38,072 nt of DNA from a virus (taxonomy: Duplodnaviria; Caudoviricetes). The notes under the pieces were generated by a model. That model was not told the origin of the DNA. It ran no database searches and was given only the letters and a program-made list of their open reading frames with translations. Shown one piece after another: positions 1 through 38,072 of this stretch; position 1 is the first letter of the stretch; each line of letters opens with the position of its first letter. The stretch is from positions 1-38,072 of IMG/VR virus record IMGVR_UViG_3300030108_003891. One strand, given 5' to 3'. The translations under genes were made by a program, and so were the position numbers.

Positions 1-1
1 T

Positions 2-106
2 GAACTTGTGAATGTGAAAGCGACCACGGCTGCGGCTGATGTAGTGGCCGGTGACCTTGTCACCGTCGCGGTGAACAACGTACACGCCTTGAAGGTTGAT
101 GGACAT
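2..106 (-). CDS. Hypothetical early protein, 5' part only (MSINLQGVYVVHRDGDKVTGHYISRSRGRFHIHKF...), runs off the window edge
   Basis: Not in the ORF track. ATG at 106-104 is preceded by CTGGAGACCCC, almost identical to the RBS context CTGGAGACCTC of the upstream gene. Frame is open to position 2. Confidence 0.7.
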   Translation of the reverse strand, partial: MSINLQGVYVVHRDGDKVTGHYISRSRGRFHIHKF

Positions 107-133
107 GGGGTCTCCAGGGTGGGGGGTGAGGGG

Positions 134-1039
134 TTAGGCGGCAGTCCGTTGAGACTGCTCGCCGATGCGGACGACGAACCCGCTGGTATCTTTGAGGGCT
201 CCGCCCTTGGCGTACAGGACCACCCATGCGCCGGGTGGGTCATCGAAGCGGATGTCGGTCTCGTCGCCGTCGATGGCGGGGTGAACGTGGAACCGCTCGC
301 CGTGCCAGGTGGTGAACTCCCCAGCCTCGACGATACCTGCGGCTACTGCCTTGGCGTCCTTGACCTTGGTAGACTCGCCGGCCACGACCACGGCCACGTT
401 TCCGCCAGCGTCGAGCCATTCGAGCGCATGGCCCATGCTGTCGGCACGCTCGGACAGGCTGAACGTCAGGCGGTAGTTCGCCGGAGCCTTGGCGCGAGCC
501 TTGGCGGGAAGCTTCGTGTAGTCGTAGAACTGCACGTCGGGGTGGGCCTGCGGCACGCCGTGGTCCTCCCACTTGATATCGCTGGACCCGTTCAGCCGGA
601 CAGCGGCACGCATGCCGAGGGCCTCGGCGGTCATCGTGTGCCCGGTTATTTCCCAGTGCAGACGACGCAGGAAGTGGTTCCGGTACAGCATGAACCACAG
701 GGTCTTTGCAATGCGGGCGCGAGTCGCCTGGTCCAGGCGGAGCCGTCCGGTGGTAGTGCCGAGGCATCCGGCCTCACACCCTGCGGCCATGGGGCACATA
801 TTGACCCCGGCTTCACGGCCCGGTGACAGGTAGGCGACGGCGGTCAGGACCCCTTGAGCCTCACCCTTCTCTACCTTTACAGAGGTTCCGAGAATGTTGC
901 GGGGTCGGCCTGAGGCGGTGAACGCGACAGCCCGGAATAGGTCCGCGCGAGTGATGTCGCGGGGTAGGCCGAGGCGGTCGAGCGCGCCATGGTAGATAGC
1001 GGGGATGGGTCGCAGGTCTTCAGTGAGGGTGGACAGCAT
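134..1039 (-). CDS. Gp88-like protein (mycobacteriophage L5 gp88 family; Cys-motif, radical-SAM-like fold suspected)
   Basis: Motifs YLSP..NMCP..AGCEAGCL, AVRLNGSSDIKWE, VQFYDYTK, NYRLTFSLSE, IDGDETDIRFDDP, LYAKG..KDTSGFV are typical of the GP88 family. GGAG RBS and its own promoter. Confidence 0.85.
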   Translation of the reverse strand: MLSTLTEDLRPIPAIYHGALDRLGLPRDITRADLFRAVAFTASGRPRNILGTSVKVEKGEAQGVLTAVAYLSPGREAGVNMCPMAAGCEAGCLGTTTGRLRLDQATRARIAKTLWFMLYRNHFLRRLHWEITGHTMTAEALGMRAAVRLNGSSDIKWEDHGVPQAHPDVQFYDYTKLPAKARAKAPANYRLTFSLSERADSMGHALEWLDAGGNVAVVVAGESTKVKDAKAVAAGIVEAGEFTTWHGERFHVHPAIDGDETDIRFDDPPGAWVVLYAKGGALKDTSGFVVRIGEQSQRTAA

Positions 1040-1059
1040 GAGGTCTCCAGTGGTCTGCC

Positions 1060-1088
1060 ACTGTATGGCAGGGGGTGAATGGTGTCAA
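1060..1088 (-). promoter_or_regulatory. sigma70-type promoter of the Gp88-like gene
   Basis: Minus strand TTGACA (1088-1083), 17 bp, TACAGT (1065-1060). The -10 box lies inside the inverted repeat CTGCCA-N5-TGGCAG (1055-1071). Confidence 0.8.
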
Positions 1089-1177
1089 GTAGGGGGCCAG
1101 GGGACCGCCTGGGCTCCCATGGGGTCCGTGCTCAAAGTCCAGCTTGGCGGCCCGATATCGGCTCTGGCCCCCTTAGG

Positions 1178-1202
1178 TCCCCTTCTTTTACTAAGAAGGG
1201 GA
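1178..1202. repeat. Perfect 10-bp inverted repeat (cruciform/hairpin)
   Basis: TCCCCTTCTT-TTACT-AAGAAGGGGA, with no U-tract on either side. Confidence 0.85.
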
Positions 1203-1234
1203 TACGTATAGGGGGGTACATATAGGAGAGCCGC

Positions 1235-1394
1235 ACGGGTTGGACGGGTTGAAAATGTTCGGAAAGAAGGGGCCCGAAGGGGGCCAGCAGCGATATGTGG
1301 CGTTGGCCCAGCGTTATCGCGTGGGCCCCTCATTCTGAGATGGAGTCCAGAAGGGGTCCGCAATACGTGAGGAAGGGGGCCCGCTATGCGAGAA
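1235..1394 (+). repeat. Cluster of short direct repeats
   Basis: ACGGGTTG x2 (1235, 1244). GAAGGGG at 1266, 1276, 1350, 1372. Degenerate tandem GAAGGGG-TCCGCAATACGTGAG / GAAGGGGGCCCGCTATGCGAGAA (1350-1394). Confidence 0.6.
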
Positions 1395-1499
1395 CTGGAG
1401 GCGTGAGGGGTCAGCCGCGCGTCGCTCAGAGACCTCTCAGATTCACCACCGGCCACGCATTATGGGAGGTTAAAGGCGGACAATCGGCCGCAGCTATTG

Positions 1500-1797
1500 A
1501 CGTGGCAACCGGACCGACGGCGATTCAATCCGCCAAGCATCCGAGCAGCCCGAAAATGGCCCGCGTTCAGCGCCCTGCGATATTGGGCTTGCATCCGAGA
1601 TGATGACCACCTGATGGTAATCGCATCACATCGGGGGCTGTCTCGCGGCGTCATCCGCACGCGGTACACTTGAAGGGGGGCGGCGCTGTGCCTCTCGGCT
1701 TCCCCCCGATATGCGCGCCGCTGGTCACGAGGGTGAGCGGCTGGTATCGGGGCCGCGTCCGTGTGCAGGTCCGGCGAACATGCGCCGGGGGTCTGCT
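1500..1797 (-). other. Second block of dense stem-loops; possible 3' extension of the RNA at 1799-2361, strand uncertain
   Basis: Long hairpin CCGA..UGAU..GAUUACC-AUCA-GGUGGUC..AUCA..UCGG (1595-1634) needs G-U pairs available only on the minus strand. Also CCCCGAUA/UAUCGGGG enclosing GCCGCU/AGCGGC, GCC-GAGA-GGC, and CCGGCG/CGCCGG. The helix at 1765-1796 pairs better on the plus strand. Confidence 0.35.
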
Positions 1798-1798
1798 C

Positions 1799-2361
1799 AA
1801 AAAGGGGCGGCGATTACGCGCTCGCCGGGGCGCTATGCTCCCGTGGCCACGGCACACGGGGCCCCCGTAGATGTCGCACACGGGGCGGGGCGGCTCATTT
1901 TGTAGACTGCGGGGAGCTATCCGCCGGCCTGGTTTAGGTGGTCACTCCATGGTGACCGGGTATCGGGTCCCCCTCCCGTTAGGCTATGCCGGTGGGGGTC
2001 ATGGTGGGTCATGCGTCTTCAATCGCATTACGTACGTGGGTGGACTCTTCACCGATTCGGCTTGGACGATTGCTGTCCGCGTGGCCATTTACGACGCTCA
2101 TCCTTCGCTCCCGCTGTCGCTCACGTGGGACCCAGCCGTGGCTGGTTTCCGTTCCCTTGGTGTTGCTTGGCTTCGCTTGTGGTGTTCGGCGGGTGACAGA
2201 GTCCTCCCCCTACTAATCATCGGTGGCCGAGTTCGTCTGCCCGGCTTGCGCCTCGGAGTGCTTCGGCCCTGCGGGCCTCCGCTGATTCGAGTTTGCACCC
2301 ATCGTCTTATTCGAGATTTGAAAGAGCTTGTCTCGGTGTGGCGAGGACTGTCCCCCGCCGC
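1799..2361 (-). ncRNA. Candidate large structured non-coding RNA (~560 nt), class not recognised
   Basis: Starts 5-6 nt after a sigma70-like -10 box, exactly at the first base of a ~21-bp helix (2338-2360 with 2187-2213). boxA-like GCUCUUUCAAA. Many hairpins: GGC-GCAA-GCC, GGCCC/GGGCC, CCAGC/GCUGG, GGAC/GUCC, AUGCG/CGCAU, GGUCAC/GUGACC, CCCGUG/CACGGG. Long-range GGGUCCC/GGGACCC pairing and A-rich linkers. Ends in hairpin + GCCCC + U5. No credible ORF. Confidence 0.55.
2317..2327 (-). promoter_or_regulatory. boxA-like antitermination element
   Basis: GCTCTTTCAAA ~35 nt after the predicted start, versus the rrn boxA consensus GCTCTTTAACA (NusB/NusE site). Confidence 0.55.
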
Positions 2362-2366
2362 AAAAG

Positions 2367-2396
2367 ATTCTTCACCTAAAAATTGGAAGTACGCAA
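2367..2396 (-). promoter_or_regulatory. sigma70-type promoter driving the candidate ncRNA
   Basis: TTGCGT (2396-2391), 18 bp, AAGAAT (2372-2367), with a very AT-rich tract upstream (2430-2490). Confidence 0.55.
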
Positions 2397-2424
2397 AACG
2401 CTGTACGTCTCTAATGCTGCGCTC

Positions 2425-2490
2425 TAAGTGCTTAAAATAACTGATAAAAATAAATGAAAAAAATATAGATTTATTTTAAAGAAACTTCTA
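2425..2490. promoter_or_regulatory. AT-rich island with IHF-like site / UP element
   Basis: The only strongly AT-rich stretch in the GC-rich left part. Minus strand TATCAGTTATTTT (2446-2434) is one mismatch from WATCARNNNNTTR. Several A-tracts. Confidence 0.45.
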
Positions 2491-2508
2491 TATGCCAGGT
2501 TTAACCTG
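2490..2508 (+). repeat. Copy 1 of a 19-bp direct repeat with internal palindrome
   Basis: ATATGCCAGGTTTAACCTG, 17/19 identical to 3200-3218. Contains the palindrome CAGGTT-T-AACCTG. Confidence 0.75.
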
Positions 2509-2573
2509 CCTTTTCGTGCATCACCCCCCCCTTGGTGGTTGGTTGGTTTCTTTGACTTTGAAAGGAAGTGCGC

Positions 2574-2609
2574 GCCTGTGTGTGTGCCTGCGTGTGTGCC
2601 TGTGTACAC
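2574..2609 (+). repeat. Three tandem 12-bp repeats
   Basis: GCCTGTGTGTGT / GCCTGCGTGTGT / GCCTGTGTACAC. Confidence 0.8.
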
Positions 2610-2613
2610 GTGA

Positions 2614-2630
2614 TGCAAGTCCCGTGCCAA
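2614..2630 (-). promoter_or_regulatory. sigma54 (RpoN) -24/-12 promoter
   Basis: Minus strand TTGGCACGGGACTTGCA is an exact match to YTGGCACG-N4-TTGCW. Predicted start ~2603, pointing toward the ncRNA. Confidence 0.75.
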
Positions 2631-2694
2631 ACCTGGCCAAACTTTTTTGCCTTTTTGTGTGGCGCGGTGTGGCAAGGTACGATAGTGGACAGGC

Positions 2695-3192
2695 ATGACC
2701 TTTGCTCTTGCCTTTTCCGGCCTCGCTTCAGACGCTCCGCGTCAGCGGGCGCGTTGTGCGAAGACGGGCCGTTTCGTGGCTTGGAGCAAGGTCCCTCAGC
2801 TTCGCGTTCCCGGTGCTCCCCGCGTCGTCGTCATCCCCGCCCCTGTGGTGGAGGTTGCCGAGGTTGCCGAGGTTGCCCCGGCTGCTCCCGTCGCTGAGGT
2901 TGCCCCGGTCGCCGTCGTTGACGGTGCCGAGGTTGTAGAGGCCCCCCCTGTAGTGGGCGGGTTCCTCTCCACCGCATGCGCGCACGGTGCGCGCGTGGTA
3001 GCCGGGGCTGCTGCCCTGGTGGCCGCTGGTGGCCGGTGGTTCCGCTCCAAGGCCTCGGCCCTGGTGGCTGGTGCCCGTGCCGCCCTGGTGGCGGGTGCCC
3101 TCGCCATCGGTGACGGTGCCCCCCCTGCGGATGCTGCGGCTGATGCTGGCCCCCCCCCTGTCACTATCACCGGAGGTGAGCCGTGTAGCTGA
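2695..3192 (+). CDS. Hypothetical Ala/Val/Pro-rich protein with RCAKTGRFV motif and EVA repeats
   Basis: Consistent codon pattern (GAG GTT GCC repeats). Upstream TTGTGT-17-TACGAT (2655-2683) and a downstream terminator. No SD, so possibly near-leaderless. Confidence 0.55.
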   Translation: MTFALAFSGLASDAPRQRARCAKTGRFVAWSKVPQLRVPGAPRVVVIPAPVVEVAEVAEVAPAAPVAEVAPVAVVDGAEVVEAPPVVGGFLSTACAHGARVVAGAAALVAAGGRWFRSKASALVAGARAALVAGALAIGDGAPPADAAADAGPPPVTITGGEPCS

Positions 3193-3199
3193 GTGCGCG

Positions 3200-3218
3200 A
3201 TATGCCCGGTTGAACCTG
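3200..3218 (+). repeat. Copy 2 of the 19-bp direct repeat
   Basis: ATATGCCCGGTTGAACCTG, 710 bp from copy 1. Confidence 0.75.
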
Positions 3219-3329
3219 GGTTTTTGGCGATTCGGGGTCCCCCCTCGGACGTGTGCAGGGGTCCGCGCCGAGGCCGGGCCCGAAGGGCCCCCCCGTGTGT
3301 GATCGCGGCGGTGGTGGTGGGGCGGCTTC

Positions 3330-3356
3330 GGGGGGCGCGCGAAGCCCCCCCTTTTC
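3330..3356 (+). terminator. Intrinsic terminator-like hairpin
   Basis: GGGGGGC-GCGCGAA-GCCCCCC then CTTTTCTGTT. An alternative stem GGCTTCG/CGAAGCC overlaps it. Confidence 0.6.
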
Positions 3357-3378
3357 TGTTCTTGCAGGAAGTTCAGGG

Positions 3379-3407
3379 TTGACGCAGTGTTTGACCAAAC
3401 ATAGAGT
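3379..3407 (+). promoter_or_regulatory. sigma70-type promoter with palindromic operator in the spacer
   Basis: TTGACG (3379-3384), 17 bp, TAGAGT (3402-3407). Palindrome TGTTTG-AC-CAAACA at 3388-3401. GGAG RBS before the ATG at 3425. Confidence 0.7.
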
Positions 3408-3424
3408 GGCTGCCTGGAGTAGTT

Positions 3425-4384
3425 ATGAACGATTATGTATGTCTTGCTCGTCGGTTTCCTGCTGTAGGCGTTGATGGTGTCCTGGGTGTTCCGGTCACCA
3501 ACCATGCAGAGATAGGCGAGTACCTGGAGGCGTTGCCGGTTCCCGTAGGCGAGGACAAGGTCAAGTTTGTCCGACTGACTGCGATACCGGAGCGATCCCG
3601 CAATCACCTGATGGTCAATGATGTTGTGGTCAAGTACAACGGTCTGTCCGAGCGATTCCTGGATATTCTTCGGCCAGTCAAGACGGCCCAGTACAATACG
3701 AACTTCCGATCAGGCGAAATCGACTGGGACCTGGCTGAGCAGGCCAGGCAAGAGGCATTTGAGACAGGAAAGTGGTCTCTGACTCACGATAGGTCACAAG
3801 TCGCGATTTGCGACCCTGAGGGAAACCTCGCTGTGCTCAGGGCGCATAAGGGCACACCGAGGACGCTGTTCAAGTACGCATACGCGGTATTCCTCGATAC
3901 TGATCAGGACAAAGAGCGAATCACGTACAATCCGTACAAGCAGTACGACATTTCGCCTGTGGAAAAGCCTAAGTGGGCATGGGCAACTTTCCGCTTCATG
4001 CATTTCTGGATTTTCAAGCATGGGCCTGTTGTGGAGAAGGGCAAGTGGCACAACTTCAAGAAGGCCGTCAAGAACCACCATGAGGCCATACAGCAGGTGC
4101 CTACACCGGAGATTGGCGACTATTTGAGGCTGCACACACGCAGAAACAACAAAAGATCACAAGAGTTCTGGCGGCGGGTCCGTGTGCAGTACGCTGACGA
4201 CCAAGACTCGGTGCCGAGGGCTCTGGCGTTTGTCGCATCTAAGAACGAGGTGCGCTGGGTGCGTGTACGTGTCTCTGAGCTAGACGAGTTGTTCAGATGT
4301 GCCGAATGGAGTGAATGGAGCGATCTAGGACCACCGTTTCACTTCAGCACGTTCCAGAACAAGGAGATGGTCAAGTGGAACTGA
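3425..4384 (+). CDS. Hypothetical protein (319 aa)
   Basis: Long ORF with promoter and RBS; no motif recognised. Confidence 0.8.
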   Translation: MNDYVCLARRFPAVGVDGVLGVPVTNHAEIGEYLEALPVPVGEDKVKFVRLTAIPERSRNHLMVNDVVVKYNGLSERFLDILRPVKTAQYNTNFRSGEIDWDLAEQARQEAFETGKWSLTHDRSQVAICDPEGNLAVLRAHKGTPRTLFKYAYAVFLDTDQDKERITYNPYKQYDISPVEKPKWAWATFRFMHFWIFKHGPVVEKGKWHNFKKAVKNHHEAIQQVPTPEIGDYLRLHTRRNNKRSQEFWRRVRVQYADDQDSVPRALAFVASKNEVRWVRVRVSELDELFRCAEWSEWSDLGPPFHFSTFQNKEMVKWN

Positions 4385-4698
4385 ATATCGACACCGTATT
4401 CGTGTCACGCAATCTGAGGGCTGCTCTGAGAGAGTGGCATGCGTGGCTTTCCGACAAGGCCGCTAAAAAGGACGAATGGCGTGCTGTGCCACACTGGTGC
4501 AAGCAAGTTCCGTTCAGGCTGGACATTCCGTGGGCGCTGTTTGACTTAGATAAGCATGTTGGTCGTCGTCAGATGCTGCGTGCGCTGTTTATCGTGATCG
4601 ACGAGGTGTACATGAGCAGTCAGACTGTCGAGGGAACGCCAGACATATCTGCACTGCGTGATCACCTACTGAAGTGGTATGAGGACGAATATGAGTGA
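4375..4698 (+). CDS. Hypothetical protein
   Basis: GTG at 4375 follows AAGGAG (4361-4366); overlaps both neighbours. Start revised from 4315. Confidence 0.7.
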   Translation: MELNIDTVFVSRNLRAALREWHAWLSDKAAKKDEWRAVPHWCKQVPFRLDIPWALFDLDKHVGRRQMLRALFIVIDEVYMSSQTVEGTPDISALRDHLLKWYEDEYE

Positions 4699-5227
4699 AT
4701 GGATCTACATGGTAGAGGTTCCTGGTGACCCAATAGGCAAGGGAAGGCCAAGGGGCACGTCTGTTGGCGGCCACGTCAGGTTGTACACACCAAAGAAGAC
4801 GGCAGACTGGGAACGGTCAGCAGCGATGGTCATGACCAGTGTTTGGCGCAAGGCACCACTTGACGAGCCTGTAGAGGTCGAGGTTGTGGCGTTTTCCCAT
4901 AGGCCTAAGCGTCTGCTACGGAAGAAAGATCCAGATCACGCCATCTGGAAGGGGTCTAAGCCAGACGCAGACAACATCTGCAAATGTGCGCTGGACGCGC
5001 TGGTCATGGCAGGGGTGCTGAGAGACGACTCATTGGCGGTAAGCGTGAAGATCATGGACTTCTACGCAGAGCGAGATCGTGGTCCGAGGCTGTGTTTACG
5101 CATGCGACCAGTGGGTATCGAGCCTGTAGAGGGCTGGTGGGACTTGGCGTCCAAGAGCATGGGCAAGACGCTGATGGAGGTTTTCCAGGAGGAGGAAGAC
5201 GGCTTCCTGCACGATTTGCCATGGTAG
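4691..5227 (+). CDS. rusA: RusA-family Holliday junction resolvase
   Basis: PIGKGRPR, YTPKKTADWE, KPDADNICKCALDAL...LRDDS (D-x-D-N-x2-K-x3-D and DD catalytic pattern). ATG at 4691 follows GAGG. Confidence 0.9.
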   Translation: MSEWIYMVEVPGDPIGKGRPRGTSVGGHVRLYTPKKTADWERSAAMVMTSVWRKAPLDEPVEVEVVAFSHRPKRLLRKKDPDHAIWKGSKPDADNICKCALDALVMAGVLRDDSLAVSVKIMDFYAERDRGPRLCLRMRPVGIEPVEGWWDLASKSMGKTLMEVFQEEEDGFLHDLPW

Positions 5228-5249
5228 CTGCTGTGTGCTAATCTTGCGT

Positions 5250-5322
5250 GGAGTCTTCCTGTGGGTTGGCTCTCCTGATTGTTTGTTGAAGGCCCTACTT
5301 GCTCTGGTAGGGCCTTTTTTCT
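5250..5322 (+). ncRNA. Candidate ~70-nt small RNA
   Basis: TTGCCA (5216-5221), 17 bp, TAATCT (5239-5244) with TG extension, lying just upstream of a terminator. No ORF in between. Carries anti-SD-like TCTTCCT and CTCTCCT. Confidence 0.4.
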
Positions 5323-5324
5323 TT
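5289..5324 (+). terminator. Intrinsic terminator
   Basis: AAGGCCCTAC-TTGCTCTG-GTAGGGCCTT followed by TTTTCTTT. Confidence 0.9.
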
Positions 5325-5382
5325 GTTTGCTATATTGCCGATATAAGGTAAAGTTGTTCGTGTTCAATGAGAGGGCTTTATT

Positions 5383-5748
5383 GTGGCAACAACAGTTCTA
5401 GACAATCAGTACTTCACGTCCAAGTTCATTTACGAGACTGATCTCCAGAAGGAGCCTCTTCAAAACCTTACGAATGGTGCTGCTGAAGTAAAGACCATTT
5501 CTGTCTTTAATGGTGGCAATGCGAACGAGTTGTTCCTTAAACTTTATGACACCATCGCAGAGGTAAGCGGTACGCAGACACAAGCAGACTATATTTTTCA
5601 AATAGATGCTTCTACGGACGCTGTGTTCCACTTTCCTGATGGCCTGACCATTGAAAATGGCTTGACTGCTCGCTTGGTGACGACGGCTGCTTTGAGCGGA
5701 AATACTGATCCGCAGGCTAGTACTGTCGTTGAAATCGTCTACACTTGA
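5383..5748 (+). CDS. Small beta-rich putative virion protein
   Basis: GTG start after GAGG. Motifs FLKLYD and FHFPDGLTIENGL; related to the next gene. Confidence 0.7.
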   Translation: MATTVLDNQYFTSKFIYETDLQKEPLQNLTNGAAEVKTISVFNGGNANELFLKLYDTIAEVSGTQTQADYIFQIDASTDAVFHFPDGLTIENGLTARLVTTAALSGNTDPQASTVVEIVYT

Positions 5749-5757
5749 GGTTCTGTC

Positions 5758-6165
5758 ATGGCTGATTCCCTGAAAACACTGTCGAGTCCTCGTGGAACTC
5801 TTGTTTATCGAGAGACTGCGGCGACATCGTCTGATCCGAATGACTCTGGAAACAACAACGTCTTTGCCAAGTTGGGTTCAGTTCTTTATGGCGTGAAGAT
5901 TGACGCGACCTCGAACACCGCTGAGAACGTGTACCTGTGTTTGTATCGTGACACGACTGCTGATGGATCAGCCGTCACGGTTGGCACAACTGAGCCTGAG
6001 ACGGTGATCAAGTGCATATCTGGCTCATCGGTAGAGGTCGTCTTTCCTTGTGGTGCTGCAAGCACAAACAGCGAGTACCTGCACCTCGCGGTCAAGCAAG
6101 AGGCTGGGACTGCTGGCAGCACGGCACCAACGGGCACGGTCGCCATCACATTGATTGGGGCGTAA
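5758..6165 (+). CDS. Small beta-rich putative virion protein (paralogue of previous)
   Basis: GAGG RBS. Motifs VYLCLYRD, VTVGTTEPE, VVFPCG, C-terminal TAPTG. Confidence 0.7.
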   Translation: MADSLKTLSSPRGTLVYRETAATSSDPNDSGNNNVFAKLGSVLYGVKIDATSNTAENVYLCLYRDTTADGSAVTVGTTEPETVIKCISGSSVEVVFPCGAASTNSEYLHLAVKQEAGTAGSTAPTGTVAITLIGA

Positions 6166-6168
6166 GCC

Positions 6169-9100
6169 ATGGCGTCACTGGATGACGTACTAAAAGGCAA
6201 TCTGAGGGGCTTCCGTCGTGAGACGGGTCAGCCTGCGGAAGAGATTGCTGTCGAAGAACCTGCAATTGATGAGGTTGAACCTCCACAATTGTACGATGAG
6301 CGCGCTGAATATCGCGGTTTCAAGGTTCCGGCAGGCATGGATGCCGAGCAGACCGAGCGGTGGTTCGGTGCGATTGATGCGCGTGAGGACGAGCGAGAGG
6401 CTGCTGAGGCTGAGGCTGAGGCGGAGTTCGAGGCTGAATCTGGATTTACGACTCAGTTGTTGGGCTCGCTAGAGCGCACGGTGATGAAGGACAACCCGAG
6501 GATGGGTGCGAAGGCCGTCGAAGGTCTTGGTCGTGTGGCTGGCAGCCAAGCGATGATCGACTTTGGTTCGAAGACGGCAGCCGAGTACGACACATCAGAT
6601 GATCCGGCAGCGTTTTCTCCTCGGATTGAGAGCATCTATGATGCTGAGGGCTTCCAAGACTACATCGATTACGCGGCCTCCACTCTTGGTCAAGGTGTGG
6701 CGTCGATCGGCACCATGGCTGCGGGTGGCGCGGTAGGTGCGGCTGCTGGGGCACCATTTGGTGCTTCGGGCGTTACTGCGCGAGTGGGCGCGGTCGCAAC
6801 TGGCTTCATGATGAACTATGGAGACCTGTACGACACTTTTGTCGAGCAGGAGGGCATGGATCCTGATGATGCGGCTAAATATGCGATAGTTCCTGCGGCA
6901 ATGATGGCTGGTTTGGATGCTTTTGGTCTGGAGAAGCTTGTAAAGCCTGCAAGGGACGCGCTGTCCGATAATTTTGCGAAGCGCACCGCGCAGTTGGCGA
7001 TTCGTGGCGGTGGCACCGAGGCCGTGACGGAGGCTGCTCAGCAGGTTGTTCAGGAGTCTGCCGGTGAGATTGCCGAGGTAACGGGGCTTGCGACGGAGGA
7101 CATCGAGTTCAGCCAGCGCTTTGAGAACGTCGTCAACGCGCTTGTCGCTGGGTTCATTCCGGGTTTTGCGCTTGGCGGCACGGGTGCTGTGCGGGTGCGT
7201 CCTGAAGACGATGCTGAGGACGATGCTCCGGCGCCTCCAGCGGCTCCTGAGCCGACTGTATTGACTCAGAGGGAGGATGTTCCCGCTGAGGTTCCAGACG
7301 CCGCCACAGCCGGTGCTGAGACTGAAAGTGAAATCGCGGAAGCTCGCCGCTTGTGGCAAGAACTGGGCATTGAGTCACCGTACTTTAAGCGCAAGTTTGG
7401 AAACACGAAGGTCACCGATGACGACGGCAAGCCACTGGCTGTATTTCATGGCACATCCGGCGACTTCAATGAGTTCCGTCCAGGTTCACCCGATAGCGCG
7501 TTTGGCTCGGCCATTTACACAAGCAGCAGCACTGATGATGTAAACGTCAACTACGCCACCGCAGAAGGCCCTGACATCAAAAATAGAGTCGATCAAGCGA
7601 TTGACAGCATTGACAGTCTTGATGATTTTGATGACGACAACATCTTGGATGCGGCCAAGCGATATATGGACCGAACGGAGTCGACGGACACTGAATTGCT
7701 TGAGGCGATTAAGACTGGCGATGTCGAGAAGCTTATTGATGATTTTGAGCCCGACCTGATCGAACAACTTGCCCGACAACAAGTTCTTGGCGACGAAGCC
7801 TTCAGCGTGCTGAAGACATACGTCAACATCGAAAACCCTGTGTATCTGGATCCATCGGGCACTAAGGGCAGGACTACATTTGATCTTGAGATCGAGTACG
7901 ACGAGGACGGTGAGTTTGTAGGCGAGAGCGGCTCAGTACTGGAGTTGCTTGAGGCTATTGATGAGGTTGCTGACGACCTCTCTACTTATCAAATCGGAGG
8001 CCGTGGCCCGTATAGTGATGACGTTGACAAGCTCAAAACATTTATTGGTGAGAACTCTATTGATGGTGAGATAGACGCCCTCGATCTTTTTGAAGAAGTC
8101 AGGGGCGGTAATTACTACTTCGAGTCGGATACTGGAGGTCTGGAGAACACGGAGTTTATACGCAAAGTCTTCGAGAAGATGGGCTTCGATGGAATTGTTG
8201 CCGATGCGTACCACTTTTTTGGTGACCGTAAAGGCCCCATGGGGGCCAGAATCCCCGCAATGGCTGGCGTCACCCCCGGCACCTACCACTACATGGCTTT
8301 CAAGCCAGAGCAGATCAAGTCAGCTACCGGCAACGTAGGAACGTTTGACCCAAGCGGGAACATTCTTAAGTCAACTGCTGAGGGTGCTCAGTTTATTGGC
8401 CTTTCAGGCATGGGCGTCAATGAAGCTATTGACTTGATGTCCAGGCTTCGGACAGGCCAACAACTAGCCGACTTCATCACCAAATTTGCAGACGATCTAT
8501 CGTATCGAGAAATCTCGGAGCGTATACGTCCTCATCTTGAGAATGTTGGACTAATCGTCCTGACCGAGGACATAGGTAATTTACCTCCTGATTTTGATCC
8601 TGTCTTGGGCAGTTATTTAAGAGATATGGGGAGCACTTATAGCTCTTACGGTATTCGCGGCCTGAACCTTTCCGATGAAAAAAGTAATGATGTCATTCTC
8701 AGAGGCCGCAGGATGTACACCGGCTGTAATGCTGAGACTGCCCTTCATGAGTTGATTCACGCTGCTTCCACCAGAAGGCTGGAAGATGGACTCCTGAAGG
8801 AGAACAAAGGGACTGATGTCGCCAAGGCCGCGCAGGAGCTTGTAGACCTACATAAGCAGGTTGAGCGCATCATCAGGAAGCGCAGGAAGAAGAAGAAGGT
8901 CGACCCCGAGTTTGACTCCATCTTGAAGCGTGGACTTGAAAATGTTCATGAATTTGTCGCGTATGGCATGACCAATAAGAAGTTTCAGGAGTTCCTGATG
9001 ACCATCGGGTCAAGGAACAGGAACCTCTGGAACACTTTTGTCGAGAAGATTTCCAACCTTCTGGGTATTGGCAAAGACAAGCGAAGCGTTCTGACGGACT

Positions 9101-12100
9101 TGATTCGTGTCACAGACGAGCTTTTGACTGCTGATTTGGGTCAGTTGAGATCTCGTTTGAACACAGAAAACATCAATATGTCACGAATTTTTAATCGTGA
9201 CGTGCAACCTTCAACCGATGTTGATTCAAATACACAAATTGTCAGGCAGTCAGCCACCACAAGCAATGTGATCGGGTTCGGTGACCTCAGCGCTTATCAA
9301 GCGATTGATGAGATCAAAAAGGTTGAGACGGGCATGGAACTGATCGATTTCATTGTCGATCGAGCCGACAACCCCGCATACAAGGCAATCGCAGAGCGTA
9401 TCCGGCCCTTCCTGGACAAGACGATGGTGGCTACGATCTCAAAAATCGAGGACGTTCCACGAAGCATTATGCTCGCCATCGACGATGGAGACTTGGAGGC
9501 ATCTACTTTTGACCTCCTGCTCGACATGTCGAGGGAAAACACCCGCACTGGTACAAGAGGGGTGACGATAACGACGCCTGAAGATGTCGACATCGTGCTT
9601 CGTGGGCACGCCGATTTCTCTGGAGCCACAGCGGAAACTGCACTACATGAAGCGATTCATGCGGCCACGCAGAACAGGATCGCAGACGGGCAACTCAAGC
9701 AGAACAGGAAGACAGAACTTGGCAAGGCCACGACTGAGCTTGCTGCTCTTCACAAGAGGGTCAAGAAGATCCTCAAGAAGCGCAAGACCCAGAAGGGTTC
9801 TGCCCCGGCTGATCCGAAGCTGTTTGATGTAGTCCTGGAGTATGGTCTTGAAGACTTGAATGAGTTTGTTTCCTACGGAATGACAAACAAGACCTTCCAA
9901 GACTTCTTGATGAGCATCGAGTCAGAGAACAAGAGTCTGTGGAACACCTTCGTGGAGAAGGTAGCGAACCTCCTGGGCATCGAGAACCAGACTGTGTTGA
10001 CTGATTTGATTCGTGTGACGGATCAGATTTTGTCTGCCGATGTCGAAGAGCTTCCTGCACGAGTCCGTACGCGGTTCATCAACAGAATGCTTGGGTCTGA
10101 TCAGGGTACAAAGCCATCTCTCTTGGGTGGGTCGAATCCTGTATTTGAGTCTGAACTTGAAAAAATCATTCTCAATCAAACACCGAACAAGATTGGCGTT
10201 GACGATATTGAGCAGTTCCTCAACAAGAAAGGAGCTAAAAAGTCAGAAATCGCGGACACTAAGATCGCGGAGTTTATCGCGAACGCGAAGGCCGAAGGCA
10301 AGAAGAGCGTCAGCAAGGATGAGTTGATTCAGCACCTTGAGGACGACAAGGTTCAGATCAAAGAAGTGCGGCTTGACCGTAATCGGCGTGAAGCACCACA
10401 ATATTTAAAAGATGCTGAAATTGCAGCCGACGAGGCCTTTAAGGACATTTATGACGAGGTCAAAGAACTGGCCTCGATTATGGATCCCAATTCGTCTGTC
10501 ACTGATGTAGTCCACAAGTATTCCAATAACCCAAACCATTTCTTTGATTTGTACGTTGATTACGTTGGAGATCTTGGGGATCTTGACAATTACGTCGACG
10601 AGCTTTTAGATCCAGATGTCTATGGTCCTGTAAAAGAAGTCGTGGATCTTGTAAGCGAATATCTTGTTTCTGAATGGACGATTGATGATGTAAAACTAAT
10701 CACCAAGGCTGCAAATGTTGTGAACGCAAAGCTTAGTGATTTGAAATATAATAAGTTTATAGACGAACAGCGTAGGTTTTTATCTGAATCAAGACTAAAT
10801 AATTTTTCCCCAGCAATAGTAGAAGGTGCAAAAAATATTACTGAATACCAAAATCTTCAAGAAATAGATCGTATCTTTCTAAGAATGGGGGAAGTCGAAT
10901 CTAGATTTCTTGCTTTTAAAAAGTTCAGCAATATTCCTAATGTAAAAAAATATTTGAAACTTAAAAAACAGTATTTGAAGCAAGAGAAAAGTTTCTTTAA
11001 AGAAGACGAAAGGTTCAACCCTAGATGGGATTCATGGACCATACCTGAGGGTGAAAACTACCAAGAGATTCTGATCACGGTGCCCATGAGCCCGAAGGAA
11101 AAAAGGGCAAGGGCAGAAGTCCAAAGGCTAGAAAAAAAACAGCTCGATCGCGCATTGGATGAGAACATAAGCCTAAGTTCTAGAGCGCCTTCGAGCCCTG
11201 AAATGCAGAACATCTCGGATGAACTTCGACTCGCAGAAAGTAATCTTAAAAAGGTACAATCGAAGCCATTCCACGAATCTCATCATGAATACTTTCCTAA
11301 CGTTATGGTCCACATCCGAACGAAGGACCGTATAGACAGTAAGGGTCGTAAGATTCTGTTTGTTGAGGAGATTCAGTCTGACTGGCACCAGAAGGGCCGC
11401 AAGCGGGGCTACACGCAAGAGGAAAATGATGCAAAGATGGCAGAGGCAACAGACAAGCTTCTTGACTTGGAGTTTGCTCGTAATGAAGCATACAGGATGC
11501 CAGATGGTGAAATCCTGAACGAACGGCATACGATCTCGGATGAAGAATATACTGCGCGGAACGAAGCCTACAGAGAAGGAGAAATACTGGTCCGAAAGCA
11601 AAAAGATGTCATTGTAGGTATTAGGAAAGGTCCAGTCCCCGATGCTCCCCTCAAAGACACCAAGGAGTGGATGTCTCTTGCCATCAAGCGTATCTTCCGT
11701 GAGGCCTCCGAGCAGGGCTACGACGGCGTGGCGTTTACTCGTTCAGATCTCATCACGCCGATCGTCTCATTCGATCCTGGTGCCACGCTATCTATTCTTA
11801 CGTCGGGTAGTCCCGCTAAGGCGCTAATGTCAGAGATCGAACGCTTGAAAAAATCAGGTCGTGATGCCATGCATCACAATAATCTTGGTGAAGAGGTCGA
11901 AAGAATATACGGTGGAAACAAGTATATTTACGACAAGTTGATTCCCAGCATCGCCAAGAAAGAATCTAAAGCGAAGCAGGAGACGACATACATCGAAATG
12001 ATGGAAACGGGGTTCTCAAAAGTCGGAAAACCCCGAACCCCAGGAGGGCCGCCGAGAACTGAAGTGATGCAGACAACGCTTGATCGGCTTGTTCGTGATG

Positions 12101-13002
12101 GTGGTGTTGTCGAAGTCCCCTTCTTTGAACTCACCGATAAGGTCAAAGACCGGGTCAGCAAGCCTCAGAAGCTGTACAGCCTAGCGCTTCCTGCACTTGT
12201 CGTAGGAGCCGCCGCATCGGAGGAGGAGGAGCTTTCTCCGGCTGCTGCTCTCATGTCGCTCGGCAAGGCCGGAATGGCGCTTTATCGCAAGCTCACGGGC
12301 TCCAATGAGGAGGGAAACCCTGCCGAAGAGCTTGCCCCCATGAGATTGTCTGAGCGTTCGTACTCACCTGTGGACTCGATCGTGACGTATACAGATGTCG
12401 GTCAATCAAAGGCGGAGTTCGATCGTCGTCGTGAGATGGCAAACAAGTATGAGCCCATGCTGTTTGAACTCATGAAGATGGAGGCCGACTTCTATGAGAT
12501 GGATGAGGACTCCGATAAGGCCAAGGAGCTTGGTGCTCGGTACGAGGATCTACTGAAGCAGTACGAAAAGATCGATGATGATCTCTTCTCTGATGAGTAC
12601 GAGCGGTTCCTGAAGGGGACTGACTACTACTACGAGACCAGTGAAGAAGGCATCGAGAACTTCGACGTGGATCGTGCGTTCAATGTGATGAACCCAGGCT
12701 CTGATATCGAGATGGACATCAACCTGAGGACCACTCAAGAGATGATGCAGCGCAAGCGGTTCGATCGCATGATGGAGCGCGGCGGAACTCTGGTCGACTT
12801 GGCTGGACAGAACTCTTCAATCAACAGGCTGATTGTGCAAAAAGCACAGGCATTTAATCATCCGGTTCAAACAGTTCAGTTGAATGAATCTGATAAGATG
12901 TTCTTGGAAAAAGATTTAAGTAATCTTGAAGAGTTGAAAGAAGACGGTTTGATATCGTATCTGTTATACAAAGAGTTGAAAGGCGACGTAATGTTGTTCT
13001 AG
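6169..13002 (+). CDS. Large polyvalent virion/ejection protein: membrane-interacting N-terminus, ART-PolyVal-like ADP-ribosyltransferase, two zincin metallopeptidase domains, conserved EEIQSDWHQ domain
   Basis: Gly/Ala hydrophobic stretches and a TEAVTEAAQ motif. ART-like GKPLAVFHGT..IYT..YVNIENP..GFDGI..AFKPEQIKSATGNVGTFD. HELIH (8746-8760) and HEAIH (9646-9660). GENYQEILI..VHIR..LFVEEIQSDWHQKGR..VPDAP..GYDGVAF. Confidence 0.85.
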   Translation: MASLDDVLKGNLRGFRRETGQPAEEIAVEEPAIDEVEPPQLYDERAEYRGFKVPAGMDAEQTERWFGAIDAREDEREAAEAEAEAEFEAESGFTTQLLGSLERTVMKDNPRMGAKAVEGLGRVAGSQAMIDFGSKTAAEYDTSDDPAAFSPRIESIYDAEGFQDYIDYAASTLGQGVASIGTMAAGGAVGAAAGAPFGASGVTARVGAVATGFMMNYGDLYDTFVEQEGMDPDDAAKYAIVPAAMMAGLDAFGLEKLVKPARDALSDNFAKRTAQLAIRGGGTEAVTEAAQQVVQESAGEIAEVTGLATEDIEFSQRFENVVNALVAGFIPGFALGGTGAVRVRPEDDAEDDAPAPPAAPEPTVLTQREDVPAEVPDAATAGAETESEIAEARRLWQELGIESPYFKRKFGNTKVTDDDGKPLAVFHGTSGDFNEFRPGSPDSAFGSAIYTSSSTDDVNVNYATAEGPDIKNRVDQAIDSIDSLDDFDDDNILDAAKRYMDRTESTDTELLEAIKTGDVEKLIDDFEPDLIEQLARQQVLGDEAFSVLKTYVNIENPVYLDPSGTKGRTTFDLEIEYDEDGEFVGESGSVLELLEAIDEVADDLSTYQIGGRGPYSDDVDKLKTFIGENSIDGEIDALDLFEEVRGGNYYFESDTGGLENTEFIRKVFEKMGFDGIVADAYHFFGDRKGPMGARIPAMAGVTPGTYHYMAFKPEQIKSATGNVGTFDPSGNILKSTAEGAQFIGLSGMGVNEAIDLMSRLRTGQQLADFITKFADDLSYREISERIRPHLENVGLIVLTEDIGNLPPDFDPVLGSYLRDMGSTYSSYGIRGLNLSDEKSNDVILRGRRMYTGCNAETALHELIHAASTRRLEDGLLKENKGTDVAKAAQELVDLHKQVERIIRKRRKKKKVDPEFDSILKRGLENVHEFVAYGMTNKKFQEFLMTIGSRNRNLWNTFVEKISNLLGIGKDKRSVLTDLIRVTDELLTADLGQLRSRLNTENINMSRIFNRDVQPSTDVDSNTQIVRQSATTSNVIGFGDLSAYQAIDEIKKVETGMELIDFIVDRADNPAYKAIAERIRPFLDKTMVATISKIEDVPRSIMLAIDDGDLEASTFDLLLDMSRENTRTGTRGVTITTPEDVDIVLRGHADFSGATAETALHEAIHAATQNRIADGQLKQNRKTELGKATTELAALHKRVKKILKKRKTQKGSAPADPKLFDVVLEYGLEDLNEFVSYGMTNKTFQDFLMSIESENKSLWNTFVEKVANLLGIENQTVLTDLIRVTDQILSADVEELPARVRTRFINRMLGSDQGTKPSLLGGSNPVFESELEKIILNQTPNKIGVDDIEQFLNKKGAKKSEIADTKIAEFIANAKAEGKKSVSKDELIQHLEDDKVQIKEVRLDRNRREAPQYLKDAEIAADEAFKDIYDEVKELASIMDPNSSVTDVVHKYSNNPNHFFDLYVDYVGDLGDLDNYVDELLDPDVYGPVKEVVDLVSEYLVSEWTIDDVKLITKAANVVNAKLSDLKYNKFIDEQRRFLSESRLNNFSPAIVEGAKNITEYQNLQEIDRIFLRMGEVESRFLAFKKFSNIPNVKKYLKLKKQYLKQEKSFFKEDERFNPRWDSWTIPEGENYQEILITVPMSPKEKRARAEVQRLEKKQLDRALDENISLSSRAPSSPEMQNISDELRLAESNLKKVQSKPFHESHHEYFPNVMVHIRTKDRIDSKGRKILFVEEIQSDWHQKGRKRGYTQEENDAKMAEATDKLLDLEFARNEAYRMPDGEILNERHTISDEEYTARNEAYREGEILVRKQKDVIVGIRKGPVPDAPLKDTKEWMSLAIKRIFREASEQGYDGVAFTRSDLITPIVSFDPGATLSILTSGSPAKALMSEIERLKKSGRDAMHHNNLGEEVERIYGGNKYIYDKLIPSIAKKESKAKQETTYIEMMETGFSKVGKPRTPGGPPRTEVMQTTLDRLVRDGGVVEVPFFELTDKVKDRVSKPQKLYSLALPALVVGAAASEEEELSPAAALMSLGKAGMALYRKLTGSNEEGNPAEELAPMRLSERSYSPVDSIVTYTDVGQSKAEFDRRREMANKYEPMLFELMKMEADFYEMDEDSDKAKELGARYEDLLKQYEKIDDDLFSDEYERFLKGTDYYYETSEEGIENFDVDRAFNVMNPGSDIEMDINLRTTQEMMQRKRFDRMMERGGTLVDLAGQNSSINRLIVQKAQAFNHPVQTVQLNESDKMFLEKDLSNLEELKEDGLISYLLYKELKGDVMLF

Positions 13003-13010
13003 GAGGCACA

Positions 13011-13901
13011 ATGCCAGGACGAAAGATGGATCCAATGAGGGCCAGGGCACTGGCCTCTCGGATGAGAAAGCAGTACCCGAAGGCCACTACAGGCCAACTG
13101 AAGGGCATGCTTGAGACTGGTCAGCCGATGGGAGAGGACCCCATGAAGCTGCGTGGAATGTCTCCTACGGGCTACCAGGGACCCGAGACGGGGCCTGCAT
13201 ACCGTCCAATCTCTGAGCTTTCCGAGATGGAGTTGAACCAGCTTGGCATCACACGCAAGGATCCTATGGAGCCCATGCGACGTATGGAGTCATCTGCGGC
13301 CTACGGAGAGTCGGACCCGATGACGGGAATGACGGATAGCGATGCGTTTCCTGAGTCACGTCAGCCAAGCTACATGGATACGATGCGAGACACGGTCGGG
13401 GAAATTTCATCAAGACCAGCGTACAATGATATGAGACAACGCGCCAGATCCGGGTTGAATCAAGTTGGTAAGCTCATGCCGGGTGGTCGACTGCTGGACA
13501 CCGGAGACATGATGGACACCGCAGACATGCCAGCCATGGCACGCGGCGACTTCATGGAGGATTTGATCCAGAGTACTGACTACGGCAACGCATATGCGGA
13601 CACCATCGCTACTCGTCGTCCCGACACGTTCAAGAGCGTTGATGATCTTGCTGAAGTTCCGATGATGTACGACACAGCCATCGAGAAGGCATTCGGTTTG
13701 TACAACCGTATGGGCAAGGTTCCCCCTTCTGTTGCTGTTGAAGTAGGTCGACTGGCAGGATTGATGGACGTAAAGCGGGCCATGGAAGACATGGACTCTG
13801 AGTCTCTTCGTCAGTCTATGCTCGACGATCGTAAGGACTACGTAGAGGGTAAGGAAATACAACCCGCTATCGATGACTTTGGAGATAGAAATGCCCGGTA
13901 A
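13011..13901 (+). CDS. Hypothetical Met/Asp-rich protein
   Basis: AGGAGG RBS; 296 aa; low-complexity composition. Confidence 0.8.
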   Translation: MPGRKMDPMRARALASRMRKQYPKATTGQLKGMLETGQPMGEDPMKLRGMSPTGYQGPETGPAYRPISELSEMELNQLGITRKDPMEPMRRMESSAAYGESDPMTGMTDSDAFPESRQPSYMDTMRDTVGEISSRPAYNDMRQRARSGLNQVGKLMPGGRLLDTGDMMDTADMPAMARGDFMEDLIQSTDYGNAYADTIATRRPDTFKSVDDLAEVPMMYDTAIEKAFGLYNRMGKVPPSVAVEVGRLAGLMDVKRAMEDMDSESLRQSMLDDRKDYVEGKEIQPAIDDFGDRNAR

Positions 13902-14346
13902 AATGGATCCCAAGTTGGCTGGCGCCTATGGAAAGGCGCAAGAAATCGAGCAGATGAGGAAGCGTAATCCCAGGCTCAATGAGATGTCTGCTGGTCAGCG
14001 CGTCAAGACTCTGCTTCGTAAGAAGGGTGAGCGTGGTCAGCCTAAACCGGTTGATGAGAAGACCAAGAAGACGAATGATCGGGCAGTGGCTGATCTACTT
14101 GAGTCTAAGGGTCTCACCGGGCTGAAGCCGATTCCAGCCAAGCCTAAGGATCGCGACATCAAGAAGAAGATTGGTGACGAGACTGGCGGCCCGAAGGAAG
14201 ATCTCATGGAGATCTCCGGTCAACTCAACAAGGCTTCAAAGCTCCACGGTAACCAGTCTAAGCGTGTCGCTGGTGTAGCCAAGGGCATGAAGGGCGAAGC
14301 TGGCAACCCGTACATGAAGCGCAGCAAGTCCAAGTACGGAATGTGA
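13891..14346 (+). CDS. Lys-rich hypothetical protein
   Basis: ATG at 13891 follows GGAG (start revised from 13873). Begins MPGKMDP. Confidence 0.75.
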   Translation: MPGKMDPKLAGAYGKAQEIEQMRKRNPRLNEMSAGQRVKTLLRKKGERGQPKPVDEKTKKTNDRAVADLLESKGLTGLKPIPAKPKDRDIKKKIGDETGGPKEDLMEISGQLNKASKLHGNQSKRVAGVAKGMKGEAGNPYMKRSKSKYGM

Positions 14347-14347
14347 G

Positions 14348-14647
14348 ATGGCTCAATCCGCAGATGCACTGCTGAAAGCAGGAATGAAGACGAACAAGCC
14401 TCGTCGTATCAAAAAGGGTGAGCCCGGATACGGTAAGAAGAAGTTTGTTGTCGTTGCAAGCTCAGGCGGAAAGAAGAAGGTCATTCGGTTCGGTGATGCG
14501 AAGATGGCCATTCGACGCGACAACCCTAAGGCTCGAAAGAACTTCAGGTCTCGCCATGGATGCGACAAGGCTGGAGCGAAGAACAAGCTGACGGCGAAGT
14601 ACTGGTCTTGCTACCAGTGGAGATCGGGCTCGAAGGTGAAGGGCTAA
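14348..14647 (+). CDS. Small basic conserved phage protein
   Basis: KKVIRFGD..DNPKARKNFRSRHGCD..TAKYWSC..W motif, recalled as recurrent in aquatic phages. Confidence 0.8.
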   Translation: MAQSADALLKAGMKTNKPRRIKKGEPGYGKKKFVVVASSGGKKKVIRFGDAKMAIRRDNPKARKNFRSRHGCDKAGAKNKLTAKYWSCYQWRSGSKVKG

Positions 14648-15057
14648 TGCACGACAATTTTCTGATGAGACACATGCGTGAGACTGGTCAGCCGGATGCG
14701 TGCCCTCGTGCGACTCAGGATCTGGAGTTGAATCTGTCGAATCGCCAGAACGCGCTCGACAACAAGATGTACGGCCCAGCAAATCCTCAACTGGATGAGT
14801 CAGGAGCAAATCAAGACTTTTGGCAGAGGTTTGCAGATCAGTTCAATGACAGCATCGAGAACGTGATGCAGATGCGCTGTGGGAACTGTTCATTCTTTGA
14901 TCGCTCTCCTCAGATGCTGGAGTGCATCGAGAAGGGTATTGGTGACGAGGGAGACCCTGAGATGGCTGTGCAAGCCGGTGAGTTAGGGTACTGCCAAGCA
15001 CTAGATTTTAAATGCGCGTCGATGCGTGTTTGTATGGTTTGGGCTGGGAGGGTCTGA
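14647..15057 (+). CDS. HiPIP-like Cys-rich (putative Fe-S/metal-binding) protein
   Basis: TAATG coupling gives the start at 14647. CPRATQD..YGPANP..RCGNCSFF..LGYC..FKCASMRVCMVW. Confidence 0.7.
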   Translation: MHDNFLMRHMRETGQPDACPRATQDLELNLSNRQNALDNKMYGPANPQLDESGANQDFWQRFADQFNDSIENVMQMRCGNCSFFDRSPQMLECIEKGIGDEGDPEMAVQAGELGYCQALDFKCASMRVCMVWAGRV

Positions 15058-15581
15058 TGTTTGATTTTGGTCCAGTTGTGATCGATCACGGTATGCCGAT
15101 GGATGGCGAGCCCATGGGTGAGTTGGACATTCTTGACGGTTTGCGAGCGATGTCGATGTTCAAGCGTGATCCAGGCCCTCTCAAGCCCACTGATCTCAAT
15201 CAAGAGGTCAAGTATGCACTCGCTGAGAATCCCCACTGCCTTGACATGCTGTATCAAGAGGGATTCCTCGATGACTCTCTGGTCCGCGAGATGGAGCAGA
15301 TGATCGAGGACTCAGTCGGCGCTGCCGCAGCCATGCCTCAAATGGTCGAGCCAGGTGTGATTGTGGTCGTTCAAGGCGCGGAAACTGGCGGCCCGAAGAA
15401 GAAGAAGTCTAAAAGCCGGGTCAATGAGGCCGGTAACTACACCAAACCTGCGATGCGTAAGCGCCAGTATCAACGCATCAAGGCTGGGGGCAAGGGCGGT
15501 AAGCCCGGTCAGTGGTCAGCCCGTAAGGCTCAGATGCTTGCGGCTGCGTACAAAAAAGCTGGTGGGGGCTATCGGGACTGA
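15057..15581 (+). CDS. Protein with acidic N-terminus and basic C-terminal GQWSARKAQ domain (DUF5872-like, N-half)
   Basis: TGATG coupling gives the start at 15057. NYTKPAMRK..GGKGGKPGQWSARKAQMLA..YKKAGGGY. Confidence 0.75.
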   Translation: MFDFGPVVIDHGMPMDGEPMGELDILDGLRAMSMFKRDPGPLKPTDLNQEVKYALAENPHCLDMLYQEGFLDDSLVREMEQMIEDSVGAAAAMPQMVEPGVIVVVQGAETGGPKKKKSKSRVNEAGNYTKPAMRKRQYQRIKAGGKGGKPGQWSARKAQMLAAAYKKAGGGYRD

Positions 15582-15964
15582 TGGGCAAGAAGACTTCCCA
15601 AAAGTCTCTGGATACCTGGACCAAGCAGAAGTGGACGACGGCATCAGGAAAAAAGAGCGGCGACACCGGAGAGGTGTATGCCCCCAAGAAGACGATCGAT
15701 GCATTGAAATCGTCTCCGTCTGGGCGTAAAAAGCTGGCCGCAGCTAATCGCAAAAAGAGAGAAGCAACCAAGAAGGGCAAGCAGTTTGCATCTCACGGCC
15801 TCCATAAAGGAAAAAAGCGGTCGGAGAAGGGCAATCCAGCAGAGGACAAGTTTCTGGCCAAACACATGCGGATGCAATACAAAAAGAAGCCCAACATGAC
15901 CGAGGCCGAGCGTAAGCGAGAACTCGCCATAGGGTACAAAAAATTTGAAAATAGGAAGAAGTAA
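15581..15964 (+). CDS. Small basic protein (DUF5872-like, C-half)
   Basis: SQKSLDTWTKQKWTT..GEVYAPKK..KKREATKKGKQF; TGATG coupling. Confidence 0.75.
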   Translation: MGKKTSQKSLDTWTKQKWTTASGKKSGDTGEVYAPKKTIDALKSSPSGRKKLAAANRKKREATKKGKQFASHGLHKGKKRSEKGNPAEDKFLAKHMRMQYKKKPNMTEAERKRELAIGYKKFENRKK

Positions 15965-16350
15965 TGAGCGTGAATAAAGCAATCCTCGTTGGCCGTCTTG
16001 GAGTTGATCCTGAGCTTAGGAACACTGGCACAGGCACAAGCGTCGTCAACATCCGCATGGCGACCACAGATCGACGCAAAGAAGGCGACGAGTGGGTAGA
16101 TCACACCGAGTGGCACAACGTCACTGTGTGGGGTCGCACAGCCGAGAACGTGGCGAAGTTTTGCTCCAAGGGCAAAGAGATCTACGTCGAGGGTAAGATT
16201 CAAACCCGTAAGTACACTGACAAGTCAGGTGTAGACCGCTACTCCACTGAGATCGTGGCAGACAACGTCCGGTTCTTGGGTAGCCGTAATGACAGCGCAC
16301 CCATGCGTCCATCGGCTGCGCCAGCAAACGACGAGCACATCCCGTTCTAG
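15964..16350 (+). CDS. ssb: Single-stranded DNA-binding protein
   Basis: VNKAILVGRLG.DPELR, TEWHNVTVWG, KGKEIYVEGKIQTR, C-terminal DEHIPF. Confidence 0.97.
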   Translation: MSVNKAILVGRLGVDPELRNTGTGTSVVNIRMATTDRRKEGDEWVDHTEWHNVTVWGRTAENVAKFCSKGKEIYVEGKIQTRKYTDKSGVDRYSTEIVADNVRFLGSRNDSAPMRPSAAPANDEHIPF

Positions 16351-16517
16351 TTTGAGCCGTATATCTCCTTCTTGAAGATGTCAGTCAACTTCTCGATGTA
16401 CTTCCGCCTATCAACCTTTTGCGATGGCGGGGGCGCATCACTGATCTTGCCCTCTTCTTTAAGTTTTTGAAGAAGCTCATTAAACTTGCGATAGTCTTCT
16501 TGTGACTTATTGGACAT
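16347..16517 (-). CDS. 56-aa hypothetical protein, antisense to the late operon
   Basis: Below the ORF-track cutoff: MSNKSQEDYRKFNELLQKLKEEGKISDAPPPSQKVDRRKYIEKLTDIFKKEIYGSN. AGGAG RBS. Fills the ssb-terS gap; its stop overlaps the ssb stop in CTAG. Confidence 0.75.
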   Translation of the reverse strand: MSNKSQEDYRKFNELLQKLKEEGKISDAPPPSQKVDRRKYIEKLTDIFKKEIYGSN

Positions 16518-16561
16518 GCGTAACTCCTACGCTGTGTGATAATGGGTTAAAAGGAGGGCAT

Positions 16562-17110
16562 ATGTCTGACGAAAAAGATGATATGAATGAGAATGATGTT
16601 GTCGGCGTTATAGCCGAAGTCAGTCACATTAAGAACCCTCATGTGAGTGAGTGGTTGAAGCCAGATGATAACGGCTTTCGCCCTACACCACAGCAGGAAA
16701 ACTTCCGCCTCTTGGCCTACAAAATGGCTTCACGTAAGCGGTTTTTCCGTGGTGAATGGTACAAGGCCACCAAGGCCAGAGAGTATACCGGGGTGCCCAT
16801 CAATGAGCGCACTTGGACTCGTTGGTGCAGAGAGGACGATCGCTTCCTGGGGTGGTTCTACTCAGACTTCCCAGACACTGCCGAGATCTCTGAGGAAGAG
16901 TTTCGTATGATGGACACTCAGTACTGGACTGGTGTTCGTGATGCGATGTCAGAGGGTGAAGAGTGGGCGTATCGTCAGTACGCTAAGACACGGTTCGATT
17001 CTGCCGCAGCCAAGAGGGATGCTGCTGACAGTGAGTCGCTGCTTGAGCTTCGGGCATACTTCGACACTGGTGGCGGTGACTCGTGGAAGATTGAGCCGGG
17101 TGAGGCATAG
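16562..17110 (+). CDS. Putative terminase small subunit (HTH)
   Basis: ATG at 16562 follows AAGGAGG (start revised from 16502). HTH-like GVPINERTWTRWCREDDRF. Directly upstream of and overlapping terL. Confidence 0.65.
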   Translation: MSDEKDDMNENDVVGVIAEVSHIKNPHVSEWLKPDDNGFRPTPQQENFRLLAYKMASRKRFFRGEWYKATKAREYTGVPINERTWTRWCREDDRFLGWFYSDFPDTAEISEEEFRMMDTQYWTGVRDAMSEGEEWAYRQYAKTRFDSAAAKRDAADSESLLELRAYFDTGGGDSWKIEPGEA

Positions 17111-18678
17111 TGAATGCCAACGACAAAAAGCTCATGGCTCAACTCATGGCTCATCCTGGTGAGTTCATTGGTCGTCTGAAGATTGTAGACGAGAAGGGTC
17201 AGGAGAGATCGTTCAACACACCGTTCGCTGAGCAAGTCATGGCGCTGGAGGACTTCTGCTCAGACGCAGAGACGGTCATCCACTACAAGCCTCGTCAGAT
17301 CGGTGACACCACCGTAGCAACGGCGTACAACTTTAACTACCTGTACTGGACACAAGATCCAGCCCGGTGTCTCGTTGTTGCAGACTCCTACGACTCCACA
17401 GACGCCATCTTTGGTCGTGTGCGCCACTACTACCGATCTTTGCCCCAGATGCTCAAGAAGCCCATCGAGCGCTCAAACAAGCGCGAGTTGATCTTCAAGG
17501 ACAGCATGGCCGGTTTCCGCTGCATGACGGCAGGCGGTAAGAGTGATGCTCGTGGCTGGACATACCAGCGTCTGCACGCAGATGAGTTGGCATTCTGGCC
17601 TAATGCAGAGGATGTTTGGGCGTCCGTCACCTCGACATTGCACGAGGGCCCGCACAAGAAGATCATTATTATTTCTACTGCTGACGGACCCGGCAACCTT
17701 TTCCATTCCAAGGTTTTGAGCGCCATTGAAGCAAACCGTCGCGGGGATCCATCTGTTCGCTTCCGCTTTTTCAAGTGGTCCGATCACTGGGCATACCAGT
17801 CAGATGTGCCAGATGGTTGGGAGCCTGACCAGGAAGAGTGGGAGTTGATGCAGCAGCACAACCTCACCATGCGTCAGTTGTACTGGCGTCATGACAAGAT
17901 CCATGGCGTGAATGGCATTGGTATCCGTCGATTCAGGCGAGAGTACCCCCTCACAATCGAGGACGGCTTCGCCATTCATGACGGTAGCTGGTTCGACACG
18001 GACTACCTGAACTCAGTCTTGTCGTCACTCAAGCCCATTGAGGGCGAGTTGCGAATCTTTGAGCGGCCTTATCCAGGCATGAACTATGCGGTTGGTGTAG
18101 ACCCATCATGGTGCAATGGCGGAGACTATGCCGTGGCTCAAGTGCTGAGCGCAGATGGCCGCCAGGTTGCCACGTTGTCTATGAATCAGGGTGGCGAGAT
18201 TCTGTTTGCCCAGAAGGCCGTGGAGTTGGCGTTTCACTACAACAAGGCCAGGACGCTAGTAGAGGCCAACACGGGTGGCGCTGGACCTGTTGTTATTCGT
18301 GAGTTCCAGAAGGCAGGCCTTCCTCTTTGGCACAAGCCTCCTGCTCCCGGTCAGGCCGCAAGCAAGGTTGTCAAATACTGGACGACTACACGCGGAAGTA
18401 AAGAAGAAGGCTATGCCCACTTGCGTCAAATGATCAACGGCGATGCCCTGATTTTGAATGATTTGCCTACCGTTCAGGAGTTGATGCACATCCGTGAGCA
18501 ATCGGGCAAGATCGAGGGCCAAGATGGTTACCACGACGACCACTGTGATGCGTTAATGCTTGCTGAGTGGAATCGTCGGAAGATGCCTCAATCCCAAGAG
18601 ATTCCAATGCGGCGCAATAAGAGATATTATGCCCGCACAAATCCTTTCAATGTAATGAGCGGAGCTAAGGTCTCGTGA
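17110..18678 (+). CDS. terL: Terminase large subunit
   Basis: Walker A-like KPRQIGDTT, Walker B LHADE, coupling motif IISTADG, RNase H-like nuclease VGVDPS, VEANTGG, HDDHCDAL. Confidence 0.95.
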   Translation: MNANDKKLMAQLMAHPGEFIGRLKIVDEKGQERSFNTPFAEQVMALEDFCSDAETVIHYKPRQIGDTTVATAYNFNYLYWTQDPARCLVVADSYDSTDAIFGRVRHYYRSLPQMLKKPIERSNKRELIFKDSMAGFRCMTAGGKSDARGWTYQRLHADELAFWPNAEDVWASVTSTLHEGPHKKIIIISTADGPGNLFHSKVLSAIEANRRGDPSVRFRFFKWSDHWAYQSDVPDGWEPDQEEWELMQQHNLTMRQLYWRHDKIHGVNGIGIRRFRREYPLTIEDGFAIHDGSWFDTDYLNSVLSSLKPIEGELRIFERPYPGMNYAVGVDPSWCNGGDYAVAQVLSADGRQVATLSMNQGGEILFAQKAVELAFHYNKARTLVEANTGGAGPVVIREFQKAGLPLWHKPPAPGQAASKVVKYWTTTRGSKEEGYAHLRQMINGDALILNDLPTVQELMHIREQSGKIEGQDGYHDDHCDALMLAEWNRRKMPQSQEIPMRRNKRYYARTNPFNVMSGAKVS

Positions 18679-21068
18679 GTGAAAAAGATCAAATAACGCC
18701 GAAGTTGGTCCATCAGTTCGTTCGCGGTCACGACAAGTACGCTCGCAACAACCGTAAGGATTGGTCCCTGTACAAGCACACCTACATGACTCGCTACTGG
18801 GAGTACATGACGGGTGACGACATGCCCAAGCGCAACCGTCGTCTTCGAGAAGTTGAGGTCGAGGTAAACCGACTGTGGGGTGTCATCACCTCATACTTGT
18901 CGGCGTTGTACCCAAGAGCTAGCCGAGTTGTTCTGTCTCCTGATCCTACAGGTAAGGGCGATCCAGAGAAGGCTGAGCTTGCTGTGAACCGGATGCTCTC
19001 CAGTCGCAAGATTCATGAGCGCGTGATGACCTCACTGCGTCAGGCGCTTTTGTACCCTGGTTCAGGTATGAAGGTCGGATACAAGCATGGTCGCGGTAAC
19101 CCCATGGACCGTGTATGGATGCGTGTCATCCCTGTGTGGGAGATGTTGCTCGATACAGAGGTCTCGGACACAGATGATGAGCGATTCCGGGGTCACCTGT
19201 ACTACCGTCCGAAGCACGAGGTGGAGGAGGAGTATGGCCTCAAAGACCTCAATGGTGTGCGTCGAGTCGACTTCTTGTCAGGTTCAGACACGGAGGCTGA
19301 CGACTACAAGAACCGCAAACGCTACGAAGTGCCGAATGATGACAACAACTTCGTTCGTGTTCTCGAGTTCTGCAATCTTGTAGATCACTACGTAGACCCT
19401 GAAAACCCAGAGATGAGGTATGAGGGTCGCCTGGAGATCTATGTGATGGGCCAGGGCGCTGTGTCGAAGAAGCCTGTGTACGTTGGACCGCTGCCATTTG
19501 CTAAGCATGATGGCGAACCAATGGCCCACATCGTACCGCTGATCTTCAACTACGAGCCAGAGTTCCCTCTTCGCGGCATCGCACACGTCAAGCGACTGAT
19601 GCCTCAGTTCAAGGAGTTGAACGCTTACCGCTCTTACATGGCCATGGCGACACGTAAGGACACCCGTCAGTACGTTACCCGCAAGGGAACCTTCAACTCA
19701 GACGAGATGACCTTGCTGACTGAGGGCCACGACGGTCTCATTCTAGAGGTTGATTCAGGATATGAGCGACCCCTCGCCGACGCTATTCTTCCGATTCAGA
19801 ACGCGCCGATTTCAGCTAACATTCAAAACTACTTGGCCACGGTTGAGGTTGACTTGGAGCGTGTCATTGGGACGAGCCCAGCCGCCCGTGGAATCGTCAC
19901 CAAGGCGACGGCGTACGAAGTAGAGACCGTCCAGCAGTACACTGAGTCTGAGTTCGGCTTGCATGCTGCGATCAAGGATCAGTGGCTTGCAAGCCTGACT
20001 GAGTTGATGATGCGTGCGCTCATCTCCTGTATGCAAGATGACGGCGACAGTGCTGGTGCATTCGAGGCGCAAAGTGTCGATGTAGCTGAGGTTGGTGCTG
20101 CTGCACAAGAAGATCAACCTACAGAGCCAGAAGAGCGCGAGCCAGAGACGTTTGACCGAGCCAAGATCATCTCCCTCGCTGAGATGATTGGTGTCGATGT
20201 TAACGAGGAAGACTTCAAGGATCTGGCTTCAAAGATCACCATGAAGCGTGAGCTTGATGACATGAATGAGGAGGAGTTGAACCTTCTTGGCTCAACGCTT
20301 GCTGGTCGAACCGCAGACATCTCGAAGGCTGATGAGGAGCATGAAGAAGAGCAGGCTGAGCTTGCACTTGTTCGCAACACTGCGTCTATGCAAGAGCCTC
20401 TGGTAGATGACAGCGTCGTCCCACCACTCGGATTGTTCGAGGATGGGGAGTCGTATCAGATCGTATCGGAGACGATCATCCTCAAGGACCGCAATGAGCA
20501 GATCGTCGTCTCTGCCGAGGATCTTGACGGGAACTTCTTGATCAGCTTCGTCGAGGGCGGTCGCACGCCGATGAGTGACGCTGCGATGCAGCAGAACCTC
20601 GTTGCACTGCTTGAGCCATACAGCGCTCTCTGGCAGACCGCTAACCAAGGTGGTCCCGTTGGCGTGTTTGCCAAGAACTACATGAAGGTTCTCGCTGAGC
20701 GCTTCGACTTGCCCAAGGACCTGCATCCTGATGAGCTTGATGCTGAACTCGCTCAGCAAACTGAAAGTGAGGGCGACAAGCCAGCACAGCAAGCTCAACC
20801 GGCACCGCAAGAGGCCGCACCCGAGCAGCCCCCTGCTGAGGCAGGGCCAGAGGCTCCACCTCCAGAGGGTGGCGCAGCACCATCTCCACAAGAGGTGATT
20901 CAACAGCTTGCACAGATGCCGCCCGAGCAGGCGATTGAAGCGCTGAAGCAAATGTTCGCTGAGTCACCTGAAGTAATGCAAGTCATACAACAGATTGAGG
21001 CAATGCCGCCTGATCAACAGCCTGCGGCTATTCAACAACTACTGGAGGCGGTGAGTGCCAACATATAG
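18675..21068 (+). CDS. Portal protein (P22-like), with acidic insertion and Q/P-rich tail
   Basis: Follows terL. ALLYPGSGMKVG, RVIPVWEMLLD, KATAYEV motifs; long Gln-rich C-terminus. Confidence 0.85.
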   Translation: MSEKDQITPKLVHQFVRGHDKYARNNRKDWSLYKHTYMTRYWEYMTGDDMPKRNRRLREVEVEVNRLWGVITSYLSALYPRASRVVLSPDPTGKGDPEKAELAVNRMLSSRKIHERVMTSLRQALLYPGSGMKVGYKHGRGNPMDRVWMRVIPVWEMLLDTEVSDTDDERFRGHLYYRPKHEVEEEYGLKDLNGVRRVDFLSGSDTEADDYKNRKRYEVPNDDNNFVRVLEFCNLVDHYVDPENPEMRYEGRLEIYVMGQGAVSKKPVYVGPLPFAKHDGEPMAHIVPLIFNYEPEFPLRGIAHVKRLMPQFKELNAYRSYMAMATRKDTRQYVTRKGTFNSDEMTLLTEGHDGLILEVDSGYERPLADAILPIQNAPISANIQNYLATVEVDLERVIGTSPAARGIVTKATAYEVETVQQYTESEFGLHAAIKDQWLASLTELMMRALISCMQDDGDSAGAFEAQSVDVAEVGAAAQEDQPTEPEEREPETFDRAKIISLAEMIGVDVNEEDFKDLASKITMKRELDDMNEEELNLLGSTLAGRTADISKADEEHEEEQAELALVRNTASMQEPLVDDSVVPPLGLFEDGESYQIVSETIILKDRNEQIVVSAEDLDGNFLISFVEGGRTPMSDAAMQQNLVALLEPYSALWQTANQGGPVGVFAKNYMKVLAERFDLPKDLHPDELDAELAQQTESEGDKPAQQAQPAPQEAAPEQPPAEAGPEAPPPEGGAAPSPQEVIQQLAQMPPEQAIEALKQMFAESPEVMQVIQQIEAMPPDQQPAAIQQLLEAVSANI

Positions 21069-21651
21069 CTACAAATGTGAAGACTGCGGTGAAGTAAAAG
21101 ACCATATGTTTCGGTTCTCTAGCCGTCCAGAGTCGGTAGATTGCGCGTCTTGTGGTGGAGATTCAAAGAGGATCTTCGCGGTATCTGACGCTCAAACAAA
21201 CGACCCATACAACAAAAAGCCAGAAAGAAACAGGCGAATGAACGGCCTTGTCATGCACCTTTATATGTGTGCAGACTGTGACCACAAGTTCGATGAGTTG
21301 GTAGACTTCTCCCAGGGTGAAAACTACGACGATCCTCAGGAATGCCCGAAGTGCAAGTCCATGAACTCTAAGTGGTTGCCTATGGCTCGTATTGATAGGT
21401 GGAGTGAAAGGTTTCCCTATTATGATCGCGGGCTAGGTGTTATGTTGCAGAGCAAGCAACATCGTGATCAAATATGCAAAGAACGCGGACTGACTCCAGT
21501 TGATGGTGATTGGGACGCAGATAAGCTGTTCAAAGAATGGGATGTTGAGAAAGATAAACAGATAAAAGAATACGATGACTACTGTGACCGATTAGAGAAT
21601 CACCCAGCCTTCCGCCAGTTTCGGATGGCCAGAGATAAACAACAACTTTAA
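21055..21651 (+). CDS. Double FmdB-type zinc-ribbon protein
   Basis: MPTYSYKCEDCG..CASCG and LYMCADCDHKF..ECPKCKS. Confidence 0.85.
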   Translation: MPTYSYKCEDCGEVKDHMFRFSSRPESVDCASCGGDSKRIFAVSDAQTNDPYNKKPERNRRMNGLVMHLYMCADCDHKFDELVDFSQGENYDDPQECPKCKSMNSKWLPMARIDRWSERFPYYDRGLGVMLQSKQHRDQICKERGLTPVDGDWDADKLFKEWDVEKDKQIKEYDDYCDRLENHPAFRQFRMARDKQQL

Positions 21652-21660
21652 GGAATCGCC

Positions 21661-22266
21661 ATGTACGGAATGAAGAAAGAATACGGCCAGCCCCAGGGTG
21701 ACATGCCCGCAGAACAGCCGATGCCGGAAGGTGGCGAGGCTCCTGCACCAGCACCCGATCCTCAAATGGAGATGGAGCAGCAGTTCCAACAAATGGCTGA
21801 CGCTGCCCCTCAGCCAGAGAAGCCATTCACGGTGAAGGTCATCGATCGTCTGGTCAAGACGCTCAACAAGTTGATGTCTTCTCTTTCTGATGCAGATGCC
21901 CCGGATCTTACGTTTGATCCTGGGGAAGATGTAAAGGGTGGTAAGTTCGACAAGGCGCTGCCTGCTGATCTGTTCATCACACTCGTTGCAGTCACTCAAC
22001 TGCTGGAAATGGTCGGCGGTGGTGAGTTTGCGAGCAAGTACGGATTCGATCCCTACACAGCGGTTACCGATACCGATCTTCGTAAGATCACCGCTCAGCT
22101 TGAGCGTATGGCCAAGGACAAGAAGTTCATGGAAGCGATCAAGGAGATGGCTGAGGGTGAGGACATGGCTGGCGATGAGGGCCCCCAAGACGACATGGAG
22201 CCAATGGCACCCGCTCCCACTGAAATGACGGCAGAAGATGAAGAACTTGCTTCGGCAATGGCATAG
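21661..22266 (+). CDS. Acidic hypothetical head-region protein
   Basis: AAGGA RBS; lies between portal and scaffold. Confidence 0.75.
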   Translation: MYGMKKEYGQPQGDMPAEQPMPEGGEAPAPAPDPQMEMEQQFQQMADAAPQPEKPFTVKVIDRLVKTLNKLMSSLSDADAPDLTFDPGEDVKGGKFDKALPADLFITLVAVTQLLEMVGGGEFASKYGFDPYTAVTDTDLRKITAQLERMAKDKKFMEAIKEMAEGEDMAGDEGPQDDMEPMAPAPTEMTAEDEELASAMA

Positions 22267-22328
22267 ACTTAAAAGAGTTGATTATATAGATTGTATGGTG
22301 GTAGTTTTTACACCTAAAGGAGTTTTGA

Positions 22329-23285
22329 GTGAGCGATGAAATTGTAAATGATGTAGATGTTCAAGAAAGTGCCGGTTCTACCGGGCTTCTGGACGATGTT
22401 CAAGATGTGGCTGTACAGAACGATGTACAAATGGATGCTGCACCTGATGCCGATTTTTCGAGGGATGAGCAGCCTTCGGCAGCCACTGCTCAAATCGACG
22501 CGAAGTCATTCGACCCGCTCTTTCATGACATTGATGACGATGACCTCAAGACTGATGCGTTTTACGACGGCATCACTGAGAGTGACATCAAAGAGCTTCC
22601 GACTGTAGCTCGGCGTATGCTTCACAACTTCCGTGTTGCATACAAGCTGAAGCAGAACGAGTTGAACAAGTCGCATGAGGACCGCGTCAGCCAGTACAAG
22701 CAGCGGGAACAGCAGATTCAGCATCTCGAACGGGACTTTGCTCGTCGTCAGGCTGAGTGGGCATCCCTTATCGAGGACCCAGCGATTCAAAATGCGCTGA
22801 AGGTAAGCGATGAGGAGCTTCCTGACATCATGTCCGAAGAGGGCATGAATGCTCATATCAACCGTCGTGTTGCAGAGGCAGTAAGCAATGTCTTCCAGCC
22901 AATGCACGAGGCCTCAACGCAACGACGCCAGGAAGCAGCGTTTTACGATTTCCTTGATGCACATCCTGAGATGAAGGACCCGGCGTTCAAGAAAGAAGTC
23001 GCAGCATTGGTCACCGATCGTAAGAACACTGACGCGCCTCTGAGCACACAAGATGCTTATGAGGTTGTCAAGGCTCGCAAGATCATGGCTGAGCAACGCT
23101 CACGGACTGAGAAGGAGCGACGAGCACGGGCTGAGGCCGCACGTCGTGTACAGCGCAGTTCAATGAGCGGCTCGCCCGACGCGATGCAAATTCCCCCTGA
23201 TGTCAAGAAGCAAGGTGCGGCTTCGATTGCTGCTTGGCTCAAGTCAAACCCCGAAGCTGCAAAAGCATTGTCTAACTACCGCTAA
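22329..23285 (+). CDS. Putative capsid scaffolding protein
   Basis: GTG after AAGGAG. Acidic N-terminus, coiled-coil middle, basic C-terminus. Immediately before the major capsid gene. Confidence 0.75.
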   Translation: MSDEIVNDVDVQESAGSTGLLDDVQDVAVQNDVQMDAAPDADFSRDEQPSAATAQIDAKSFDPLFHDIDDDDLKTDAFYDGITESDIKELPTVARRMLHNFRVAYKLKQNELNKSHEDRVSQYKQREQQIQHLERDFARRQAEWASLIEDPAIQNALKVSDEELPDIMSEEGMNAHINRRVAEAVSNVFQPMHEASTQRRQEAAFYDFLDAHPEMKDPAFKKEVAALVTDRKNTDAPLSTQDAYEVVKARKIMAEQRSRTEKERRARAEAARRVQRSSMSGSPDAMQIPPDVKKQGAASIAAWLKSNPEAAKALSNYR

Positions 23286-23298
23286 ATAGGAGCCTAAA

Positions 23299-24351
23299 AT
23301 GGCCACTACTTCCCTGACCATTGGAAACGAACTGCTTTCCACCACCATGCACATCCTGATGAAGGACTTTCGTGACAACGTTCACGAGTCCGTCGCGTTT
23401 CTGGATGCACAAGAGCGTATCCACGGCGCTGGCAAGCCAGTTCAAGCCGGTGGCTCACGTATCGTTGTGCCTCTGGGCTTCGGTGAGCACTCTTCCACAA
23501 CTCGCCTTCAGACTGGCTTCGAGCGTATCGACCTGAGCGTCGAGGACGTGTTCCAGCCTGCACAATACGACTTCGGTCACGTTGTGCGTCCAGTCGCTAT
23601 CTCCTCCGAGGAAGAGATGGTCAACCAAGGCGATGCTGCAATCCTCTCGATCCTTGAGAGCCGCGTGATGATGACTGCAAACGCTCTCAAGCGCGAGTAC
23701 GTCAAGCAAATCGTCAAGGGCGGTCAAGTTGGCTGGGAAGACTGGGGAACCCTCAACGGGTTCGATGTCACCACTGGTGATCACGCTGGATTCCTTGAGC
23801 CTGAGGCTGTTGGCGCACAAGCAAACGTTTGTGGTGGCGTTAGCAAGTCTACGTTCAGCAGCAAGACTGGTTGGCAAAACCAAGTCTTCGATGGCGCTGG
23901 TTCCTTCAACTCGAACGGCCTCGCAGGTCTTTACGACCTTCTCGTCGAGATCGATGCAGTGTCGCCATCTGGCAAGCCAAACGTGATCCTCGCCTCCCGC
24001 GCTGGATTCAAGAACCTGAAGCGCGCTCTTCAGGCTCACGAGCGTTACGTCGATCAGTCTCAGATCGATGGTGGCCGCATGGTCGAGACCTTCCAAGGCA
24101 TTCCGATCAACGTTGAGTTCAACATGCCTAGCGATGGTACAGCTACCACTGCTGACCCGATCAGCTTCTACATGCTGAACATGAACGACATCTACACCCT
24201 GTGGGATCCACAAGGGTACTTCGACCTCTCGGACTTCGAGACTGTGTCGGGTGAGTACGATGTCCGCGCTGCTAAGCTTCGGTGCCGTGGTCAACTGATC
24301 GCTAAGCACCTCGGCTCAAGCGGTGTTGCATTCGACCTGGACACCTTCTAG
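23299..24351 (+). CDS. Major capsid protein
   Basis: 350 aa, AGGAG RBS, strongly biased codons. GGSRIVVPL, PNVILAS, FQGIPI, FYMLN motifs; position after the scaffold gene. Confidence 0.88.
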   Translation: MATTSLTIGNELLSTTMHILMKDFRDNVHESVAFLDAQERIHGAGKPVQAGGSRIVVPLGFGEHSSTTRLQTGFERIDLSVEDVFQPAQYDFGHVVRPVAISSEEEMVNQGDAAILSILESRVMMTANALKREYVKQIVKGGQVGWEDWGTLNGFDVTTGDHAGFLEPEAVGAQANVCGGVSKSTFSSKTGWQNQVFDGAGSFNSNGLAGLYDLLVEIDAVSPSGKPNVILASRAGFKNLKRALQAHERYVDQSQIDGGRMVETFQGIPINVEFNMPSDGTATTADPISFYMLNMNDIYTLWDPQGYFDLSDFETVSGEYDVRAAKLRCRGQLIAKHLGSSGVAFDLDTF

Positions 24352-24363
24352 GTCATCCTGATT

Positions 24364-24396
24364 GGGTGGGGGTCGTGTTGATCCCCACCCTATTTC
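24364..24396 (+). terminator. Hairpin after the capsid gene (weak terminator or stabiliser)
   Basis: GGGTGGGGGTC-GTGTT-GATCCCCACCC followed by only TATTTC. Confidence 0.6.
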
Positions 24397-24427
24397 ATAG
24401 CCATTTAGTCAAAAGAGGGAGGACAAC

Positions 24428-24871
24428 ATGGCAATTCACAAGATCGATGGTGTCGACGGAGACAACCATTTTCCTAAAAAGCTAGTTACCTTGCACGCAT
24501 CTGGCGCCTGCACGGCTGGAAGCTTCGTAGCAATCACAACTGATACGACTAATGGTCTCGGTGCCTCGGTAGCAGATGCTGCTGTTGGTGCTGCGTCCAC
24601 TGAGTCCAATGGTCGCACGTTTGGTGTTGCAACCGAAACGGTTGCCGCTGGTGAACTCGTTACGGTTCAAACAGCCGGTAAGTATGAAAATGCCAACGTT
24701 GCAAGCAGTACTGCTGCCGGTGACTCGCTCACTGGCCCATTGGGTGGTGCGACCGCAGGAAGGGCAGATCGTCTCGCAGAGACAACATTCGGCGCAGTTG
24801 TTGCTGTGGCCCTTGAAGCCGAGTCTAGTAACTTGGCAGATGTTATGATTGTTGATCAAGGCTTCTTCTAG
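24428..24871 (+). CDS. Capsid cement/decoration protein
   Basis: GGAGG RBS; Ala/Gly/Thr-rich; FGVATETVAAGELVTVQTAG; follows the major capsid gene. Confidence 0.75.
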   Translation: MAIHKIDGVDGDNHFPKKLVTLHASGACTAGSFVAITTDTTNGLGASVADAAVGAASTESNGRTFGVATETVAAGELVTVQTAGKYENANVASSTAAGDSLTGPLGGATAGRADRLAETTFGAVVAVALEAESSNLADVMIVDQGFF

Positions 24872-24903
24872 GCCATATTCGCTACCGGACCTCGGTCCAT
24901 TCT

Positions 24904-24944
24904 CGGCTGCTGGGGTATACTTCTCCAGCAGCCGTTTTCTTTTT
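24904..24944 (+). terminator. Intrinsic terminator
   Basis: CGGCTGCTGGGG-TATACTT-CTCCAGCAGCCG-TTTTCTTTTT. Confidence 0.9.
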
Positions 24945-24955
24945 CGGAGTCTGAC

Positions 24956-26416
24956 GTGAATCTCAAGGACATGATCACAGAAATCAACTCTGCGTTGGAC
25001 TACAACCCAGACTTGAAGCAGTACGATGACAACCTGATTCGTGTCATCAACCGTCACTACTTGCAGGTATCCAGCCAGTATCAGTGGCTGTTCATGCAGA
25101 AGAAGCACATCTTCACGCTGCGTAAAGACATCAAGGTCGAGGGTGTCGCACTCAATACCCTGACTACTGACGACTCAAGGGTCTGCTCTCTCAGCAGCAG
25201 TACGGGCGCTGGAGTCCTGAATCTTCCCAAGGACATCGTCGGGCAGATGTTGCTCCTAGATAATGTCGAGTACCTGATCACCCACCGTCGTGATGCTCGT
25301 ACATTTATCGTGGATCAGCCGATTGCCCCCGGCAGTCACAGAACGTGGACCATCAAGTACACCAGCTACCCGATGCCTAGAGATTCCATTGAGATGCTTG
25401 GAATCATGGACCGTGGGCTTACTCAGAAGGACACCATATCCTTTCAGACCGACTCCACGGTAAACGTTCTCACAGGACCCAACAGAGGCCGATTCGTCTT
25501 TCTCGATGCCCGCAAGGAGGAGTACCTCCAGTTGGATCGAGAAGACACTGGAGACTCGTTTGTCAGCGTGGAGGAGATGCACAACAACATCGCACCTCCC
25601 GACTTTGCGCCTACATTATCATTCATTACTTTTACCGATACAGGTGGAACGCTTCCATCAGCTATTCCTACGGCCACGTATGAGTACTGCTACACCTTCA
25701 CATACGCAGGAAAAGAGGGCCCGCCATCAACAGTTTCACAAATCGATATTCCAGATGATGCAACAAAGAGAAAGATTCTAGTAAATGACCTTCAAGACAC
25801 GCAGGCGAACTACTCCGATGCATCTCTGGATCGAGGAACTGGTCGGTACAAGAAGATCTATCGCCGCATCGTTGAGAAACCGAAACGGAAGATGAAATCT
25901 AGAGATTTGAAAGTCGGCATCGGCCCTTGGCGTCATATCGCCACAGTAAAAGAAAGTGCCTTGGAATATGAAGATGATTTTGATGAGTTGACATCAACTA
26001 CGGTCATGGAGGGTACAGCGTTTGATGCTAAGGTCAGTGAGTCGGGAGACCTGTTCGATAGCGCACACCTGAACGAAATCGGTCCTCGTCAATACCTTCG
26101 CTTCTGGTACACGCCCGACGCCGACTACCCGGTCGAGGCTCGATACCACCGTCGACCCCTTCGCTTGATCAACGATACAGATGCTCCACAGTGGCCTGTC
26201 CAGTACCACCACTACCTTGTGTACGCAGCACTCAAGGACATCTGCATGCAGCATGGCATGCTCAAGAATAGTCAACTGTATGATGGCCGAGCCACTGAGC
26301 TTCTAGAGCGCATGAAGGCCAAGTATTTGTCGCGTACAGATCGCATGCACATCCGTCGCGGATTTGACCGCGCCATGGCAGACCGAGAGCGGTTCGGGAT
26401 TCCAACTAAGTCATGA
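24956..26416 (+). CDS. Head-tail adaptor / tail tubular protein A-like with inserted beta domains
   Basis: N-terminal MNLKDMITEI..LIRVINR..QWLF and C-terminal PLRLINDTDAPQWPVQYHHYLVYAAL. Internal YEYCYTF..EGPPS and KIYRR. Confidence 0.75.
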   Translation: MNLKDMITEINSALDYNPDLKQYDDNLIRVINRHYLQVSSQYQWLFMQKKHIFTLRKDIKVEGVALNTLTTDDSRVCSLSSSTGAGVLNLPKDIVGQMLLLDNVEYLITHRRDARTFIVDQPIAPGSHRTWTIKYTSYPMPRDSIEMLGIMDRGLTQKDTISFQTDSTVNVLTGPNRGRFVFLDARKEEYLQLDREDTGDSFVSVEEMHNNIAPPDFAPTLSFITFTDTGGTLPSAIPTATYEYCYTFTYAGKEGPPSTVSQIDIPDDATKRKILVNDLQDTQANYSDASLDRGTGRYKKIYRRIVEKPKRKMKSRDLKVGIGPWRHIATVKESALEYEDDFDELTSTTVMEGTAFDAKVSESGDLFDSAHLNEIGPRQYLRFWYTPDADYPVEARYHRRPLRLINDTDAPQWPVQYHHYLVYAALKDICMQHGMLKNSQLYDGRATELLERMKAKYLSRTDRMHIRRGFDRAMADRERFGIPTKS

Positions 26417-28692
26417 ACACTAAACGTCTTGTAGTCGACCGTCTGCGTGGTATCGATCAGCGATATTACACGAAGCCCGAAGCCGCCGCGATCATCGAGG
26501 AGATGACGTGGGACTCCTACGATGGATGGAAGGCTGCGGGTGGCTTTGATCTTGTGACTCAAGATCTCTATGATTGGCTCAGTGATGTTCCTCCAATCCA
26601 GCATAAAAACTATAGAATCACGTCGATTCACGCCTTCTCAAAACGATCGCGATTTAACGAGATCATTTTTGAGACCAGTCAGGGTCAACTTTGCAGGCTG
26701 AAGATTGGTAATATCAAGGGTATGCCACTGCCCGTAAGTGCAGATCCATTCGAGTTTCTTAAAGACGAGCAGGGTCTAGAGTACAACGGGAAGTCTTTCA
26801 CTACAGATCCCACGACTGGTGCAATCACAAACGGCAGGAAGCGATACGTACCGAAAATCAACAGCATTGGTTCACAGTCCTGCTCCTTCGGTGGCCGACT
26901 GTTTATGGTCAATGGTGTCGATGAGCCGATTGTTTACGATGGGTACAAGGTATCTAGGGCTGGATTCTCAGAAAGACCGGCCCAGCCTAAGGGAAACGTT
27001 GTCGTTCGCGCGTTTCACAACGAGTACATTGCTAACGGAGGCGAAGAGACAGACTACTTCCTCGGTACTCGTATTCGTACTCACGGGCTCGGCAGCCTCA
27101 AACCTAAGGGGGCCAGGAATATCAACAGAAGTTTCATCGATGGGAAGCTCTGTAGTTACCAGTACAAAGTCTCTTTTGTGAACGAGCGCGGCCAAGAGAG
27201 TGAGCTTTCAGAAGCCAGTGAAATGATTACCTTCGAGTGTGCGGACGGTAAGCGGAGATTTGTTGTCTTGAACCTTCCGATTGGTGATCCTACTGTTGTC
27301 GCTCGACGACTGTATAGAACCCGTGACCTGTTTGATGACTTTGGAAACCCGCTGGGTCCAGAGACCGGCAGAAACTTCTTTTTCCTACGAGAGATTCAAG
27401 ACAACGAGACGACAATCTTCGAGGACGGCATTCCAGACTCGAATGTCGGCGCATTGACGGACGACGTTGACTTCGGCCCAATGCCAGTCCAGTCAAAGTT
27501 CATCGCATCATTTAAGAACCGCATCTTCCTCGCTGGATCGCCCGACAACGTCGTTAGATACAGCGCGAGCGGCATGCCTGAGGTTTTCCCTAAGCTGAAC
27601 ATTCTGGACGTAGGAGACAAGGACAGCGGCGAGATTACGGGCATGTATGCCTCGACGAACAACCTTGTCATCTTCAAGGAGTTCGGAATCTTCCTGGTCA
27701 ATCAGAGATCAGATGGGAGCTTCGAGTACAGGACGATCACGAAGGACGTAGGCTGCATCGCACCCAACTCGATCAGAGACGTTCCATTCACCGGCCTCGT
27801 TTTTCTCTCTCACAAAGGTGTCTTCGTCATGAAGGGCTTCCTTGAGGACTCGAACGAGGCTACACAGATCGTAAATCTCAGCACGCCAATCAAGGAGCAC
27901 GTTGAGCGGATTTGCTCCAGCCTTGCGTACGGCTCTGTGGGTTGCATCGATAGGAACAACAAAGAGTATTTGATTTGTGTTCCAACAATTGGTGAGAAGA
28001 ACAACCTTCTACTTGTCTGGCACTATGAGGTAGGAGCCTGGAGCATCAGGAAAAACTACCCAATGAGTTGTGCTGTTGAGCTTCGTACTGCCGATTCTGA
28101 GATTATATTTGGCAGCAATGACGCCTCTCAGCCAGGGATTTTTGTAATCAACAACTTTTACAGGTACAAGAATGAACTTGGCGCTGATGTTGAACTCGAC
28201 ATTAATTCTCGCAAAGATCGCGAGGAACTGCCAAAGGCAACTAAAGACTACCCGGTATATGAAATTGCACCCCTGAAGCTAAATGGTGCGTACTCTGGGG
28301 TCTATGTCGCCTACGTGAACTTGTACTGCGTTGCGTTTGGTGATGAGCCGATCAAGATGAACATCAAGATCAATCGTAATGAAAGTCTTGTACTAGAGGA
28401 AAACAAATCCAGAGCACAGCAGCACACTGATAATTCAGAGAAGCAAGACTTGTACAATGAGTCTAGGTTCAATAGTTCAACTTTTGGATATCATCGACCA
28501 GTAGTCATTCGATTCGATGTGTCTCACTTCCATAAAACACTTGCTACTGAGTTCTCATTCAGAGTGTTCCAGGATGACACTAACGAAGCGGCAAACAGGT
28601 TCATGATTGTCGGTTACTCAATAGATGCAAAGTTCGGAGAGCAGAACGACGTTCGCGCGCTCACCGATGTGCTTGCTCCAAATCAGAGGTAG
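26413..28692 (+). CDS. Tail nozzle / stabilisation protein (tubular protein B, P22 gp10-like)
   Basis: Beta-propeller-type motifs LFMVNGVD, FKNRIFLAG, LVIFKE, VGCIAPNSI, VFLSHKGVF. Confidence 0.8.
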   Translation: MNTKRLVVDRLRGIDQRYYTKPEAAAIIEEMTWDSYDGWKAAGGFDLVTQDLYDWLSDVPPIQHKNYRITSIHAFSKRSRFNEIIFETSQGQLCRLKIGNIKGMPLPVSADPFEFLKDEQGLEYNGKSFTTDPTTGAITNGRKRYVPKINSIGSQSCSFGGRLFMVNGVDEPIVYDGYKVSRAGFSERPAQPKGNVVVRAFHNEYIANGGEETDYFLGTRIRTHGLGSLKPKGARNINRSFIDGKLCSYQYKVSFVNERGQESELSEASEMITFECADGKRRFVVLNLPIGDPTVVARRLYRTRDLFDDFGNPLGPETGRNFFFLREIQDNETTIFEDGIPDSNVGALTDDVDFGPMPVQSKFIASFKNRIFLAGSPDNVVRYSASGMPEVFPKLNILDVGDKDSGEITGMYASTNNLVIFKEFGIFLVNQRSDGSFEYRTITKDVGCIAPNSIRDVPFTGLVFLSHKGVFVMKGFLEDSNEATQIVNLSTPIKEHVERICSSLAYGSVGCIDRNNKEYLICVPTIGEKNNLLLVWHYEVGAWSIRKNYPMSCAVELRTADSEIIFGSNDASQPGIFVINNFYRYKNELGADVELDINSRKDREELPKATKDYPVYEIAPLKLNGAYSGVYVAYVNLYCVAFGDEPIKMNIKINRNESLVLEENKSRAQQHTDNSEKQDLYNESRFNSSTFGYHRPVVIRFDVSHFHKTLATEFSFRVFQDDTNEAANRFMIVGYSIDAKFGEQNDVRALTDVLAPNQR

Positions 28693-28694
28693 AT

Positions 28695-29750
28695 GTGTCT
28701 CTCAAGTTTCCTACAACGAGGCCGGACGAGCGAGAAATTATTGAGCCGGATGATCTCAACAAAAACTTACGACAGTTTACTGATGAGTTGAACGGTAATC
28801 TTACTCATGAAAACTTGGCTCAAAATGTTCAATTTCCATCTCATTTTTTTGAGGATGAAACGTTTACTCAAACGTATCAAAGTTCATTCGCGGATGACAC
28901 TAACTGGGGCGATAGCAGAAGTGCGTTCCATTGTAGCAAGCAGCATGTAGGATACACTCGCGTTGATGAGAATGGCAACAAGCTGCCGAGCATCGAGTTC
29001 ATTGCTGAGCGTGACGGGTATATTATTGTTGATTTCATGTTCTCTATGACATGGAGAGGGACTGGAATCATTAGCTTTGAACAGACCGAGCAGTTGGTGG
29101 TCTACAGAAATGGAAGGGGAGTCATTAGAGAAGCGTATATTGCGTGCGCTTATCCTGAAGAAGTTGGTGAGGGCACACTTGCACCTGGGGGTTGGACTGG
29201 GATCGGAGGCACAAGCACTGGATACGGTGGAGATCCAATAGTCGGGTACATCAGTAGGACAGGAGATTACCCGAGCACGGATTTACGCGGCGTAGACTTC
29301 CCTCAAGGTAAATGGTGGGCGATTCCATTTGATCGCTTTGCTGCGAGGGCGCGTGTTGTTTGTAACGGTGTCGAGGTATGTGAATCTGGATGGTTGTTCA
29401 ATGGAACAGACCGTAACAGTGCATATCTCACTGGTGTCATACCCGTCCGATCTGGACGCAATGAAATTAAAGCAGAAATATCCGCCGCCATGCTACAGAG
29501 CATATATGGAGCAAATACGGGAGTGAGGGCAAAAACGGGTGTATCTGGAGAGCAGTCGACTGGCAGGTTTTTCCCTAATTCATTCTACTCATCGAGAAAT
29601 GTCGCACATCCATTGCCCAAAACTAGACGAATGACCATTACTCAAAAAGATGCCGATAATGGCGATAAGCGAGGGACTGTTGCAATTCAAACAGGAATGG
29701 ATTGTTTAGTTCATGCAGCGAATATGATCGTGCAGTTTAGGAAGGCATAA
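28695..29750 (+). CDS. Putative tail appendage protein 1
   Basis: GTG after GAGG; N-terminal anchor motif shared with the next two genes. Confidence 0.65.
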   Translation: MSLKFPTTRPDEREIIEPDDLNKNLRQFTDELNGNLTHENLAQNVQFPSHFFEDETFTQTYQSSFADDTNWGDSRSAFHCSKQHVGYTRVDENGNKLPSIEFIAERDGYIIVDFMFSMTWRGTGIISFEQTEQLVVYRNGRGVIREAYIACAYPEEVGEGTLAPGGWTGIGGTSTGYGGDPIVGYISRTGDYPSTDLRGVDFPQGKWWAIPFDRFAARARVVCNGVEVCESGWLFNGTDRNSAYLTGVIPVRSGRNEIKAEISAAMLQSIYGANTGVRAKTGVSGEQSTGRFFPNSFYSSRNVAHPLPKTRRMTITQKDADNGDKRGTVAIQTGMDCLVHAANMIVQFRKA

Positions 29751-30727
29751 TGGCCAGAATCAAAGTACCAGAGTTCAAGGTCGGTGAAGAAATTAGTGCG
29801 GAAAAATTCAATGAGGCGTTCGATCAGTTTTCGCGATCTAGTATGGTCCTCGATAGAGATAACTTCGCAGACGAGTCTCTTGGATTCGATCAGATTCCTG
29901 TTGATATATCTCTCACTGATCGTACAAAAATTATTATATCTTCCCATGAGTTTGAAACAAAGCAAATGAACCCTAACACCAGGACATCTCAAGATCCTTG
30001 GCGTTCACCATATTCTTCATACAGCGGTATAAGGCAATCCCGAGTCAATCACCCACAAAGTAATTTAATTACTCTTCAAAATTTAGAGGCAGGAGATAAA
30101 TTTATTATTCGTGCTAGCTGCGTAATTGAAACAACAGATGGTGGCTGGCGCACTTATATGTTCGGTGTTCCACCCATTCAAAAAATAGGATTAGTAAGGT
30201 TCGATAATCAAACCTCTTCAGACTTCAACTCAGTTAGTTCCACCACTAATCCGAACACATTTCCAATCAAAGAGACGCTGGCTCATTACCGAATAGTCTT
30301 TACTGGGAAAATGCCGAGTTCATCTGGATTGAATGAAGTCGTGAAAACTGAGTCTGATGGTGCCGACTCAGACGATCCATTGTCATATGATTCGACTGAT
30401 AACTATGGAGATGTATTACGTTATTTGGATACGAGACTAGATCCCGATAGTGACACGTATGGGACGCCATTGAATAATCCTTATATGCCATTCGATGGGT
30501 TTCACTCGTATACAACAGCGTTCTTGTACACACACAGTGCATCAAGTTCATCCACTCAAAGCTTCGGAGTCATGTGTAGCGAGATAGGCGGGAAGGTCGG
30601 ATACAAGCCCGATGGCGGTAGTATTCCGAATGAAATGACTGGTGGCAAATTTGGGAGTGAGAACCCTTACCACCTACCGTACACAATCCGAAACTTTCAT
30701 CTTTTCGCATATCAGGTCAAGAAGTAA
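29750..30727 (+). CDS. Putative tail appendage protein 2
   Basis: TAATG coupling; FKVGEEISAEKFNEAF..LDRDNF. Confidence 0.65.
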   Translation: MARIKVPEFKVGEEISAEKFNEAFDQFSRSSMVLDRDNFADESLGFDQIPVDISLTDRTKIIISSHEFETKQMNPNTRTSQDPWRSPYSSYSGIRQSRVNHPQSNLITLQNLEAGDKFIIRASCVIETTDGGWRTYMFGVPPIQKIGLVRFDNQTSSDFNSVSSTTNPNTFPIKETLAHYRIVFTGKMPSSSGLNEVVKTESDGADSDDPLSYDSTDNYGDVLRYLDTRLDPDSDTYGTPLNNPYMPFDGFHSYTTAFLYTHSASSSSTQSFGVMCSEIGGKVGYKPDGGSIPNEMTGGKFGSENPYHLPYTIRNFHLFAYQVKK

Positions 30728-31578
30728 TGCCAGTCGATCCATCAATCATAAGGAATGTAGAGCCCGGTGAAACGATCAGTGCATCGGACATCAGAAATCG
30801 TTTCAGTGAACTAGAGAGATTCGTAAATGGTGGTATTACTCAATCAGACTTTAACCCTGTAACTCAACGAGATATTTTTGATAACGCTCAAATTATAAAA
30901 CCAGAATTTTATTCAATAGGGAATAATAGAATTGAGGGGGTTATTGCTGACAATTATTATAGGAATACTAACTTTTCGTCCTATAATAGATTTATACGGC
31001 ATGAAACATCTGGATCATACAACACTGATGGAGGGTCTTTCTCCAGTACAGACCTAGATGCTCTGCCTGCTTCAGCATGGCAACCTATCGATGGTATGGC
31101 TGCAACTGTGAACGTCAAGGGTGATCAAAACGTCAGCGCATTTATCAATGGATCTTGCTATGCTAAAGCGGTAGGATCAGATGATAATTTTAAAATTAGC
31201 TTGCAAGTTATTTCTCTGAATGGAAATGGATTCGAGGGTGATGAATCTGACGATAATACCCGCACACAGCGGGCCGCATTCAACAGATGCATCAATAGCG
31301 GCATCATTATTGCTGCCTTTAAGCTGTATGTAGACACAATGGACGGATCAGGACCGCAACCTGTCAACTCTACGAAGCGAAGACTGTTCAATCGTGGTCA
31401 AAACTCCTATAGATTTAGGCATCAACAAATCTCGTTTGCTACACGAGTGACTCTTACTCCTGGCCCTAATAAGATTTCATATAGGTGTATTTATAGGCTC
31501 AAAGATCACGACTCTCGTGGGTTGAAACACGTCTTCATCGATAGTCGCAATTTCTTCGTTGATGTACATTACAAGTGA
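30727..31578 (+). CDS. Putative tail appendage protein 3
   Basis: TAATG coupling; PGETISASDIRNRF..VNGGITQSDF. Confidence 0.65.
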   Translation: MPVDPSIIRNVEPGETISASDIRNRFSELERFVNGGITQSDFNPVTQRDIFDNAQIIKPEFYSIGNNRIEGVIADNYYRNTNFSSYNRFIRHETSGSYNTDGGSFSSTDLDALPASAWQPIDGMAATVNVKGDQNVSAFINGSCYAKAVGSDDNFKISLQVISLNGNGFEGDESDDNTRTQRAAFNRCINSGIIIAAFKLYVDTMDGSGPQPVNSTKRRLFNRGQNSYRFRHQQISFATRVTLTPGPNKISYRCIYRLKDHDSRGLKHVFIDSRNFFVDVHYK

Positions 31579-31598
31579 TAAGGTGATAAAGAGGTATC

Positions 31599-32036
31599 AT
31601 GGCTGCTGAAGACACTGCATTGGCAACTGGTGGTGGCGCACTAAGTGGTGCTGCTACTGGTGCTGCTGTTGGCACCGCGCTAGGCGGCCCGGTCCTTGGT
31701 ACTGCCGCAGGTGCCGTTGTTGGCGGAGTTCTCGGATTCTTCGGCCAAAAGCAAGCCGACAGACAAGCTGAAGAAGCCGCTAGACTCGCGCGGCAACAAG
31801 CCCGACGACAGAAGAACCTGGCGGCCAAGCAGCGTAGTGTGGAGCGCAGAGCGGCAGCGCAAGAGCGAGAGTCCATTGCGCGTGCTGCTAAGACCTCAGG
31901 GACATTGCCTCCGCCATCTGTAGCTACAGGCACAGAGTTCGCTCTCGTTCAGAGCATGGCTTTGGGCACAGGCAGCCCGTTCGATTCATACATTATGAAG
32001 ACCTATGGTCGACCACAGGCCTCAGAAGGCGTGTAG
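31599..32036 (+). CDS. Putative ejection/pilot protein (glycine zipper + coiled coil)
   Basis: GALSGAATGAAVGTALGGPVLGTAAGAVVGGVLG followed by a Q/R/A helix. Confidence 0.7.
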   Translation: MAAEDTALATGGGALSGAATGAAVGTALGGPVLGTAAGAVVGGVLGFFGQKQADRQAEEAARLARQQARRQKNLAAKQRSVERRAAAQERESIARAAKTSGTLPPPSVATGTEFALVQSMALGTGSPFDSYIMKTYGRPQASEGV

Positions 32037-32044
32037 GAGTTGAG

Positions 32045-32950
32045 ATGACGAAGCAACTGACCGAAGAAGACATGCAGACTCTCGCTCTCAAGGAGAAGTA
32101 CTACGACGATATGTACACTCGTGGTGCTGTGACCGGAGCAGGCATCGATTTTGCTGGTAGCGTTATCGACTACCTGAGCAAGCTGTCAGGCGCGAACTTG
32201 GCTCAGGGTCTTGCTGAGAGTAGGCTAGGTCGAGCCAAGAGGCTCAGTGCTGCGGCTGGAAGTGGTGCTGCTGAGCGTCTCGCTGGTGCAGAGGCACGAA
32301 AGACTGCGGTTGCCCGTGATGCTGCGATGAAGGCTGCCACTCAAGCTGCTCAGGACCCCACAGGGGCTGCCGCAGTAACGATTGCTCAGCAAATGCCAGA
32401 TGTGATCGCCCGTGCTGCTGATACCAGTAAGGAAGAAACCCTGGAGATGGATCGCGCCTTGAAGCAGAAAGCGGCGGCTGAGCAAATGCGCTCGAAGGCC
32501 GAGGACGAAAAGCTTATGGCCAAGCAAGCCAAGGAACGTGCTCGATTCGGCCTTGTGAAGGGCGCGTTCGAGAGCGCAGGTCAACTGGCCGCGACACTGA
32601 AGCCGAAGAGCTACGAGGCTAAGCAAGCTGGTGTTGCAAAACGTCAGGCTAAGAAGGCTGCTAGGCTCGGTGCAGGACAGGCCGAAAACATTCGGGATCA
32701 GTTGAGGAGAGGAGAGATCAGCAAGGATGAGGCTTCAGCAGCGCTTGCGGAGGCTGATGAACTTTCTCAACAAAAGGGATTGTTCGGTAAGACTCGCGCA
32801 GAGCGAGCGAAGATTGCTAAGGAAAAAGCACTCACTGCTCAAGGCAACATCGATGCCGCTCGACAAGCAGAACTCAACAAGCTCAGACAGGCTCAAAGCC
32901 TACTGAAGTCGCCCTTCACATTGTCGATTGCACAAAACGATGAACAGTGA
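32045..32950 (+). CDS. Putative ejection protein (Ala-rich helical)
   Basis: AGGAG RBS; Ala/Lys/Gln-rich coiled-coil composition. Confidence 0.7.
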   Translation: MTKQLTEEDMQTLALKEKYYDDMYTRGAVTGAGIDFAGSVIDYLSKLSGANLAQGLAESRLGRAKRLSAAAGSGAAERLAGAEARKTAVARDAAMKAATQAAQDPTGAAAVTIAQQMPDVIARAADTSKEETLEMDRALKQKAAAEQMRSKAEDEKLMAKQAKERARFGLVKGAFESAGQLAATLKPKSYEAKQAGVAKRQAKKAARLGAGQAENIRDQLRRGEISKDEASAALAEADELSQQKGLFGKTRAERAKIAKEKALTAQGNIDAARQAELNKLRQAQSLLKSPFTLSIAQNDEQ

Positions 32951-33480
32951 TGCCTTGGGAGAACGGGGTCTACATATCGGGTCGCCAGCCTCTTGACGTA
33001 GCGCAGCCGGTCTCCACTGCGACCAATGTTCGCTCAGAGCCCATCTCTAACGACGATGTCGACAATGACTTCTTCGACGAGGGCATCCTCAACACCAAGT
33101 TCGCTACAGGGTCCTTCACGGCCACTGTAATCAAGCGTCTGCTGCCTTCTGCCGTCATCTCGGCAGCGAATGGACTGAGGTCGCTGTTCTCACCCGGCTT
33201 CGTCAACACGGAACTCATAGAGGACGGTGCCGTTACAGGCGCAAAGATCACCAACCCCATCAAGGTTGCCCTGATCAATGGCGGCTCCGCAGGTGTACAC
33301 ACAGTCACTGGAGTCAAGATCGGTGACGAGCTTATCTCAGTGCTTGAGCAAAACGGCACATCTGGATTGCTGACTGACCTTACAACTGAGTTTTCAATTG
33401 TTAAAGTAGATACGATTTCAAACAGCGGTGGCACTGATACAAGTAGCGACAAGCTGTTAGTATTGTATCTAAGCAAATAA
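32950..33480 (+). CDS. Putative structural protein
   Basis: TGATG coupling; IEDGAVTGAKI fibre-like repeat unit; beta-rich C-terminus. Confidence 0.7.
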   Translation: MPWENGVYISGRQPLDVAQPVSTATNVRSEPISNDDVDNDFFDEGILNTKFATGSFTATVIKRLLPSAVISAANGLRSLFSPGFVNTELIEDGAVTGAKITNPIKVALINGGSAGVHTVTGVKIGDELISVLEQNGTSGLLTDLTTEFSIVKVDTISNSGGTDTSSDKLLVLYLSK

Positions 33481-33490
33481 CGAGGTCCTC

Positions 33491-36400
33491 ATGTCGTTTA
33501 GTGAACGGTTGCAGAAGAAGCTGCTCCCATCAACGGAGCTTTACATCAAGACGATTGAGTCTCGATTCAAGGAGCCTCTCAAGCAAGCTCAGGCGATTGA
33601 AAAAGAGATCCGCACCCTTGAGAATCCTAAGAACTTACGAGCAGCCCGAAGCCGGTCTGTGGGTGCGTATAGTCAGCTTCTTCGGTACTACTTGGAGTCT
33701 GAAGCGAAAGGTAGAGAGCAGAACCAAGCCGTACTAGACAAGGTGAATCGGTTCCTGGACGGGCTACAGCAGAAAAGACAAGAAGACTCCGAATCATTCC
33801 GCGCAGCTAAAGATGCGGAACGTGGTATCGATAAGTTTTTGTTTGATGACAATACGTTCCAAGTCGTAGGTGGTGACACGGCTATTCGTAGATTTATGCA
33901 GTTGCTGGAAGATAATGATGTTGAAGATCAAAATATACTTTTTGCGTTAGATTATGCCCTCAAAAACACAACCAACGAAAACTCTAGAAAGTTTTTGATA
34001 AAAGAACTTCAAGATCAAATTAAGGAACTAGATCCTAAATATCTTGATGCAGAAGAAGGCGAGCTTCCTGATGTAACAAAATATATCGATAAAAAGTACC
34101 CTGACTACAGTAGTGAAACAGCTCAAGGTAAAAGAAATCGAGCTTTTGTTCTGAGAGATGATTTCATCAAGAAAAATTACCTTAAACTCGGTTTGACGGC
34201 GAAGGAAGTAAAAGGGTTCAGAGACCATAGTGATATGATATCGAGTCTCCAGGATATTGTCCTTGGCAAGCGAAGCAATGTACTCGTAGACTTGAGTGAT
34301 CAGACGGACGAGGAAAAAGCCCAGTTTGCTCAGGCTCAACCCGGTCTCACTGTAGAGAATGGCAGGGTCATCGTTGATCCAGATGCAGACGAAGAGGACC
34401 GGAAAGGCGGTCAACTGATCCTCGATAGTGTGGGCTCCTCAAGCCCTACAGTCGACGAGTTTATCGATTCTTCGACGGTTCAGGACGCATATGCTGGTGT
34501 CGACAGCGGAGCGAGCGCCGAAAGAAAGATGAAAGAGCGGGTAGAGGAACTCAAGGCTCTTCAAGATCAGAGGCTTCAAGCGGCAGCACAGGAAGGCCGC
34601 CTTTCACCCGCTCAGATCTCAGTCCTCACGAACCCCCTGTTCACTCGCACAGGATTCCGTGGTCAAAGCTATGGCGGTTACCTTGCACCGCGTGCATCTG
34701 CGACACCGACACCAGTGGCTGCTGAGCCTGCTGCTGAGCCTGCTGAGGAAGTTGAGGAAGCTCCTGCTGAAGTCGATGAGAGGTCTGGATCTGCGGGAGT
34801 CCCAATCATCCCTGCTGTAATCAATCGTTTTAAGAAGGCATACGATAGAGCAACCACAGCGGACGATTCCGAAAAGGATGCTACCCACCGTGAGTTCACG
34901 GATGTTGTCGATGGCTTCACGCGACTCCCTGCGGACATTCAAAGTCAATTCCCTCGTGATTTTGTTCGTGCTGTGTACAACTTTAAAACTGAACAAAAAC
35001 AGGGGAAGGATGACACACCTGAGCAGCAGCAGATGGATTTTGCTAGTGCGATAAAGAGCCTCGATGATGCTGCAATCACCACAAAAACTATCGGTGAGTA
35101 TGTTGCCGATGTTGGCAGTGATCCAAACGCAACCGCGCTCGAATCAACCGCAGATATGGTCGAGTTTCTAAATCACCCAGATTCGGTCGGTGAAGGATCA
35201 TCTGTCGTTGGTAGGAACGTCCCTGTGGGTGCGATTGCTTTCGACTTCTTAGACACCATGAATCAAATCGGAGCCGGGTCAGCGAGTAAGTCTGATCTCA
35301 TAAGTGTGTTTGAGGAGGCACGAGGTCTTTCACAACAAGATAGACCCGACTTTTTTGATACCGATAAATACGGCAGATATGAATCTGTCGATAACTTTGT
35401 AGCGGCAATGGATAGCCAGCGTGGTGGAATAGCTCGTAAGAGAACACGTAGGCGGACTGAGTCAGACCCACCACAACAACCCACGGCTCCTATCGAGCTT
35501 GATCAGTCACAGCCGCCTACACAGCCCATTGACATCGACAACGACGATGAGCTTGATCGCAGAACTCTGGCAGCAATCGACGATGTCAAAGATGCCGAAG
35601 AGTCTATGGTTGAGCAGAGAGCGATAGCAAAAGCTCAACAGGATGCCTACAACCGATCAAGAGACATGGCCGGTGGCCTCACAGATGAGGAGAAGCAAAA
35701 TCGTGGCCTCGCTAGTGTGGAGCCGTCAACTGAAGCTGAACCGTCAACGACGACGCCAGATGAAGTAGATCTTCCTGGGCCATCTGAAGAGCAAATTGCA
35801 GCGGATCTCGCATCTTCGAGAAAGATTCTAGCGCAGCAAGAGGCTGATCGCCAAGCGTCGAAGCGTGTCCTTGAGCAGCAAGAGGCTGATCGCCAAGCGT
35901 CGAAGCGTGTCCTCGAGCAGCAAGAAAAAGACAGACAAGCCTCATTAGCGCAACTCGAAGCGGAAAGAGAGGACATTCCGCCTACCGATCGAGGCACGAC
36001 AGTTGAAGGAAGAGATGTCCCACTAGTTGATGCAAAGCCTGGACCCGAGGATACGAGCGTCCGAGTAGGTGGTGTGCCTGTTGAGCCCGAGAGGACTCCC
36101 GATCAACAGCTTGCAGAGGTTCAAGCGGCTCTGCCTAAGGGAGACACTCCAAGGATCGATACTGGTAAGACGGATGAACAATTGGTGAGGGAGCGTGAAG
36201 AGCGATCCAGAGACAGTATGCTCAAGGCCACGCAAGAACTACTGACGGATATCGACACAGGTAAGCTGAGTTTCGAGGAGGCAATCGATGCATCCAATGA
36301 AATGGCAGAAGTGTATGGAAACTTGGTCGGGCCAAACTACAGAACGAAACTATATCGAGCGATTGATAAAGCGTTTAATGTCAGACCTGAAGCAGATCCC

Positions 36401-36919
36401 ACGCCAGAGCAGCCATACCGTCTAGATCCAGAAAACTTGCCCGTTGTTGAGCCCAACATGCTCACAAACAGAACGAACAACGCGAAGATCCTGCGCGATG
36501 AGTTCACAAAGCTGGGCTACAGCAAAAATCAGATTGAAGCATTTGTGGCGACGGCAATTTCCGAGAGTGACCTAAAAGCCAACGCGAGTAACAAACGAGG
36601 TGAAGACTCACACGGACTTTTCCAGTTCAATCGCAGACGAGGAGAAGGTGAGGGGTTTGAAGTCAGCCAACTGCAAAATCCATACTTCCAGATCATGAAG
36701 ATTCATGACGCAATCTCTACCCGTCCAGAACTGGCATTTTTTAAGAATAATCCCGATGCATCGGCAGACGATCTAATCGTGGACTTCAATAAAAACTATA
36801 TTCGTCCTGCTGGTATTTTTGGTCAGGAGAAGCAAGACGAGCGCAAGGCTTACATTCCCTACGCTCGACGAGAGCTTGATAAACTCGAACAAGATCAGGT
36901 TCAACTGACCGTTCCATAG
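33491..36919 (+). CDS. Large internal virion protein with C-terminal phage-tail-lysozyme-like domain
   Basis: GAGG RBS. C-terminal LGYSKNQIEAFVATAISESDL..SHGLFQFN..FNKNYIRPA (ES and GLFQ lysozyme-fold motifs). Confidence 0.8.
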   Translation: MSFSERLQKKLLPSTELYIKTIESRFKEPLKQAQAIEKEIRTLENPKNLRAARSRSVGAYSQLLRYYLESEAKGREQNQAVLDKVNRFLDGLQQKRQEDSESFRAAKDAERGIDKFLFDDNTFQVVGGDTAIRRFMQLLEDNDVEDQNILFALDYALKNTTNENSRKFLIKELQDQIKELDPKYLDAEEGELPDVTKYIDKKYPDYSSETAQGKRNRAFVLRDDFIKKNYLKLGLTAKEVKGFRDHSDMISSLQDIVLGKRSNVLVDLSDQTDEEKAQFAQAQPGLTVENGRVIVDPDADEEDRKGGQLILDSVGSSSPTVDEFIDSSTVQDAYAGVDSGASAERKMKERVEELKALQDQRLQAAAQEGRLSPAQISVLTNPLFTRTGFRGQSYGGYLAPRASATPTPVAAEPAAEPAEEVEEAPAEVDERSGSAGVPIIPAVINRFKKAYDRATTADDSEKDATHREFTDVVDGFTRLPADIQSQFPRDFVRAVYNFKTEQKQGKDDTPEQQQMDFASAIKSLDDAAITTKTIGEYVADVGSDPNATALESTADMVEFLNHPDSVGEGSSVVGRNVPVGAIAFDFLDTMNQIGAGSASKSDLISVFEEARGLSQQDRPDFFDTDKYGRYESVDNFVAAMDSQRGGIARKRTRRRTESDPPQQPTAPIELDQSQPPTQPIDIDNDDELDRRTLAAIDDVKDAEESMVEQRAIAKAQQDAYNRSRDMAGGLTDEEKQNRGLASVEPSTEAEPSTTTPDEVDLPGPSEEQIAADLASSRKILAQQEADRQASKRVLEQQEADRQASKRVLEQQEKDRQASLAQLEAEREDIPPTDRGTTVEGRDVPLVDAKPGPEDTSVRVGGVPVEPERTPDQQLAEVQAALPKGDTPRIDTGKTDEQLVREREERSRDSMLKATQELLTDIDTGKLSFEEAIDASNEMAEVYGNLVGPNYRTKLYRAIDKAFNVRPEADPTPEQPYRLDPENLPVVEPNMLTNRTNNAKILRDEFTKLGYSKNQIEAFVATAISESDLKANASNKRGEDSHGLFQFNRRRGEGEGFEVSQLQNPYFQIMKIHDAISTRPELAFFKNNPDASADDLIVDFNKNYIRPAGIFGQEKQDERKAYIPYARRELDKLEQDQVQLTVP
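35833..35943 (+). repeat. 42-bp in-frame tandem repeat (QQEADRQASKRVLE)
   Basis: 35833-35874 and 35875-35916 differ at one base; a third degenerate copy follows. Confidence 0.9.
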
Positions 36920-36924
36920 GGCTC

Positions 36925-37428
36925 ATGAAGATACACGCTCCAACTGAATACATGGTCGTGACATCGCGCATGGGTATGCGTGACGGCCAGAGTCATGACG
37001 GGATTGACCTGCGTGCTCGACACGGCACCGCAATCAGGGCGTTTCGGCCAGGGGTGATCTTTGAGGTCAAGCGATCAGATCATCCCGATGATCCATCCGG
37101 TAAGTACGTCACGATCCTCGCTCAAGACCCTGAGGAGATCCACAAGTACTTCCACATGTCTGAGATCGACCCCGATCTACAGGTAGGCCAAGAGGTCCGT
37201 GCAGGTCAGCAGTTTGCCCTGGCTGGGAGTACCGGCAACTCTGATGGACCTCACCTGCACTTCGAGATTCATCGTAAGAATGGTGAAGGCAAGTTCGAGC
37301 CGATGGATCCCATCGCGCTGTATCCCGAGCATTTCCATAAATACATGGACAAGGAAACGGGACAACCAGTTAATATTGACCAAATACTTAAGTCTAGCAC
37401 GCGAGTCGATAAGCCAAGATTCGCCTGA
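36925..37428 (+). CDS. M23-family metallopeptidase
   Basis: HDGIDL, YFHMS, GSTGNSDGPHLHFE (HxxxD and HxH zinc ligands). Confidence 0.93.
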   Translation: MKIHAPTEYMVVTSRMGMRDGQSHDGIDLRARHGTAIRAFRPGVIFEVKRSDHPDDPSGKYVTILAQDPEEIHKYFHMSEIDPDLQVGQEVRAGQQFALAGSTGNSDGPHLHFEIHRKNGEGKFEPMDPIALYPEHFHKYMDKETGQPVNIDQILKSSTRVDKPRFA

Positions 37429-37442
37429 CTATCGGAGTGAAC

Positions 37443-38072
37443 GTGGCCCAAGACGACACACAACTGGAAGAGCAAGATGACTCAGCCCTTGAGATTGCTC
37501 TCATGGACGCCATGGCTGACAGTGGCGACGATGTCCTCAGCATTGAGAATCCAGTTGATGGCGATGACTTCGACCTCAGTGGCGAACTAAATCTACTCGG
37601 CAACAACACTGACACCGATATCGATCTGTCCCTGGCGAAGCAGACGACGGACAAGATTATCGATGACATCGCGCCTGAAATCGAGGCCGTTGGTGGTGAT
37701 GTAGATGAGGTCAAACAAGGCGTCTTTGATGACATCGCTCCTGAAGATTTGCCTGCACAGCAGGTCTACCCTGTGCCGAAAGTGCGAGAACAGGACCCGG
37801 ATGAACTGCTCCAGGAGGCATCATCCCTCATCGAGACAGCGGTAACTCAATTCAAGGATCAACTGAGGGCCGATGGAAATCTGAGCGATGAAGAGATCGC
37901 AGAGGCGGCGAATCAATATACCGTCAGTCTCGTCGTCGGATCCGGCCTAGCGAAGGACTTTGATCGCAACGTACGCGATGAATTAAATGAGAACACAAAT
38001 GCCATCATCATGGGGAACAACCCCATCGGTGTAACTAAAAAGACTGCATACGACGCTGCACTATTGGCCATG
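37443..38072 (+). CDS. Acidic N-terminus of a further large protein, truncated by the window end
   Basis: Not in the ORF track. GTG at 37443 follows GGAG; 210 codons open to the end (MAQDDTQLEEQDDSALEIALMD...). Confidence 0.8.
   Translation, partial: MAQDDTQLEEQDDSALEIALMDAMADSGDDVLSIENPVDGDDFDLSGELNLLGNNTDTDIDLSLAKQTTDKIIDDIAPEIEAVGGDVDEVKQGVFDDIAPEDLPAQQVYPVPKVREQDPDELLQEASSLIETAVTQFKDQLRADGNLSDEEIAEAANQYTVSLVVGSGLAKDFDRNVRDELNENTNAIIMGNNPIGVTKKTAYDAALLAM

Follow-up and report, generated by a model that had tools for sequence, protein, structure and literature searches.

An uncatalogued class of large structured phage RNA with a predicted loop-loop contact

Comparison of related loci points to a class of large structured RNAs in phages that is real and has not been catalogued, one member of which is encoded in a 38,072-nt stretch of viral DNA, here called the window. 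The core of this RNA, designated type A, has a length of ~530 nt (2327-1799, minus strand) and was modelled with 95 pairs in 18 helices. A large structured RNA of a new kind, ~560 nt long and comparable to GOLLD and ROOL, had been proposed in the initial annotation, and this is supported here by covariation, by the conserved position of the promoter and the boxA-like motif, and by the lack of an Rfam match. With a probability of about 0.5, this RNA would be a trans-acting non-coding RNA that forms a ROOL/GOLLD-like scaffold closed by a kissing contact between a CACG and a CGUG loop.

Genomic setting and extent of the RNA

The virus record corresponds to the 38 kb window and is estimated to be 52% complete. 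The five DNA runs in which at least half of the stretch is present all carry the label marine metagenome, and two of them may be its source. The window encodes a terminase, a major head protein, an SSB, RusA and a 2277-aa polyvalent protein (6169-13002, plus strand), in which an ART-PolyVal domain and a stretch resembling a PHROG annotated as virion RNA polymerase were observed. When the stretch was compared by blastn with 50,697 annotated phages, no match was obtained. tRNA genes could be found neither in the window (ARAGORN) nor in six loci or the complete genome of a type-A relative.

Approximately 1.6 kb without a recognised gene separate a GP88-family gene (1039-134, minus strand; PF17338, E 3e-39), which is the downstream flank of the RNA, from a divergent ORF of unassigned function (2695-3192, plus strand), which is the upstream flank. 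This ORF is 57-81% identical in nine relatives and is a good marker of this phage clade. Its N-terminal ~55 aa (PRQRARC..GRF.AW) are conserved and are followed by a variable tail rich in Ala, Val and Pro; no Pfam or PHROG match was obtained. A counterpart was not seen in L002 and L003 (L-numbers denote loci in viral contigs or metagenome sequences that carry a related region), where a CA-rich repeat was found at that place. The early genes have a separate promoter-like site (1088-1060, minus strand; TTGACA-17-TACAGT), which matches the consensus at 10/12 positions. At 1081-1360, the most stable folding of the region was observed on both strands (z down to -4.4), with minus-strand values below z -2.8. 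This segment contains an inverted repeat (1155-1188/1263-1296) and, in relatives, short repeated motifs, and is possibly an origin or a terminal signal.

The tract from 2361 to 1500 had been described as one RNA of ~860 nt without a convincing ORF. That it lacks a conserved ORF was confirmed, as stop codons are present in all three minus-strand frames of 7/7 type-A sequences. On the plus strand, type A has one stop-poor frame (0-1 stops), the reading phase of which is shifted by indels between sequences, and a 189-aa plus-strand ORF of the window (1871-2440) gave no Pfam or PHROG match. The ~560-nt unit within the tract was retained, but not the single long RNA: a separable module lies at 1787-1680, and 1680-1500 is weakly conserved, with a similarity to relatives of just 68-74% at ~1520-1416.

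The RNA could not be matched to a known class, as had been noted. No match at the gathering score of Rfam 15 was found in the whole window (best E 2.6 within 1040-3430) or in six relative loci, and ribozyme or large-RNA families gave none at E<=5 in seven more loci. The literature searched held no description of the RNA family; the spreadsheets and the document from the supplements of PMC10690425 did not contain the motif or contig terms, and other supplement files may hold fragments.

Promoter, leader hairpin and boxA-like motif

Transcription is predicted to start at about 2361. The promoter-like site preceding this position (2396-2367, minus strand) consists of a -35 element TTGCGT (2396-2391), an 18-nt spacer and a -10 element AAGAAT (2372-2367). 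The sigma70-like promoter of the initial annotation is poor in the window itself (7/12, missed by the promoter scan), but 8-10/12 matches were found in five of the six other type-A loci. In those relatives the end of the promoter is separated from boxA by 42 nt, compared to 39 nt in the window.

A 5' leader hairpin of 8 bp with an ACAG loop (2359-2340, minus strand) takes the place that the boxB-like hairpin has in rrn leaders. Such a local hairpin is predicted in 7/7 type-A leaders and is weak in five of them (-4.9 to -9.0 kcal/mol). A longer 5' helix of 21 bp, which had been drawn from the window alone, did not stand up to comparison: its energy of -36.7 kcal/mol in the window compares with -28.5 and -31.2 for two relatives, which form it via G/C runs, and with -15.7 for four others.

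The boxA-like motif placed at about +35 was recovered as GCUCUUUCAAA at 2327-2317, invariant in 7/7 type-A sequences. Taken one position further, as GCUCUUUCAAAU (2327-2316, minus strand), it is likewise invariant in type A (7/7), and variants are present in all other RNA types, so that a boxA-like variant heads every related locus examined. We take the motif at 2327-2316 to be boxA-like by its resemblance to the boxA consensus. In lambda and rRNA antitermination, boxA is bound by NusB/NusE, as described in passages of PMC4807359.

Related loci and RNA types

Homologues were searched with the flanking proteins and with RNA motifs. The locus was found in 12 further viral contigs, and of 40 metagenome pattern matches 29 were retained as resembling the RNA; the remaining 11 were discarded as chance matches, and L077 among the 29 is identical to the window. 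When the pattern CTTT-AAATC-CGAATAAGA was used in the viral scan, two of five matches were family loci and three were AT-rich chance matches, and a loose 3' pattern gave 5 true matches out of 29. Every full-length locus combines a long non-coding tract with a boxA-like motif and with a promoter-like site or leader hairpin.

Type A comprises the window, L010, L014, L059, L080, L083 and L090, which are 83-98% identical to each other; the core of the window shares 83-85% identity with its six relatives. Thirteen distinct sequences, L004 and L060 among them, form type B, and two (L008 and L073) form type C. The type-A profile matched the whole of L060 (E 1e-10), and its matches to L004, L008 and L073 covered the 3' domain, with E values of 4e-5 to 5e-4; L004 has both the 5' motif and the 3' domain in common with the RNA of the window. 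Judged by these matches, types A, B and C are homologous. Neither of the two core alignments includes duplicates, near-duplicates or partial sequences (L058, L061, L065, L068, L071, L075, L076, L077, L086 and L092-L095).

The same locus is occupied by other RNA types, designated D (L001, L051), E (L002, L003), F (L053) and G (L054, L055). Types D-G gave no significant match to the type-A profile or to R1, a model of the 3' domain. R1 likewise found nothing significant in ROOL, and its best E value (0.08) was at an unrelated locus. Therefore, types D-G are tied to the family by position, boxA and loop pair alone. The tract of type G (L054 at 3774 and 3602, L055 at 868; minus strand) is a different large non-coding one, and in L054 two boxA-like motifs lie ~170 nt apart.

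Fold and covariation

A stability above that of shuffles was not observed. Compared with dinucleotide shuffles, z was -0.28 for 1500-2361 and -0.57 for 1795-2361, and sliding minus-strand folding within 1801-2380 gave no value below z -1.2. A folding energy no better than that of shuffles speaks against the RNA by the criterion set in the initial annotation, and the case therefore rests on sequence comparison.

RNAalifold, a helix scan and the comparison with type B were combined into the type-A model, in which 99.2% of cells pair. More than 15 hairpins had been counted in the ~860-nt tract, in agreement with the 18 helices modelled here, 12 of which contain at least one two-sided change. Covariation supported the fold: in type A (n=7), 20/95 pairs change on both sides, compared to a shuffled mean of 7.7, with 0/500 shuffles reaching 20 and slid partners giving 0-2. 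In type B (n=13), 19/76 pairs are two-sided and slid controls gave 1-3; one of five covariation measures (further pair types) was not above shuffles in this type. When tree-based events were counted in the variable helices only, at least 25 two-sided versus 4 pair-breaking events were found in type A, and 33 versus 11 in type B. Helix models and covariation counts share the same alignments of related sequences and 8 of the 20 two-sided pairs in type A stem from L014 alone, so that the changes counted are less independent than the numbers imply. That two separate alignments, A and B, agree is a stronger point than the raw counts.

Among variable pairs, G-U outnumbers A-C by 8:1 in type A and 11:4 in type B, a count that is biased since the helices were chosen on the minus strand; the excess favours this strand. 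In an unbiased helix scan the strands were not separable, with 5 versus 7 helices having at least two compensated pairs in type A and 5 versus 3 in type B.

According to the model, the 5' domain is closed by pairing of 2305-2289 with 2047-2034 and is followed by a 3' domain of ~240 nt, which ends in the hairpin 1827-1808. The long-range closing helices (within 2305-2034, minus strand) pair 2305-2296 with 2042-2034, 2292-2289 with 2047-2044 and 2225-2219 with 2056-2050. Seven two-sided changes, every one from L014, were found in these helices in type A, and the equivalent closing helix of type B has one, which divides 7 from 6 sequences.

Several contacts read from the window alone were not maintained. 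The proposed long-range helix GGGUCCC/GGGACCC is complementary in 2/7 type-A sequences, and its strand 2133-2127 belongs to the CACG hairpin, where it forms the 3' arm and two pairs are compensated. The stem below the presumed GCAA GNRA loop contains an A-C mismatch in 4/7 type-A sequences, and the GAGA GNRA loop is real but sits in a different module. Two other candidates were also rejected: a pairing GGACUCU/AGAGUCC is broken by L014, which compensates the competing helix, and the register of a palindromic self-pairing site (2035-2030) moves from sequence to sequence.

A pair of invariant complementary loops

A hairpin at 2156-2127 (minus strand) carries an invariant CACG loop (2140-2137) on a covarying stem. 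This loop is kept in 7/7 type-A and 13/13 type-B sequences, and also in L008, L073, L001/L051 and L002/L003. In the 3'-domain alignment, a second hairpin (1860-1840, minus strand) has an invariant CGUG loop (1851-1848), which is complementary to CACG. CGUG is present in 21/21 sequences of this alignment, most of which were found via a pattern containing CGUG, so that in those sequences the CACG side alone counts as an independent observation. When the viral scan was repeated with a pattern blind to the loop, it led to the same five contigs as before, with CGUG in 5/5. Both loops are invariant in 22 family sequences (20 of types A and B and both of type C), and the stems below them covary.

Types D and E, which were found through proteins, have CACG and CGUG loops in the same order, and type G has no such complementary loop pair. 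L053 (type F), the RNA of which does not align (model R1, E about 1), contains CAUG in both loops. The pair never varies within types A-C, and L053 is the single compensated case. CACG-then-CGUG tetraloops, present in L001, L002, L004 and L008, occurred in 0-4/1000 shuffles, and any CAnG loop together with its complement in 0-10/1000 (6/1000 for L053). In 3/13 type-B sequences a G-C pair in the stem under CACG is swapped to C-G without a matching change in the partner hairpin, as would be expected of a loop-loop contact rather than of one long helix. These observations suggest that the CACG and CGUG loops form a kissing contact, which may be purely intramolecular.

The 3' boundary and downstream modules

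The core ends with the terminal hairpin 1827-1808, GCCCC and a U run (together 1827-1799, minus strand). The hairpin is supported by covariation, with a C-G/U-A swap in type A and type B alike. The proposal that the unit ends here, at ~1799, is in agreement with the similarity to L010, which spans 2333-1796; a public run contig tracks 1723-2345 of the window at 96% and is divergent beyond both ends. The U run has 5-6 nt in 4/7 and 3 nt in 3/7 type-A sequences; across 23 loci it has 3-7 nt, and 3-4 nt in 10/23. Although this 3' end is listed by an intrinsic-terminator scan, stem and U run are parted by four C's and the U run is short, and therefore it is not a clear-cut textbook terminator.

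Directly downstream lies a pseudoknotted module, M1 (1787-1680, minus strand), with a hairpin at 1787-1772, a pseudoknot between 1733-1728 and 1708-1703, and a GNRA hairpin. In 14 sequences, 4 of its 29 pairs show two-sided change, and the GNRA loop is present in 12/14, in four spellings. M1 was found at 15/23 loci, and in one run contig 90 other letters take its place. An HDV-like reading of M1 was rejected by eye, as there is no room for P3/L3.

Relatives carry differing strings of structured modules of 60-130 nt downstream of the core, of which the window has one, M1. A module with the loop GGGCGUCC and the 3' strand ACAGGGCGC, which could form an H-type pseudoknot, follows the core in L003, L010, L014, L070 and L073, and at least three additional ones reappear among the relatives in different combinations. 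By eye, a conserved last module (L004 ~4352-4278, minus strand), consisting of ACAUAG, a long imperfect hairpin and GGACCCU, could be identified in nearly all relatives; directly after M1 in the window it was not recognisable. Just past the core RNA of L010 (~1990-1850, minus strand), a tRNA T-arm-like hairpin, GGUUCGAAUCC, was observed, for which ARAGORN made no tRNA call.

In types D, E and F the large RNA ends in a hammerhead-like motif, which is absent from the window. The motifs (L001 3041-2994, L002 371-322, L003 785-725, L043 4247-4198 and L053 3024-2977; all minus strand) satisfy a type III hammerhead descriptor (CUGAnGA/GAAA core, three stems, NUH site) only if 1-7 additional bases are tolerated after A9. 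RF00008 scores the L053 site alone, with 31.3 bits (E 1e-6), which is under the cut-off of 48.5. Out of 77 viral loci with a hammerhead pattern only 2 belong to the RNA family, both already known members. Hammerhead core insertions and prophage hammerheads are treated in PMC3088659, the consulted passages of which do not include the exact after-A9 variant.

Probable exchange of the RNA between phages

A tree of the neighbouring 319-aa protein was built with 16 rows, with L053 on a long branch and L054, which has no match, absent. The window clusters with carriers of types B, D and E (100/99), other type-A carriers are found in a second clade (95/94), and L080 (type A) is sister to L060 (type B) at 96/96. 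Both types A and B occur in both main clades. As RNA type does not follow the tree of the 319-aa protein, the cassette has probably been exchanged between phages. The slot is filled by at least six RNA versions that align barely or not at all, and five of these keep the complementary loop pair. A complete type-A relative encodes the recombination proteins RecT and YqaJ, a Toprim-like protein, a VapE-like protein and a helicase; among its 43 proteins scanned, no reverse transcriptase or RNA-binding partner was recognised.

For the 319-aa protein nothing was found in the ESM Atlas. The SSB (15964-16350, plus strand) has dozens of close environmental relatives, and a Myxococcota protein (71%) is the sole taxon-named one among the 120 matches listed, which is a weak hint at the host. 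GTDB genomes gave one weak 23-residue match only (L098), and as the L098 genome does not contain the RNA, no host was found.

Possible function

In the preferred reading, host RNA polymerase would transcribe the element early in infection from ~2361, and NusB/NusE would be loaded at boxA, protecting the long untranslated transcript and helping it to fold. The core would then be released near 1799 by termination or processing; in other types the hammerhead-like motif is at this end. The CACG:CGUG kissing contact is predicted to lock two domains, or several RNA copies, into a scaffold, which would act in trans as a non-coding RNA. Its likeliest purpose would be the binding or shielding of molecules of the host or the phage while the cell is taken over, since divergent versions are exchanged at one locus, as with genes under host pressure. 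Among the roles listed in the initial annotation (antiterminator, decoy or scaffold, replication primer, or a transcription unit that pulls DNA into the cell), decoy or scaffold is placed at the front, and the last would not need a conserved tertiary fold.

All covariation results are fitted equally well by a monomer, in which the kissing contact is intramolecular and a single fold acts as decoy or aptamer for a host factor such as a defence sensor, a nuclease, a Nus factor or a ribosome component. The allelic exchange between phages and the variable add-on modules resemble an arms race, and raiA RNA is presented in a part of PMC12286853 as large yet monomeric. However, the sequence was not found to mimic a tRNA, a tmRNA or any Rfam family, and no RNA-binding partner was recognised among the 43 proteins of the relative and 35 ORFs of the window, most of which are unannotated, and we consider such a decoy somewhat unlikely. 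Protein genes that directly follow the RNA modules in L008 and L073 speak against the scaffold and fit a leader acting in cis, in which boxA and the fold would modify RNA polymerase or stabilise the early message. The element heads the early genes on the same strand, several relatives have a short U run, and boxA is known from antitermination in lambda and rRNA operons (passages of PMC4807359). A cis antiterminator is nevertheless the weaker option, because the first early gene of the window has its own 10/12 promoter ~700 nt further on. In types D-F, moreover, cleavage at the terminal hammerhead-like motif would sever the RNA from any downstream message. A fold of 530 nt and 18 helices also far exceeds the needs of known cis antiterminators, HK022 put having about 70 nt, and altogether a leader role is judged unlikely.

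A new large ribozyme would fit the size and complexity of the RNA and the hammerhead-like motifs in the same transcription unit of relatives, but no match to a group I or II intron, RNase P or another ribozyme was obtained. A primer for DNA replication at the repeats at ~1500-1050 would fit the stable minus-strand folding and the inverted repeat there. It is disfavoured, as the complete type-A relative has the Toprim-like and VapE-like proteins and the helicase and no recognised reverse transcriptase, and as the distance to the downstream repeats is not fixed but varies with the modules. Catalysis and priming are together regarded as very improbable. That the element is a single-stranded DNA signal for origin, packaging or ejection and never a functional RNA is hardly credible: its position at the junction of two divergent gene blocks would suit such a signal, but conserved promoter spacing and boxA, G-U-rich variation, the four GNRA spellings in the adjacent module and the same-strand hammerhead-like motifs of relatives are signatures of RNA.

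With the scaffold retained as the preferred reading, a broader picture can tentatively be drawn, in which the locus would be an RNA-only island with an rRNA-like promoter, an interchangeable ornate RNA and plug-in modules (pseudoknots, long hairpins, hammerhead). The RNA might then represent a third class of RNA nanocage and a counter-defence weapon diversified by exchange. A direct test is offered by the 530-nt RNA, with its mapped fold, a natural compensated variant and a single predicted contact of four bases, which can be disrupted and then re-established. The divergent RNAs swapped at one locus provide a natural series by which conserved architecture can be separated from variable parts.

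Comparison with ROOL, GOLLD and rRNA leaders

In passages of PMC12286853, ROOL and GOLLD are described to build cages via conserved kissing loops. ROOL (RF03087) is similar in size to the RNA of the window, with a mean of 581 nt in the parts of PMC5737381 and PMC12286853 consulted. Both are phage-borne and, as modelled here, multistem, with long-range closing helices, few invariant bases and a conserved loop-loop pairing, which is predicted here, and by eye a long-range helix is interrupted by a GCAA bulge in both (Rfam consensus). Compared to the ~580-nt multistem ROOL, the RNAs of the present family have 530-680 nt, 15-18 modelled helices and one candidate loop-loop pair, in models that are incomplete. 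The ROOL covariance model gave no hit at E<=10 in the window and four relatives (cut-off 99.1 bits; pMP118 control 130.4 bits), and the type A and B profiles do not match the ROOL locus. In the Rfam model of ROOL the whole molecule is enclosed by pairing between its 5' and 3' ends, whereas the 5' strand of the window RNA closes at about +290, with the covarying 5' helix ending at 2042-2034 and 240 nt of 3' domain following; a covarying end-to-end helix was not found. ROOL is often located beside tRNA genes, unlike the RNA of the window.

GOLLD (RF02032) is likewise phage-borne and in part marine; its 3' domain is conserved and its 5' part varies more, and it has kissing loops, which again are predicted for the RNA described here. 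In contrast to this RNA, GOLLD is often >800 nt and near tRNA arrays, and its model gave no hit at E<=10 in the window and five relatives (cut-off 150 bits), in searches that were run without a true GOLLD control. The rRNA-operon leader and lambda nut differ from the window, which has no rRNA downstream and no recognised N-like gene, but they share with it a promoter, a short hairpin and a boxA-like motif ahead of a long untranslated RNA. The RNA of the window is not a member of ROOL or GOLLD, and at most it acts like them.
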